Source of the DNA: Savitreella phatthalungensis
Taxonomy: Eukaryota
Assembly: GCA_051599415.1 (NCBI GenBank)
Contig: AP039694.1
Span: 558,001 to 622,000, forward strand
Direction of reading: 5' to 3'
DNA length: 64,000 bases
Shown here: piece after piece, positions 1-64,000 of the stretch
Position numbering within the stretch: the first letter of the stretch is position 1
Layout: each line of letters starts with the position of its first letter
The notes under the pieces: generated by a model
Seen by the model: only the letters and a program-made list of their open reading frames with translations
Databases searched by the model: none
Told to the model about the DNA's origin: nothing
Made by a program: the position numbers and the translations under genes

Positions 1-372
1 AACTGAGCCAATACCTCCGGGTCCTCCCTGCGATCCAGTTTCTACAACAGGTTAGTGAAAAGTGCGATGATCAGCACGAGCTTGTAGCCATACGATTGGA
101 GTGCTCATTGCTGAGAGAGGTCGGTCCGCCGGTACCGACTTCCTTGTTGCCCGGGGCTGGGACATCTGAGCCAATGTGTGCAGCCGAGCCAGGCGCATCC
201 TTTGCATCGGTAAGGTGATTGGTCGGATGGCGACCACTGTAGCGTATTAGTCGATGTCATGCAGAACCTATCGAAAAGATCAAAAGACTTACTCTGGTCC
301 AGCGGCCTGCGCACGAGATGTGTCTGCGTGTGGTGCAGGAGCTCCCTGATCGATGTTGTGAGCGTGCGACAT
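1..372 (-). CDS. Hypothetical hydrophilic Gly/Ser/His-rich protein, 3' end beyond the window; exons 372-293, 236-94, 41-<1
   Basis: ATG at 372 in ATCATG context. Introns 292-237 (GTAAGT..ACTAAT..CAG) and 93-42 (GTATGG..CTAAC..TAG) give the continuous frame MSHAHNIDQGAPAPHADTSRAQAAGPDGRHPTNHLTDAKDAPGSAAHIGSDVPAPGNKEVGTGGPTSLSNEHSNQTGSQGGPGGIGSV. Confidence 0.7.
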
Positions 373-1456
373 GATGATATCGTTGTCGAGTATGTCTTAT
401 GATCTGGTTCGAGTGACAGGCTGGCTCTATATACTTCGAGTGTCTGCAAGGAGACTCCGAGTACCGTCTGCACCGAGGCCAGTTGGCTATTGCGTGTCAC
501 CGTCGGGTACGTCTGAATCCCAGCAAGGGAAGGGAACGACTGGTTGTGATCATGCGTATCGAAAGCCGTGGCTGAAGTGACGTCTAGCGTAGACACATGG
601 ACCGATATCTGCACTGGGTTTTGAGCTATCAGATTCTGGCCAGTGTGGGATTCCAGTTGCCCAGATTCTGGCTCGGGTATAATGAATACTGCAACTACCA
701 CTAGCGCCAGCACTGCTCACTGTGCAGCATTTGCCTCTTTTTTCACTCATCATGCAGCCAGAATGCACCACCTGCAAAGTAGAGGACTACCCACCACCAG
801 TGAAAAGCTAGAAGTGATAAACTAGAAGACAAAGATCCTCCAATTACAGTCTACTTCCTTTCATTCGATGAGAGCTACCTGACTATCCAAAGCATGATGA
901 CACACGAAATCTCGTTGTCCAAGAGAGCATAGATAGGGATTGGCATCCTCTGTGGGGCCCGGAAGAGGAGGCTTCACTGCTGTCCTCTATCATCGGCTCT
1001 TCTTGCCGGTGCATCATCTGATCTGGTTGGGATGAGTTTCAAATAGCCACGACTAAACGATTTCTGACGTCATTTGAGAATCGAACAATTCATCGCTGGA
1101 ATTAGACCATGCACTCGATCACTATTCGTGCGGAGTATGATACCACCACCTCTATAGCAATTCAGACAGGGCGATCAGCAAGCAGGACGCCTCATGTGCA
1201 GAGGTAGTCTGTGAACGAGCACGTGATGATGTGTTGAAGGACAGACAATATATGGTTGATAAGCACAAGTCCGGAGGACCGTGACAATGCCACTGCAATT
1301 GGCGAGCATTCATGTCGCTTGCATGATTGACAAGAAACTATACGCGGGCTGAAGTCTTTCTGATAGTGTGGGTCAATAGTGATGTCTAGTAATGATGACT
1401 TTTTTTCTAGACGGTCGTGACTACGCATATGATCGCGATACATGCGGGACCTGAGC

Positions 1457-3001
1457 CTACTTACGCACGGTCGACCAGCCTTCTTCTGCTTCTGCTTCTG
1501 CGTCTGCCTGTTGAGCAGCCGCCTGTGCCGCTGCACGGGTCGCAGACTCGGTCTGACCGGCTGTTTGGGAAGCACCGTCTTCAGCCAAGGTCGACTGCTC
1601 CCCGTCCTCGTCGATCGACAGATCAGCTGTCCCCTTGAGTACATCGAAGGGCTTGTCCGTTCGTGAATCGAATCGCTTTGTCTTGGAGTCTGATGCGGTC
1701 TCGCGAGCTTGCGTCGACGACTGGCGAACGTCCCGCGTTGACTCGGAGCGGCGCGATTGCTGCTGAGATTCACGTCGGGCAGCGGCAGCCTCTTCCCGTT
1801 CTTTCTGAGCCTGCAGTCGCTTTTCCTCTGCACGCTGCTCAGCGGCCGTTGTGTCGACGGCGCGAGCAGCACCAAACGGCGATGCCTTGCTGGAGGCCAC
1901 AGGGGAAGCGGCAGCAGCACCTGAGGGCGTATTCGAGCCGTCAGTCGAGTTCGTGCGAGGTGCGAGCTGCAGCTTCTTGCGTTCAGCAGGAGCAGGTGCC
2001 TCGACAGCAGGCGGTGGGCCGCGGCGTGACCAGTCAAGCTCCGGACCAGTTTCGCGCTCACGGAGGCGTCGTTCTGGCTTCTCGGCCCCTTCTGCACCGC
2101 TGAAACTCCGTGGCGACCGGTATCCACGCTCAGGTTTCTCGCCCCGTGGCTCGAGTGGCGGGAGCGGTCCACGAGCGCCGCGAGCTGACCCCCAATCGAG
2201 CTCACGTTCGGGCGCGCGGGGAGGTCGGCCTTCACCTTCGAATTCCGCACCATATCCTCCGCGTCTCGGGCCGCCCTCGAAGCGACCGCCTCGGGGCTCA
2301 AGAGGGGGAAGAGGACCGCGTGCGCTACGAGCAGAGCTCCAATCGAGTTCACGGTCGGGTTCCCGGCCAAAGCCACCACCGCTCGACTTGCCCTCGGCCA
2401 CGGTAACGCGAACTGCGCGGTCTACGAGTGACGAGCCTGACAGGGAGACGGCTGTCTTCAGAGATTCTAGATCTTCAAATTCGACGTAGCCAAAACCGCG
2501 AGGTCTATCGGTCTCGCGATCGCGAAGCAAGCGAATGCTCTTGACTTGAGCGCCAGCGTTTGTGAAGAAGTCGCCGATATCGCCGTCGGTCGCGTCAAAC
2601 GAGAGATTGCCAATGTGAGCCGTGAAGGGTGGCTGAGTGGGCATAGGCACGTCGTGAATGCCATACCCGCCGGGTCCTCCAGCGGACGAGCCGCCGACGC
2701 GGAAGTCGCCAGGAGCGGCCGAGGCGCGCTCGAAGCCTGCGCCACGGCTCGTAGAGGAGAAACCATCGTCTGCTGCAGAACCACCATAGCCACGTCTAGG
2801 AGGAGCACCGGATCCTCCAGAGAATGACGGTCCACCAAGTCCCGTAGTCGCAAATCCGGGCTGTGCAGAGCCGACGACCGGCATGTCATCCATTTCATCT
2901 GCCCAGCTTGCGCCAGCGTCAGCAGAGGCGCCGGGACCAGCCTTTGACGCTGGCTCTGACTGCCACTCTGAGATCGGGATGAACTTCTTCTTCGGACCCA
3001 T
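1457..3001 (-). CDS. TIF3: Translation initiation factor eIF4B (RRM protein)
   Basis: First ATG at 3001 (MGPKKKF). Motifs SWADEMDD, RRM (PPFTAHIGNLSF, RGFGYVEF), repeated ELDW..ARGPLPP, KLQLAPRT and SPFGAARAVDT typical of eIF4B. Confidence 0.92.
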   Translation of the reverse strand: MGPKKKFIPISEWQSEPASKAGPGASADAGASWADEMDDMPVVGSAQPGFATTGLGGPSFSGGSGAPPRRGYGGSAADDGFSSTSRGAGFERASAAPGDFRVGGSSAGGPGGYGIHDVPMPTQPPFTAHIGNLSFDATDGDIGDFFTNAGAQVKSIRLLRDRETDRPRGFGYVEFEDLESLKTAVSLSGSSLVDRAVRVTVAEGKSSGGGFGREPDRELDWSSARSARGPLPPLEPRGGRFEGGPRRGGYGAEFEGEGRPPRAPERELDWGSARGARGPLPPLEPRGEKPERGYRSPRSFSGAEGAEKPERRLRERETGPELDWSRRGPPPAVEAPAPAERKKLQLAPRTNSTDGSNTPSGAAAASPVASSKASPFGAARAVDTTAAEQRAEEKRLQAQKEREEAAAARRESQQQSRRSESTRDVRQSSTQARETASDSKTKRFDSRTDKPFDVLKGTADLSIDEDGEQSTLAEDGASQTAGQTESATRAAAQAAAQQADAEAEAEEGWSTVRK

Positions 3002-3357
3002 GGCTGGAGACTTTCTCACTTGAAGATGTGTCGTGCTTCAAGAAAATATTTAAAACCGTTTGGATAGTGAGATTTGGCAATTCGGAGGTAAAGCAAGGAT
3101 CAAAGGAAAGCACGAAACAGGTAAGTGTATAGATTAAGTATATAGATTGACGAATGACACTGACTAGCAATTGGGAAGGATCACGGTCAATGGGCCGAGT
3201 ACGGTGGCAAGAGTACTTGCAGATAATACAATCGAGTGTGGAGAAGGTACAGTCTGCAAGTCCGGACCTGGGACTGGGGATAATGACCTAGGTAAGATAC
3301 ACAGACAGTGAGCCACACAGGGAATTAGCCATTGGGACGTTGCGGCTGGGTCTGAAT

Positions 3358-3443
3358 GTGCGGGCGTGTGTGTGTGTGTGTGTGTGTGCGTGTGTGTGCG
3401 TGTGTGTGCGTGCGTACGGGCGTGCGGGCGTGCGTCTGTGTGC
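3358..3443. repeat. (GT)n/(GTGC) microsatellite
   Basis: Long run of GT units interrupted by GCGT units, directly visible. Confidence 0.95.
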
Positions 3444-4022
3444 GCAAGTCTGTATGTCCCGAGAGTTTTCCAGTGGGATACGGTGTGATGTGGTGTATTC
3501 CACCGTCCACTGGCCTCAATTTCTTGTCGGTGGTAGCTAGCACTGCACTGCTGACGGGAGGAGCAATGAAATGCCTCTAGACTTGCAGGTGACCATCAAA
3601 TGCATTCATCGAACACGTACCTGCAGTACTTCGAGCAGTCAAGAAATTCTTAAGAGTTGATCATCGCGCCCTTAACTGCAGCTTTTAATCGATCGACTGA
3701 TTTTATTTGTCCCATCAACCTTCAATCAATGAAAAGCAAGACAAAAGATCCCACAATTGATCTATTGAATTAGCCGTCAGTTTGACTTGTGTATGCACGG
3801 TCACCGTGATATGAAGGTCTGATGCTGAGGCCAGAAGGCAAACGATTGACACGTGAAGCATTTTGATCTTCGTACGATATCTACCATATATTCATTTACA
3901 TACCCCTAATCTACGTTATTTGTGGAAGTTTTATCCTTCCTTCAGCTCTATCTTGAGCTACGGGATCATCCAGCAGGCATACAAGGTTCTTTGCTAGTAT
4001 TCATTCTCGCCTAGAGCAGCGG

Positions 4023-4619
4023 ATGAAAATTGTCGATCCAGTTCAGGACATCGTCCTCCCGACCTGCGTGGCTGGTAGCACAGGTGCAGCGTTTGGAGCG
4101 GTCCTCGCTGCAGTGCGGGCTCAATCTGTCCCAGCATATATGATCAGTACTGGTCTCAACTGGACTATGATGTCTGGCACGTTCTTCTCCCTCCGCGCGG
4201 GCGGCCTCCAATTTCACAGCGCCTCCCAGCCCTCCCTGGGGTATCGCATCGGCACCTCCGCCCTCTCGGGCATGGCTTCTGGAGCATTGATGAATGCCAT
4301 CGCTCGCGGGAGGACCGGACTGCTGAATGCAACGGTCGTCTACGGGACTGTAGGCGCTTTCGGACAGTACGCTGCAGATGTGATCTCCGCCACTCGTGAC
4401 AATCTGATCGAAGCAAATCGAGACAAGCAGCGTAAACCAGGCTCGTGGGTCGTCCGGAAACTGCGCGAGCTGAATCCAGTCCGCACCCTTAGCGACGAAG
4501 AGTTCTTCCAAAGGATCAAAAGTGAAATCGAAGACCTCGACAAGCAGATCAAACTTGCGGATGAGGAGATCGAGCTTGCGAAAGCTGAATTGCTCTCGTC
4601 AAAGCCGGCAGCGCGTTGA
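4023..4619 (+). CDS. Tim17/Tim22/Tim23-like membrane protein with C-terminal coiled coil
   Basis: About four Gly/Ala-rich hydrophobic segments with GxxxG-like spacing, then a coiled-coil tail (LSDEEF..EIEDLDKQIKLADEEIE). Confidence 0.65.
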   Translation: MKIVDPVQDIVLPTCVAGSTGAAFGAVLAAVRAQSVPAYMISTGLNWTMMSGTFFSLRAGGLQFHSASQPSLGYRIGTSALSGMASGALMNAIARGRTGLLNATVVYGTVGAFGQYAADVISATRDNLIEANRDKQRKPGSWVVRKLRELNPVRTLSDEEFFQRIKSEIEDLDKQIKLADEEIELAKAELLSSKPAAR

Positions 4620-4887
4620 AGATGGCCAGGAGTCGCTTCAATCTACTTACGATCATGATAAGAATGAGATAGTGAATGATTTACGACATGCATCTTCGAC
4701 GTGTACACTCATCAGTCAGGAGAATACTTTCTCGCCCGGGAGAAGTGCCATTTTTAGAAACTTGAACCACCCGAGACATTTTTATCATCGTTAGGATCAG
4801 AAATAGTGTTGGGAGCACTGGACTGCTCAAAAGCTTGCGACATCTTGACAAGTCTGTGAGCTCTCTCGCGACAGCGGGGCTTGCAAA

Positions 4888-5883
4888 ATGGCCGCCGGGG
4901 ATCTCAATCTCAAGAAGTCTTGGCACCCGAAGCTGCTGAAAAACCGAGCCGCGGTATGGGAGAAGCAGCAGGAAGCAATCGCAGAGAGGAAGCGCATTGA
5001 AGCACTAAAGAAGGAGATCGAAGATGAGCGCGCCGCGCAGGAGCTGCGTGTGCTCGCTGAGCGCAATGGCGCGCCAAAACGGCAAGAGCGCGTCGAGTTT
5101 CTCTACTCTGGACCTGGCGCGAGCGCGAGCGAGGCAGCGGAGCAGGAGCGCGAAGCCTACTTACTAGGCAAGAAACGCATCGACGAGCACTTGGGAAAGG
5201 ACGTCCTGGGATCTGCAGGGCGACAGGACGAGCCGCGAGAGCATCATCCTGTGGTGACAATCAATAAACAGGATCTTGCACAAAAGGTCTTCCTTGACCC
5301 GCTTCTTGCCATCAAAAAGCAGGAAGCAGAACGTCATAAGGGGCTGGCAAAAGGGATTCGCAGACATCAGGACCCACTTGAGAGTCGGCGCCAGCATGCT
5401 GTGACTGACGTCACGCATGTTGTCAGAGCTCGGCAAAGTTCGAGAGACTTTGGCGACAATTACGACAAGGTCTCCCGGCGACCGCGAACAGATGAAAGAT
5501 ATACGAGCGATCGTCGGTACGATTGTCGAGACAGACGACATTCGTCGCGAGAGCGTCGAAATCCCCCTGACTACTCCAGATCTCGCTACGACGACCACGA
5601 TGATGAGGAAGCATATAGTCGTCGTCATTCAAAACGGCGACGATCAAACGATTATGGCCAACATGAGAGGCGTTGTGATCCGATCCGCTCGACTGATTCG
5701 CGAGGATCATCTGAGGATAAGGTACAAGCGATGCGGCAGGCAGCCGACGATCTTAATGCAATGCGCCGCGCGCGGATGCAAGCCTCACGAGAGCGCGAGG
5801 AGACCGATGAACGAGACCGTTTACGAGCACACGGGCGTTCCAGCTATTTGCATGACTTTGCCCTCGCGAGCACTTCGCGGTGA
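4888..5883 (+). CDS. CWC25: Pre-mRNA splicing factor Cwc25
   Basis: N-terminus GDLNLKKSWHP, RVEFLY, EAYLLGKKRID, DPLLAIK, and an Arg/Asp-rich tail. Confidence 0.95.
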   Translation: MAAGDLNLKKSWHPKLLKNRAAVWEKQQEAIAERKRIEALKKEIEDERAAQELRVLAERNGAPKRQERVEFLYSGPGASASEAAEQEREAYLLGKKRIDEHLGKDVLGSAGRQDEPREHHPVVTINKQDLAQKVFLDPLLAIKKQEAERHKGLAKGIRRHQDPLESRRQHAVTDVTHVVRARQSSRDFGDNYDKVSRRPRTDERYTSDRRYDCRDRRHSSRERRNPPDYSRSRYDDHDDEEAYSRRHSKRRRSNDYGQHERRCDPIRSTDSRGSSEDKVQAMRQAADDLNAMRRARMQASREREETDERDRLRAHGRSSYLHDFALASTSR

Positions 5884-6036
5884 GATTCGTAGCCGATAGA
5901 CAGACGGACAGAACAGTATACGATTGATGAACAATGAAGATCAAAGAAGGCAAGTTCGAGGATATAAGTCTGTATGCTTGCATGTCACGAGAATGCACGA
6001 TCTTCCATGACGGGTTAAATCGAACAGGAGTGAACG

Positions 6037-6720
6037 ATGAGTTACAGCGAGCTGAGGATCAATGCGCGTGGTCAGAAGGACATCGATGCAAGGCTATACA
6101 GCTGTGTGGAGGAGGTTGGATCGGCACTTGCGATCGTCGCACATCCCTACGCCCCGCTCGGCGGCTCTCAGGATGATCATGTCGTGCGCGCTTTAGCGAA
6201 ATCGCTTGCAGGTGTCGCGGGTCTTGACACGGTCACATTCAACTACACAAAACCCTTTGCTCTGACGCCAGCTCATGCTTCGAATGACTACATGCTCGTC
6301 TTGAGACACATGATAGAAATGCGTCAAGGCAGATACGGGAAATTCGTGCTCGTAGGATATTCGTATGGCACGCTGACATTGCCCTCTATGGAGATTTTGA
6401 CAGCTGCGCTGCCACATGGAGTGGTCAGCGATGTGCGCTACGTCCTTGTATCGCCGTTGCTACGAAGCATGACGACTTTGCTGACATGGTCGTGGCAAGA
6501 TCGCTATGCGCATATTCGCCAGGCAGGAAAGCCTGTGCTGACCATCTTTGGCACATCGGATGATTTCAGCGCAATTGATGGCTTGCGGAAAACATTCTCC
6601 AGTGGATCGATGAATGCACGAGAGATCCAGGGAGCTGATCATTTCTGGGCCGAAGCGGGGCACAAACAGAGCATGTTAGCTGCTGTGGTCGAGTTCGCTG
6701 AGTCACGGAATCCTCTTTGA
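6037..6720 (+). CDS. Alpha/beta-fold hydrolase
   Basis: HPYAPLGGS, nucleophile elbow GYSYG, GTSDDF and GADHFW triad motifs. Confidence 0.85.
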   Translation: MSYSELRINARGQKDIDARLYSCVEEVGSALAIVAHPYAPLGGSQDDHVVRALAKSLAGVAGLDTVTFNYTKPFALTPAHASNDYMLVLRHMIEMRQGRYGKFVLVGYSYGTLTLPSMEILTAALPHGVVSDVRYVLVSPLLRSMTTLLTWSWQDRYAHIRQAGKPVLTIFGTSDDFSAIDGLRKTFSSGSMNAREIQGADHFWAEAGHKQSMLAAVVEFAESRNPL

Positions 6721-7323
6721 TGGCTGAGTATCGAGGAAGTCGAGGATCTTGTTCATCGAAGGACCCGCCACTTTCCGCTGGAGTGAGTACTCTTTGCCTG
6801 AGTGGTCTTGTAGTGTCGCCCAGGAAATGGGGTGTCGCACGGTTGCTAGCTCGCCCACGCGAGCCAACAGCGTTCGCTTCTTACCCACTGCTGAAAAATA
6901 GACAAGCTGCAACGGTGTGTCATTCGATAGACGATCGAGAATGTCTGCGCCACGCAAAGCTCTGCCCGGTCGGTCTGTGGACATTCCCATCTGAGTTGCA
7001 GCCTCGACATCGACGGCGACACTTGCTACGTATCGTGGCACGAAGCGCATCTGAATCACGAATGGCAGCAGGCCTGCAAACATGATAGCGCATGCCCCGA
7101 CAATTCCGCTTTCGGATCCATCATTCAACAGGAGAGAAGGCGCTGCAATGCTCGAAGAGAGCATGAAGGTCCCACAGAGCAACTTATACCCAGCCATGGT
7201 GCGGCCCAGAGGGGCGGTGTATATCGTCTCTGGCCCTCCGATGCTCCCATTCTTCTTATTCCTCAGTGTGGTAGAGTCGATCCCACGTTTCACTGCTAGT
7301 CTTGTAGCTGTAGCGGTCACCAT
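6703..7323 (-). CDS. TMEM70/TMEM186-like mitochondrial inner membrane protein
   Basis: Basic N-terminus, IYTAPL motif, two hydrophobic segments followed by RYVASV. Confidence 0.6.
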   Translation of the reverse strand: MVTATATRLAVKRGIDSTTLRNKKNGSIGGPETIYTAPLGRTMAGYKLLCGTFMLSSSIAAPSLLLNDGSESGIVGACAIMFAGLLPFVIQMRFVPRYVASVAVDVEAATQMGMSTDRPGRALRGADILDRLSNDTPLQLVYFSAVGKKRTLLARVGELATVRHPISWATLQDHSGKEYSLQRKVAGPSMNKILDFLDTQPSKRIP

Positions 7324-7463
7324 TGGGTTGCAGTAAGCCCTTGCTGACGCACCCTGGCTTGATCTTGGTCTGACATTCGTGCATCCGGATTGCGGAAACG
7401 TCTTGTTCCTAGATACAGTGCTGGATCACAATATGCATACGTCGTTGAATTTATGAGCGCTGA

Positions 7464-8027
7464 TCACACAGGCGGTACTTTGAGAGGCGAGACAAGCGAG
7501 GCGAGCGAGATGATTGCTATCATACGGCTGCAGCGTATCACAGTTACGACGTGCTCTGGCCAACGAACGTCCTCGGTCTGACTGTCTGCTGGACTACACC
7601 GAAGAATCTCATGTCGTTCAGATGGTAACCGGGAGATTGCTTGAGCCTCCGCCTGACCCCTGTCGTGGCAAATGAACAACTCCAAAGGCAGTCCAAGTAA
7701 CTCATCACCCGAAACTCTTTCGTACAAACCAATGACATATCTCGGATCGATGGGTGTCAGCTCTCCGTCAGCAGTGGAGCTTCCAAGATCAGAATCGAGA
7801 AAGCGACGTTTTCGAGGCGACGATTCCCTCTCGTTCAGGGCTCGATCAGACATGAACCCTAAGTGATGCACACGCTTGCGGTGCTTCGGTGTCAGGGCAA
7901 GTTGTCCATGGGCTACGAGATCGTCAGAACGCTGATCTTCGTCATCGTCTGCAATACGGCGTCGCTTCGATTCACGACTCGTCTCAGCGCTAATCTCAAC
8001 AGGTCTACCGCTCGTGTCGTCGCCCAT
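7464..8027 (-). CDS. Hypothetical protein
   Basis: 187-codon ORF from ATG 8027 with NLS-like KRRR and PRKRR motifs; no family recognised. Confidence 0.4.
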   Translation of the reverse strand: MGDDTSGRPVEISAETSRESKRRRIADDDEDQRSDDLVAHGQLALTPKHRKRVHHLGFMSDRALNERESSPRKRRFLDSDLGSSTADGELTPIDPRYVIGLYERVSGDELLGLPLELFICHDRGQAEAQAISRLPSERHEILRCSPADSQTEDVRWPEHVVTVIRCSRMIAIISLASLVSPLKVPPV

Positions 8028-8860
8028 GATGCAGTTGTCAAAATTACAGAGCTGGACAGATTGGTCGAGCAGCTGGCCAAATAGTGTGCTTCGAGGGAAA
8101 CAGCTTAATCTGCTTTTGCAGGATGCATCCCCCAATAGCGTCTTCGGAGTTCGCTGGCTGTTTACGCTGTTTTCACGTGTACATTACAGACGCACACATC
8201 TTGCTGTGTCCATCCGAGCATTCTGATCATATATGTAAATCAGACTTGATTTCGATCTAGAGGAGATCGACCTAATTATGTTCGAGCCGAATTAAGATTT
8301 GCTACAGACTTTTATCCGTAACATTGCAACATGAAATTGAATCAGATTAAATTGGCATCTGCGCAAAAAGAATTATCTCCCATCACTTTACATCTGCTGG
8401 AATTTCAAAAAGAGCATCCATCTGGCCTCTCCTATTAAGCCATGTTCCGCTTAGTGGCTTGCAGAAGAGCCTGCGAGTGTGTTTGCTTAAGCTAATATTA
8501 GATATGACCAGACTAAATTTATAAGGCAGCAGGAGTACAAGCATCCACACATATATATGGTATAGAGCTATATAGTACATATGGATTTATCGTATCTATT
8601 TGCATCAAGAGAGAGATATATAGATATAAGCCCTACAGTTACAGAGACAAAAGTAAGCGAGAGAGACAACATAGATTCTTGTACACGCAAGGAGTATCGC
8701 GATTCCTGTACATTCAAAGCCTTCATTCACTCCTTGTCGAGCTCCAGAACATCTGTCATCTGAGTGACGGCGTCTGGCTTGATCATCAACTCACAGCGCT
8801 TTATCTGTCGAGCAAAGAAAGTCCTGCAGATCTTCCTTGAACATCAACTCGCATATAGTC

Positions 8861-10513
8861 ATGGACTCAGAACCTCGCTACGTCAATTCCGACCGGAGAG
8901 CCAATTTCAAGAATAAAGGACTCTTCCGTGGAGATGAGCTCAGACGGCGGCGTGAAGAGCAGCAGGTCGAGATCCGTAAGCAGAAGCGGGAGGAGAACTT
9001 GACAAAACGCCGCAACTTGGCAAACATCACTACGAGCGACGATGACGACGATGACAACGACAATGACAATGACCTCGGTCAGCTCGAGAACCAACTCAAC
9101 GATGAGTTGCCTGCGATGATTCAGGGTGTCTTCTCCGACGACGTCAATGAACAGGTTCAGGCAACCACCAAATTCCGCAAGCTTCTCTCCAAGGAACGAA
9201 ACCCGCCGATCGAAAAGGTCATCGAGTGCGGTGTTGTCAACAAATTCGTGGAATTTCTCTCAAGTCCGCACACTCTCGTCCAGTTCGAAGCCGCCTGGGC
9301 TTTGACTAACATCGCTTCGGGCTCTTCTCAACAAACAAAGGTTGTTATCGAGGCTGGAGCGGTGCCAATCTTCGTTCAGCTTCTGTCTTCTGAAGAGCAA
9401 GACGTCCGCGAGCAGGCTGTCTGGGCTCTAGGCAATATTGCAGGTGATTCTGCAGAATGTCGTGACTTTGTTCTCAACTGCGGTGCGCTTCAGCCTCTGT
9501 TACGTCTCTTGAATGACTCTCGCAAGCTCAGCATGCTTCGCAACGCAACATGGACATTATCGAATTTCTGCCGCGGCAAGTCCCCTCAGCCCGACTGGGT
9601 AACTATCGCACCGGCACTGCCCGTACTCGCCAAGCTGCTCTTCAGTATGGATGAGGAAGTCCTGATCGATGCCTGCTGGGCCATTTCATATCTTTCGGAC
9701 GGTCCAAACGAAAAGATTCAGGCTGTCATCGATGCAGCCATCCCACGGCGGCTCGTGGAACTGCTGACTCACCACTCGACTTCCGTGCAAACGCCGGCTT
9801 TGCGGAGCGTTGGCAACATCGTAACTGGTGACGATGTCCAGACACAGGTGATCATCAATTGTGGCGCGCTCGCTGCGCTCCTCAACCTCCTTGGATCGCC
9901 TAAGGATGCGATTCGGAAAGAGGCCTGCTGGACGATTTCCAACATTACCGCCGGCAACGCAGCACAGATTCAAACTGTCATTGACGCCAACATCATGCCT
10001 CCCTTGATCCACCTGCTTGCCACCGCGGACTTCAAGACGAAGAAGGAAGCCTGCTGGGCCATCTCTAATGCTACCTCGGGAGGTCTTGCCAATCCCGATC
10101 AAATCCGCTATCTAGTTCAGCAGGGGACGATCAAGCCCTTATGCGATCTGCTCGACTGCCTCGACAACAAGATCATCCAAGTCTCGCTCGACGGCCTGGA
10201 GAACATTCTCAAGATTGGAGAGATGGAGAAGCACGAGAATGGCGGTGTCAATCGTTTCGCGCTCTACGTCGAGGAGGCTGGAGGCATGGAGAAGATTCAT
10301 GCCTGCCAGAACAACCAGAACACAGAAATTTACCGCAAGGCCTACAGCGTCATTGAGAAATATTTCGGTGATGATGAAGACGACGAAATTGACGCACAGG
10401 TCGCCGGCCAGCAGTCGACCGACGGTCAGACATTCACCTTCGCTCAGCAACAACAGGGTGGTGCTGGCCAACAGCAATTCAACTTTGGAGGCGACAGTGG
10501 CATGCAGATGTGA
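8861..10513 (+). CDS. SRP1: Importin subunit alpha (karyopherin alpha)
   Basis: IBB domain ([25 protein letters not shown]) and ARM repeats ([27 protein letters not shown]); first ATG at 8861. Confidence 0.98.
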
Positions 10514-10850
10514 AATCATCTCCCGCGAACATGCCATGCCCCCTGAGTGTAGCCGAAGACGCTCGCTCTCCTCATTTCTTATGCCTTGCATTCATCCAGG
10601 TCCTTTGCTCGCTACTTCATACACGAAGCACAAGCCCCGAGCATATTGATGCCCACACAGCACTCTTTTGCATTTTGCGATAGCTGGCTTCAGGGACTCT
10701 TACATCGAGTCATCTGGCTGAAGCTTTTCTACCATATCCCCCTTTTACCTCCCCTCTGAAGACTTGCTATCTCAAAGATGGCACACGATCCCTATCATAA
10801 TCTTCGCAGAGAAGAAACCTACTAGCTTAAACGCTGATCGATACGTTGCT

Positions 10851-11771
10851 CTAATACGCATTCCGATTTCGCTCCATCAGTTCTTCCATCCGTTCTATGT
10901 CGTCGTCCTCATAGCGCTGCGGCATAGCCTTCTGAGCGCCTGCTTTTGCGAGCGCGTCGACCTCCTCATTGGCACGAACACCTGAATGAGCACGGACCTT
11001 GACAAAGTAGACGGCACCATTTTCACACCCTGTTGTTCGTTTTCTGGAGTCAATGAGCGCAAGTGCTCGCTTGACCAGGTCCGCGTTCTCAACAGGTTGA
11101 CCTGTAGATGTTTTCCAACCATTGAGCTTCCAACGAGCACTCCAGTCAGTCAGCGCATTGATGCTGTACATGGAGTCCGTAGTGATATAGACTTTGTGAT
11201 GCCTGCCAGAATCTCTACGCTCGGAATCAATCATGCATGCTCGGTCCAGCGCAGTGATTATCGCTCGCAGCTCCGCGCGCTGATTGGTTTGTCTATCCTC
11301 ATCGAGCAGCCTTGCCGAGACTGCTTGCAGAAGAAAACTAGCGTTGCTCTCGATAATCAAGCTGTGTCCGAGGTCAGGGTTCGGCTGAAAATAGCATCCG
11401 TAGCCAGCCCTTGCGCCGTATTTACCGTTCGACAGAGATGATCCATCAGTCCAAATGATGGTAGTGTCTTGGTCGCATCTGCTGGGAAGATCTTGGTCCG
11501 TCAACACCTTGCCACCCAACAACCCGGCTGATCGTCCTGACGATGCTGTACCTCGCAAGCTCGCAGGATTTGCTCTCGACTCAACGGATCTGCCCGTGTA
11601 TGTAGGATTTGTGAGGAAATTGGTAGCCTCGGCCCTTGTCTTGAATGACGCATACTTAGCTCCCGAGTAGCCGTGAACCAGAGGCTGGACTGTAGACCAC
11701 GCAGTAAAAATCCCGGTACTTCTACCACGAGCGACCGCATAGAACTTCGGAGCTGCAGATGCCTTAGGCAT
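10851..11771 (-). CDS. RNH1: Ribonuclease H1
   Basis: Hybrid-binding domain (KFYAVARGRSTGIF..W) plus catalytic domain (WTDGS, TNQRAEL, TDSMY, VRAHSG..NEEVD); first ATG at 11771. Confidence 0.95.
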   Translation of the reverse strand: MPKASAAPKFYAVARGRSTGIFTAWSTVQPLVHGYSGAKYASFKTRAEATNFLTNPTYTGRSVESRANPASLRGTASSGRSAGLLGGKVLTDQDLPSRCDQDTTIIWTDGSSLSNGKYGARAGYGCYFQPNPDLGHSLIIESNASFLLQAVSARLLDEDRQTNQRAELRAIITALDRACMIDSERRDSGRHHKVYITTDSMYSINALTDWSARWKLNGWKTSTGQPVENADLVKRALALIDSRKRTTGCENGAVYFVKVRAHSGVRANEEVDALAKAGAQKAMPQRYEDDDIERMEELMERNRNAY

Positions 11772-12122
11772 CGCTCTGCCGATTGTCGAGCGCAATGTCA
11801 ACAGCTTGGCAAGTGAAGTCAACTTATATCAGCATATCCTGCAGAAGCATCCTCGCAGGAAAATTCTAACTGCTGTCGAAGGCAGTCTCTGCGCGCCTGT
11901 GGCTAGGTATAATTCTTACATTTTTGGGTCCGATGAAACATTCCCATGGGAGTCTCGATCTCCAAGGCAGTCTGCTCGAGTCCGGAGTGCATCGAGCTCC
12001 AGAGTTCCCTGGAGTCCTGGAGTCCCGGAGCGCAGGTCCACGGTTTGTGTGTGGTCGGCCCCACATTGATGTTGTCCTGGTGTAACAACAACTTCGAACA
12101 TTATTTCATTTAGAACGATAGC

Positions 12123-12215
12123 ACGCGTCAAATCGACGGAATCAGTCGAGCTCGGAACGTGTCTCGAAAACGTTCGCGTAGGCGTCTTTCGAGACGCGCA
12201 TCGTACGTGTCGCGA
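12123..12215. promoter_or_regulatory. Cluster of MCB-like (ACGCG) elements in the RNH1/POT1 divergent promoter
   Basis: ACGCGT 12123-12128, TTCGCGT 12173-12179, ACGCG 12194-12198, TCGCGA 12210-12215. Confidence 0.55.
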
Positions 12216-12306
12216 CGTCGATCAGCAACTCCATCGCGATGGATGTGCGATTGCTTAATCCACACAGTCCTTACCAAATTCCATATCTAGTCTGGGACGC
12301 TTGATC

Positions 12307-14412
12307 ATGCTTGCCCACCCAGGCGCCGCGGCGATGTCGATGCAGAAGAGATCCGACTTTACTCCATCGTCCGCAAGTGCAAGTGCGACTGATGTCTCAA
12401 AGCTGCCACTGCTTCACCATTTGCAAACTCTGTCAGGCTTTTCCGCCATCGGGAGCCTCGAGAAGCCATATGTCCTTGTCGACTTGATCGGTCGCGTGGA
12501 TCGATTTGGCGAGGCCAAGCTGACCCGCAAGGGCGAGTATTGCAAGTCAATCGTGCTCTGTGACCCTTCTGCCAGCAATTCTCACGAAGGCTTGATGTTG
12601 CAGTTCTACCGATTTGAAGCGACTCAGTTACCGAGTGTCGCCGAAGGTTGTTTCATGGTTCTCAAGCGATTCAAGACAGCCACATGGAACGGAGGTCTAC
12701 AGGCGTGGACAAATGACATGTCGTCTTGGGCCGTCTTTGATCAAGCCGGCACACAACTACTGTATACGTCCCCCAATATTGCACATCTCCCAATGCCACC
12801 TACAATCCGAGCTTATGTGAAGCGACTAGCAGGCTGGACTGCAATCACAAAGCCGAATGTACCTGCCTGCACATTCGACTCTACGCGAAAGACATTCGTC
12901 AGTGAGCGGACACACGATCAGTCCGTGGTTTCTTCTGATGCGCCGACGACGACCACCGAAGAGATTGTCAGAGTGCCTGTGGCTGCCTCATATGGACGCA
13001 AGACATGCCTCATCAAGGACCTCGAACCGCGCAAGTTCTATGATGTCTATGGCTATGTCGTCAAGCTGTTTCAAGCGCGTGACGATGCATATACAGCGTA
13101 TATCACAGACTACACACGTAATGATTTGCTGCTGGAATACAATGAGTTTGGGGCCGACCGTTCGGATGGCAGCGGAGGTGGTCGAGCTAATAAGCAGTGG
13201 CGTGGGCCACTTGGCAAGCTTACCATGCAGGTGACCTTGTGGCAGGCTAATGCCTGGTGGGCAAAGGAAAACATGAAGGAAGGCCAGTACGTCCTCATAA
13301 AGAATATGCGTACCAAGTTGAATCATCAGAACGTGCTTGAGGGACAGGTTGATGGCGATAGGCGATATCCCGACAAAGTGCTTGTGCATGAATTGGAGCC
13401 AGAAGAGGCACTCGTCAGACCGATCCGCGTGCGCAAGACCGCCTACGAAATGTCACACAAACGGTTGCTCGAGCTAGCTGAAGACGAACGGAAACAAGAG
13501 CAGCAGCGGAAAAAGCTCGAAGCCATGCCCAAACCCACGAATGTCAATCCGAATGTTCAGTGTTCATACGAGCAAGTGCCAGTCTCTCCCATTGCTGACA
13601 TTCTGTCGCCACAGCTCACGACAACTGGCAACAACAAGCTTCCACCAGCTACGAGGTATCGAATCATGGGCAAGGTAGTCGACTTCTTTCCGACAGACAT
13701 TCGCGATTTCTGTAAACCATGGTGTCGACGATGCCAAGCGACGTGCGCAGAGCCTGTCTGGCACACAATTGATGGCGAGTACGAGGACGAGTCTGGGCCG
13801 GAGACCGTGGATGAAGATGGTGACGCTTCGGTCGATATGACCGATTTCCCCGTGGAAGGCAGCATCAATACGCAGGCCATGCTCATGACGCAACCGAAAG
13901 AGCACCCTCCGAGAAGAACGCCACGACGGCGGTTGCTCTGCACGGATTGTAACTCCCTATCGGACCTGGACGAAGTCGTGTCGTGGGTGTATGCATTCAC
14001 GACCTTAGTTGAGGACGCCGATCATTGCTGTTTGCCAGTCATTTGGTCCGGCTCCGAAGTGTGCACACTCCTGGGTCTCGACATGGACGAAATGACCGAC
14101 GAGCCGCCCGTGAACTCGCCGCTCGAGCCGTGCGATTTGCGAGACCCGCGCAACGCCAAAACGGTTGACCTTCTCCGTCAAAAGCTCTTTAACTTCTGGG
14201 GAGACTTAGAAGAGAGGTTGTGTGGTGAAGATGGCTTACATCCCATGTCAATCAGTGACTCGCCGTCTGTAGATAAAGACCGCATGCGCAGCGTCGAGCG
14301 GATGTTCGTCGAAGTCTGCGTCGCAGCTTACACGATACCAGGGAATGGCATTGCAGGATCAGCCGGATGGGGAGGACGGCGGTACAAGGGCTTCGGCACC
14401 CGCATTCTTTGA
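12307..14412 (+). CDS. POT1: Protection of telomeres protein 1 (OB-fold ssDNA telomere-binding protein)
   Basis: OB1 (DLIGRVD..LMLQFYR..LP), OB2 (LIKDLEPRKFYDVYGYVVK..YITDYTRN), C-terminal OB (YRIMGKVVDFFPTDIRDF) with two CxxC motifs, terminal FGTRI. Confidence 0.9.
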   Translation: MLAHPGAAAMSMQKRSDFTPSSASASATDVSKLPLLHHLQTLSGFSAIGSLEKPYVLVDLIGRVDRFGEAKLTRKGEYCKSIVLCDPSASNSHEGLMLQFYRFEATQLPSVAEGCFMVLKRFKTATWNGGLQAWTNDMSSWAVFDQAGTQLLYTSPNIAHLPMPPTIRAYVKRLAGWTAITKPNVPACTFDSTRKTFVSERTHDQSVVSSDAPTTTTEEIVRVPVAASYGRKTCLIKDLEPRKFYDVYGYVVKLFQARDDAYTAYITDYTRNDLLLEYNEFGADRSDGSGGGRANKQWRGPLGKLTMQVTLWQANAWWAKENMKEGQYVLIKNMRTKLNHQNVLEGQVDGDRRYPDKVLVHELEPEEALVRPIRVRKTAYEMSHKRLLELAEDERKQEQQRKKLEAMPKPTNVNPNVQCSYEQVPVSPIADILSPQLTTTGNNKLPPATRYRIMGKVVDFFPTDIRDFCKPWCRRCQATCAEPVWHTIDGEYEDESGPETVDEDGDASVDMTDFPVEGSINTQAMLMTQPKEHPPRRTPRRRLLCTDCNSLSDLDEVVSWVYAFTTLVEDADHCCLPVIWSGSEVCTLLGLDMDEMTDEPPVNSPLEPCDLRDPRNAKTVDLLRQKLFNFWGDLEERLCGEDGLHPMSISDSPSVDKDRMRSVERMFVEVCVAAYTIPGNGIAGSAGWGGRRYKGFGTRIL

Positions 14413-14503
14413 TCCTGCCGAGGCAACGCTAGTCGTGCAGATTAGCAATGATTGATTATCTCTACGTCGGCGTCTTCTGCTTGCTCGCAAGGGAGTTTTC
14501 GAC

Positions 14504-16810
14504 TCACTCGAGTGACTGGCTCGACCTGATCGCCGGATTCGGGTCACGAGTCAAGGTGTCTCGATGAGGTGAAGTCTGCGGTGCCACGGAGTATATCTGA
14601 TCAGCGGGCTGCTTGACTCTGTCGCTAGCTTTTCGCATCGTCCTGGCCGCAAGCTTATCATGCCTGATCCGTGCCTTCTCACGTTGTACTGCAAGCCTTG
14701 CCTCGGCTTTCTGACGTTTCTTGAGGTCTTTGGCATCCCTCTTCTCTTGCGAACGCTTTGCACGCTTTTCTTTTGAAGACAGCATGAACATCGCTGCTGC
14801 GTGACCTGTGCCAGCGTCGGCTTGCGATCCTTGCTGTCCACCGTCAGAGCTGTCTTGCGCAGAAGACTCTCCCGCACGAATGTTGATATCGTTCGACGTG
14901 GCAGGTCGAAGCCACTTCTTCTCTTCTCGCCGCAGACGTTTTGGCACCTTTATACCGAGACGAGCCAGCGGCCCTCCTGATGTGAAGACCTCGTCGGTCA
15001 GCTCCCGACGGGTAGGCAGTCGTCGCCCTCTTAAAGAGTGATCGACTAGCCATGTGCCCACGACGAACTCGTCTCGTGTCAGTCTTCCCTTCGAACCTCG
15101 GTCACACAGATCGTAGATTTGCTCAAGCACATCTGCCTGTAAACGGGAGCGCGACCAAATATCTCGCACGACCACGTTCGCCACATCGTCTTTGGCTGCC
15201 GATGCAGGATCTTCAATCGTCCTGTCATCCGCCAGGTCGACGAACGAGAGACAAAGACCTTTGTTTGTAGCCCAGAGACGCTCGTAGCGTTTGCGTTCCT
15301 CTTGTGATATCCCGCGAATTCGGCCCTTCTTGAGAAACTTCACTTTGAGTGTGGCGTCCTGATTTGAGTCTGATCGCAACGTGACAAGACCGATGCGATG
15401 CGGAATATACTGATGAGGCTCGCCTCCGATATCTCCGGGACCTGGCAGCGGTCGACGCGGCGGATGCTCGGCAAAGGACAAGGATGCAGCCGTCAATGCA
15501 GCGCGGGCACCTGCATCGTCCATGGAAACACGCCCGACAGGCGTCGAGCCGAGCCCGTGTGGAGGTGGCGACAATGAACTATGGCGTATACCCGGAAGAT
15601 TGCTGACGGACCGATGTGCCCTATGTTGGACGCCGATGCGAGACAATGATACTGGAGGGCCCATTGAGGCGGCCACTGGAGGTTGAAGCTGTCTTGCCGA
15701 AGCACTCGTGCTGTCTTGGAGTGCTGAAGCCAGGTCACGGTGTGCTTGCTGCACGCTAAAGACAGAAGGAGGTCGATTGTGAGCGGCACGCGATGCTGGT
15801 CGGGAGAAGCCGTGTTGCGAAAGCGGCTCGGTATTCATTCCGATTTCCTGCTCGTACGCGTGCATATCACGGTCCTGGGCAAAACTCGTTCTTGCGGCTG
15901 CCAGAGGTCCGCGGAATCCGCTATCTTGAGACTCCATGAACTGGTTGATCTCGGCGGCAAGATGGTCCGAGCCTGCACTCCTTGATCGGCCCGGCAGTGG
16001 TCCGTATTCATGCTGCAGAAGAGCCTCTACCGGAGGGGAAGGTAGATGCAAGACAGGCATACGATCCGGGCTGTAGCGCAAAGGCAAATTGTCGGATGAA
16101 CGGTGCTTCCAAGCATCGGCGACATGACCCGATGGCTCTCTAGGTTGTTTGACACCAGCGTTCTGCGACCAGGAGGCCTGGGTCTGTGATACAGCAGGCT
16201 CTGAGAGCTTAGTCGCCGAGGCTGACCACGCTTTGCTTGCAGCGGCCAGGTAAGGTGTCACAGCGGGTCGAGACGGTGTTGGTCTCAGGATACGGGTCGT
16301 TTCAGGTGCGGCGGGAGTTACCACGGGAGAAGCTTGTCGTGGAACGTCTGTGGAAGAGCGATCGAACAGCGATGCGTCGGTCTCTGTATGTGATGATATA
16401 TTAGTTTGCGTCGATCGTGTTTGGCTTGCTTGAGCACTGGTCTTTGCCACATAGCTAGCACGCGCAACCGACCGGTGAGCACCGTTCTTACTCTGACCGC
16501 CAGCCGATAGAGACTCAGCCTGTGTCACGGCACTTCCTGGCTTTGGATCCTTTTGCGACGATAATTGTGCTGCTCGAAGTGCTACGGCACTTGCTCCCGA
16601 GCTCAAAACCCCGGGAGGGTATTTTGGCTTTGAGGACGGTTTTCCATGATTTGATGGTGTCGGTGTAGCCACGGGTCTGATTTGAGGTGATGACATGGAT
16701 ACTGACTTGTTGACCTCAGTTGACCATCCGTCACTCCGATGAGAAGATTGTCTGCGCACAAGGGACTCGCTGCCCACGAGCGATGGCACCGGAGCAGTCT
16801 GTAACGACAT
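14504..16810 (-). CDS. IRS4: EH-domain protein, Irs4/Tax4-like
   Basis: Low-complexity N-terminus, then ERKRYERLWATNKG and VVRDIWSRSRL..LEQIYDLCD..LTRDEFVVGTWLVD EH domain. Confidence 0.8.
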   Translation of the reverse strand: MSLQTAPVPSLVGSESLVRRQSSHRSDGWSTEVNKSVSMSSPQIRPVATPTPSNHGKPSSKPKYPPGVLSSGASAVALRAAQLSSQKDPKPGSAVTQAESLSAGGQSKNGAHRSVARASYVAKTSAQASQTRSTQTNISSHTETDASLFDRSSTDVPRQASPVVTPAAPETTRILRPTPSRPAVTPYLAAASKAWSASATKLSEPAVSQTQASWSQNAGVKQPREPSGHVADAWKHRSSDNLPLRYSPDRMPVLHLPSPPVEALLQHEYGPLPGRSRSAGSDHLAAEINQFMESQDSGFRGPLAAARTSFAQDRDMHAYEQEIGMNTEPLSQHGFSRPASRAAHNRPPSVFSVQQAHRDLASALQDSTSASARQLQPPVAASMGPPVSLSRIGVQHRAHRSVSNLPGIRHSSLSPPPHGLGSTPVGRVSMDDAGARAALTAASLSFAEHPPRRPLPGPGDIGGEPHQYIPHRIGLVTLRSDSNQDATLKVKFLKKGRIRGISQEERKRYERLWATNKGLCLSFVDLADDRTIEDPASAAKDDVANVVVRDIWSRSRLQADVLEQIYDLCDRGSKGRLTRDEFVVGTWLVDHSLRGRRLPTRRELTDEVFTSGGPLARLGIKVPKRLRREEKKWLRPATSNDINIRAGESSAQDSSDGGQQGSQADAGTGHAAAMFMLSSKEKRAKRSQEKRDAKDLKKRQKAEARLAVQREKARIRHDKLAARTMRKASDRVKQPADQIYSVAPQTSPHRDTLTRDPNPAIRSSQSLE

Positions 16811-18434
16811 GCAAACCAACAGCTCAGCTTTGTCAGGACGATCACTAATGCTTGGGGCCCATTGTGAACTACTGTTGCAAAGACATCGTCATCTGGACCT
16901 GGTCAACTAGTGATTATGAGGATTCGAAGGCGACGTAGTGGCGCGTCAGATGTGGAGAATTCTGTCCGCTAGGCTGGCTGATGCCTGTCACTTGTGTGAG
17001 AGCGGGCGAAACCGTGTTTTGAGTGTGCGCGCAAGCAATGCCGATCTCACCAGTCAACGTGATTAATCAAGCTTGCGACCTGCGTTTTGGCAATGAAGCG
17101 GTACAGCGATCACGGAAGCGGCCTTTGTGGGCTAGTGCTGTCTTTCACAGCGCGTGGAAAGCGTCAAAGAGAGAGAGACGTGTCAGGTCTGAAATCTCGT
17201 GCGCTTTGTCACGATAAGTATTCACTTCGATCAAAGCCCAGCTATAAGACTTGTATTACAGGGAAGGGATCAACTCGACATGCGTACGTATACGTGCTTG
17301 CGTGCATCGAACTGGAAATTGCCGTTGTTGTCTGTATATCACACAGTACTTCTGTAACGTATGGACATTATTATTCAAATCTGTGCATTCAGGTATATTG
17401 ATCAGCTAGCTCTTCTGAATTATGATGTTCACATTCGATGAATAAAAAGTGGTCTTGTGATTTCAACTGATTTTCAAATCACATTTAGCTGATATAAATT
17501 TAGTCATATCAAGTATACGTATATGCGCAAGAATACCAATTCAAATATATAACAAATTGCACGAGACTAGCTACAATCTCTGCATATGAGATCGAATTCA
17601 CCGATCGTCTTTTGGGTCAGTCAGCTTGCCATCCTTGAGTCGGCTCAGGAGACATATAAAACCTGAATGTAAAGACAGTCAAGAGATCTCAACATTTTGA
17701 GACCTGGTCTGTACAGCAACCAGATTTCAGATTGAATTTTTGTGTATGTTTATGCATTTATCCCATGGATAGGAGACCGCCATCCAGCTCCGTGGATTAC
17801 TGGCATTCATATGCGGTATGAAGAAAGCGTAAGAATGCCAAGAAAGGAAGAGAGGGTGAATCTGAAGACGGCATATAATATCAAGTGCCAAATTTAGCAT
17901 CTTGCACTCATGAGTGTATGGCTGAAACACCCACAGCATATTCCAGGTCTTGTCCTGCATGTACTTGCATCATTACAAGGATTCAGTGCATGGGAGACTG
18001 ACTGCTTGCAAGCTCTTCGAAAATGTTTGTTGGAAACTCAGCTGGGCTGGATATCTAAACAGCAGCCAAGCATGTGAACAACCTGACGTATCATGCACGA
18101 TCGATGAACTGTCCACTGCATCCACACACCGGTTTCGTATCACCCTTTCCGACAACTCAAGCTCACACAACCACGACTAAATACAACCACAAGAACCACG
18201 GCGGTCTTGCGTCGCGGCTCGGTACGGCGGTACGGCGCAAGGACTGCATATATGCTGTTGTTTGTCTCGCCACTCTATTCCTGCTGATGCTGTGGATCCG
18301 CGACTAGGTCACTCGAGAGCAGAAGAAAGAGCCATTCCGTTCCCAAAGCGCAAATACTGATAGAGATTTGCAAGTCTCAGAAGGTAGACGTCATCCAGCG
18401 CTCTGAGCGGCGCTCACTGCCTAGAGTCTACGCC

Positions 18435-19547
18435 ATGGGTAGACTCAGAAGGGCATGTGCTTCATGTAATCGCTTCTGCTTTCGCGCTTCGAAGATCTTC
18501 CCACTGTGCATCGTCTCCGCAATGATTTCCTGGGGATGGGTGATTTTCTCCATTACGATCTGCTTGCAACGCATCGGTGGTATAACGGGTTTCTTGTTAT
18601 TCTCAATCTCCTCAATTCTCTGCTTCATGGTGACCTGGAGCTACTTCACTGCTTCTCTCACACCTCCTGGTTCACCTTCTGGCCGAGTGGCACATGCTGA
18701 CGATGGAAAGCTCTCGCTGCTTCCGCAGCACAGCATGCGCTCGGCTGCAGAGACACTACGAGCAGTCACACGCAAAAGTGATGGTGGCAAGCGTTATTGC
18801 TCGAAATGTGACTACACAAAACCCGATCGAGCGCATCATTGTCGCGCATGTGGTCAGTGCGTCCTCAAAATGGACCATCACTGCCCTTGGTTGGCGACCT
18901 GCCTCGGCTACCGTAACTATAAGGCTTTCGTGCTTTTCCTCCTCTACACGGCAATTTGGTGCCTCTACATGACTTGTGCTGCTGGTCTCTTCCTCTGGAC
19001 ATTTTTCGAGAGCACCAATCCTGAGGATATTGATGCAACGCTTTTGCCGATCAACTGGATAGTGCTCTTCGTTTTGGCCGCCGTGATCACAATTGTCGTT
19101 GGCCTCTTTGGATCATGGCATCTCTATCTACTACTCCGTAACTACACGACCATCGAGTACATGGAGGAGACGCGATTCGTAGGCGATCAGCACATGTACA
19201 GGAGCAAACGTAAGGACGGCCGCCCGCCACCGAAGCTGATCAACATCTTCGATCTCGGAGCCCGACAAAATTGGACGCAGGTCATGGGTGACCGGCCGCT
19301 CGGCTGGCTCGTGCCTACGCCCTCTGTGCGAGGGGATGGAAAGCACTTCGATATCTCTGCAGTAGCACAGAAGCGGCTGGAAGAGCGGCGAAATGCAGAA
19401 GAGCGGCATACGGAAGGTCACCGGGACTTGCATGGCTACGTGGAATCCGATTTCCGAGAAAGCTTCGACTCCGCGAACGGAAGACAGAACATGAGCAGTG
19501 ATGATGCCAGTGGTGAGGATGACCTGGAGGCAGCCAGACTGACCTGA
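18435..19547 (+). CDS. PFA3: DHHC palmitoyltransferase
   Basis: CSKCDYTKPDRAHHCRACGQCVLKMDHHCPW, four TM segments, TTIE and NIFDLG..NW motifs. Confidence 0.9.
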   Translation: MGRLRRACASCNRFCFRASKIFPLCIVSAMISWGWVIFSITICLQRIGGITGFLLFSISSILCFMVTWSYFTASLTPPGSPSGRVAHADDGKLSLLPQHSMRSAAETLRAVTRKSDGGKRYCSKCDYTKPDRAHHCRACGQCVLKMDHHCPWLATCLGYRNYKAFVLFLLYTAIWCLYMTCAAGLFLWTFFESTNPEDIDATLLPINWIVLFVLAAVITIVVGLFGSWHLYLLLRNYTTIEYMEETRFVGDQHMYRSKRKDGRPPPKLINIFDLGARQNWTQVMGDRPLGWLVPTPSVRGDGKHFDISAVAQKRLEERRNAEERHTEGHRDLHGYVESDFRESFDSANGRQNMSSDDASGEDDLEAARLT

Positions 19548-20484
19548 TCAGTGGTAGTTTAGGTATGGCGCATAGGCTTGGTCATATACAACGCGTTTTA
19601 TCTACCTACAGTTTCTACGCATGCGACTTCACATCATGGCAGCCTCGGGTCGTAGCTAGCTGAGAAAAATTTGCTCACGCGACAGCGATCCTTTGGCCAG
19701 ATTTGGCTGGCCCTCAAAAGTGCGATCACCTTCGAGCATCGCCTCGACTGGACGCGGACACATGCTCATTCGAAGAGTTGCACCGTGTTACGAGTCCTGC
19801 TTCTGTGTGGATTATAAATTAGAGCAGTATACGTTTTTATGATGTTCTGAGTTGAGAGTATCCTGGATGAATTCGATATATTCCTCGATGCACGACGTCA
19901 TATCGATCGTATATAATTGCACCTAGCTGAGCGTGCGGAGACCACATTAGCCGCAGATGATTTACCTGAATATTCTACAGGTTTTTATCATTCGGAAAAA
20001 TCCATGGCCAAATTAATATGTATACGTACTCGATCGTGTTTACGCACTTGCACGCCCACGGTGTACAACGTGATTAACTATGAGATTGTGCTGAATGTGA
20101 ATTTCTAGATTAATTATAGCTGCACATATATGTGCATCAATGATAATTAATTAATAAATCATCCTTGAGCTCGGTATTCGAGATTACAGCTGTCCTGCAT
20201 CAATTTGTACTGTATTCAGCTAGAAGTTCACGGATTGATCGAGCATGTATTTGATCATGCGCATGAATGCCATCAAGTGTATCTTCTGATATACTGTATC
20301 TGAATAACGAAGTAATCGTCTCGAGATCCTCGCGGACGGTCCGTGGTCCAAGGACAGGACAAAAGGACCAGACTGTCCTACATCCAACACATTCCGCGGA
20401 GAGCGAGGGTGAAGCTTGAAAGCTGCTACGGCATCATATGTGGCCTACAGCTAGCATCAAATTGACCGGAGTGCCCTTGCGATC

Positions 20485-23478
20485 ATGTCGAAGAGAGCCG
20501 AGGCTGACCCAAAGGGTTCTGCCACGCTCGACAGCTACGGCGAGCAGATCAGGACATCCTGCAAAACTTATGAGGGCTCTTTGAAGCGTTGGAAGGCCAG
20601 GCGGAAGATCTTTCTTGCCCTTTTGCAGACATGGGCCCCATATCCGCAGCTGAAGGAGAATCCGATTGACAAGATGCGCCTCGAGCTCATTGATGCCGAA
20701 ATCAAGCGCCAGACCGAGAGGCTGGAGAGATGTGCTGCAAATCTGGCTAAGTTTGAAGAGCTGCAAAGTCAGATGCTACAGATTGCGGCAGTTGCTGCAG
20801 CCGACGGGGTGGCATCTGCAGGTGGTGCGCACGAGGAAGCTATGGGGGACGAGGACGCTATCATGGAGATATGCGAGGAATTAGACGATGACGACAACAT
20901 TATCTCTGCTACAGTGACGCCTAGAGATCAGCGAAGCGTTGAAATGATTACCGGCTTGATGTCTAGGCCGTCAGTAGACCTCGAGTCGCGGAGCGGAGGC
21001 GAGTCGACTAAGGAATTGATATCCGGGCAGGCGACATCTTGTGAATCTCACAATTCGGCGCTGGCTGAAATACCAGACGTGGAAGTTGGGTCGACCGACA
21101 TTACCGGAACAACAAATCCTGGGCTATTCAAGGTCACAACGAACGCAGCCGGCGAGCAAGAGCTCGTCAGCGATTCTGGAGGTTTCCAAATCAGTGTCTT
21201 ACCGCCTGAAGAGATGAATGCAATCGCAGAATCAGTTGATTGGGATGCTCTAGAGTTCGAGCAATCCGATGGAGATCTGGACGAAATCGAGGACGAATAT
21301 GGAAGAACGAAATCCGCCATCCCCATTCCAGCTCTACTACAACGCCCTGCCGCCGACTTAGAAAAAATGAAGGACGAGCCACAGCGGCTGCACTCTGATA
21401 CTTCGAACCCCTCAGATCATGTCATTGCGGACACGGCACCAGCATCAAAGAAGAAACTAGTCTTTGCTGACAATCTCGTTCGTGGTCCCACACCATCTGG
21501 CACGCCAACGAAGTCCGTGCTCAAGAAGACCACTTCATATCCGCTTTCGCCCGATAGTGACAGTGTCACTCAGCCGTCAGTCGAGACTGTGTCGGAGCAC
21601 CAGACAACGGACTTGCCGAAGCAGTCGCGCTTCAAGATGGCTAGATCCAGTACGGACCTCAAAATTGCAGCCCGTCACGCGCAACCCAGTCAGGCCTACA
21701 AGGCTAAGCTCAACGACACCGCGCCAATGGCAGATCGGGTCGTGGAGAAGGACTCGGACGATGAGGGTGCGCAGGTGCGCGTTGCAACGCGGCCAGAGCC
21801 ACCGCAGCGCACGTCGTCGGCCAATTTGACACGGGAAGAGCGTGATCGTCTATATCCAAAGAAGACGAATCTTGCGAGTGTCGATCTCGACGAGGAGGCT
21901 GGGCTGGTGAAACGAGAATTCTCTGCGCCGACACTTTCTCCTGAGGCGCTTGAAGCTATTCGCAAAAAGCGCGAGGCTTTGGGCAAACGCCACAAGCGCC
22001 GTAAGTCTGCTGACCCGTCCCATCCGGTCAGATCGTCCAGTTTTGATGAGCATGGGCCCATATCACTGCATCACAATCGTTCGAAGTCATCGACAGATCT
22101 TGAGGCAGAGCACGGAGAGAAGCTGAAAGAGATTCGTGATGCACGGCTGCAGCGCGCGAAGGAGATCCTCAAGGCGCAGGATGACATCAAATGGGCGAAT
22201 CAGCCGCTCACTCCAGATTCGCCTGACGCGCTAGCAGATGTTCACGAGCTTGGCGCAGCGACAACACTCGACACGCAAAGCGGCTCTGCCGTTCCCGCTG
22301 TATTTGGAATTAAAGAAGATGAGCGGACGAGTTCAGTCGATACTCCAGGCACTTTCAAAAATCTCGACTCGTCTACCTCGAGTGTTATGGCCTCGCCTGC
22401 ACAGTCTGACCCAGGTGCAAAGATCTCCCCGCCATCAGGAGGTCGAACGCCGCCTGTGGCGCATGGCCCACCGATCGTCTCGCCCCGTGCCACGAAGCCG
22501 CCAACTCCTGAGCGGCGATCATCGATTGATCGTCCCTCTCCATTGTCGAATGAGATCAAGCCGAGCGTAGACAGGCAGGTCGCTTTCTCTCGTCAGGTTG
22601 TTGAACGGCTTGCGCCACTTCAGGAGGACGGCTCTGAGCCAACGGTTGTCGCCAACCTCAAGTCACCACGACGCATGCCTCCACGGGAGCCGAAACGGAA
22701 ACCATCAATCGATCCCCTGATTATCTCTCCAACGCCTGGGTCACCGCCACCGGAGAATCGTTCACGAGACCCGCTTGCAACAGAGCAAGAGGGCGCTGTG
22801 CACCACAACATGGTCAAAGCCACTCCACGCTCGCCGCCTCCGCATATAGCCATCCACGATCTGGTGTCTGAGGGCAGTCCGACATCACAGCGAGTGCGCT
22901 TGGAGATGAAAAGGGAGGCTGCCACAGCATTCCCACCTTTGAGCCAGGGGCAATCTGTCTCCAAGCCGGGAGAGACGTTCTCTTCGACGAGCGGCGCGAA
23001 GCAGAGTCACTCGATCGGTCACTCTGGTATGTAGTCCGTGCAGAAGCTGCCAATCAAAGCCTGAATATCAACTAATGTAACTGTAGGAAAAGCAAAAGTT
23101 TTGGAACAAAGACATCCAGATCACGGCAGTGACGCAACGAGACGGGGGCTTGTTTCAGATTGCTCTTCATCACCCTTGCCGTTGCTGAAAACTGAATCTG
23201 CTGAGCTCCTGGCTGCAAAAGGTGGTAACGCCGACGGCATTGATGGAAGCAACGATAGCGATGATGGCTATGACGAGGAGATGCACGCGCGAGAGGTCAG
23301 GGAGGCATATCATCGGTTGAGAAGCCGGATGATTCAGTCGCATGGTGGAGGCTTTGCAACGAGCGTAGACGATGATTGGGAGGTGTATGCGACCGACTCC
23401 GCTGACGGGATGCCCCGAGATGACGAAGAGCTTCAACGTATGTCGCGCTGGCGGTCTGCTCGGATGAAACCGTTGTAG
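20485..23478 (+). CDS. Bud27/URI-like protein with C-terminal DUF3835; intron 23027-23086
   Basis: IMEICEELDDDDNII motif. The intron GTATGT..ACTAAT..TAG joins the 20485 ORF in frame to the 23101 ORF, which ends EAYHRLRSRMIQSHGGGF..MSRWRSARM. Confidence 0.75.
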
Positions 23479-23900
23479 ACATGGGCTATGCAATGTAACC
23501 ACATATAGCAATCGCATGCATGTCAACTCGGCGAAGGCACGAAGGCACGGAGGCCGACAGGACGAATAAACATTGACGTGCAGCCTGCTTGCCCGCATTC
23601 TACTGCCTCTTCCACAGAGCGGAACAGCGCTGTTCAATCGTGCAACAACGTTACAAACAAATACGCCAGCATATGTCCTAGAGCAAGCTCAACCAGAATT
23701 CCAGATTTATTGCCACCCTGACATCGTGAAAATTGGACACTCAGTGTCCCAGCCCGGTATCAGATCAAACTTTCGATAGATCAGACCAGTCATTCTGGGA
23801 AGACCCTAAATTCAGCAACATTAGGACGCGCAGATCGAGACCCATCCAGGTTTAGATTCGCAGAGGTCAATCATACAGCTCATAAATAAATTCGTATACA

Positions 23901-26900
23901 CTACTTGGATGCGGCAGTCGTGATGATATTGGGCGGCGGAGGAGCCGAGGCAGAATGCGTCAGGCGGAGCGGCCTGCCGTCTGGGCCCAGTGCTAACACA
24001 GACGACGTGGGCACCTGGAGACCATGTGGCAAAAAGGCAAAGCCATCGGAAGTGCCCAACAGTGGCATGCCTGTTTCAGAATCGTCATTCCTCTCACTCG
24101 TCCCGGCATGATGGCAATCTCCACTCGCCTCATGGTTCACCGAGCTCGCAGCATGGAGAGCCCCGGCGGAGGGCGGAGGGCTCGCGATGTCAACCCCCTG
24201 CGGCACACCCGCTGATCTCTTGATCGGGCCTCGGTGTTGCTGCTGCGGCGAAAGTCCTGCCAGATCAGCGGCAATCTTATTCGATTCGTCAGTGGAACTC
24301 GTTGCGGCCTGAGCCGCGGCCGCATCAGCTGCAAGTATCATCTGTCGAAGCGCGCGAATCTGTAGACCGCCAGCGACCCGGCCAATCGGTTTCATCGTCG
24401 CGAAGGTGGGCATAGCGAGTGCTGATGTGCCGGTCATGGCTGCGGCGGTGGTGGCAGAAGCTGTGCCAGCGCTGAAGAACGATGCCCTCAACGGAGAGCT
24501 CGCTGGCGATGATTCAGACTGACCACTGCCAGGGGTAGTGTGCAACGATCCGATCACGTGCACCGACTGGGTTGCCGGAGGTGTGCCTGCAACAATACCG
24601 AGCCCCTGTGTACTGCCCTGTTGTCGTAAGCCGGCGAATAAACCTTGCTCTTGCGGTGGCAAGTGCGCCGTGTTACGTGCAGCTGCAGAGCTCGTGGACG
24701 GATTCGCACCAACGGTGCTGCTCTGCGATTGACGAGAAGCACTGAAAACATTTCGCAAAGGAGACCCCGATGTCGCAAGCTGAGGCCCTGCATCGCCGCG
24801 CGGTCCCGAGCTAAGGCTAGCTCCGAAGGGTTGCGTTGTCGTCTGATCGTGCGTAGGAATATAGACAGACGGTAGGAGGACGCACGTCTCATAGATAGTG
24901 TTAGCCGTGTCTGCATTCAGCAGGACGTGTAAACGTTTGCGTAAGGTTCGTGCCAGAGCAACCAGGGCTGGCGGCTGTAGAACGGCCGGGGACAACGGCG
25001 TGTCAGACGCTGGTACTTGAGCATTCAGTCCCAGATTCGCGCCACGACGAGCTGAAGGTGACGAGGATTGGGGACCAGAGATATGCAGATTCGAGATGTT
25101 ATTGACGAACGCAGCATGACCGGCACTGGTCTGTAGAGACTGGCGTCTCGTCATTTCTGGACTCAGGCTCAGCTCCGGCGTCGCATGAGCAGAAAGAGGA
25201 GGCGGATGCACTGACCGACTGGGGTTTGCAGTCGGTTGGTGTTTCAAGCCAGTGCTTGATTGGACTGCTGTCTCTTCGGCTGCTAGCGTATGCGAAGGTT
25301 GAGATACACCTGTGACAGAGAAGGGTAATGTAGCAATGTTGCCAACAGAAGGCTCTCGATGTGGCGAGTGCGGTACGTTTGCCCCGCTCGAGCCTGTGTG
25401 GGTCTTGCTAAGCTTCTGCGCTGACGGCAATCTTGCGCCCGGCTGTGGAGAACCTTGATCGACGCTCCAGAGCAGAAAACTGTTAACCATCATCAACGCA
25501 TGACAGCAAGCGCGCACAGATTCAAAGACGTTTCGAGGGAGGGAGCCCGTGTAGAGCCAATGAATCAAAGCGTTGACGACGATTGAAGGAAAGGGAACGT
25601 AAATTGAGCGTGGCCCTGCGAGCTTTATAGCAAGCGCGGTTCTGTCATTGGCTTTCCTCCACGAGGTTGGTACGTGTAGACTACTCTCGTGTATCGACGT
25701 GCGCGGCTGTTGGGAGAAGCTTCGAGACATAAGGGACGATGAGCCAATGGAGCCATGACGGTGCACAGGCGCAATGCCTGCAGATATACTGGTTGCCGCG
25801 GCTGAAGCCATCGAGGCTGCAGCAAGATGTCCTCCAGGTATGTTCGCCGCGAATTGTCCATACGACGATGTTGGAAAGGGAACGTTGCCGTGAATGAGCT
25901 GCATAAAACCTGGACATCGTGCTAGTAGCACATTCGAGTTAATGGGCAGCACAACACGATCCTGCGTCAAGAGCTCCATGTCGGCAAAGTTGATGTCGCT
26001 CAACATTGACTTGCCGAGGAGCTTGGATAATGGAGACATTTCATCGTGCTCGGGCTGGATTATCTCAAAGGCCTCTAGATCGACGAGACACAGATGCTCG
26101 AAATTGACACGTCGCAGATTATAGTCATCCGCCAGCTGTCGATCCATGTCGCCAAGAAGCACAAGCCGTTCCATCTCATCGCACATGATAGCACGGTTCC
26201 AGGACGCCTGGCCGAGTACCGGTTCAAGTTCAATGCGCTTCCAGGTGTGCGTCTCGAGTGCCATCGCCCAAATAGCCATCGTCTGTGTCGTGTTTGTGAG
26301 ATATGTGCCGGTCAGGATGAGATGATTGGCGAAGACGGATCCCGTTGGGAACCGCAATCCCGGCGGCAGTCCATCTTCACTGGCCTGCATCTTGGCCGAA
26401 AAGTCCGTGAATTGCAATGATGTAGTCTGCATGTTGCCTCCGTCACCGCTGCCAGATGCATCGGGAGCCGGTGATACTAGGAGTCGACGCTGCACGTCTG
26501 CGAAATTCTGATTACAATAGAGATAAAGCGGATTTGAAGTGCTTGAGCCCGTTCGGTCCGGCTCTGCGCCAGGGGTCGGTGGATCTTCACTCCGACGGAC
26601 CCCATCGATGTCAATCGGCGATTGCGAAAGCTCTCTCTTGTGGCCAAATGGCGAGATCGTCGTGTGCATCTCCGCGACTTCTGCTTCCGCTCGTTCCGCC
26701 TCAGCACTGTCTGGATAGATCACATTCAACGGTGCATTAGAGCTTGTCAAGAAAGCACGATATGAGCCACAGTTCAGGTCCGCCGGGGTAATGCTCGTCC
26801 ATACCAAATCATGCAAGTCGAAAATAGCGATGTCTTGCAAATAGTCGTTCGCTAGGTCTTGTCCGCCGACGACAATGAGCTTGTCCGCGCTTGTGGTCGA

Positions 26901-27326
26901 GAGATGAGCGTAGCGCGGCTGGGCCCAGAGACTTGTCTGAAGTGAAGGACGCTTGATAGTGGTCCAAGTGCAGCTAATTGTGTCGAAGATGGAGATATCA
27001 TCCAGAACAGCAGCTGCCTCTGCGCTTTCTATGCGATCGCCCTGCATACCGCCGAAAATGACGATCTTTTCGCCATAGGCGCTTGCAGTGTGAAAGTACC
27101 TCGCTTTTGGTCTTGTCGTGTCTGTGCAAGATGTGTCCACATGAGTCCAGAAGGCTGTATCGAGATCCAGGCAGTAGACCTCGCAAGAAGACCGTTTAGA
27201 CTGTAGCGACCGGCCACCGATCACGAATAGCTGCCGACGCACAATCGTTGTGGTAGCGCCAACCAATGGCGGGGGGATTTCACCAGTGCATCGTCGCCGA
27301 TCGATACAGAGGTCGAGAATGGTCAT
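23901..27326 (-). CDS. Kelch-repeat/BTB protein, Ral2/Mds3-like
   Basis: Kelch repeats (PPPLVGAT, RYFHTAS, RYAHLS), LPPGLRFPTG, DDYNLRRVNF, and split BTB-like segments (FADMELL..LLARCPGF; ALIHWLYTG). Confidence 0.8.
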   Translation of the reverse strand: MTILDLCIDRRRCTGEIPPPLVGATTTIVRRQLFVIGGRSLQSKRSSCEVYCLDLDTAFWTHVDTSCTDTTRPKARYFHTASAYGEKIVIFGGMQGDRIESAEAAAVLDDISIFDTISCTWTTIKRPSLQTSLWAQPRYAHLSTTSADKLIVVGGQDLANDYLQDIAIFDLHDLVWTSITPADLNCGSYRAFLTSSNAPLNVIYPDSAEAERAEAEVAEMHTTISPFGHKRELSQSPIDIDGVRRSEDPPTPGAEPDRTGSSTSNPLYLYCNQNFADVQRRLLVSPAPDASGSGDGGNMQTTSLQFTDFSAKMQASEDGLPPGLRFPTGSVFANHLILTGTYLTNTTQTMAIWAMALETHTWKRIELEPVLGQASWNRAIMCDEMERLVLLGDMDRQLADDYNLRRVNFEHLCLVDLEAFEIIQPEHDEMSPLSKLLGKSMLSDINFADMELLTQDRVVLPINSNVLLARCPGFMQLIHGNVPFPTSSYGQFAANIPGGHLAAASMASAAATSISAGIAPVHRHGSIGSSSLMSRSFSQQPRTSIHESSLHVPTSWRKANDRTALAIKLAGPRSIYVPFPSIVVNALIHWLYTGSLPRNVFESVRACCHALMMVNSFLLWSVDQGSPQPGARLPSAQKLSKTHTGSSGANVPHSPHREPSVGNIATLPFSVTGVSQPSHTLAAEETAVQSSTGLKHQPTANPSRSVHPPPLSAHATPELSLSPEMTRRQSLQTSAGHAAFVNNISNLHISGPQSSSPSARRGANLGLNAQVPASDTPLSPAVLQPPALVALARTLRKRLHVLLNADTANTIYETCVLLPSVYIPTHDQTTTQPFGASLSSGPRGDAGPQLATSGSPLRNVFSASRQSQSSTVGANPSTSSAAARNTAHLPPQEQGLFAGLRQQGSTQGLGIVAGTPPATQSVHVIGSLHTTPGSGQSESSPASSPLRASFFSAGTASATTAAAMTGTSALAMPTFATMKPIGRVAGGLQIRALRQMILAADAAAAQAATSSTDESNKIAADLAGLSPQQQHRGPIKRSAGVPQGVDIASPPPSAGALHAASSVNHEASGDCHHAGTSERNDDSETGMPLLGTSDGFAFLPHGLQVPTSSVLALGPDGRPLRLTHSASAPPPPNIITTAASK

Positions 27327-28141
27327 GACGTGGTATCAGTGATGGCCAGTCTACTATCTTGCAGCCATAGTGGATCGCAGCCTGGTGAAATTTACCGATC
27401 CGAGGTCCGCGCGATGACCGCTACAAGCATCGAGAATCTGCTGAATGGAGTATGATGTTCTCTCAGCTCGGTAGAAGAGCACGTCTCGAGCTGTAAGCAC
27501 TCCGTCAACCGGTCACCTGATCAATGAGCGAGTCCGCCTGCAACGCCTGGTAGAACCTCGATACGTCTCACTGTCCGAACATGGAGATGGGCTCGGCAGT
27601 GATTCCGATATGTTGATACACAGCAACTATTAAGCGCATATCATCTCCCACACGTACAGAAATCCCATGGCAGTATATAACAACCATTTATTTACATCCA
27701 TATGTGCATGTCGAAATCTTATTTCCTATGAGCGCGTAGATTTCGAATAAGAATTAGAATTAATCGATCATAATTTAATTGATTTGATCTGAATTGATCA
27801 AGAATACCGGTCCAGTTCGCAAATCACTGCAGCTGTATATATGGCCATATATGCTTCTGGCGAGGACTGCAATTAATAGTATATTCGACAATCATCCGAT
27901 TTAATTGAACCAACTACAGTACTCTTCTGATAGATGAATAGATCAATGATATCGAGTGAACGCTCCACAATTTGCCTGTCGAAACAGATCTGACTGTATG
28001 CATGGTATACCCATGGCACGGCAAGGACTGTGCAAATGCTTATCCACATATCTGCACGACCATCAAGGCGCTATCACAGAGGCGTACGTTGCCCTACTGG
28101 CCTTCAGTGAAGGGATAGATTCTGCCTACGCATATGCCAAG

Positions 28142-28458
28142 ATGATCGAGGTCATCTGCAACGATCGGTTGGGCAAAAAGATAAGGTATGTAGTCTCGAT
28201 CATCGCCGTGCATTCTTCTTACATGATTCAGAGTCAAGTGTAACGAGGACGACACCATTGGCGACCTCAAGAAGCTTGTGGCTGCACAATCAGGAACAGC
28301 AGCGTGAGTTCCCATCTTGTGAATGATTCGAGTCGGCTAACAGACGAGACAGCGATCGGATAGTGCTTAAGAAATGGTACACGACTTTCAAGGACCATAT
28401 CAGCCTAGCGGATTACGAGATACACAACGGCATGTCGCTTGAGCTCTACTACACTTGA
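28142..28458 (+). CDS. HUB1: Ubiquitin-like modifier Hub1/UBL5; introns 28186-28231 and 28304-28352
   Basis: Spliced product [73 protein letters not shown] with the C-terminal di-tyrosine. Confidence 0.97.
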
Positions 28459-28778
28459 AGTCAAATACTCAAGGCTGGATTGTTCACCATCCACCAATCG
28501 ACGACCGTGAATTTGAAATCCCTCCTCAACGTAATCGGAAATCTATGTTATGACGAATCGTCCGGAAGACCCGGAGCTCGTCCTGGTCGCTTTGGCGGCG
28601 CTCCGTTCTGTGGATGATTGGAAGTCTCTATGTCGGCTTGCAAGCGCGACGGCAGCGTGTCAGATAATTCGGCTGGAAGTCCTTGTGCGCCCGAATGCGG
28701 ATATGGGCGGGCATGTTTGGGCAATGGTTTCTTCATCGTGATCCGAGCCTTCTTCTGAATCACCGTCGCGTCCTGGCG

Positions 28779-29318
28779 TCATAGCTCAACTTTGGCAGCA
28801 GGCTCGGCCTTCGCCGGCTCTTCTCCAGACACAGAGCCTGGATTCGTCGCCTGCTTCGGGTCTTGCTGGATCTCAGGCTCCGGCGCGACTGCTGCTTCGG
28901 CGGCGGTTGGTGGTGTGTAGCCATCGATACCCATCAATTCCACATCAAAGACGAGCGTCGAGCCAGCGGGAATTGGACCCATACCGCGATCGCCGTAACC
29001 GAGATTCGGTGGAATAGTGAGCTTCCTCTTCTCCCCGACGCACATGTCCAGTAGACCCTGATCCCATCCTTTAATAACTTGACCTGCGCCGAGGACAAAG
29101 CTGAAAGGCGTGCCGCGATTGTAGGAGGCGTCGAATTCCTTACCGTTGGCGGCTAGGGTCCCGCGATAATGCATCGAGAGGCGATCTCCATTTGTTGTCT
29201 TACGAGTGCAGAGCGCCGCAGCCACGGTGTGCTTCACGCCAATTTGCAGCTTTCCGGGCTCGTCTGCCCAGGTCAGAGCCACGAGACCGAGCGTGTACAA
29301 TTGTGCGAGCAGCTGCAT
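28779..29318 (-). CDS. FPR2: ER FKBP-type peptidyl-prolyl isomerase (FKBP13)
   Basis: Signal peptide, LSMHYRGTL..FDASY, GQVIKGWDQGLLDMCVGEKRKLTIPP, C-terminal KVEL. Confidence 0.92.
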   Translation of the reverse strand: MQLLAQLYTLGLVALTWADEPGKLQIGVKHTVAAALCTRKTTNGDRLSMHYRGTLAANGKEFDASYNRGTPFSFVLGAGQVIKGWDQGLLDMCVGEKRKLTIPPNLGYGDRGMGPIPAGSTLVFDVELMGIDGYTPPTAAEAAVAPEPEIQQDPKQATNPGSVSGEEPAKAEPAAKVEL

Positions 29319-30177
29319 TGTGCGCGACTCAGAAGCGCAACTAGGTATCGCCAATTAAAGCGACGCGACGAGCTTTCGTGACAGGTTCAATCGTGGTTGT
29401 ACGCGGCCCGCCCGTTGTGGCCTGTGATTCAGGCGGGGAATTGAATTCCTCTTCGACCCGTGCTAAACTGACCGTCGATCTCTTGATCAAGCCCCGAAAA
29501 GCTTGAATCACAAGCAGTGTATCGCTGTAGTGCATCGAATTACTTTTAAATTATATCATGCACTGCATATAGTCAAGACTACAATTTCGCATTTATTTAA
29601 GTATTCATGCGCAGACATGATATAAGGGAAAGACCTCACATGCAGTATGTCGAACAGTCTTTTCACCAGTCGCCTTTTGTGGCAGTAGACGGAGGAGGGA
29701 AACTCAAGTGTACTGTACTATGAATCCAAGGAAGCTCTGACCGGATTGGAATCTTTCGCGCTCGCCAGCCAAGTTTCAGTTCGCGCGACAAGCTGGTGGA
29801 AATCAAGACGATTTGGATACGCCGTCTGCCTCGCAGTTCCGTTATACGTTTGCATCATGATCAATTTCCCGCCTACGTCGGGCAGCTGAAACCGATTTTC
29901 AGCCAGCAATCGATGCGATGCATGCAGAGCGTACCGAAATTACGCACGAGTCATCCATTTATCAGGCAAGCGTCTGACTCCTCGTACGATTGATAAAGTC
30001 AGAGGATGACAGTCCCAGTTCTTCTGTTCTCATTCGCTCTTCTCGCGCAGACTCGGATATACCTCGCAACAGGCAAAGGATTGGGGAGAGCCTCTTCGTA
30101 GGGCTAAGTTCCGGCAGCCTTTGCATAGTTCGGGCTTTGCCCGCCCTCAGTACGGAGTCAAATCAGACGATCTACAC

Positions 30178-30855
30178 ATGCCAAAGTTGCGCAGCTCCTC
30201 AAGGCGATCCGCTGATGAGCATGGAGGAGATTACAAGTTGCCGCTCAAGAGAAACCGAAGACACAATCTGCCTCGTCAGCGTCAGGCAAGTCCTTCTGAC
30301 ATTGCCAGAATCGATCAAAAACTAGAACAGTCTGCGCAGAAAGTGGACCAGCCCCGTCGCTTTCTCATGAAAGCTGAACCTGAGACGCGGATGGAAAAAG
30401 GTCATGATGTGCGCTTCTCGATTGACGACTTAAAGGCTCGTGGTGAACACGGCGAGCCATGGGACGGCGTGCGCAATAGCGAGGCCTGCAAGATTATGCG
30501 CACCGAGATGCAGATTGGCGACCTTGGATTCTTCTACCACTCGAATTGTCCCACGCCAGGCATCGCCGGCATTCTGCGAATCCGAAGGGCAGGTCATGTT
30601 GATGACTCAGCCTTCGACTCTCAACATCCGTATTACGATCCAAAGTCCTCTACAGCGAATCCGCGATGGTATCGCGTCGAGGTTGAATACGTCAGGCATA
30701 TGCAACGCTTCATCTCGCTTCGAGAGCTTCGAGAACATGGTGCTGGTATGTTGAAAGACATGGCGTTACTCAAGCGACCGCAACTGAGCGTGCAACGCGT
30801 GCAGCCGGCAGAATGGGACTTCATTATGTCACTGGAGAAGAATAATCCAAAATGA
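30178..30855 (+). CDS. EVE-domain protein (THYN1-like)
   Basis: FLMKAEPE..FSIDDL..WDGVRN..FFYHSNC..PGIAG..HPYYDPKS..LSVQRV..EWDFI. Confidence 0.92.
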   Translation: MPKLRSSSRRSADEHGGDYKLPLKRNRRHNLPRQRQASPSDIARIDQKLEQSAQKVDQPRRFLMKAEPETRMEKGHDVRFSIDDLKARGEHGEPWDGVRNSEACKIMRTEMQIGDLGFFYHSNCPTPGIAGILRIRRAGHVDDSAFDSQHPYYDPKSSTANPRWYRVEVEYVRHMQRFISLRELREHGAGMLKDMALLKRPQLSVQRVQPAEWDFIMSLEKNNPK

Positions 30856-30958
30856 TCGCTCTCCACGGGGGAGCACTTAAGAGACTTTGTAGGAGGACTG
30901 AGGGCCACTGACGGCCTCCCAGGCCGATATAGGGGAAAGGAACCACATTGTATCAAAT

Positions 30959-33271
30959 TTAACCTTGCACAATTTTTAGGAAGCCGGCGATGCGTGCAGC
31001 TTCTTCACTGGTTGCTGGACCATCACTTTCGACAGCCTGAAGCAATTGCGGAAGCAAATGCTCAATACGAGATGGATCATCTTCGCCTGTGCATAGTGCC
31101 ACCACGCGCCGGCAACGTTGTTCGAGCTCGCTCGACTTCAGTCGCAGCGAGCTGGCCAGCGAATTAAGTATACCAGCATTGTAAGCATAGGCTCGTATGC
31201 GTGCCTTTAGCTCGTGCGTAGAAGCCTTTGAGCCATCGGGAGGCACCAAGATCTCATCCGGGTTGACCGATGGGTTCTCTTGTGAGCCCGAGATTTCGTC
31301 GTCGTTAGGCGCTGTCGCCTCATACTCTTGCTGCTCTGTACGAATGGCGCGTCGAGTATTCGCGATGCGCTGTCGAACGAGCTCAAGCTGCTGCTGTTGT
31401 GTCTCGGCACGAGCCGATTTGCGACGCAAGTCAGCTAACTCGGCGGCCACAGTTTGTAGGTCGGTTCGTGCCACGCGGCCATCCGTTTCGAGCTGCTGTT
31501 GTTCCTTGACGAAGTCGGCCTGAAGGGACTTCAGCAGCCCATGTATGGCGGTGTGGGTGCGATCGATAACCTCAGTGCATGTTCTTTCGTTTGAGCTCAG
31601 ATTGCGAAGCCCAACAGCTTGTAAGAGCTGCTTGCCGTCTGTATCGCTAGTTGATGCATCGATGACGCCGGAGTCGATCGGCCTTAAGCCCGCTCGGTTG
31701 GCGATGAAAGGATTGGCTCCAACTTCCAACAACCTATTGACCAGTGCCTTGTTACCCAGTCTTGCGGCAATATTCAGTGCCGTGTCTCCATTTCGATCGC
31801 GGGCATCTACGACAGTCTGTGAAAATGCTTCGAGACCCATTTGAAATCGCTCTCCATCTCGTACAATCCATTCCAATAGCGTCTCCAGATAGTATCTGCA
31901 AGCTGTCGATCGCCCAGGGATTGCAGAAGTCAGCGTAATGTGGTGTAAAATCGATCGCTTCTGTGCATCGCAAGTCGCCAGCGACCCTCCAAGCGAGTCG
32001 AGTAGCTCCATGAAGGAGCTCTGATCGGAGTTGTTGGTCACCATGACGGCTCGAATTATAGGTGTCTCTCCGTCAGCGTTCCCTCTTCGTGGTTCGGCGC
32101 TGCGCCTCGATAGTGCACGCACCAGCGATAGTCTTGCGAGTGCTGCTGCCCAGTGTAAAGCCGTGTGGCCAAGGTCGTCGATTGCTACATCCACATGAAC
32201 GTCGTCGGGGAATTCAGCCAGCTCATCAGTCGCTTGGTAAGTTTCGCTATCGAGGAAGACACTTGTCAAGACTTCGCGTGAGTGATCAGCGACTGCAACA
32301 TCTTCGATCGCAAGTGGAGGAAATGAAAGCGCAAGCAAAGGAATTTCGAGACGTTTCGAGTGGATTCCGTTGAGCTCAGCTCCCGCAGGTCGCGCATGTT
32401 TGTGCTGTGACATCCTGTGATCGATCTGCGCTGCATCCGTCTCTTGCTGCTCAGGCGCAGCCGCAAATGGATTGGGTGACCCGGATGTTGGCACCGTTGC
32501 ATTGCCTCGATCGGGCCCGTCAAAACTTGTCCGCCTAGGCTTCTGTGCACTGGCTGCGATGAGCGCAGCATAGGTTGCCGCTCCAGAGCCATGTCTGAAG
32601 CTTGAGTCGCGAGAAGCATCGGTTGGTTGTCCTTTGGGTGTCTCGGCAAAGGCCGCAGCTGCGGCCGCTGCAGCCTGTTGGCGAGACTTTTGCGTGTTAT
32701 ATTGTTTCGTTTGTCGATTCGATGCCATGTGCTGCTCCTTCGTCGGAGTGCTGTCCAGCAGAGACATATTAGTCATGTCCATATCAAGCAACGGGGCGAG
32801 CAAGTCTCTGCATCCGTGGCGTTTACACAACTCGAGGCCGATTGGGTACGCAATCCATGTGCCCTGATACTTCCCGTATCCACCTTGTACTTTGTCATGG
32901 GGACCCGTATGGATCTCGCGCTCTAAGATCTTAGTGCGCTGTCCTTTTTGGACGCCAGCAACTTTCAGAATCTGGGTCGCATTGAGAGCACCATCGGAAC
33001 GACGTCGCATCACCGACACACCTCTGCAGGTCATCTCGATGACGTGGACGCCTGAGTAGCTAGCCTGATAAATTTCTAGGTCGGAGTTCTTCGTCGGGAT
33101 GCGGATGCGATTCGTCTGGGGCGTCACGCCGGCGGGGTCAGAATCGACTGTGGTCGACGTGTATTGTGGATCGGGCGTCGCCACACCTCTTCGAGGAGTT
33201 GACATCGGTAGAACATTGGCTGATGAGTTCGTACCTGATGCTGCGATTGAATCAACCTTTTGACCGCTCAT
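30959..33271 (-). CDS. APSES/ankyrin MBF transcription factor subunit (Cdc10/Swi6-like); start uncertain
   Basis: APSES domain (VMRRRSDG.LNATQILKVAG, KVQGGYGKYQGTWI), ankyrin repeats (GHTALHWAAA, GDTALNIAAR), coiled coil and RRVVALCTG C-terminus. Confidence 0.9.
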   Translation of the reverse strand: MSGQKVDSIAASGTNSSANVLPMSTPRRGVATPDPQYTSTTVDSDPAGVTPQTNRIRIPTKNSDLEIYQASYSGVHVIEMTCRGVSVMRRRSDGALNATQILKVAGVQKGQRTKILEREIHTGPHDKVQGGYGKYQGTWIAYPIGLELCKRHGCRDLLAPLLDMDMTNMSLLDSTPTKEQHMASNRQTKQYNTQKSRQQAAAAAAAAFAETPKGQPTDASRDSSFRHGSGAATYAALIAASAQKPRRTSFDGPDRGNATVPTSGSPNPFAAAPEQQETDAAQIDHRMSQHKHARPAGAELNGIHSKRLEIPLLALSFPPLAIEDVAVADHSREVLTSVFLDSETYQATDELAEFPDDVHVDVAIDDLGHTALHWAAALARLSLVRALSRRSAEPRRGNADGETPIIRAVMVTNNSDQSSFMELLDSLGGSLATCDAQKRSILHHITLTSAIPGRSTACRYYLETLLEWIVRDGERFQMGLEAFSQTVVDARDRNGDTALNIAARLGNKALVNRLLEVGANPFIANRAGLRPIDSGVIDASTSDTDGKQLLQAVGLRNLSSNERTCTEVIDRTHTAIHGLLKSLQADFVKEQQQLETDGRVARTDLQTVAAELADLRRKSARAETQQQQLELVRQRIANTRRAIRTEQQEYEATAPNDDEISGSQENPSVNPDEILVPPDGSKASTHELKARIRAYAYNAGILNSLASSLRLKSSELEQRCRRVVALCTGEDDPSRIEHLLPQLLQAVESDGPATSEEAARIAGFLKIVQG

Positions 33272-34327
33272 TTGCTGATGCTCCTTGGCCGCTTGCCTGG
33301 ATATTGACGCAGATTGCCCCGATGTATGAGACACTCGATTGTGGCTGCTGGGTAGAATAGGAGACCAGCGCTATCGGACAATCGCAAATTGGGGTCGAGT
33401 ACGGATCTCGCGTTGTGGCAACAATGCGTGGTGCGGACGACCAATGTTTGACAATCAGCCAACTATCGCATGACAAACTCTTGTCTACCAGGCTTTGGTG
33501 TGTGCCACAGTTCAATGTCCAGCTTGCTGAGAACTCGGCCGCATTCAGAGACTATGCGAGAAATGTCTTCCACCGTGTATAGGCAGTTCCTGTGTACAAT
33601 AGCTAAGTCAGAGTTCTTTGGTGCTTCCTTTGCCTCTGACCCGGGACGTCTTGCCTTGCCCCCAGCTTCCAATGTTCGTAGTGCTGAGTCCGCGGATTCT
33701 CTCCGACGAAATCGGCACGCTCAGAAAATGTGAGGATGTACCCGATTGCTATGGATGCACGTTTCCGGTGGACATGAGAGTTTTTGACATGCGAGGTCGA
33801 GTCGTCAGAATTTCAGTAAGTTTCGAGTAGCCGTGATAGACTGAAGAGATCTACAACCAGGTTCAGCAAGGTCCCGGGTCCGCGTACGCGACTTTGTCAG
33901 GGGGAAAGACGATGCTGTCATGCCATAGTCCTAGCGCAAGCGCCGATCGCTCCGAAAGACTATGATCACATAGACTAATCCACTGGCATCCAACTGTGTC
34001 GGCATACATATGACTGAATCTCGATCGCAAATTGAAGTTCGGTCGCTTAGTTGTCTTGGAAGCGCGAGACGAATATTCAAGCTGGGACTCGAATCGAGCA
34101 ATACCGCGACTAGCTCAATGATGTATAAGCATAAGCTAAGACACGGGGCTCTCCAGACTACGCATATTCGATGCTGAACTATTAAATTGTGCTGGCCAGG
34201 AAGAGCTCCGTAGGCCTGCTTGCCAAGTCAGAGCTTCGTCGTGGTGCAACAACCGAGTACGGAATCGTGTAACACCGCTTTCTAGTACTGCACCATAGCT
34301 CGTCCGTGCTATCGCTCGCAGCCCGTT

Positions 34328-35170
34328 TCACAAGCCCTTTGCGTAATTGCCTTGTGCATAAAAAGTCTGGACCTGAGTAACGATCCCTTCCAGAGCTTGT
34401 GAGTTCTTGTCGAGCTGCTCTTTCACTTTCGCTTGATCACTTCCAAGCTTAGCATAGAAGTCTTTACGGTATGGCGTGGCCTTCATAGCTAACTATTCGA
34501 GTTAGCAAACAGCTCAAGTCCTATACGCGGAAGGAGGAGGATTTGGCTGGTCCAGTATAGATTTGACCCGCTGGCTGCGTAGGGATACCATCTCCGGCCT
34601 CTCTAAAATCGGAATTGACTTACGGAGAACAATGGACGGACGAGCATCCCGTGGAAGGGTCGCAGGGTCGCTTCATATGCCTTTGTGAAGGAGTCAACGA
34701 GCTCTTCTGTCGCGTTCTGCACAGACCGGCGAAGCGCAACGGCTGTGAATTGGAGACCACTGGGATGTCAGTTCCAGTATACAAGAGACTGTAGATCGGG
34801 AGGACTTTACCGCAGTAACCAAAGCAGGCCCTCCGTGGCTGTTCGCTTCTTCTCCGTCGCACATTCGTTCTTCACGAGTTCTTCCAGTGTTTCTGATTGA
34901 GCTGGATGGGAGAGCAACCTATTGCGCACCTTGGCGATATTGCCGGTCATGTCCTTCTGCACAACGCTGAACGCCGCAGACCCAAGCAAATCAAATAACT
35001 TCACCAGACCTTCTGCAGCTTCCAGGAACTCATTTGTCATGACGCCACGTTCATTGATATTTACCCTGCATGAGGCAGCCTCGTCAGTGTATGTTTGACA
35101 ACGCGAAGTGCAGATTGTCGGCTCACTCTGGCCATTGCCTCTGGAGCTGATCGAAGTAGGTGGATGACAT
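34328..35170 (-). CDS. Glycolipid transfer protein (GLTP/HET-C2-like); introns 35126-35066, 34810-34760, 34623-34493
   Basis: Spliced frame MSSTYFDQL..EFLEAAEGLVKLFDLLGSAAFSVVQKDMTGNIAK..ATEGLLWLLRGLQFT..AYEATLRPFHGMLVRPLFSLAMKATPYRKDFYAKLG. Confidence 0.93.
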
Positions 35171-35342
35171 TGGTGGAATTGTTCAGTGAGAGAAGGCTCA
35201 ATCAGCTATTCGTGAGCACTCAGGCAAGAGAGGATGGAAGTCTCTGCTAGATTGTAGAGCACCTCGGTCAAATTATGTGGTTTGATACTCCTATGGTGTT
35301 CTGTGCTCGCGGGGGGGGTCCAAACAAGAGACTATCTTTGTT

Positions 35343-35374
35343 TGATCTGTGATCTGTGATCTGTGATCTGTGAT
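35343..35374. repeat. (TGATCTG)4 tandem repeat
   Basis: Four exact 7-mer copies plus TGAT. Confidence 0.9.
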
Positions 35375-35860
35375 GGAGACACTCTGGCGAATCGGTTCAA
35401 TTCGAGTCCCGCATAAATTCTGTTGCCTCGTCTTTCGAGAGCGAGAGAATTCAATCAATAGAACGACCAAGTTTAAGCTTGACTTTTGACTTCATAATTC
35501 TGATGATATTTTCAGCCAATTGAGCGCTAAAACCCATATAATTAGGGAAGAGTAGATCGTAAACAAGCTTGCTCACTCGCCAACCGAGTAGCTGAATCTC
35601 ATTAAAGATTGGATTGTTCCAAATCAAGCAATAGAATATTAATTGCTCATGATGTACATAGTTGGGTCGATTGTCAAGAATTCCATTTATTCCAATTCGG
35701 GACAACCGTGCATCGATGCTAGTACGAACTCCATGTCCAGAGCTCGTGCAACATAGGCGACTTTTCACAGCACTCTAATGACGAGCGACTTTTGATGTGG
35801 AGCACGTCGATTGCTTTTGACAAGGCGGTCGGTCACGAGTCCCTCCAAGTGCAATAGTAC

Positions 35861-37011
35861 ATGCAACAATCTCGACCTGTCCTCTGCAGCATAATGAGTT
35901 CGTTGCTCCTCCAAATTCCATCGCTGCACTGTATTGACCTTTCTCTTCAGGAATCGGCACACATTCCGGAACCTTTCATTGCGACGAGGCGCTCGCCGTG
36001 TATATGCTCCGTTTGCTGCCGGCATATGCTCAGGCAGATCTCACACGGACGCGAGATCCCGCAGTCCTGGATGCTTGCGACATCGTCGTCGACGTGGGTG
36101 GCAAATACGACGGAACAAAGTATTTTGACCACCATCAGCGCGGCTTTGAGGAAGTCTTCTCCTCGCAGCATAAGACGAAATTGTCATCTGCCGGGCTGGT
36201 GTACAAACATTTCGGCCAGGAAATCATTCGCGCTCTTGCCGCATCGACACCCGCCGCTACGTCAGACAATAAGAAGCTCAAATTAGGGATCTCGCTCGAT
36301 GAGGAGACTACTGCCCTGGTTCATCGCAAGGTCTATGACGACTTCATTGAAGGTATTGACGCACAGGACAATGGTATCTCCCCATATCCGGATCCCGCGG
36401 CCAAGCTAGCTTTCAAGCCGGCACTGTCTCTTCCTGGCATGGTTGCTCATCTGAATCCGGATTGGAACGAGCTTGCAGATGACAGCGAACGCGATAAGCG
36501 GTTTTCTACCGCATCACAATTGGTCGGCACTTATTTCCAAGCGCGAGTCTTGCACACTCTGAACAGCTGGCTACCGGCCCGCTCGTTATGTCGAGATGCT
36601 GTGACAAAAGCGCTCTCGAGCTCAGGTACGTCTGACGCCCTCTCAGCGAGCGCTGCAGCTCAGACACTCTTGTTCGGCGAGGACGAATTTCTGCCCTGGA
36701 AAGAGCATCTGTTCGACGTCGAAGCGGCCCTCGGCAAGGAGGGTCAGATAAAGTATGTCGTCTATCTCGATGGAAGCTGGAGAATTCAGGCCGTTCCTGT
36801 AGGACCTGGCTCATTTGCGTCGCGGCTCGCGCTGCCCGAGGCATGGCGCGGGCTCCGGGATTCGCAGCTTGATGCAAAATTACAACAGGAGAACGTCTGC
36901 AGTGCGGCTACTTCCGGTGCCGTCTTTGTCCATGCGTCTGGCTTCATTGGCGGACACAGCAGCAGAAGCGGCGCGTTGGCGATGGTTGAAGCAGCTCTTG
37001 CGCGCGCGTGA
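35861..37011 (+). CDS. MYG1: MYG1 exonuclease (DHH family); intron 35898-35950; alternative ATG at 35894
   Basis: Splicing gives MRIGTHSGTFHCDEALA; further motifs DVGGKYD, FDHHQRGF, KLSSAGLVYKHFG, FVHASGFIGG. Confidence 0.93.
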
Positions 37012-37079
37012 GATCTTGTAGCGCCTTTTTCATCCGAACGGTTGGTCAACAGTGAAGCTGAAGGGAGGCCGACTGAAAA

Positions 37080-38411
37080 TCATTTCTCGTTTCCGTTCGG
37101 CTCCTGTGCAAGTTGTTCAAAGATGTCGAGCTGGCCAGGGTCGCGTTGCGCTCGTTCGAATACCTTGCCCATGCGTTCAAGCGCGATCGCTCGTCGTTCT
37201 AGCTCGTGAACGATGCGTTGATCTGCAGATAGCTCGGTCGATAGCATAGGACCTGTTTTATCTGCTGCAGTATATTGCATATCATGCTTTACGGTTTCAA
37301 TGCTGAGCACCTTCTGCGCGACCTCGCCGATGACACCAATAATTTCTGCGCGAACGCCCTCCCAGATGGCTTCGATCGCAGCCTTGGCAGCATCTTCCTC
37401 TAGACCACCTTTGCTGCTACCGCGAGCGCCGCCTTTCTCGTCTTCGAGTCTCGAATTCGCGTCAAGCTTCGCGAATGCAGACTTCACCCGGTATGCCTTG
37501 CGGATAGTCGACACAGTTGAAGTGAGATATAGACCTTTCATTCGCAGACTCGGTATCCAGGTGCCTGTCCAACCTTTAGCAGCTGGATGATGAGGCGACG
37601 AGGCTGCCTGAAGGACATAGACATGACCAATAGCCTGCAGCATCTCAGCACCGAAAGACTCCTGGCGTAAGTCCTCCATCCATACCTTACACTGCTCCTC
37701 AAAACTATCGAGCTCCTGCAATTCGAACTGAGCAAGTTTACGAGACAAATTGGTGGCAAGCGACTCGATGCGTCTAGCACGCTTACGCTCGGCTGATGGG
37801 TTGTTAGATGATAGAGAATCGGCCGACTCGAATTCCCGAGCAGCTCTTTCCTGATCCTCTTGCGAGGCACCCCGTGATGCGAGGTCCTCCTGCTTCCGAA
37901 TCGCTGCTCCCATTTCGTGAATGATACCAATTTCTCCAACCCACTCATCGAAGCGTTGCTCGGTGCCGCCAAAAAGTGCCCCGAAACGCGCCTGGATATC
38001 CACAGCGTCGGCTTCATTCTTGCCCTGTGACTTCCCGTGTAAATCATAGCGCTCTCTCGCAGCAACGTCGGACAGCACTGAGTATGCCTCTTGCAGTTCA
38101 AGGAAGGCTGCCGTGGTTGAGCCACCAGTTTTGTCGGGATGCACCTTCGTAACCCGACGCTGATAAGCCTTTTTAATATCTGCGGCCGTCGCGCTGCGTG
38201 CGATGCCCAGAATCTCGTAGTATGTATTGTCCTGACCGCCGGCAATTTTGCTGTGCGCTGAAGGTAACGTCATACTGTGCTGACAGACCGGGCAGACAAC
38301 GACAGCGTCGGATGAAGCGCTGCCTCCGAGACATTCCAGATCGCGCTTGCAGCCATCACAAACAAAACGTAGCCAGTTTCCTGGCTCGTACAACCGCACC
38401 TTCACGGCCAT
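37080..38411 (-). CDS. DnaJ protein: N-terminal CxxC..CxxC zinc ribbon, J domain and DnaJ-X domain
   Basis: CDGC/CPVC, YYEILG..HPDK, FDEWVGEI, ESFGAEMLQAIGHVY. Confidence 0.85.
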   Translation of the reverse strand: MAVKVRLYEPGNWLRFVCDGCKRDLECLGGSASSDAVVVCPVCQHSMTLPSAHSKIAGGQDNTYYEILGIARSATAADIKKAYQRRVTKVHPDKTGGSTTAAFLELQEAYSVLSDVAARERYDLHGKSQGKNEADAVDIQARFGALFGGTEQRFDEWVGEIGIIHEMGAAIRKQEDLASRGASQEDQERAAREFESADSLSSNNPSAERKRARRIESLATNLSRKLAQFELQELDSFEEQCKVWMEDLRQESFGAEMLQAIGHVYVLQAASSPHHPAAKGWTGTWIPSLRMKGLYLTSTVSTIRKAYRVKSAFAKLDANSRLEDEKGGARGSSKGGLEEDAAKAAIEAIWEGVRAEIIGVIGEVAQKVLSIETVKHDMQYTAADKTGPMLSTELSADQRIVHELERRAIALERMGKVFERAQRDPGQLDIFEQLAQEPNGNEK

Positions 38412-39358
38412 ATGTACCTGATCACCAGTGTCGTGTGCCTTTGTGCTCGAATGCTTATACGTACAAGATATGACACTTGGGGAAACAGGCCGAAACACGT
38501 GCACGCATGAAGCTCCACCGGTTGAGAATATTATTGTCTTGATTGGCGCTCGATCTTGAGCTGCAATCGAATCCTACCTCCAAAGTATGCCACAACCACC
38601 GCCTGCAACTCATCTGGTCCGGTACAACGATAAAAAATACAATCCGGAAGCAATGCATGGCGGGTTCAATATGCACAGTAATTCAATTTCAATTCTGCAG
38701 GCCGATCTGTCGACGATGAGAGTCTCAGATCCTATTGTGCGCGATAGTACACTCTCGTGCGTGCCCCTGTGACGCACGATGCGAGACAGGCACAGGTCTC
38801 GAGGGTTGAAAACGGGCACCGTGCTCTACGATGACTGATGCGCCCTACTCCATTGCTGGTCCACCGCCAGGGTCGTGCATCGCACAACTCCTTTTACTCG
38901 ATGGCGAACGGCTGTCGTCCATGCAAACCTACCTACGTCATGGAAGCCTCGACAGGGGAAAGTACTGATGTTCACGGGTGCTTGTGGCGGCCAACAGCTG
39001 ATCGTGCGGCCTGTATACGGGAGCGCAGAAGAAATCTAGGCCTTAATCACACTGACTACGAGCTGGTCCTGACTGAGGCGTTCTGTCTGAGCTGGACCAA
39101 GGGATCCACTCGAGCGGTGTTTCATAGCACTAGGACAGCACTCAGACTCAGTACTTCAACATCGACCTGTGCCTACGTAGTCACTGCCATTTCACTGCCT
39201 CAAAAGATCCTCGAGTTCACGCGCTTCATTCCGCAGCCTTGAGAAGATCCAACATTGCTCCATTTCCTGTGTGGTTCTTCCTCCTCCTACGACCTGCCGC
39301 AGACCTCCTGCTGCCCACTTACGTGGTTCCAATCAATTAAACCATATCGGAAGTCCAA

Positions 39359-40267
39359 TCAGCCTGAATCCGCAGTAAGGCTATTCCATTCGATAACGTT
39401 GTCCTTGCCATATTTCTCGGCCAGCCAAGCATTCGCTTTGGAGAAGTGCGCGCATTCGAAGAATCCACGAGCAGCTGATAAAGGTGATGGGTGTACGCTG
39501 TGCAACACGAGATGCTTGGTTTTATTCACATCAACACATCGTTTCGCCGCCGGTGAACCCCAGGCCATGAAAACAACTCCGTTGGTTGCCTGCGAACGGT
39601 TCACCACGTCAATAACCTTACTCGTGAAAATCTCCCAGCCACGGTTCTGATGAGAATTGGGTTTGTGGGCCTCAACGGTCAAGCATGTATTGAGCATGAG
39701 CACGCCGCGATCGGCCCATGGAAGCAGCGAGCCGTGCTTAGGAATGGAAAAGCCGTCAATGTCTTTCTGTAGACACTTGAAGATGTTCTTTAAGCTCGGA
39801 GGCGGTGGAGTTGGTGCTTGGACAGAAAAGCACAAGCCGTGCGCCTGTCCATGATTATGGTATGGGTCTTGTCCAAGGATTACGACTCGAACCGATGCCA
39901 GCGGCGTGTGACGTGACCACGCATAAACATCTTTTTCAGGTGGAAAGATGGTCTTTGTAGCTCTCTCGCGCGCCAGGAACTCCTTAAGAGAGATGAAATA
40001 TGGCTTTGTCAATTCGCAATGTAACGCATCAAGCCATGACTCGTGTAGCGTATCGATCTCGAGCTTCAGTAGCTCTCGATGACGTTCAGATAAACCCGAG
40101 ACCCAGAGTGCCTTGTCGAAGGGTTTACTGGTGCTTTGGTCTTCTACCGTGCGACGAACAGACGATGAAGAAATAGTAGAATCCTTTTTGAAGAAACTTG
40201 TGATCGCGACGGCTTTCAACTTCTTCGCGGGTCCGGCGATCGTCTCTGCGGTGCGCTTCGTAGACAT
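39359..40267 (-). CDS. UNG1: Uracil-DNA glycosylase
   Basis: GQDPYH, HGLCFSV, PPSL, LMLNTCLTV and HPSPLS motifs; PIP-like ITSFF. Confidence 0.97.
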   Translation of the reverse strand: MSTKRTAETIAGPAKKLKAVAITSFFKKDSTISSSSVRRTVEDQSTSKPFDKALWVSGLSERHRELLKLEIDTLHESWLDALHCELTKPYFISLKEFLARERATKTIFPPEKDVYAWSRHTPLASVRVVILGQDPYHNHGQAHGLCFSVQAPTPPPPSLKNIFKCLQKDIDGFSIPKHGSLLPWADRGVLMLNTCLTVEAHKPNSHQNRGWEIFTSKVIDVVNRSQATNGVVFMAWGSPAAKRCVDVNKTKHLVLHSVHPSPLSAARGFFECAHFSKANAWLAEKYGKDNVIEWNSLTADSG

Positions 40268-40335
40268 ACGCTGTCGTCAAATCGTAAGGCGCCTTCAGCC
40301 TCAGAACACCGATGACCTCATCAACTCTACATAGA

Positions 40336-40352
40336 TTTTTCGCGACACGCGA
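40336..40352. promoter_or_regulatory. MCB/SCB-like elements upstream of UNG1
   Basis: TTTTTCGCGACACGCGA located 70-85 nt upstream of the UNG1 ATG. Confidence 0.5.
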
Positions 40353-40493
40353 TGATGAGGCGAGAACACGAAATTTCGTAATTCCTCTGATCGAGTGACG
40401 TCGCTAAACGTGCCTTTTTACTGTCGAAAGTGATCAGTTAGATATACAGCTGGCACTAGCATTTATTCAATTCTTGTGCAGACCCGCCAATCG

Positions 40494-41735
40494 TCAACGG
40501 CGTTCGTCTTTGCTATCGTAGGAACTGTCTATAGCCCCTAGCATAAGTTTCATGAGGTACACCCCCGGTGAGAAGTTGTGTACTCCGATACGGGCCATCT
40601 CATCAGCCTCAAGCTCGTAGTTCGACGTACAGTCGACGAAGCCGCCGATTTCTACGTCGCGGTCGAGTTGTCCGAGAAATTCACGCGCCTTGATGTCGTT
40701 TCCAACCTGCACAAATTCAAACGAGATAGCGTCCGGACCATATCTAGTGCGTTGCAATTCTTCTTTTGCATGTCGGATGACCTTGAAGAGTTTGTCCTTT
40801 GATTCGCCTTGGGGTGCGCCGTCAGTGATGGTAATTGCTAGGACAGGCTTGCGCAGGTGTGAGGCCCGCGCTGGACCCAAGACATATGGTTCAAGTACCT
40901 TGCGTTCCAACGAAGTGCCGAGCGGCGTGATGCCTGTGAAACGTATTTGGGAAACCAGATTATGGACGTCCGCGGTGGATCGAATACCATTTCCCTGCAC
41001 GTCAGAATTAAGGAATCGGACACTGATGCCATCCAGATCGAAAAGGCCAACAACGAAGACAACTTTTTCGAGAATTGCCCTTAGGTCGTTGATTCTGTCG
41101 CCGCCCTCCTCGAATGACATGCTACCAGAGTCATCCACCAAAATGATAGTGTCAAAAAGAGCTAGCTTGACCAGGTCGTACGCCATTTCGACAGGTATCT
41201 GCCATTGGGCTGCCACATCTTCCAGCTTGCGGGCAAGATCCGGTAGATCGGCGATGGCTTGCACTGCTTGAGGCGTGTAGAAAGCACCAATGTTTTGATC
41301 ACGTACACATCCGTCCAGCAAAGCAAAGAGACCACTACTACTTCGCGAAGGATTTGGCGGTCTGCTGTCGTGATATTGCGCCTGCGGCACCGTCTGCGCG
41401 TACGCCGGTCGACTATGATCGGCTTGGGCCGCGTATACTAGCTGATTTGGAGGGGACCACTGTTGCTGGGGTATTTGTTGACCGCTTTGCTGCTGCTGTC
41501 CGTAGCTAACAGCGGGCTGATTGAAGTTTGATGTTGAGTACTGTGCAGAAGTCTTCCCGTAACCTCCGTACGCAGGCGCTCCACCGAAACTCTGAGGCTG
41601 AGACTGTTGTTGCAATGGCGTGGGCGCGTACGATGATGTCGGAAGTTGGCTTTGAGGCGGCCTGCTTGAGCCAGCCACGCCACTTAGCGCATTCGCACCT
41701 GCAGCAATGTTGTTGAGCTTTGATGCCAGACCCAT
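40494..41735 (-). CDS. von Willebrand factor A domain protein with Q/P/Y-rich N-terminus
   Basis: MIDAS motif DDSGS, TPLG, ITITDG, FVQVGND; starts MGLASKL. Confidence 0.85.
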   Translation of the reverse strand: MGLASKLNNIAAGANALSGVAGSSRPPQSQLPTSSYAPTPLQQQSQPQSFGGAPAYGGYGKTSAQYSTSNFNQPAVSYGQQQQSGQQIPQQQWSPPNQLVYAAQADHSRPAYAQTVPQAQYHDSRPPNPSRSSSGLFALLDGCVRDQNIGAFYTPQAVQAIADLPDLARKLEDVAAQWQIPVEMAYDLVKLALFDTIILVDDSGSMSFEEGGDRINDLRAILEKVVFVVGLFDLDGISVRFLNSDVQGNGIRSTADVHNLVSQIRFTGITPLGTSLERKVLEPYVLGPARASHLRKPVLAITITDGAPQGESKDKLFKVIRHAKEELQRTRYGPDAISFEFVQVGNDIKAREFLGQLDRDVEIGGFVDCTSNYELEADEMARIGVHNFSPGVYLMKLMLGAIDSSYDSKDERR

Positions 41736-42244
41736 GCTGCAACGTTGCTTGTAGCAAGGCACAATATCGTGAATTATCCCGACGACGCCCGTGGTAATCA
41801 CTGGCAAGAGGAAAAGCACGCTTTTGTATCAGAATACCTTGAGTAAGAACCGTACAGGTCTACCGAGAAGCATCACATCATGTGACGACATTTTGAACCT
41901 CATTTGCATAACGCTAATCATTGATTCGAATGGGCTTAGCCAATGTAGATCATGATACATCTCCTTGATCAGCCAAGCCAATCTTCGGTTTCGTAGATTA
42001 TCTTGGACTGGCCTGTCTCAACTGCATCAGATTCGCTAAAGATTAGGATGATGCTATTTTTAGCAGGTGCTTTACTTGTTCTGACTCGGATTAAATCGAT
42101 AATGGAGCAACAGCCAGCGGGTCAGATCAATTTGCAAATAATGCGATGTGGGTCGACCATTTTTGCCTCATTCGAAGCTGAGACTGCGGACTGCCAAGCA
42201 CCATGTACAGGGGTCGACCTGGACAGGAGCTTAGATGCAGGGCC

Positions 42245-45200
42245 TCATGAATCATTGCACTGCGGGCCATGACCCGAAACGCCCTCCTGATAAGATCGCT
42301 CAATTTCCAGATTCAGGGCTTGTACCCACAGATCTCGTTCCTGGCGAGACCTCACCATATAGACGCGGGATTTGCCTTCGACACCCAGCCTGGGTACTCC
42401 TTTGCCTTTGATTATGTCCTCTTTGTCGGTTCTGAACAGAGCTGCACGTTTTCGGGAAGACCAGATCACGAAGCAGAGTTCAGCCTGCTCGTCGCGCGTT
42501 GTCCAGCCATCCTCGTAGAGTCTCGGCAGAGCATGTCTGCCGGGTCCGTCACGATCGCTCGCATCGTGCATGTTCAAAAGCTCGTCTTCCGTAACGGTTC
42601 CGGAATACACATAGCAGCCCCTTAGATCTACAGTTTCGTGTCTCTCGTGATGGATATGCTTCTCGATTCCTTGTGTCGGGCTCCAATGATGGTGGTGGAA
42701 GACCAATAGTTGTCCATGTGCGAGGACGCATTCGAATCGTCTGAAAGTAGCATGCGTACGCGGTTTGCGCCACAGAGAACCCCGCATAGCGACTGTCCTG
42801 CAGGACGATATTTGGCAGAAGTTGTACATATGAGCGTCAGAAGCGCAATTGCTGACTTCCCATTTGCTGCACAACTGCGCAATGCGCGCTTCAATGTCCT
42901 CATCGATATGCAGGGCAATCATATTGCTCTTGCGCATGTTCAGAAGCTGGGCACAATCATGTTGATGTCGGAGGCGCCAGTACTGAGCAAGCCCGTCCAA
43001 TTGTCGCATCCATATGTCGCGTGTCGTCCTGCTGTATACTTGAAAGCGAATGATCAGACCAGTAGCAAGCACTAGCTCGAACATACGCTCCTCGTCTACG
43101 TCAGCGGTAGAACCCTCCTCATTGATGAAGTTTTGACCAATAGCACCGATGTTGTCGGCCGCGGATTCGTCGCCGTGGAAATCGACATTGTCGCCACGAT
43201 GCACATTGTCCGTGTCAGTCGCGCTTGCGGAACTGCATCGTCTGATTCTCACAACACTAGCTAAATCGATATAGCCCAGACAGGCACGGAGATTGTTCAG
43301 CCGACGGGCGGCTTCGGTGGCTGCGACCTTGTCGCACTGAACCTTGTGCGATTGAGGCACATCGTGGCGCAGCCATGCAATATGCTCATCGTCGAGTGGA
43401 TAAGGATCTACATCGAACCAGAGCTTCTCCGTCGCTTGAGTATCCTGACCAAGATTTGGAGGTGGTGGCGAGGCCGCCTTTCCGGGACTCAAGTAGATGA
43501 GCATGCTGCCATATGATGCAAGATACACGCGCTTGTAGTAGACCTTGCCGAAGCGCATCTGCCGACCCGTGCTCCCTGTCATTCGCACAGCGAAGCCTTC
43601 AATGGGCGGAGGTTCTGTCATGATCTGCCCATCTGTTAGGCGCACATTCGTGGGATAGTGGACCTTAGGCCGAAATTCTAGCTCATGAGTATCGTGCATC
43701 GCCCACGAGCCGATGAGCTGCTGCGCTGATCGCCCGTGTGCCCACTCGAGCCGGTCATATCGACGCCAACATAAGCCTAGCTTCTCTTGCGCTGTCCACG
43801 ATCGCAGCACAGGTTGATATGAGGGAATTGACGACAACAGTCGCCAGCACGTATCGATAAGATATTCACCTGTCAGCCGGTGACCGCCAGCGACCAAGTG
43901 TCCGTCATCATCGAGTTCGAGATGAGCCGATAGGTCGTCCTCGATCGATGAACTACGGTCTCCGGACTCTGTCTCGTGGGAGGCTGACGATGGACGTGTC
44001 GTTGACGTGTCTAGCTGGTGTTGCAGTTCGATGCGGAGTCTGCAGTCAAGGCTCGGCACGCTGATCGTGGCTGTTACTGGCGGCCGCACGCCAAGACACG
44101 TTTGTATGTATGCGTACCATTCGATACTGGCGGGCGTCGATTGGGGTCGGAGGATGAAAATGCGGGTCAGTCTCGCGTCAGATTGCCAGATGACGATTGT
44201 CTTGTCCAGTGTTGAATACAGACTCGCTCGCGTAGTTGATGGATCTAGCAATAATGTCATGTATGGCTTCGACGTTGTGCTGTGTTGATCCGAAACAGAA
44301 ATCTTACGCTGTCGGTGGAACTGAAGCGCAACGAGACCACCTGCGACTGAGCGAGCCACGCAAATCAATTCTCGCCAGTGCATTCGCACATGTCGGCTAA
44401 TTCGCCGCGCCTTTCCTTCGTTGTATCCGACAGGTACAGAGTCCCGCGTTATCTCCACGCGTGCCAATAGGCGTTCTGAGCGCACTATCTCGCCAGCCAA
44501 CTTCGTCTTGCGAAAGGACCGTCGAATGAATTTCGCGGGGTTCAGTCCTATTTGCTTGTCCGTAAGCAGGGTGGAGGATCTCTCGACTCGCGAGCATGAG
44601 ATCGGAGGATCATGTTCGGATCGTTGACCTTCAAGTGGGCGAAGCTCCTCTGTCTGATCTTCTTTGAAGCGGACGAGGTTATTCATACGTCCTTGATCGT
44701 GCTTAGAAGTCAGGCATTCCGCGCTCTGGTCAATCAAGGGTTGCGTTGAGCCACGATCGGAAGCGCTTTGGCCTCCATAAGAAGCGGTAGTTTCTGATGA
44801 CGATGGAACAGGCGGACTCGCTTCTTCCACCGTTCGACACTCACGAGGACGATGAGGCCGTATGGTCGAGATAGACTCGGACGAGTCACTGGTCTCGCTG
44901 ACTGAATCGACTGAGTCGCTTGTGGAATGCACTTCTCCAGCCCGATGATCAGAATCATCCTGCAGAGAGCTGAATGATTCTCTGGCTGTCATGAACGTTG
45001 AAGTTGAGGCTGTCGAAGGCTCGCGCGATGCACCATCCTGCGCGCCATCGAGCACGGTGAGGGCGGGACGGATGGGTTGGCGGACGGTGAGGCCCGATCG
45101 GCAAGAATCGCTGCGCTGATTCTGAGCCAAAGCAGCGGTCGGCTGAACAGCTGTGCCTTGATCGCCTGCCGACTCATCAGCCGCACGCCAGCCTTGTAGA

Positions 45201-45505
45201 TCTGAAGGACGCTGGCCAGCATCTGGTCCAGCCTCTGCAAATTCGACGGATGCGTTCTTTGCAGCCTCTGACCGCCAACGCAGGTTCATGTCGTGATCGC
45301 GGTCGGACGCTGCGATCGGGCTGCATCTTTGGAAGTGCGACTGCTGCCGGTGATAGTGGGTCTGCGGCATGTACCAGCGCTTTCGCTGTGTCGTTAGCCA
45401 TCCGTGTGGTATCGGCCCAACAAAGCGCACGCGACTCGTCTCATGAACGTGCTCATGACTGGCATGTGTCAGCCTGAACGCAGTATATGAGATACCGTCC
45501 GTCAT
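42245..45505 (-). CDS. SPO71: Sporulation PH-domain protein Spo71/Mug56-like
   Basis: SYTAFRL N-terminus, SLYSTLDKTIVIW, LGLCWRRYDRLEW, HELEFRPKVHYPT, EPPPIEGF, RSRQERDLWV. Confidence 0.85.
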   Translation of the reverse strand: MTDGISYTAFRLTHASHEHVHETSRVRFVGPIPHGWLTTQRKRWYMPQTHYHRQQSHFQRCSPIAASDRDHDMNLRWRSEAAKNASVEFAEAGPDAGQRPSDLQGWRAADESAGDQGTAVQPTAALAQNQRSDSCRSGLTVRQPIRPALTVLDGAQDGASREPSTASTSTFMTARESFSSLQDDSDHRAGEVHSTSDSVDSVSETSDSSESISTIRPHRPRECRTVEEASPPVPSSSETTASYGGQSASDRGSTQPLIDQSAECLTSKHDQGRMNNLVRFKEDQTEELRPLEGQRSEHDPPISCSRVERSSTLLTDKQIGLNPAKFIRRSFRKTKLAGEIVRSERLLARVEITRDSVPVGYNEGKARRISRHVRMHWRELICVARSVAGGLVALQFHRQRKISVSDQHSTTSKPYMTLLLDPSTTRASLYSTLDKTIVIWQSDARLTRIFILRPQSTPASIEWYAYIQTCLGVRPPVTATISVPSLDCRLRIELQHQLDTSTTRPSSASHETESGDRSSSIEDDLSAHLELDDDGHLVAGGHRLTGEYLIDTCWRLLSSIPSYQPVLRSWTAQEKLGLCWRRYDRLEWAHGRSAQQLIGSWAMHDTHELEFRPKVHYPTNVRLTDGQIMTEPPPIEGFAVRMTGSTGRQMRFGKVYYKRVYLASYGSMLIYLSPGKAASPPPPNLGQDTQATEKLWFDVDPYPLDDEHIAWLRHDVPQSHKVQCDKVAATEAARRLNNLRACLGYIDLASVVRIRRCSSASATDTDNVHRGDNVDFHGDESAADNIGAIGQNFINEEGSTADVDEERMFELVLATGLIIRFQVYSRTTRDIWMRQLDGLAQYWRLRHQHDCAQLLNMRKSNMIALHIDEDIEARIAQLCSKWEVSNCASDAHMYNFCQISSCRTVAMRGSLWRKPRTHATFRRFECVLAHGQLLVFHHHHWSPTQGIEKHIHHERHETVDLRGCYVYSGTVTEDELLNMHDASDRDGPGRHALPRLYEDGWTTRDEQAELCFVIWSSRKRAALFRTDKEDIIKGKGVPRLGVEGKSRVYMVRSRQERDLWVQALNLEIERSYQEGVSGHGPQCNDS

Positions 45506-46531
45506 CGTCTTTGTCACTCGCTAGACAGCACGACAGTATGCCATACTATAGCTCATGCTGTTCAACAATTTGCAATCCAGGCTGGCGCCAATCCTTTGAC
45601 GACGATGGTGACGGGAAGCTCAGATACTTTGCGAGCCGCGATTCATGTAGATGATCATCTGTAGCTTAAGTGAGCGCCGCGCTAGCGTCATGGTCGGCTG
45701 GATTTCTACCGGGCATGATTCATATTGTGTTTATGATATCCGTGTGTTTGCTAAATTCGATCCAGCCGTAATCGATCTATGGATTTCACCTAGCTAGATA
45801 CGAACGAGTACGCGTTACATGCTAAATGTGATGATGCACATGCTGCGATTGCCTCGAGCATCGAGCTATGCAAGAAGAAGGGGTGGCACGCCCACAAACC
45901 CATGTGAGCGATGTTGCACCCAACTGACTGGTAGTGAACAGTAACCTGCATGGCTCACCTCACGTCTTTTCCTCATGTCCTAAATCTCGAGCTAGAAAGG
46001 CGAGTCAGGGTCGATTTCATGCTATACTTGCCTCAATACCTGCATGATGCATGGCCGGATCAGTGATTGCTCGATTAACGCCTTTTTGAGACTGAGCTCT
46101 CCATGCTTGGCCCAGTCTCACAAAAAGCAGGACCGACTGCCAGACTGATATCTGAGATCATGTAAAATAAATCAATTTAAATATTGGAATCCCGCGTGAA
46201 GTGTGGACCAAATGAGAAATGTAAATTTACGTCATGTATGGACCCGTGGTTGGCGTCTCACAGACAAGTCAAAGCGAGTTGAAATAATCGCTGGTGATGG
46301 AATTCGATAAGGTCATTTGCGCGGACGATTTCTGAAATTATGCACCATCCTCATATATGCAAATTGAGTCCAACTAATGAAGGATACGGCAGGCGCTGTA
46401 TCAAGGACTTGACACTTTCAGCGTAAACAGCACATTCGCAGATCATAAGTAGAGAAAGTGAAAATCGACTTGTGTCCCTTGCTGAATAGCTTCTCGCACG
46501 ACGACAAGTCAGAGTCTATCAGGGAGTTCGC

Positions 46532-47849
46532 ATGGTGAAGGAAACGGAGTACTATGATCTCCTTGGTGTGACGACTGCAGCTAGCGATCTTGAGATCAAG
46601 AAGGCCTATCGTCGAGCTGCGATACTCAACCACCCGGACAAGAATCCAGACGATCAGGATGGCGCTGCACGACGCTTTCAAAGGATTGGCGAAGCTTACC
46701 AGGTTTTGAGCGATGCTCAGTTGCGCGCAGCATATGACAAGTACGGCAAGGAGAAAGCCAAGCCTGATCAAGGCTTCGAGGATCCAACAGTGTTTTTCAG
46801 CCAGCTTTTCGGCGGCGAGGCGTTTGAGGATTTCGTTGGGGAATTGTCGCTGCTGAAGGACATGGCTAGAGCGATGGAAATACAGGAAAAGACTGAACGA
46901 GAGGAAGCCGAGGACGCCGCGTCGGCAAGGAACAAGACAATGGATTCCGCAACCGCAGGCCAAGGCCAACCGACCTTCGCACGCTTGCGCTTGACGGAGG
47001 GCGAGGCCATGAGTGCTGACGGATTCACTACTCCCACTGCGCAAGACGTCGACAAGAAGGAACGTAAGCGGGCGATGAGCAAGGAACAACGGGAGGAATT
47101 GCAAAGTAAGTGCCCCATCCATATTGCGAGCGGGAAATTGCTGACCAAGCACAGGATATGAGGCGGAAAAACTACAGAAGCAACAAGAGCGCATCGCAAA
47201 ATTGACCAAGAAGTTGGAGGAGCGTTTGTCTGTCTGGGCCGAGTCCGAGAAGTCGCCAGAGACGACAGCGGCCTTTCGGCAGAAGTGCATCTTTGAGCGC
47301 GAGAACTTAAAGCTCGAGTCTTTTGGTGTAGAGATGCTGCACGTCATAGGACAAACATATATCACAAAGGCGACAATCTGTCTCAAGAGCACGAAGTTCA
47401 TGGGCGGTTTTCTGGGCAAGTTGAAGGAGAAGGGGGGAATAATCCGCGATACGTTTGACACAATATCTGTTGCTGTCGACGCATCAATGATGGCGCAAAA
47501 GATGCAAAAAATGGAGGAGAAAGGAGAAGAGCTGACGGAAGAGGACAGAGCATTGTTTGAACAGGAGATGACAGGTAAGGTCTTAGCAGCCACCTGGGGC
47601 GGTACGCGTTTTGAAATTGGCGGCGTTTTACGCGAGGTCTGCGATAATGTTCTGAACTCGAAAGCAGTATCGAAAGACCGCCGCCTTGCTCGAGCACAGG
47701 CCATGTTGATGATGGGTGAAGTGTTCATCCTCGCCAAGCCCGACTCAGAAGACGAGGGGCGTATCTTTGAAACTCTTGTTGCAAACGCGCAGAAAAAGAA
47801 GCACCACAACAAGAAAGAGAAGCAGAAGCCCAAGACTGCGGCGGACTGA
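46532..47849 (+). CDS. DnaJ-X domain protein (Caj1/Djp1-like); intron 47106-47154
   Basis: [32 protein letters not shown]. The intron GTAAGT..GCTGAC..CAG joins in frame to [15 protein letters not shown]. Confidence 0.92.
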
Positions 47850-48670
47850 GGCTCAGGAGTCAAGGAGCGAAGCTGCGGCGATGATTGCGCACTTCGGAAA
47901 ATTCAAAGCACAATCTTGCCTCTGCAAAAGCGTTCTGCAGCAATTCACATTGACTCACACTTCGACGCACAGAGAGTCATCAGGCTGGAGATCGGGTAGA
48001 ACGATTTGGCATTCGACAGGATCAGTTCCTGCAGTTTGAGCTAAAGGTTTCGCTCCTCCAAATAGTGCTTGACTGGACGGCATAATGCAAAAAAGACAAA
48101 TCGATGACCCCATCATCTGCTTTTGCATAAAGGGTTCACCTTGCGCTGTGAACACGCTATAGTTCCCCGAGCCCAATATGCGGCATCTACTGAGTTCGAT
48201 GCTCAATGGCGAGCGCTCAAGGATGACATATCGCGCAATGTTGTGTCTCTCGTGAGATAAAGCAGATTAGTGTAGGATCAAGAAACGATGACAGTTCAAT
48301 CTTCACAAGATTACGTGCACTAAATCATCATGAGTCGGAGCAGCCGAAACCCGGACGGACGATTGCCCAAACATACGTACGTACGTGCAATGCATACGTG
48401 CATAGTACGCACTCATCTGAGATTTTGCTGGTACTTGGCTACACAAGCAATTCACTGATTGATCTCCAGACTTTTCGCACACATCCTATGCATACGTATT
48501 CTACGTATGGGACGTGCTACCGAAAGAATTCAAATATACACACATTACTCGACGACGATTACGCGGCTCTAGCTAACTCACAAAAAGCACGATCACGCGT
48601 AGAGGCGTCTCTCCATCCGTCGTACATCGGAGGATCGGATTACAATAAGGACGTTGAATCAATTCCCCAT

Positions 48671-51448
48671 ATGGTGGCTGTGAGCCCGGCGCCTGGCTTA
48701 GTCGCCTTGCTCGACAACGATGACACAACGCTGCAAGTCTTCGCTTTGACGAAGCTAAACGCAGTCGTCGACCAGGTATGGCCAGATGTTTCGGACGAAG
48801 TCACCGCAATTGAGGTGCTATACGAAGATGAGAGCTTCCCTCAACGGGAGCTCGCCGCTCTAGTAGCCTCGAAAGTGTACTATCATTTGGGTGACTATAT
48901 ACAATCGACGTCATATGCTTTAGGAGCTGGCAAACTCTTCAATATCGACACAAAAGACGAGTATGTTGAGACCATCATCTCACAGTGCATCGATTCCTGG
49001 GTCAGCCAGACTCGATCCATCGGGAATACGAAAGTCGACCCTCGCCTTGTTGACGTCGTAGATCGCATGCTCCAGCGCTGTTTTGATGACCACGAATACA
49101 AGCAGGCTATTGGAATCGCTTTGGAAGCCCGTCAGCGCAGTCTTCTGATCCGTATATTTGAGGAGGCAAAGGACGACACATTGCTGCAGCATGTTCTTGA
49201 TGTCACAATCGAAACTGTTCACGACCTTGAGTTCCGGCGGCAGGTTTTGACCACCCTGTTGGATGCATTTAAGCAGCAAGTTGCGCCGGATTACCTCGCT
49301 ATAGTACGATGCATCATTGTGCTGGATGATGCGAACACCGCGGCGGGCATCTTGTCAAATCTGCTGTCACAGAACGATGATGTCAGTCTTCTTACAGCCT
49401 ATCAGATGGCGTTCGATCTGGAGAGCTCAGCTACGCAGCAATTCCTTCAACGAGTTGCAGGGGCACTGAAAGCGATTAGATCTTCAACGTCGAGTGAGAA
49501 GCAGCTCACAAAAATACTCTCAGGAGAAGTGACAATACGTCTGTATCTTTCATTCCTACAACGCAATGATCGTTCCGATGTCGCAATACTCGACAAGATC
49601 AAGGACTCGCTCGAAGCACGCAATTCGATCTTTCACTCCGGCGTTACATTCTGCAATGCATTCATGCATGCAGGCACAACTTCAGACGGCTTCTTCCGGA
49701 ATAATCTCGACTGGCTGTCGAAGGCGTCAAATTGGTCCAAGTTCAGTGCCACGGCGGCGCTTGGAGTCATTCATAAGGGTAATTTGCGGCATGCGGCCAC
49801 ATTGCTCGGTCCGTATCTGCCGAAGGAGTCTGGGCGCGGTTCTGCCTACTCTGAGGGAGGTTCTCTCTATGCTCTTGGGTTGATCCATGCAAATCACGGT
49901 GCACCTGTCCTTCAACAACTTCTTCGCGAATTCGGTCGCACAACAGACGAGGTCATTCAGCATGGCGCCGCCTTAGGACTAGGCGTTGCTGGGATGGCAA
50001 CCGCCGACGACAACATCTACGAATCGCTCAAGAACGTGCTCTTCGGGGACAGTGCTGTTGCGGGCGAAGCGACTGGTCTCGCTATGGGACTAGTCATGCT
50101 AGGCACAAATTCGCAACAAGCAATCGAGGAGATGTTACAATATGCTCATGAGACTCAGCACGAGAAGATCGTCCGCGGCCTCGCCATGGGGCTTGCACTG
50201 CTGGTGTATGGTCGTGAGCGCGAAGCTGACACTCTCATCGAGCAGCTTTGCAAAGATGACGATCCGCAGCTTAGATATGGTGGTATGTATGCCATCGCGC
50301 TGGCGTATTCCGGCACCGGGCATACACAGGCTTTCGAACGTCTGTTACACTTCGCCGTAGCAGATGTACACGACGACGTCCGGCGTGCTGCTGTTACCGC
50401 GCTCGGGTTCGTTATGTACCGAAATCAGCAGACCCTTTGTCGCACGATCGGATTGCTCCACGAGTCATACAATCCGCATGTCCGTTACGGAGCTGCAATG
50501 GCCTTAGGCATAGCGTGCGCAGGCACCGCATCGCCTGATGCTCTTGAACTGATTGAGCCGATGACCAAAGATGCAACTGAATTTGTTCGCCAAGGTGCTT
50601 TCATTGCTCTCGCTATGATTCTGGTGCAGCACAACGACCAGACCAACCCAAAGGTAGTTGAGGCTCGTAAGCTGTTCCGGGATACCATCAGTAACAAGCA
50701 TCAGGATGCCGTATCTAAATTTGGGGCCTCGCTGGCCTCTGGAATTCTTGACGCGGGAGGACGCAACGTCACTATGCGTCTCTCGTCTGCCACGGGCAGC
50801 AACAACCGTCAGGCCATTGTCGGTATGGCTGTCTTCACATCTTTCTGGTACTGGTTTCCACTTGCCCATTTTCTGTCGCTCGCATTTACACCGACAGCTA
50901 TCGTCGCGCTTGATACGGACCTTCGAGCTCCGAAGCTGCAGTTTGTCTCCAACTCGAAGCCGTCTGCATTTGCTTATCCGCCCGTTACTACCAAGGAGGA
51001 AAATAAGGCGGCAGAAAAGGTGGCGACAGCCGTGCTTTCCACGACTGCAAGAGCAAAAGCACGAGCTAAGAAAGCCGAGAAGGAAAAGACAGAGACAGAA
51101 GATATTATGGACTTGGACGACAAGCCCGCTGCAGATGAGGCCTCCCTGGCTCACAACCACGATCGTGCAAAGCCTGCGAAATCTAGTCTCGAACCAGGCT
51201 TTGAACATCTCGACAATCTTTCGCGTGTTGTTCCTTGGCAGTTGAAGCATATCGCTTTCAAGCCTGATGCACGCTATTTACCAGTCCGCCGTCCTACTGG
51301 TGGCGTCTTACTGATGCGTGATACGCAACCTGACGCACCAAGAGAGTTCGTGGAGCTTCTTCCAGAGCCGCCTGAAATCATTGAAGCCCTGGATGAGCAA
51401 GAGGCCGCGGTGCCGAGCGAGTTCGAGTATCCTTTCGACAACGAGTGA
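48671..51448 (+). CDS. RPN2: 26S proteasome regulatory subunit Rpn2
   Basis: AALVASKVYYHLG, NWSKFSATAALGVIHKG, PC repeats, ILDAGGRNVT, NLSRVVP; first ATG matching homologue start is 48671. Confidence 0.97.
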   Translation: MVAVSPAPGLVALLDNDDTTLQVFALTKLNAVVDQVWPDVSDEVTAIEVLYEDESFPQRELAALVASKVYYHLGDYIQSTSYALGAGKLFNIDTKDEYVETIISQCIDSWVSQTRSIGNTKVDPRLVDVVDRMLQRCFDDHEYKQAIGIALEARQRSLLIRIFEEAKDDTLLQHVLDVTIETVHDLEFRRQVLTTLLDAFKQQVAPDYLAIVRCIIVLDDANTAAGILSNLLSQNDDVSLLTAYQMAFDLESSATQQFLQRVAGALKAIRSSTSSEKQLTKILSGEVTIRLYLSFLQRNDRSDVAILDKIKDSLEARNSIFHSGVTFCNAFMHAGTTSDGFFRNNLDWLSKASNWSKFSATAALGVIHKGNLRHAATLLGPYLPKESGRGSAYSEGGSLYALGLIHANHGAPVLQQLLREFGRTTDEVIQHGAALGLGVAGMATADDNIYESLKNVLFGDSAVAGEATGLAMGLVMLGTNSQQAIEEMLQYAHETQHEKIVRGLAMGLALLVYGREREADTLIEQLCKDDDPQLRYGGMYAIALAYSGTGHTQAFERLLHFAVADVHDDVRRAAVTALGFVMYRNQQTLCRTIGLLHESYNPHVRYGAAMALGIACAGTASPDALELIEPMTKDATEFVRQGAFIALAMILVQHNDQTNPKVVEARKLFRDTISNKHQDAVSKFGASLASGILDAGGRNVTMRLSSATGSNNRQAIVGMAVFTSFWYWFPLAHFLSLAFTPTAIVALDTDLRAPKLQFVSNSKPSAFAYPPVTTKEENKAAEKVATAVLSTTARAKARAKKAEKEKTETEDIMDLDDKPAADEASLAHNHDRAKPAKSSLEPGFEHLDNLSRVVPWQLKHIAFKPDARYLPVRRPTGGVLLMRDTQPDAPREFVELLPEPPEIIEALDEQEAAVPSEFEYPFDNE

Positions 51449-51652
51449 TCACAGCGAATATATCGTACAAATCCCGTTGCGTGCGCTTGTAGCTAGCTCT
51501 TTATTCATCATGAAGTGCAAAACGAAAGTCTTTGCCCGCTGTGCATCGGCCCTGGTGGAAACGCGCTTCGCCTATATTTTAGCATCTACAGTGTGATCTA
51601 AATTTATAGCGATCAAAGCGAAAGACAGACGGAATGGATCGCTGCTCAGACA

Positions 51653-52801
51653 ATGGACTTGAAGACCATGCTCAATGCTGCCCCGACGGGTCTTGATACT
51701 AGGCAGGAAAGGGTCGAAGAGATACAGGGATCTTCTGAGACTATCGCGCTGCCGAAAGCAGCTGTCAATCCGGCAAAGGCAAACGAGCACGACGACTCGG
51801 AGAGCACTCATCGTCGGCCGCCCCAAAATGAGGCTGCGCGGGAAAGCAAGCGTGCCGGCACTTCTCTGGAATCTACAAGTAAGCGTCATGCGATCGAGCC
51901 GGCTCGGAAGTCAGACGTGGAAAAGCAGCTGCCTGGGACTCAGGCAGTATATCGCCCGGTATTGGAGCCCTCTTACACCTCCAGGCTCGTGCTGGATGAC
52001 CTGACACGCAACATTGCCAACTTTCTCAAGTTCTACCTGGCAATCGATCCAAATTGGTCCGGTAAGTCTGGCATAGAGATTGAGGCCAAATTTGGCACGT
52101 TGATGTTGAAGGATAGTGGGGTGCAGGAGCGATTCGAAATACCGCACATTATTTCGGCTGCTATACTCGAACAAGCAGAGGCACGAGACGTGCCGTTCAT
52201 GTTTCGATCCGAGCTGAGTCCTCAGCAATACGCATTCTTCAATGAGCACTTGAACAGGGAAGTGGAGCGGTCCAACGCAAAGCCTCGGGCTCGCCACGGC
52301 ATCGCATACGTACACACTCGCGAAACGGACACAGTGTATGAGAAGGGCGGTGCGAGGACACAGGGATCCCGGGGACTTCGTATCACGCGAAATGATAAGA
52401 CAGGGCAAGTCTCGGCATGTATCATCAAGCATCAGGTTGCACAATTGAACATTACCTGCCCGAACTCTGCCTTTGATCTACGGATTTCTATCAATCACGA
52501 AGAAGCGAAGGATGTTCCGGAGGCGATCGAGTCATCATCGTCAGGTTACACGGCCAGCAGCATACGTCAGAAGGATCGTCTTTCATATACTCATCAGCAT
52601 ATTCGCATGGACTTGACTATGATCACGAGTCCACAGCGAGGCAAAATTCACGAGCTTGAGGTTGAGTGCCACAACATGCCGGATTGGTCTCGCCAGGCTC
52701 TGCGCGCAGAAGCGGGAGAGCCGAGTCGCTTCGATGATATGGTCAACCAGTTTGTATCCACTATCGTTGGCTTGAGTCAAGCATATAACGACCATAGTTA
52801 G
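51653..52801 (+). CDS. CET1: mRNA 5'-triphosphatase (capping enzyme beta subunit)
   Basis: Triphosphate-tunnel motifs IEIEAKFG, RITR, FDLRISINHE, RQKDRLSY, MDLT, ELEVE. Confidence 0.92.
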   Translation: MDLKTMLNAAPTGLDTRQERVEEIQGSSETIALPKAAVNPAKANEHDDSESTHRRPPQNEAARESKRAGTSLESTSKRHAIEPARKSDVEKQLPGTQAVYRPVLEPSYTSRLVLDDLTRNIANFLKFYLAIDPNWSGKSGIEIEAKFGTLMLKDSGVQERFEIPHIISAAILEQAEARDVPFMFRSELSPQQYAFFNEHLNREVERSNAKPRARHGIAYVHTRETDTVYEKGGARTQGSRGLRITRNDKTGQVSACIIKHQVAQLNITCPNSAFDLRISINHEEAKDVPEAIESSSSGYTASSIRQKDRLSYTHQHIRMDLTMITSPQRGKIHELEVECHNMPDWSRQALRAEAGEPSRFDDMVNQFVSTIVGLSQAYNDHS

Positions 52802-52934
52802 CACAGAAAGCGCAAAGTGTAACTGCGCCGTGAGGCTAAGGCGGATCATGGACACCGTAGTCAGTCTCCACACTTGGGAGTCGAAAATCTTTGTCTCTAG
52901 ATGATATATCGTCAATTCTCGAATTTGAAATACC

Positions 52935-53006
52935 TCCTATGTCGTCTAGTGGTTAAGATATATGTCTCTCACACATATGACCGGGGTTCGATTCCCCGCG
53001 TAGGAA
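52935..53006 (+). tRNA. tRNA-Glu (anticodon CTC)
   Basis: Acceptor TCCTATG/CGTAGGA, D loop TAGTGGTTAA, anticodon arm TATGT-CT-CTC-AC-ACATA, T arm CGGGG-TTCGATT-CCCCG; 72 nt, no intron. Confidence 0.95.
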
Positions 53007-53007
53007 C

Positions 53008-53030
53008 TTTTTTGCCCCCGCCCACTTTTT
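53008..53030 (+). terminator. Pol III terminator T-tracts
   Basis: T6 at 53008-53013 and T5 at 53026-53030, directly 3' of the tRNA. Confidence 0.8.
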
Positions 53031-53161
53031 GCCTCCCGCCCACTCGTCCATAATGTATTCGCTGCTCGGTGTTTGGAGAAAGATATCACTTCTCCGACTT
53101 TCATGTCAGGCCGGTGAATTTGACTGAATCAGTGGATCGACGAGCGTTGCGTGAGAGCACG

Positions 53162-54145
53162 TCAGATAGTGCGGAGCTCTGGCACTATATTCTGCGGCCT
53201 GCCTTCGAATAATGCACGTATGTTGTCTAGACTGAGAATCTCCATTTCTGCCATTGCATCGCTCGTCCAAGTGCCTTGATGTGGGAGAAGAACGCAGGAC
53301 GGTCTATTGATCAGGCCTGGGTGGATCCTCGGTTCGTCTTCGTAGACGTCGAGTCCAACACCCCTCAATGTTCCGTTATCGAGTGCAGCCACCATCGACG
53401 CCTCGTCGATGATTGGCCCGCGAGCTGTGTTGATCAAGTAGCTACCTTTCTTCATCTGCGCAAACTCAGCCTCTCCCAAAAGGTGTCGGGTGGCTCCGTT
53501 CAGTGGCACTGACACGAAGACGATGTCACTGGTGGAAAGCAACTCGCTCATGGACACATACTCCACCCTGTCAGGAGCATCTTTGCTTGGTGATCGATTG
53601 TGATATTGCAGCGTACTGCCGAGCGCCTGACAGCGAAGTGCAAAAGCGCGGCCGATGGAGCCCATGCCCAGAATTCCAATGGTGAGAGCAGAGGGAGACC
53701 TGCCGACCGGCACAACATCAAGCCACTGCCCACTGCGGGTAGCTGTCATTCCATGATCAAAATTGCGGAGCACTGCCAAGAGCAGAAACAAAGCAGTATC
53801 CGCGGTCGGCTCGCGGACAGCACCCGGCGTATTGCTAACGAGTATGCCTCTGCGCTTGCACGCTTCCACATCGATTTGGTCGTAGCCAGCACCGATGTTC
53901 CCTATGATCTTCACGGAGTGCGGAAGTCTTTCAATTACATCGCAGTCAAAAGGGCCAACTCGCTGATCGTGCAGATGTCGATTGATGGCATCAATGCCAT
54001 CATATTTACCTTGAGTCAAGTTGGCAAAGAATGCCTCGCGCGAAGCTTCATCCAATGTCAAGAACTCGATGCCAGTACGCGCGTAATAATCGTTCGCATA
54101 CTGAACCGTGCCGATGTTGAGAACGCGCATGTCGTCAGAATTCAT
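53162..54145 (-). CDS. D-isomer 2-hydroxyacid dehydrogenase (glyoxylate reductase-like)
   Basis: GAGYDQID, SNTPG, GILGMGSIG, INTARG, GLDVYEDEP, LPHQG. Confidence 0.92.
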   Translation of the reverse strand: MNSDDMRVLNIGTVQYANDYYARTGIEFLTLDEASREAFFANLTQGKYDGIDAINRHLHDQRVGPFDCDVIERLPHSVKIIGNIGAGYDQIDVEACKRRGILVSNTPGAVREPTADTALFLLLAVLRNFDHGMTATRSGQWLDVVPVGRSPSALTIGILGMGSIGRAFALRCQALGSTLQYHNRSPSKDAPDRVEYVSMSELLSTSDIVFVSVPLNGATRHLLGEAEFAQMKKGSYLINTARGPIIDEASMVAALDNGTLRGVGLDVYEDEPRIHPGLINRPSCVLLPHQGTWTSDAMAEMEILSLDNIRALFEGRPQNIVPELRTI

Positions 54146-54210
54146 TTGCCGCGATTTGCATTGCAATGCTCAAAAACAGGTGGATGAAAGGCAGGCGCTA
54201 GGAATTCACA

Positions 54211-54228
54211 CTTTCGAGACGCGACGCG
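54211..54228. promoter_or_regulatory. Tandem MCB-like elements upstream of DNA ligase I
   Basis: CTTTCGAGACGCGACGCG. Confidence 0.6.
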
Positions 54229-54352
54229 CCTCAATCATCAGAATTGATACAGCGCTGGTCGAGCCCCTGGCACGCTGGCTACGAGGGTGTCCCTTGCTCC
54301 AATTCTCGCTTGTGCTCGAGCTTGCAGGCAAGTGCTGTCTCCGCTAGCCAGC

Positions 54353-56503
54353 ATGGCGGGCAGACAGGGCACATTAAACAGGTTTTTTAACAAGAGGCAA
54401 GGACAGACCGCGTCCGTCCCTTCAACCGCCTTAACAGGTGAGGACCCACAGCATCGAGGTTCTGAATCACGCAAACCAGGGCAAAGCGTAGATCACAAGG
54501 GTCCGGCTGTCAAGAGGATCAAATTGATTCCGGATGATGCGGATGCTGAGAGTTCGCAAGAAAAGACGGCTGAGGACGTGCCGGCGTTGCGCGGCTCAGG
54601 AACTGGAACTGAACCGACTCCTTATCGCGAGCTTGCCTCTGTCTTCGCAAAGATCGAGGCAACGACTAAGAGACTCGAGATAACTGCGCTATTGCAACGG
54701 CACTTGACGCAGCTAATCGTCCACAGTCCATCAGATCTATTGAGGACAATCTACCTGTCCATCACGAGAATTGCGCCTGACTATGAGGGTATAGAGCTTG
54801 GCATAGGCGAGGGACTGCTATTGAAGGCCATCGCGGAGAGCACTGGCCGGTCTTTACAGCAGATAAAGGCCGATTTTCAAAGGATTGGCGATCTGGGCGA
54901 TGTGGCAGCCGCTTCTCGTGGCACACAGCCTACAATGTTCAAACCCAGGCCACTGACCGTACAGTCCGTGTACAAGGATCTCCGGGACATTGCCATGATG
55001 AGTGGACATTCATCTCAAGCGAAGAAGATCTCAGTCATCAAGCGTCTCCTGGCGAGCGCTCAAGGTGACGAAGCGAAGTACATCATCCGCTCACTTGAGG
55101 GCAAGCTGCGCATCGGCTTGGCCGAAAAGACCGTTCACACGGCGCTGGCTGGCGCAGTGATGTCCGCACAGGGTAATCATACTGTGGAGCAAGTAGCTGA
55201 AGCCGACAGAATCCTGAAAGGTGTCTTTTCCGAGATTCCGAATTACGATCTCGTGATACCCGCGTTACTCGAATTGAAGGATGGACTCGAAGGTCTCCGA
55301 GAGCGATGCAAGCTCACGCCTGGGGTGCCCTTGAAACCCATGCTGGCGAAACCAACAAAGTCTATTGGCGAGGTTTTGGATCGTTTCGAAGGAGAAAAGT
55401 TCACATGTGAGTACAAGTATGATGGCGAGCGTGGACAGATCCATCTTCTGCCAGTCACTGAAGCTGCCACAGGGCTAGAGAAGGTCGGCCGAACTCGCAT
55501 ATATTCCCGCAATTCGGAAAACATGTCTGACAAATACCCTGACATCGTTACGACTATACCTCATTTTGTTCAGGACTCGACCAAGTCGTTCGTCCTTGAC
55601 GGTGAGGTCGTGGCCTGGGACGTCGAGAAAAAGCGTATGCAGCCATTCCAGATTTTAGCCACTCGCAAGCGCAAAGATGTCAAAGAAGAAGATGTCAAGG
55701 TCAGAATTTGCTATTTTGCCTTCGATCTGCTCTATCTCAATGGTGAATCTTTAATCCATCAGTCTCTGCGTGACAGGCGTCAGCTTCTCAGGTCGGCATT
55801 CCGGGAAGTCGAAGGAGAATTCGCCTTCTCCCGCAGCATCGATGGCGAAACGTCTGAGGAGATTCAACAATTCCTCGAGCAGTCCATACAGGATTCCTGT
55901 GAAGGTCTCATGGTCAAATTGTTGGACGGGCAGGATTCTCACTATGAGCCTTCGCGAAGATCACAGAACTGGCTTAAGGTGAAGAAAGATTATTTGTCAG
56001 GCATTGGTGACTCGCTCGATCTGGTCGTCATCGGCGCTTACATCGGCAAAGGCAAGCGTCTCGGCAGCTATGGTGCATACTTGCTTGGATGCCTTGCACA
56101 CGAGGGCGAGGAGGAGATCCAGAGCATTTGCAAAATCGGTACGGGATTTTCCGACGAAGACTTGGCCACCCTGCACGAGAAGCTCAAATCTACTGTCATA
56201 TCAGGTCCGAAGTCCTACTACACGCATCCTGTAACAGGGCCTCAACCTGATGTCTGGTTCGAGCCGACGTCTTTATTCGAAGTCTTAACGGCTGATCTGA
56301 CCTTATCGCCTTTGTATCGCGCGGGGATCGGCGAGATCGATCCGAAGAAGGGCATATCTCTCAGATTTCCTCGATATCTCCGCATGCGCAACGACAAAAG
56401 TGTTGAACAAGCAACCACGAGCGAACAGGTGGCAGAAATGTATAGAAGTCAGGCCTCTGCTCAGAAAGACGACAAGAAAACTGTTGACGACGACTTTTGG
56501 TAG
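54353..56503 (+). CDS. CDC9: DNA ligase I
   Basis: PIP box QGTLNRFF, active site EYKYDGER, EGLMVK, WLKVKKDYL, SLRFPR. Confidence 0.97.
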   Translation: MAGRQGTLNRFFNKRQGQTASVPSTALTGEDPQHRGSESRKPGQSVDHKGPAVKRIKLIPDDADAESSQEKTAEDVPALRGSGTGTEPTPYRELASVFAKIEATTKRLEITALLQRHLTQLIVHSPSDLLRTIYLSITRIAPDYEGIELGIGEGLLLKAIAESTGRSLQQIKADFQRIGDLGDVAAASRGTQPTMFKPRPLTVQSVYKDLRDIAMMSGHSSQAKKISVIKRLLASAQGDEAKYIIRSLEGKLRIGLAEKTVHTALAGAVMSAQGNHTVEQVAEADRILKGVFSEIPNYDLVIPALLELKDGLEGLRERCKLTPGVPLKPMLAKPTKSIGEVLDRFEGEKFTCEYKYDGERGQIHLLPVTEAATGLEKVGRTRIYSRNSENMSDKYPDIVTTIPHFVQDSTKSFVLDGEVVAWDVEKKRMQPFQILATRKRKDVKEEDVKVRICYFAFDLLYLNGESLIHQSLRDRRQLLRSAFREVEGEFAFSRSIDGETSEEIQQFLEQSIQDSCEGLMVKLLDGQDSHYEPSRRSQNWLKVKKDYLSGIGDSLDLVVIGAYIGKGKRLGSYGAYLLGCLAHEGEEEIQSICKIGTGFSDEDLATLHEKLKSTVISGPKSYYTHPVTGPQPDVWFEPTSLFEVLTADLTLSPLYRAGIGEIDPKKGISLRFPRYLRMRNDKSVEQATTSEQVAEMYRSQASAQKDDKKTVDDDFW

Positions 56504-56827
56504 ATTGAAATGACGAATCGATCCCATCTGTCGAAGATCTTGTTTGGAGCTTCGATCGATCAGGTATACGACATGCTAGTCTGCAAATTATGGTTGCAAA
56601 TGATCCCTTGAAAGAGACGCGACACGATGAAAGCACCTTTGAAGGCGAAGAACGCAACGGCAAATTCCGACTGCACACACATGGCCTTGGATCCGAGTTT
56701 ATGACATGCGCAAATTGGTATATGCGCTCGCTACATATTGTATCTTCAAATTTTGTTGTGACAACCAACAACATGCACCTTGACTATATCAAAACAGTAT
56801 ACCGGCTGTCTTGACCGTCTCAGGGTT

Positions 56828-57784
56828 ATGTCAAGATCAGAGAGGCAGCAAGCACGGCTCCGCGGCCGAGGACAGATATTCTTGAGCCACAACTCACCGA
56901 CATTTACGCTACAGCGCAGCGAGCGCAGGCAGCAAGCTTCACTCGACGCGGTTGTTGCAGACTACCAGGACGCCAGGAGCCCGCTGCAAGACAGATGTCC
57001 AAACCACTGCGCGGCCAGCACGTCCGTTCACGCTGTCGACTTCGACCACAATTTTGCAACACCTAATGCTTGGACGAAGGGGTCGCGAGTTCGGAGGAAA
57101 AACCTTAACATCTCCAAGGAATGTTCAAAAGCCACGCAGACCGGGCATACTCCATTCCAACAGGCTGAGTCAGGTATGAATCATGCTCTAGATGATAGTT
57201 CTGTCTCGACCTTCAGCGAGTCTGTGCATGGCAACAATTTGGCACCGAATGAGGCTTGCGAACGGCCGCGATTGCTCGACAATGCTGACACTCTAACACC
57301 TGTCCGCTTCCCCGTTGTACAAGGGAAAGCTTGCGCGCGCGGCAATCGGAAATTGACACGTCTTGAACGAGAATTAGGGAGAGGTTATACCCGCTTCATT
57401 GTCGACGCCCCAAATTTCGCTACTCCAGCTCCAGTGAAACCAGAAAATGAGGGCACATGCCACGGCGGCAGATCTGAGTTGACCCCTGTGCGACATGGCA
57501 TCACCATAACGAGACGGACTCAGCCAGTGAATGCGCGAGTAAGGTACCACGAGTCTGGCCGTGCGGGCGCCAGGTTGAAGACGCTCCCGAGGTTAGGGGG
57601 CCGAACAAGTGATCGGCCAGTCTTGACAGATGAGCAGGCAGCTCAGGTGATCGCTCGGAGGAGGGCGGGAGCAAATTGGGCGGCTGCGGCTCGCGTCGTC
57701 GGAATGCCATGGCAGAGCGTCAGGGCGCAGCTCCAAAGAATAGATGAACAGTCACTGCTGTCACTCATCGCGAAGTACGTATGA
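56828..57784 (+). CDS. Hypothetical protein with a C-terminal HTH/Myb-like segment
   Basis: 318-codon ORF; C-terminus LTDEQAAQVIARRRAGANWAAAARVVGMPWQSVRAQL. Confidence 0.55.
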   Translation: MSRSERQQARLRGRGQIFLSHNSPTFTLQRSERRQQASLDAVVADYQDARSPLQDRCPNHCAASTSVHAVDFDHNFATPNAWTKGSRVRRKNLNISKECSKATQTGHTPFQQAESGMNHALDDSSVSTFSESVHGNNLAPNEACERPRLLDNADTLTPVRFPVVQGKACARGNRKLTRLERELGRGYTRFIVDAPNFATPAPVKPENEGTCHGGRSELTPVRHGITITRRTQPVNARVRYHESGRAGARLKTLPRLGGRTSDRPVLTDEQAAQVIARRRAGANWAAAARVVGMPWQSVRAQLQRIDEQSLLSLIAKYV

Positions 57785-57878
57785 CAAGATCGAGGGAATG
57801 CTATCGTGGTACATATCTATACGCGTGAAATAATGTTGTCGTCGTGTCATGGCATACATAGGTGATCCAGGTCTGCAC

Positions 57879-58955
57879 TCATTGCGCGCTCTTTGAGTCT
57901 CTATCGTCAGGTCCCCGTCGAGGTCCGATGAGTCGCAAAACGTTCTCGTAAATGACGAACATGATGGAGGACTGCGCTCCCGTCCAAGCTGTACGTGGGC
58001 CTATCCCACGGAAAAGGCCCATCACACCCTCGCGACGATGAATCTGACGCAGCCCTTCGATCACTGAGTCGGTGGACAAGTGTAACTGCTGCGTTGCGAC
58101 AAACGCGATAGGTGCAGAAGTAGATATCAGTCTCGTGTGCGCTGGCAGTGGGCTGACGTTTTTCCGCATCGATCTCGAGAGCACATCGTTTGAAGGGCCG
58201 GCCACTGGCGAGTAGATTGTGCTCGATGTGGTCTGCTGTGTCTGTATCCGGGTCTTGACCACATCTAAGGGGGTGGTGATGGCACCGCCGAGAGCGCCAG
58301 CCGCTGAGCCGGTCAGGATCTCTGCATCAAGACCCATGTCATGCGAGTCGCGAATGCGCCGAGCCCATACCTTGAATCGCTCGTAGAAAGCAAAGGTAAG
58401 CGCGCTATAGGGTAAATCTCGAACGATAGTCGCCTTGTAGCCATGGAACAATGCGCTTGCACCCTCTCGTCGATATATCGTCCTGACCGCATCGATTGTT
58501 CCTCGGTAATTGTAGCCAGACTGAAAATGTGCGTTGTCATATTTGCCCTGCAGTTGAAGACGAGTCTTCAGCACCTCGCTCGGCACATAGATTACGCTGG
58601 CTAGCAGGTCGCCAAGCAAGCCGGATGTAAGATGAGTCAGAGTCTCTGGGAGCCCGAGAGCAATCAAGTTGCGTTTCGAGCACTCATACGTTGCAAAAAA
58701 GATTGCTGTCCCAGGCAACGAGCCAAGCATGGCTGGCGTAACGCCTCCGTACAGACCGCGCAGAACTCCTTCTTCTCGTAAAATCGTACGGTACGCACTA
58801 CCCATGTGAAAGTATTTCGACACGCCAGGCGCGCCTTGCTGCCTGGTCTTGACGGTGTCGAGCGAGTGCATGAGCAGATCGCCAACGGAGCCGCCCAATG
58901 TGCCAGCCGCAATGACATGGCTGTAAGGAGGATCATTCGGCTCGTGATCCGTCAT
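57879..58955 (-). CDS. Mitochondrial carrier protein (MME1/YMR166C-like)
   Basis: Three carrier signatures: HSLDTVKTRQQ, VPSEVLKTRLQ, TPLDVVKTRIQ. Confidence 0.9.
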   Translation of the reverse strand: MTDHEPNDPPYSHVIAAGTLGGSVGDLLMHSLDTVKTRQQGAPGVSKYFHMGSAYRTILREEGVLRGLYGGVTPAMLGSLPGTAIFFATYECSKRNLIALGLPETLTHLTSGLLGDLLASVIYVPSEVLKTRLQLQGKYDNAHFQSGYNYRGTIDAVRTIYRREGASALFHGYKATIVRDLPYSALTFAFYERFKVWARRIRDSHDMGLDAEILTGSAAGALGGAITTPLDVVKTRIQTQQTTSSTIYSPVAGPSNDVLSRSMRKNVSPLPAHTRLISTSAPIAFVATQQLHLSTDSVIEGLRQIHRREGVMGLFRGIGPRTAWTGAQSSIMFVIYENVLRLIGPRRGPDDRDSKSAQ

Positions 58956-59315
58956 CTTGCACAGGGTGACGAGTGGGTTACCGAGCTTCCATATCCATGC
59001 GTCAGCCTAACGCAGCGGATTGATACAATTTCTCGTGATGAAATCCAGCTGCTTTGCTCACAAAGGTTTTCTTCGTCGTCCTTGACACCTGCTTGCATGT
59101 GGGTCAAATTTGTCATTCCAGTGAACGGTAAACTTGTTTGCACGCTCGCCGCTGCATCTGTTCAGAAGGAGCAATCCGCACTCATCGCGATCAAACCGAA
59201 GAACGGCAATCAGCTTCGGCGTCAGACAGCATAAGTTGATTACCAGACAACCCATAGAGCATCTACGGAACTCTCCGAGGCTTAAGATTAGATCTGAGTT
59301 TTGGCTCGGATCAAA

Positions 59316-60047
59316 ATGCTTGTGCTCGGTCTCACTGGAGGCATTGCAACGGGGAAGTCGTCGGTGTCTCTCACTTTCCGGAAGCGTGGTATCCCCGTCG
59401 TAGACGCCGATATCATTGCGAGACAGGTCGTCGAAAAAGGCAAACCCGCGTTTCAAGCGATTGTCGAGGAATTCTCAGGGTCAACGCCCAATCTACTTCT
59501 TCCCGACGGTTCTCTCGACCGGCCCGCTCTCGGAAGACGTGTTTTCGGGGATGATGTTGCACGCAAGAAGCTCAACAAAATTACCCATCCCGCGGTGCAA
59601 CGCGCTATGATGTGGGAGTTGCTAATACATTGGATGAAGGGGCATCGCTTGTGCGTGCTCGATGTCCCGCTACTGTTTGAGGGCGGCCTCGATAGAGTCT
59701 GCGGACTTGCTGTCTGCGTGACAACCGGTGAGAAGAAGCAGATGCAGCGCCTCTTGGCACGCGATAGACATCTCAACCGCGAGGAAGCAGAGAAGCGCAT
59801 AATGTCCCAAATGCCAATGACTATCAAAGAAGAGCTGGCAGACGTCGTCATTAATAACGAAGGAAGTCTTGAGCAGCTCGAGCATAAAGTCGATCTACTC
59901 ATCGCCCGCTACCGTCCATCTTGGGCATTGGCTTCTTTAGAGTGGCTTTTACCCCCTGTGGGTCTTGTCATGGCGATTCTCGTATTATTCAGGCGAGAGC
60001 TTGCGCGGCGACGAAAGCACAGCGGCACGACAAAGCCAAAGCTTTAA
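59316..60047 (+). CDS. CAB5: Dephospho-CoA kinase
   Basis: MLVLGLTGGIATGKS P-loop, DADIIAR, LDRPALG, LDVPLLFE, C-terminal TM segment. Confidence 0.95.
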   Translation: MLVLGLTGGIATGKSSVSLTFRKRGIPVVDADIIARQVVEKGKPAFQAIVEEFSGSTPNLLLPDGSLDRPALGRRVFGDDVARKKLNKITHPAVQRAMMWELLIHWMKGHRLCVLDVPLLFEGGLDRVCGLAVCVTTGEKKQMQRLLARDRHLNREEAEKRIMSQMPMTIKEELADVVINNEGSLEQLEHKVDLLIARYRPSWALASLEWLLPPVGLVMAILVLFRRELARRRKHSGTTKPKL

Positions 60048-60106
60048 GACAGAATTTGACGCCGAACTTGACAAGAACCGCGGTCGACTGGACAAGAAAT
60101 GATTCT

Positions 60107-61369
60107 CTACATATTGCCATCCGAGGCTCGTACATTAAAACTCGCAGTCTTACGCACGCCAGAAGATCCCTGCTGCGCTGGACCGGCCGACAGAGAATGA
60201 CGGTGCCGCCGCGCGCCGGCTGCAGACGTGTGCGAGTGAGAGTGGTGATCCGATCGATGCAGCGGTCGATCTTCGTTTTCCTCGTCGCTCTCGGTCAGAT
60301 CTGACAGGGCGAACTCCTCGTCATGGTGACCGTTTCCTCTCTCTGACATCTGGGAGCTGCGGCGCAAGGAGACCGACTGCCGGCGTGTGGCCAACGCAGA
60401 CACACCGTTTTCCATCGGTATGCCATCAAATCCGGCTTTGCCCAGACTAGCGTCCCCTGAGACGCGTGCAGTATTGAGCAAGTAGACTCCAGAGAAGATG
60501 ACGAGGAAACCAGCCAGTAAGGAGATCGTGTTTACAGCATCCGTGGTATTGAAGCCCCGAAAGAGAATGAAAGACGCGCACAAAGTCGCTGTCGTAAACG
60601 TCACGTAGTAGAGCGGATTTACCAATGACGTGTCGAATTGGTCCAGAGCTTTGTTGAAATAGTTCATCTGAGTCAAGATGCAGACGACCACTACCACGAG
60701 GAAGACATATGTTGACGGATGACTGAGCTGATTGTTGCCTGCAAAGGTGAGTTTCAGCGCGATTCCGAATCCTTTGATAGACATGACCGATACTGATCCG
60801 ACAGTTGAGCAGATAGATATGTATACCAAGGGGTTCGATTTGCCATATTGCGGTGCGACGCGATAGATCATCGTGACGGCGAAGACACCAACCGCAAAAC
60901 AATAGAACATGAAGCCAGGCTGCAGCGCAAAAGCAAGAATCTCGTCAACCGTCTCGACGTCTCGATCGGCTGGAGCGTGCAGCACAATGATGACGCTTCC
61001 GAGCAGACAAAGCGCGCAGCCGAGTTTTCCGAGTACCCCGAGCTCTTCCTTCAAGAAAATGGCGGCGAGAACAGCGCCAATCAGGACAGACAATGCTCCT
61101 AACGGCGTCACCAGGATTGCTGGGGCGAAAGTATATGCGGCGAAATTTGCGATCTCGCCGACCGCCATAGTGATCATGCCTGCCCACCAGATGGGATTCT
61201 GAAGGTAACCAAATTGTTGCTCGTTGTCATAACCCCTGCGTTGCGCGTCCATGAGGCCCTTCTTTGTGATGATGAAAGAAGTGCCGATGGCAAGTGACGA
61301 CGAGATGGCGAGACCCAGGCCAATATATTTGCTGTCCAGCCCGGATGGGCCGGTCGGCAGCTCGGCCAT
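60107..61369 (-). CDS. NIPA-family magnesium transporter
   Basis: IGTSFIITKKG, GEIANFAAYTFAPAILVTPLGALSV, QMNYFNKAL, VNPLYYVTFTT. Confidence 0.95.
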   Translation of the reverse strand: MAELPTGPSGLDSKYIGLGLAISSSLAIGTSFIITKKGLMDAQRRGYDNEQQFGYLQNPIWWAGMITMAVGEIANFAAYTFAPAILVTPLGALSVLIGAVLAAIFLKEELGVLGKLGCALCLLGSVIIVLHAPADRDVETVDEILAFALQPGFMFYCFAVGVFAVTMIYRVAPQYGKSNPLVYISICSTVGSVSVMSIKGFGIALKLTFAGNNQLSHPSTYVFLVVVVVCILTQMNYFNKALDQFDTSLVNPLYYVTFTTATLCASFILFRGFNTTDAVNTISLLAGFLVIFSGVYLLNTARVSGDASLGKAGFDGIPMENGVSALATRRQSVSLRRSSQMSERGNGHHDEEFALSDLTESDEENEDRPLHRSDHHSHSHTSAAGARRHRHSLSAGPAQQGSSGVRKTASFNVRASDGNM

Positions 61370-61759
61370 GATTCGTTCTGCTGGATGAAAGTTTGTGTCA
61401 CTGTGTCCTCTTATCCCACTTTCGTACTGATACGCTGAACGTAAGAAAGTCTGGGGGCGATTGTGGGCGCAGTCTTGCGGTTGTCAATGAGTATTCGAAG
61501 CTTACAGCAGCGTGTTGTGCATCTGCAAGCGTCTTTTACCCGGCGCAGGAAATTTGGCGGCAATATTGCAGAACGATGAACTCGTGTCGATTGACAGAAA
61601 TAAAGAGGCAATTGTCTAGCACATGGCGCTCATTGACACTAGCTTTTGCTTACTATGACAACTGCACATATGCACGCGAAGTATTGATGCATGCACAGAG
61701 CATTAACGATCACGCTCCGTCCTGGTCCAGATGCGTCCTTAAACGAGGTTCCGAGCCGG

Positions 61760-62101
61760 TCAGAGCAACGCAGCGCCCGTCGCAATCGCTGCTCCAGAAC
61801 CTCTAAATGCGATCGGATTGTCTACTACCATCCTGACAGGGAAGCGCCATTCCATGAACCGTCCATAAGCGTAAAAAGCTGCCTGCCGACCGAAGTATTT
61901 CCCGGCAAGCGGCAAGAGAATCAAGTTGAGAGCAAGTGAAAGCTCGTGCATTTGCTGTTCCCACTGCTCATCAGCATCACTGCTGCTGGAGCTATACGCA
62001 GTCGGGTCAGCAGCAGATGGGACACCAGCAGATGAAAGGATATCCGAATCGTCGATTTCATCCTGGTGGGATACGACTTTCTCGTTGTGGAACGCAAACA
62101 T
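61760..62101 (-). CDS. MIM2: Mitochondrial import protein Mim2-like module, possibly also expressed from the internal ATG at 62101
   Basis: Acidic SSDADEQWEQQMHELSLALNLILLPLAGKYFGRQAAFYAYGRFMEW matches the recalled Mim2 pattern DA..EW...L.....P..GK.FGR. Confidence 0.7.
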   Translation of the reverse strand: MFAFHNEKVVSHQDEIDDSDILSSAGVPSAADPTAYSSSSSDADEQWEQQMHELSLALNLILLPLAGKYFGRQAAFYAYGRFMEWRFPVRMVVDNPIAFRGSGAAIATGAALL

Positions 62102-62990
62102 CTCCGAGAGCGTCACCGATGCTTCCTGGTCGAAGAGATGATCGATGCCCGGAAGTTCAAGATACTGGTAGTCGGCGCCCGAGGCGGCAAGAGCCTCGGC
62201 TAGCTCGCGACTTTGCTCGACACCAACGGCTTGATCAGCGTCTCCATGTACGAGGAAGACCGGGCAGATGCTTTTGCCTTTGCGCAACTCGGTCGGTACG
62301 CTATACAGTGATTGACTTCCGCGATCGACGCCAAGAAGATTGGCAAGATTTGCCTTATCGAGCATGTAGTAATACATTTTTGAACGCGGATGTTCACGCC
62401 CACTCGACGTCATAATGGCGCTACCGGGGTCGATGAAAGCCTTCAGACTTTCGGCGTCGTAGGAGTCTTTCCCCAACGGCTGTGGTGTGGTGAAAAAGTC
62501 TCCTAGCGGATCCGTAATAGGATAAATGGCTAAACAGGATCGTAGCTTAGAATCTCGCATTGCCGCGAGCAGCGCAAGGTATCCGCCTGCGCTCGAGCCG
62601 GACACGGAAAGCTGTCTCAGGTCCAGGATATCTCGACCTACGAGAGAATCTCCGTGACGTCGGATATGCTCTATCGCATCAAGGCAATCTTCAAGGATAT
62701 CAGGCAATTTGACCTGCGGAGCCAGCCGGTAGTCCACGGAGCAGAGAGCGAACTGTCCTCTGCGAACGCCAGACAGGAGATGTGGCGCAACCCCCTTGCG
62801 AGTGCCCTGAAGCAGGCCACCGCCATCTACACCCGTGTCAGTACGTTTTCACGAGGCGAACATGCTTCAGACAGAACGTACGATACCAGACGATTACCGG
62901 CAATGGTTGATTCGCATGGCTGTCGGGAAGGTGAATGTCATAGCTGATTTTTACCCCGTCCACGATCTTGAAGACCACCTCCAGAAGCAT
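61760..62990 (-). CDS. HSL-family alpha/beta hydrolase continuing in frame into a Mim2-like C-terminal region; intron 62881-62827
   Basis: Exon 1 from ATG 62990. The intron GTACGT..ACTGAC..TAG restores WYHGGG; further motifs DYRLAP, GSSAGG, HGDAD, DHLFD. No stop before 61760. Confidence 0.85.
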
Positions 62991-63252
62991 CCTACTGCTT
63001 GCCCGCCTGCCTGCCTCTTCGAGGAAGAGGATTGACGTTGATTTCAGCTTGCTTTGATGCTACCAGATTCGTCCTGTGCCGCGAAACGGGATCGTATAAG
63101 ATTGATCAAAGATCGTCCACCGACGAGCTAACAAGTCCGAGTTAAATGGGGTAGGACACTGGGGAAATTTGTACTCGCAAACGTTGTCTCGGAGAACGCA
63201 AACGATTGGCCTGTGGGCGAAGACAAGTGGCGAGCTCTATACTGGCAGTCCG

Positions 63253-64000
63253 ATGGAGCGCCTCGATCGCCTCGCAAACGCTCAAAATGCTCTGACGAGG
63301 GATCTCGTGCGTATCATGCGCGAGAAGAAGACAAATCTCTGCCTGGCTCTGGACGTTAGCTCATGCGCAGAGGTGCGGAGGATCCTGCCGCTGGTGGCAG
63401 AGCATATTTGCCTGCTGAAACTTCATATCGATGTATATGCTGACTATGACTCATCCTTCCTCGATTACCTAAGTGAAGCAAAGGCCGAGTACGGGCTCTT
63501 AGTCTTTGAAGACCGAAAGTTCGCGGACATTGGTTCGACCGCGGCCGCTCAATACGAAGGCGGCATCTATAAGATCAGCTCGTGGGCGGATTTGGTGACT
63601 GTGCATGCTATAGCAGGGCCCGGTACCCTCAAAGCTATGGCATCTGTTGCAGGAAAGATCGGTGCCCCTCGAGGTGCACTCCTTCTTGCCGAGATGTCAT
63701 CTGAAGGCAATCTATGCAGCAAAGACTACCAGGATGGCGCGATCACTCAAGCAAAAAGTTACCCGGAATTCGTGACGGGCTTCATATCGCAGCGCAGACA
63801 ACCAAATTTGCCCAGCGAAGCTCTGGTCTTGACACCTGGAGTCAATATGGACATTCAGGGCGATGGTCTGGGCCAACAATTCGCTTCGCCGCGGAATGCA
63901 GTAGAGCGAGGAGCAGACATCATCATCGTCGGCCGCGGTATTTATCAGGCGGAGGACATCTGCTCAGCTGCGCGGAGATACAAAGAAGCTGGTTGGGCTG
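63253..64000 (+). CDS. URA3: Orotidine-5'-phosphate decarboxylase, 3' end just beyond the window
   Basis: KKTNLCLALDV, KLHID, FEDRKFADIG, LLAEMSSEG, TPGV, DIIIVGRGI; absent from the ORF track because there is no stop in the window. Confidence 0.95.
   Translation, partial: MERLDRLANAQNALTRDLVRIMREKKTNLCLALDVSSCAEVRRILPLVAEHICLLKLHIDVYADYDSSFLDYLSEAKAEYGLLVFEDRKFADIGSTAAAQYEGGIYKISSWADLVTVHAIAGPGTLKAMASVAGKIGAPRGALLLAEMSSEGNLCSKDYQDGAITQAKSYPEFVTGFISQRRQPNLPSEALVLTPGVNMDIQGDGLGQQFASPRNAVERGADIIIVGRGIYQAEDICSAARRYKEAGWA

What the first reader, a model, noticed from the sequence alone, without database searches (positions are those of the whole stretch)
61760..62990. Esterase fused in frame to a Mim2-like mitochondrial insertase subunit
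Seen: a complete HSL-type hydrolase (HGGG, GSSAG, HGDAD, His) runs without a stop into an acidic linker and a Mim2-like TM/GKYFGR module. Known: Mim2 is normally a small standalone outer-membrane protein with a cytosolic N-terminus. Inference: either a real fusion that tethers an esterase/lipase to the MIM complex, or nested genes in which Mim2 starts at ATG 62101 (113 aa) inside the last hydrolase helix. I do not recall such a fusion being described.
Basis: partly seen in the sequence, partly recalled or inferred. Interest (0 to 1): 0.8.

Follow-up and report, generated by a model that had tools for sequence, protein, structure and literature searches.

The report
Esterase fused to mitochondrial Mim2 subunit
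A fungal gene joins a complete serine esterase to the small Mim2 subunit of the mitochondrial outer-membrane insertase; the same fusion recurs in a lineage that includes Taphrina and Protomyces, so it is real and inherited, but what the enzyme does there is unknown.

Summary
On the minus strand a two-exon gene (62990..61760, one 55-nt intron, 391 codons) encodes a BD-FAE/Abhydrolase_3 serine hydrolase with an intact HGGG, GSSAG Ser, Asp and His. It continues without a stop through a 31-residue acidic, Ser-rich linker into a full-length Pfam Mim2 module (64 bits, cut-off 27).

This is not an assembly error or a chance open frame. Ten other proteins have the same architecture, including annotated proteins of Taphrina deformans and Protomyces lactucae-debilis. 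Their linkers run from 2 to 80 residues. In a hydrolase-only tree the 11 fused proteins sit on one side of a branch with 100% support, and the Mim2-module tree agrees. That fits one old fusion, inherited vertically.

Elsewhere Mim2 stands alone: 145 of the 150 best representatives, and 1314 short proteins in a profile search.

Because yeast Mim2 has its N-terminus in the cytosol, the enzyme should sit on the mitochondrial surface. That placement and any enzymatic role are inferred.

I could not test whether a Mim2-only isoform also starts at ATG 62101, because no RNA data or whole genome was available. None of six searches of the open-access paper library found the fusion described.

The parts
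62882..62990 (-). Exon 1. ATG at 62990; 36 codons plus the first base of the His codon of HGGG. Encodes the N-terminal strands of the hydrolase.
   Evidence: Aligns 1-36 to 1-36 of relative P0005, E 2e-9.
62827..62881 (-). Intron, 55 nt: GTACGT donor, CTGAC branch-like site at position 41, TAG acceptor.
   Evidence: Read from the sequence and checked by script. Left unspliced, the exon-1 frame stops at codon 51. Spliced, it restores the HGGG motif shared by relatives.
61760..62826 (-). Exon 2: the rest of the hydrolase, the linker, the Mim2 module, the C-terminal tail and the stop (TGA 61762-61760).
62072..62826 (-). Serine hydrolase domain within exon 2 (P0001 residues 1-251). Ser78 codon 62593-62591, Asp197 codon 62236-62234, His229 codon 62140-62138.
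   Evidence: Pfam Abhydrolase_3 2.4e-18 and BD-FAE 2.8e-18. Triad columns are invariant. AlphaFold2 block-mean pLDDT is 87-98 over residues 11-250. Foldseek matches alpha/beta hydrolases 3h04 and 2qru and HSL-like esterases.
62099..62101 (-).
   Evidence: Met occupies this column in 11/11 fused and 72/111 stand-alone hydrolases.
61982..62071 (-). Acidic, Ser/Thr-rich linker, predicted disordered. It corresponds to the natural N-terminal tail of stand-alone Mim2.
   Evidence: Net charge -6 and 11 Ser/Thr in 31 residues. Block-mean pLDDT falls to 47-68 here, below 50 for residues 265-279. Relatives have linkers of 2-80 residues. Stand-alone Mim2 proteins carry similar tails.
61847..61981 (-). 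Mim2 module (P0001 residues 282-326), including the DADEQW box and the LPLAGKYFGR motif.
   Evidence: PF19117 64.2 bits against cut-off 27, profile 1-45/45. Modelled as helix 283-327.
61889..61942 (-). Predicted single membrane-spanning segment (P0001 residues about 295-312). The N-terminal flank carries charge -5 and the C-terminal flank +3.
   Evidence: Highest Kyte-Doolittle 19-residue window of the protein, mean 1.16.
61763..61846 (-). C-terminal tail after the Mim2 profile (residues 327-354), conserved among the fused relatives. Expected to face the intermembrane space.
   Evidence: Alignment. Helix 337-353 at lower confidence. Topology inferred from yeast Mim2.
61992..62074 (-). Candidate cryptic intron in the linker, 83 nt: GTATCC donor, CTGAC, TAG. 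If spliced, it would end the hydrolase 4 codons after the junction and leave Mim2 untranslated. Judged unlikely.
   Evidence: The donor lacks the G at position +5 that I recall as consensus. The frame across this stretch stays open in all relatives.

Best explanation
This is one gene encoding one 391-residue protein: an apparently active HSL-like (BD-FAE/Abhydrolase_3) serine esterase joined at its C-terminus to the N-terminus of a complete Mim2. Mim2 is the small single-span subunit of the fungal MIM insertase, which inserts alpha-helical proteins into the mitochondrial outer membrane. The linker is simply Mim2's own disordered acidic, Ser-rich N-terminal tail. The fusion arose once, in an ancestor of a lineage that includes Taphrina and Protomyces, and has been inherited vertically since.

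Inferred mechanism: the Mim2 helix inserts into the outer membrane with its N-terminus in the cytosol, as in yeast, and joins Mim1. The esterase is thereby held on a flexible tether at the cytosolic face of the insertase, where it could act on an ester substrate such as a lipid or acyl ester, or serve as a docking domain.

Shown here: the gene model, both domain identities, the intact triad, the conserved architecture and the congruent domain trees. Inferred only: mitochondrial location, topology, association with Mim1, and any enzymatic role.
For: Both domains score above Pfam cut-offs, and Mim2 covers its full profile.

The spliced model is clean: 391 residues and one terminal stop. Exon 1 is supported by homology.

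Of the 120 best listed hits to the exon-2 protein, 8 besides the window's own ORF call carry hydrolase families plus PF19117. Two are named: Taphrina deformans PYCC 5710 (412 aa) and Protomyces lactucae-debilis (458 aa). The other 111 have hydrolase families only. Two more fused forms, P0125 and P0141, came from the exhaustive search.

Linkers range from 2 to 80 residues in the 10 fused proteins measured, and only 2 of those 10 linkers contain a Met. 87 of 111 stand-alone hydrolases stop exactly 8 residues after the Met242 column, where the fused proteins read on.

In a hydrolase-only tree (Mim2 part removed; 11 fused plus 55 stand-alone rows) the fused proteins lie on one side of a branch with SH-aLRT 100, needing one change of state. 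In the Mim2-module tree the same 11 group together with support 93.

The Ser/Asp/His triad is kept in 10 of 11 fused proteins.

The AlphaFold2 model has mean pLDDT 87.7: a confident alpha/beta-hydrolase domain, a low-confidence linker, then a long helix 283-327.

The best hydrophobic segment has an acidic N-flank and a basic C-flank.

Yeast Mim1 and Mim2 each have one membrane span, with the N-terminus cytosolic and the C-terminus in the intermembrane space (PMC6010339, passages). A large folded N-terminal domain therefore need not cross the membrane.
Against: I have no transcript or protein evidence for this organism or any relative.

The window's whole genome is not held, so a second, stand-alone Mim2 copy is not excluded. 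I can only say that the 64-kb window holds no other copy.

Two short Mim2-only ORFs, P0123 (118 aa) and P0124 (126 aa), nest inside the fused group in the module tree. Mim2 may therefore exist without the hydrolase in this lineage, or those ORFs may be broken or intron-split gene calls. I could not fetch their DNA.

One fused relative, P0125, has lost the HGGG motif and all three triad residues. Catalysis is thus not universally required.

Met242 is present in 11/11 fused proteins against 72/111 stand-alone hydrolases. That is compatible with an internal start, although the fused rows are one clade and so not independent.

Seven of the 10 other fused proteins come from unannotated contigs and carry no source name, and P0141 has no source information at all; judging from the window's own entry P0003, which starts at an internal Met, I take them to be plain ORF calls.

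Finding fused forms by searching with a fused query is an ascertainment bias.
Confidence: 0.8

Rival explanations
1. Nested or alternative product. Besides the fusion protein, or functionally in place of it, a transcript starting inside the hydrolase coding region is translated from ATG 62101. It would give a 113-residue stand-alone Mim2, which would be the form that works in the MIM complex.
For: A 113-residue product is within the usual size of stand-alone Mim2 (104-145 aa among the 120 best profile hits). Its N-terminal tail resembles theirs. Met is present at this column in 11/11 fused proteins against 72/111 stand-alone hydrolases. Short Mim2-only ORFs P0123 and P0124 exist within the fused group.
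Against: The Met also occurs in 65% of hydrolases that have no Mim2, so the hydrolase fold alone explains it. No stop ends the hydrolase frame in any of the 11 fused proteins, so the fusion protein is made whenever the full mRNA is translated. In P0010 only about 2 residues separate the hydrolase end from the Mim2 box. The triad is kept in 10/11 fused proteins, which argues that the fused enzyme is itself under selection.
Confidence: 0.12
2. Cryptic splicing. An 83-nt intron in the linker (62074-61992) is removed, so the hydrolase ends 4 codons after the junction as a stand-alone-like enzyme. The Mim2 part would then be untranslated, or translated from another mRNA.
For: GT...CTGAC...TAG signals are present with a typical branch-to-acceptor distance. 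The shortened product of 291 residues would resemble the stand-alone hydrolases in length.
Against: The donor is GTATCC; the G at position +5, which I recall as part of the fungal consensus, is missing. The only GTRNGT-type donor in exon 2 lies elsewhere, at 62641. The frame through this stretch is kept open in every relative despite very different linker lengths, which is not expected for intron sequence.
Confidence: 0.04
3. Artefact. A sequencing or assembly error has removed a stop or shifted the frame between two adjacent but separate genes.
For: None beyond the rarity of Mim2 fusions: 5 of the 150 best representatives are long forms.
Against: Ten other proteins from independent assemblies share the architecture. 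The two domain trees are congruent. The window contains no N. No Mim2 lies beside stand-alone hydrolase genes in the 80 metagenome loci examined.
Confidence: 0.01
4. Precursor that is cut. The fusion is translated and inserted, and the exposed disordered linker is then cleaved. This would release a soluble cytosolic esterase and leave an ordinary small Mim2 in the membrane.
For: The linker is predicted disordered and protease-accessible. Its length and sequence are unconstrained among relatives.
Against: There is no conserved cleavage motif in the linkers. P0010 has almost no linker. No tool here can test processing.
Confidence: 0.03

Closest known systems
Mim2 of Saccharomyces cerevisiae and the stand-alone fungal Mim2 family (Pfam PF19117)
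   Same: Full-length match to the family profile. It shares the acidic DA(D/E)xxW box, one moderately hydrophobic helix with the P-x-x-G-K-Y/F-x-G-R motif, and a disordered Ser/Asp-rich N-terminal tail.
   Different: Stand-alone members measure 104-145 aa among the 120 best profile hits, and 62-215 aa for 145 of the 150 best representatives. This protein has 391 residues, with a folded enzyme in front of the tail.
Annotated but uninterpreted fused proteins: Taphrina deformans PYCC 5710 'protein of unknown function' (P0009) and Protomyces lactucae-debilis 'Alpha/Beta hydrolase protein' (P0011)
   Same: Same order of parts: hydrolase, linker, Mim2 module, conserved tail. They fall in the same group in both domain trees.
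   Different: Only 41% and 36% identical to the window protein. Their linkers are longer, at 64 and 54 residues. The window protein's nearest relative is the unnamed P0004 at 54-55% identity.
Stand-alone fungal BD-FAE/Abhydrolase_3 esterases, called 'acetyl esterase/lipase' by JGI (for example P0015 and P0027)
   Same: 40-49% identity over the hydrolase domain, with the same HGGG, GSSAG, Asp and His.
   Different: They end about 8 residues after the Met242 column (87 of 111). They have no membrane segment. In the 80 loci examined they had no Mim2 gene beside them.
Solved alpha/beta hydrolases 3h04 and 2qru (function unknown) and HSL-like family IV esterases (for example EstDL136 6aae, Est2 1evq)
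   Same: Same fold: Foldseek E 2.4e-11 and 3.2e-11, target TM-scores 0.73 and 0.70. There is weak sequence similarity: 53 PDB sequences at E<=1e-3, the best being 4ypv at 3.3e-9.
   Different: About 20% identity. All appear to be soluble enzymes, and none has a C-terminal membrane module. No substrate can be inferred from them.

Membership tests
Mim2 (Pfam PF19117) | Profile match above the curated gathering score, over the whole profile | tested here: met
   64.2 bits against a cut-off of 27, profile 1-45/45.
Mim2 (Pfam PF19117) | Single membrane-spanning helix carrying the conserved P-x-x-G-K-x-x-G-R motif | tested here: met
   The motif columns P64, G67, K68, G71 and R72 are invariant in the alignment with 9 stand-alone members. 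It is the top hydrophobic window and lies in model helix 283-327.
Mim2 (Pfam PF19117) | Small stand-alone protein of about 80-145 residues | tested here: not met
   391 residues with an N-terminal enzyme domain. Size is typical of the family rather than defining; the membrane module itself is complete.
Mim2 (Pfam PF19117) | Located in the mitochondrial outer membrane, N-terminus cytosolic, C-terminus in the intermembrane space | not testable with these tools
   Known for yeast Mim2 (PMC6010339, passages); only inferred here.
Mim2 (Pfam PF19117) | Forms the MIM complex with Mim1 and supports insertion of helical outer-membrane proteins | not tested
   No Mim1 sequence from this organism was available because the genome is not held. 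No complex prediction was run.
HSL-like esterases (Abhydrolase_3 PF07859 / BD-FAE PF20434) | Profile match above the gathering score | tested here: met
   67.1 bits against 25, and 66.7 bits against 26.8.
HSL-like esterases (Abhydrolase_3 PF07859 / BD-FAE PF20434) | HGGG oxyanion-hole motif | tested here: met
   Present across the exon junction. The Gly columns are conserved in the alignment.
HSL-like esterases (Abhydrolase_3 PF07859 / BD-FAE PF20434) | G-x-S-x-G nucleophile plus catalytic Asp and His | tested here: met
   Ser78, Asp197 and His229 lie in columns invariant across 111 stand-alone hydrolases and kept in 10 of 11 fused proteins.
HSL-like esterases (Abhydrolase_3 PF07859 / BD-FAE PF20434) | Alpha/beta-hydrolase fold | tested here: met
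   AlphaFold2 block-mean pLDDT is 87-98 over residues 11-250. Foldseek hits to PDB alpha/beta hydrolases have probability 1.00.
HSL-like esterases (Abhydrolase_3 PF07859 / BD-FAE PF20434) | Measured esterase or lipase activity and a known substrate | not testable with these tools
   The closest solved structures, 3h04 and 2qru, have no assigned function.

The most novel reading that the evidence does not exclude
In a whole lineage of early-diverging ascomycetes (Taphrina, Protomyces, this organism and unnamed relatives), this fusion is the only Mim2. Their outer-membrane insertase would then permanently carry an active cytosolic serine esterase. The fusion would be a Rosetta-stone link showing that this esterase family acts at the site where helical proteins enter the mitochondrial outer membrane, for example by remodelling lipids or removing acyl or ester groups. 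The stand-alone orthologues in other fungi would work with the MIM complex too.
Probability: 0.15. Interest if true: 0.75.

Novelty: new variant of a known kind. Interest (0 to 1): 0.5.

Why it matters
How the MIM complex works is still unclear. A 2025 paper states that its structure and stoichiometry remain unknown (PMC12401536, passages). Mim2 is described only as a small partner that modulates the Mim1 channel (PMC8272145, passages).

A natural fusion of Mim2 to an enzyme, kept across deep divergence, gives a concrete and testable lead. It predicts that a large folded domain is tolerated on Mim2's cytosolic end. It also names a candidate functional partner, a BD-FAE-type esterase, for outer-membrane protein insertion.

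If the link is only a convenient membrane anchor, the finding is a modest curiosity of domain architecture.

Tried and rejected
- **RNA evidence:** no RNA holder was listed for 61500-63200, so no reads were laid and expression and splicing are untested.
- **Own genome:** not held, so I could not search for a second Mim2 or for Mim1.
- **The listing of cluster members:** switched off, so the unnamed relatives (P0004-P0008, P0010, P0123-P0125, P0141) have no organism names.
- **Word-indexed search for longer Mim2-containing proteins:** found only the window's own ORF and P0004, clearly missing the known fused forms. The exhaustive representative search replaced it.
- **Metagenome scan with the hydrolase alignment:** 435 relatives confirmed and 80 loci kept. 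None carries a Mim2 module in any frame. This gave no extra fused loci and no sign of hydrolase-Mim2 adjacency. Only a few of the fungal-like loci (L002, L006, L008) have a full 4 kb downstream.
- **Profile search for short Mim2:** the best 120 are all stand-alone, and none is named Taphrina or Protomyces. Small genes are often left unannotated and only 120 of 1314 hits were listed, so this does not show that those genera lack a stand-alone copy.
- **Placing the organism:** an ESM Atlas look-up of a long window ORF gave only 'Ascomycota'.
- **Earlier scan notes:** nothing found by place, sequence or words.
- **Cryptic 83-nt linker intron:** considered and set aside (see rivals).
- **Other Mim2 fusion partners:** 15 intermediate-length representatives (164-215 aa) showed only Mim2 in Pfam. 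Some, such as P0131, P0134 and P0155, look like read-through of an intron inside the module.
- **Complex prediction:** not used, because no Mim1 partner sequence from this organism was available.
- **Supplementary files:** none of any paper was consulted.
Full report
**1. What is in the sequence**

- An ATG at 62990 opens exon 1 (62990-62882, 109 nt).
- A 55-nt intron follows (62881-62827), with a GTACGT donor, a CTGAC branch-like site and a TAG acceptor.
- Exon 2 (62826-61760) runs to a TGA stop at 61762-61760.
- The spliced coding sequence is 1176 nt, giving 391 residues and a single terminal stop. Left unspliced, the exon-1 frame stops at codon 51.
- The His codon of HGGG is split by the intron.
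- Exon 1 aligns position for position with the first 36 residues of an intron-less relative, P0005 (13/36 identical, 23/36 similar, E 2e-9). This supports both the start codon and the splice.

The gene sits between a NIPA-type magnesium transporter gene (60107-61369, minus strand) and an orotidine-5'-phosphate decarboxylase gene (from about 63250, plus strand). The rest of the window is ordinary fungal housekeeping DNA.

**2. The two domains**

I worked with P0001, the exon-2 protein of 354 residues, which begins at the GGG of HGGG.

- Pfam gives Abhydrolase_3 (E 2.4e-18, 67.1 bits) and BD-FAE (E 2.8e-18, 66.7 bits) over residues 1-231.
- Pfam gives Mim2 PF19117 (E 8.3e-18, 64.2 bits against a cut-off of 27) over residues 282-326, covering profile positions 1-45 of 45. 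The last 113 residues alone give E 1.3e-18.
- GSSAG, HGDAD and DHLFD are present. Ser78, Asp197 and His229 lie in columns invariant in 111 stand-alone relatives.
- An AlphaFold2 model built on a 46-sequence alignment has mean pLDDT 87.7. Its parts are a confident alpha/beta-hydrolase domain (block-mean pLDDT 87-98 over residues 11-250), a low-confidence stretch at 252-282, a long helix 283-327, and a final helix 337-353.
- Foldseek places the enzyme among alpha/beta hydrolases. The best matches are the uncharacterised 3h04 and 2qru (target TM-scores 0.73 and 0.70), followed by hormone-sensitive-lipase-like esterases.
- A sequence search of the PDB agrees weakly: 53 sequences at E<=1e-3, best 3.3e-9.
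- The most hydrophobic 19-residue window of the protein (mean 1.16) is the Mim2 helix at 294-312. Its N-flank carries charge -5 and its C-flank +3. The linker has charge -6 and 11 Ser/Thr in 31 residues.

**3. Is the fusion real?**

Searching 5.8 billion proteins with P0001 gave 751 hits at E<=1e-3 among the 8000 candidates scored, of which the best 120 were listed.

- Besides the window's own ORF call, the 8 top hits (P0004-P0011) carry hydrolase families and PF19117 together.
- Two of these are annotated NCBI proteins: Taphrina deformans PYCC 5710 (412 aa, 41% identity) and Protomyces lactucae-debilis (458 aa, 36%).
- The other 111 listed hits have hydrolase families only.

An exhaustive phmmer search of 1.84 billion representatives with the last 113 residues gave 283 hits at E<=1e-3, with the best 150 listed.

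- Five of the 150 are long (266-458 aa) with the match at their C-terminal end: the window's own ORF, P0006, P0011, and two new ones, P0125 and P0141.
- The other 145 are 62-215 aa.
- Pfam confirmed hydrolase plus Mim2 in P0125 and P0141. It found only Mim2 in 15 intermediate-length representatives. The esterase is therefore the only fusion partner seen among those I examined.

That makes 11 fused proteins, counting the window's.

- The linker was measured in 10 of the 11, because the acidic-box pattern did not match P0141. It ranges from 2 to 80 residues, is Ser/Thr/Asp-rich and poorly conserved, and contains a Met in only 2 of the 10.
- 87 of 111 stand-alone hydrolases end exactly 8 residues after the column of Met242, which is where the fused proteins continue.
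- Stand-alone Mim2 proteins carry a similar Ser/Asp-rich N-terminal tail before the DA(D/E)xxW box. The 'linker' is therefore Mim2's own tail.

**4. One origin**

I built a tree from the hydrolase parts only. The fused rows were cut 25 residues before the Mim2 motif. It held 11 fused and 55 stand-alone rows; 56 of the 111 stand-alone hits were left out to save time. All 11 fused proteins fall on one side of a branch with SH-aLRT 100, needing a single change of state.

A tree of the Mim2 modules (62 rows, only 71 columns, so weakly resolved) also groups the 11 fused modules, with support 93. Congruent histories of the two halves are what vertical inheritance of a single old fusion predicts. They rule out an assembly artefact.

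The only named members are Taphrinales. The window's organism is not identified beyond Ascomycota, and its nearest relative is the unnamed P0004.

**5. Results that complicate the picture**

- In the module tree, two short Mim2-only ORFs nest inside the fused group. P0123 (118 aa) is sister to P0125 at 76% identity. P0124 (126 aa) lies near the Taphrina protein at 68% identity. They may be true secondary splits or losses of the enzyme, or gene calls broken by an intron or frameshift. Their DNA could not be fetched.
- P0125 has lost the HGGG motif and all three catalytic residues while keeping the fold-level Pfam matches and a good Mim2 module. In that sublineage the enzyme half looks like a pseudoenzyme. 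Together with P0123, this suggests that the Mim2 half is the indispensable one.
- Met242 (ATG 62101) is present in 11/11 fused proteins but in only 72/111 stand-alone hydrolases. This is compatible with an internal start. It is weak evidence, because the fused proteins are one clade and the residue is already the majority state without any Mim2.
- No RNA run was listed and the genome is not held. I could therefore test neither an internal transcription start nor a second Mim2 gene. The 64-kb window holds only this one copy.

**6. How it most likely works**

Attaching a folded enzyme to the N-terminus is therefore topologically easy. Only the short C-terminal part must cross the membrane, and the esterase would remain on the cytosolic face on a flexible tether of 2-80 residues.

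I infer that the protein is a working Mim2 subunit that brings an esterase to the insertase. Retention of the triad in 10 of 11 fused proteins argues that the enzyme is usually active. The pseudoenzyme P0125 shows that a non-catalytic or dispensable role is possible.

The substrate is unknown, since the nearest solved structures have no assigned function. The stand-alone orthologues showed no Mim2 gene beside them in the 80 metagenome loci examined. The fusion is thus not a simple read-through of a widespread gene pair, as far as that small sample shows.

**7. Comparison with what is known, and novelty**

Mim2 is described as a small stand-alone subunit of a fungal insertase whose structure and stoichiometry are still unknown (PMC12401536, passages; PMC8272145, passages). 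The original description by Dimmer et al. 2012 is cited in those passages; I did not read it.

In a profile search, 1314 short proteins matched at E<=1e-3. The 120 listed were 104-145 aa with Mim2 as their only Pfam family. The named ones came from genera such as Capronia, Aspergillus, Penicillium, Talaromyces and Exophiala, and from lichen fungi. That these are all Pezizomycotina is my recollection, not a tool result.

Searches of the open-access paper library gave no description of the fusion:
- Mim2 + Mim1 + 'fusion protein' + hydrolase, at least three of the four terms
- Mim2 + Taphrina
- Mim2 + mitochondrial + esterase
- Mim2 + Mim1 + 'gene fusion'
- 'MIM complex' + Mim2 + AlphaFold
- PF19117

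The hits were mainly unrelated 'MIM' motifs of the ESCRT system or general MIM papers, judged from titles and abstracts. Subscription journals are not covered, and no supplements were read.

The fused proteins of Taphrina and Protomyces are already public, but are named only 'protein of unknown function' and 'Alpha/Beta hydrolase protein'.

I class the finding as a new variant of a known kind. It is a real, conserved domain-architecture variant of Mim2, so far apparently unremarked.

**8. Verdict**

- The fusion reading is supported, with confidence about 0.8 that a fused protein is the product.
- Location, Mim1 binding and enzymatic role are inferred.
- Interest is moderate, at 0.5. It offers a concrete lead for a poorly understood insertase, but it may turn out to be no more than an enzyme borrowing a membrane anchor.

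Noticed in passing
Relative P0125 (416 aa; unnamed source; not in the window): A fused hydrolase-Mim2 relative has lost the HGGG motif and the catalytic Ser, Asp and His, yet keeps a good Mim2 module. It looks like a pseudoenzyme version of the fusion.
   Followed up: partly
Relatives P0123 (118 aa) and P0124 (126 aa); unnamed sources: These are short Mim2-only ORFs whose modules nest inside the fused group; P0123 is sister to the pseudoenzyme fusion P0125. They may be secondary splits, losses of the enzyme, or broken gene calls. Their DNA could not be fetched.
   Followed up: partly
Stand-alone Mim2 representatives such as P0131, P0134, P0155, P0162 and P0205: In many ORF-called stand-alone Mim2 proteins the Pfam match stops at profile position 37-39, and some (P0131, P0134, P0155) carry an unrelated insert there. 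This suggests a conserved intron inside the Mim2 module in those fungi. The window's gene has no interruption at that point.
   Followed up: no
window 61992-62074 (-): An 83-nt stretch in the linker carries GTATCC...CTGAC...TAG signals. If spliced, it would end the hydrolase 4 codons later. The donor is non-consensus, so this is probably not an intron.
   Followed up: partly
window 62991-63250: A short region of about 260 bp separates the fusion gene from the divergently oriented orotidine-5'-phosphate decarboxylase gene. Only about 390 bp separates its stop from the start of the NIPA transporter gene. Any separate Mim2 promoter would therefore have to lie inside the hydrolase coding region.
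   Followed up: no
window 20485-23034 (+), 40494-41819 (-), 46418-47863 (-), 56780-57784 (+): Four long open reading frames (849, 441, 481 and 334 aa) have no Pfam family at E<=1e-5, among otherwise well-annotatable housekeeping genes.
   Followed up: no
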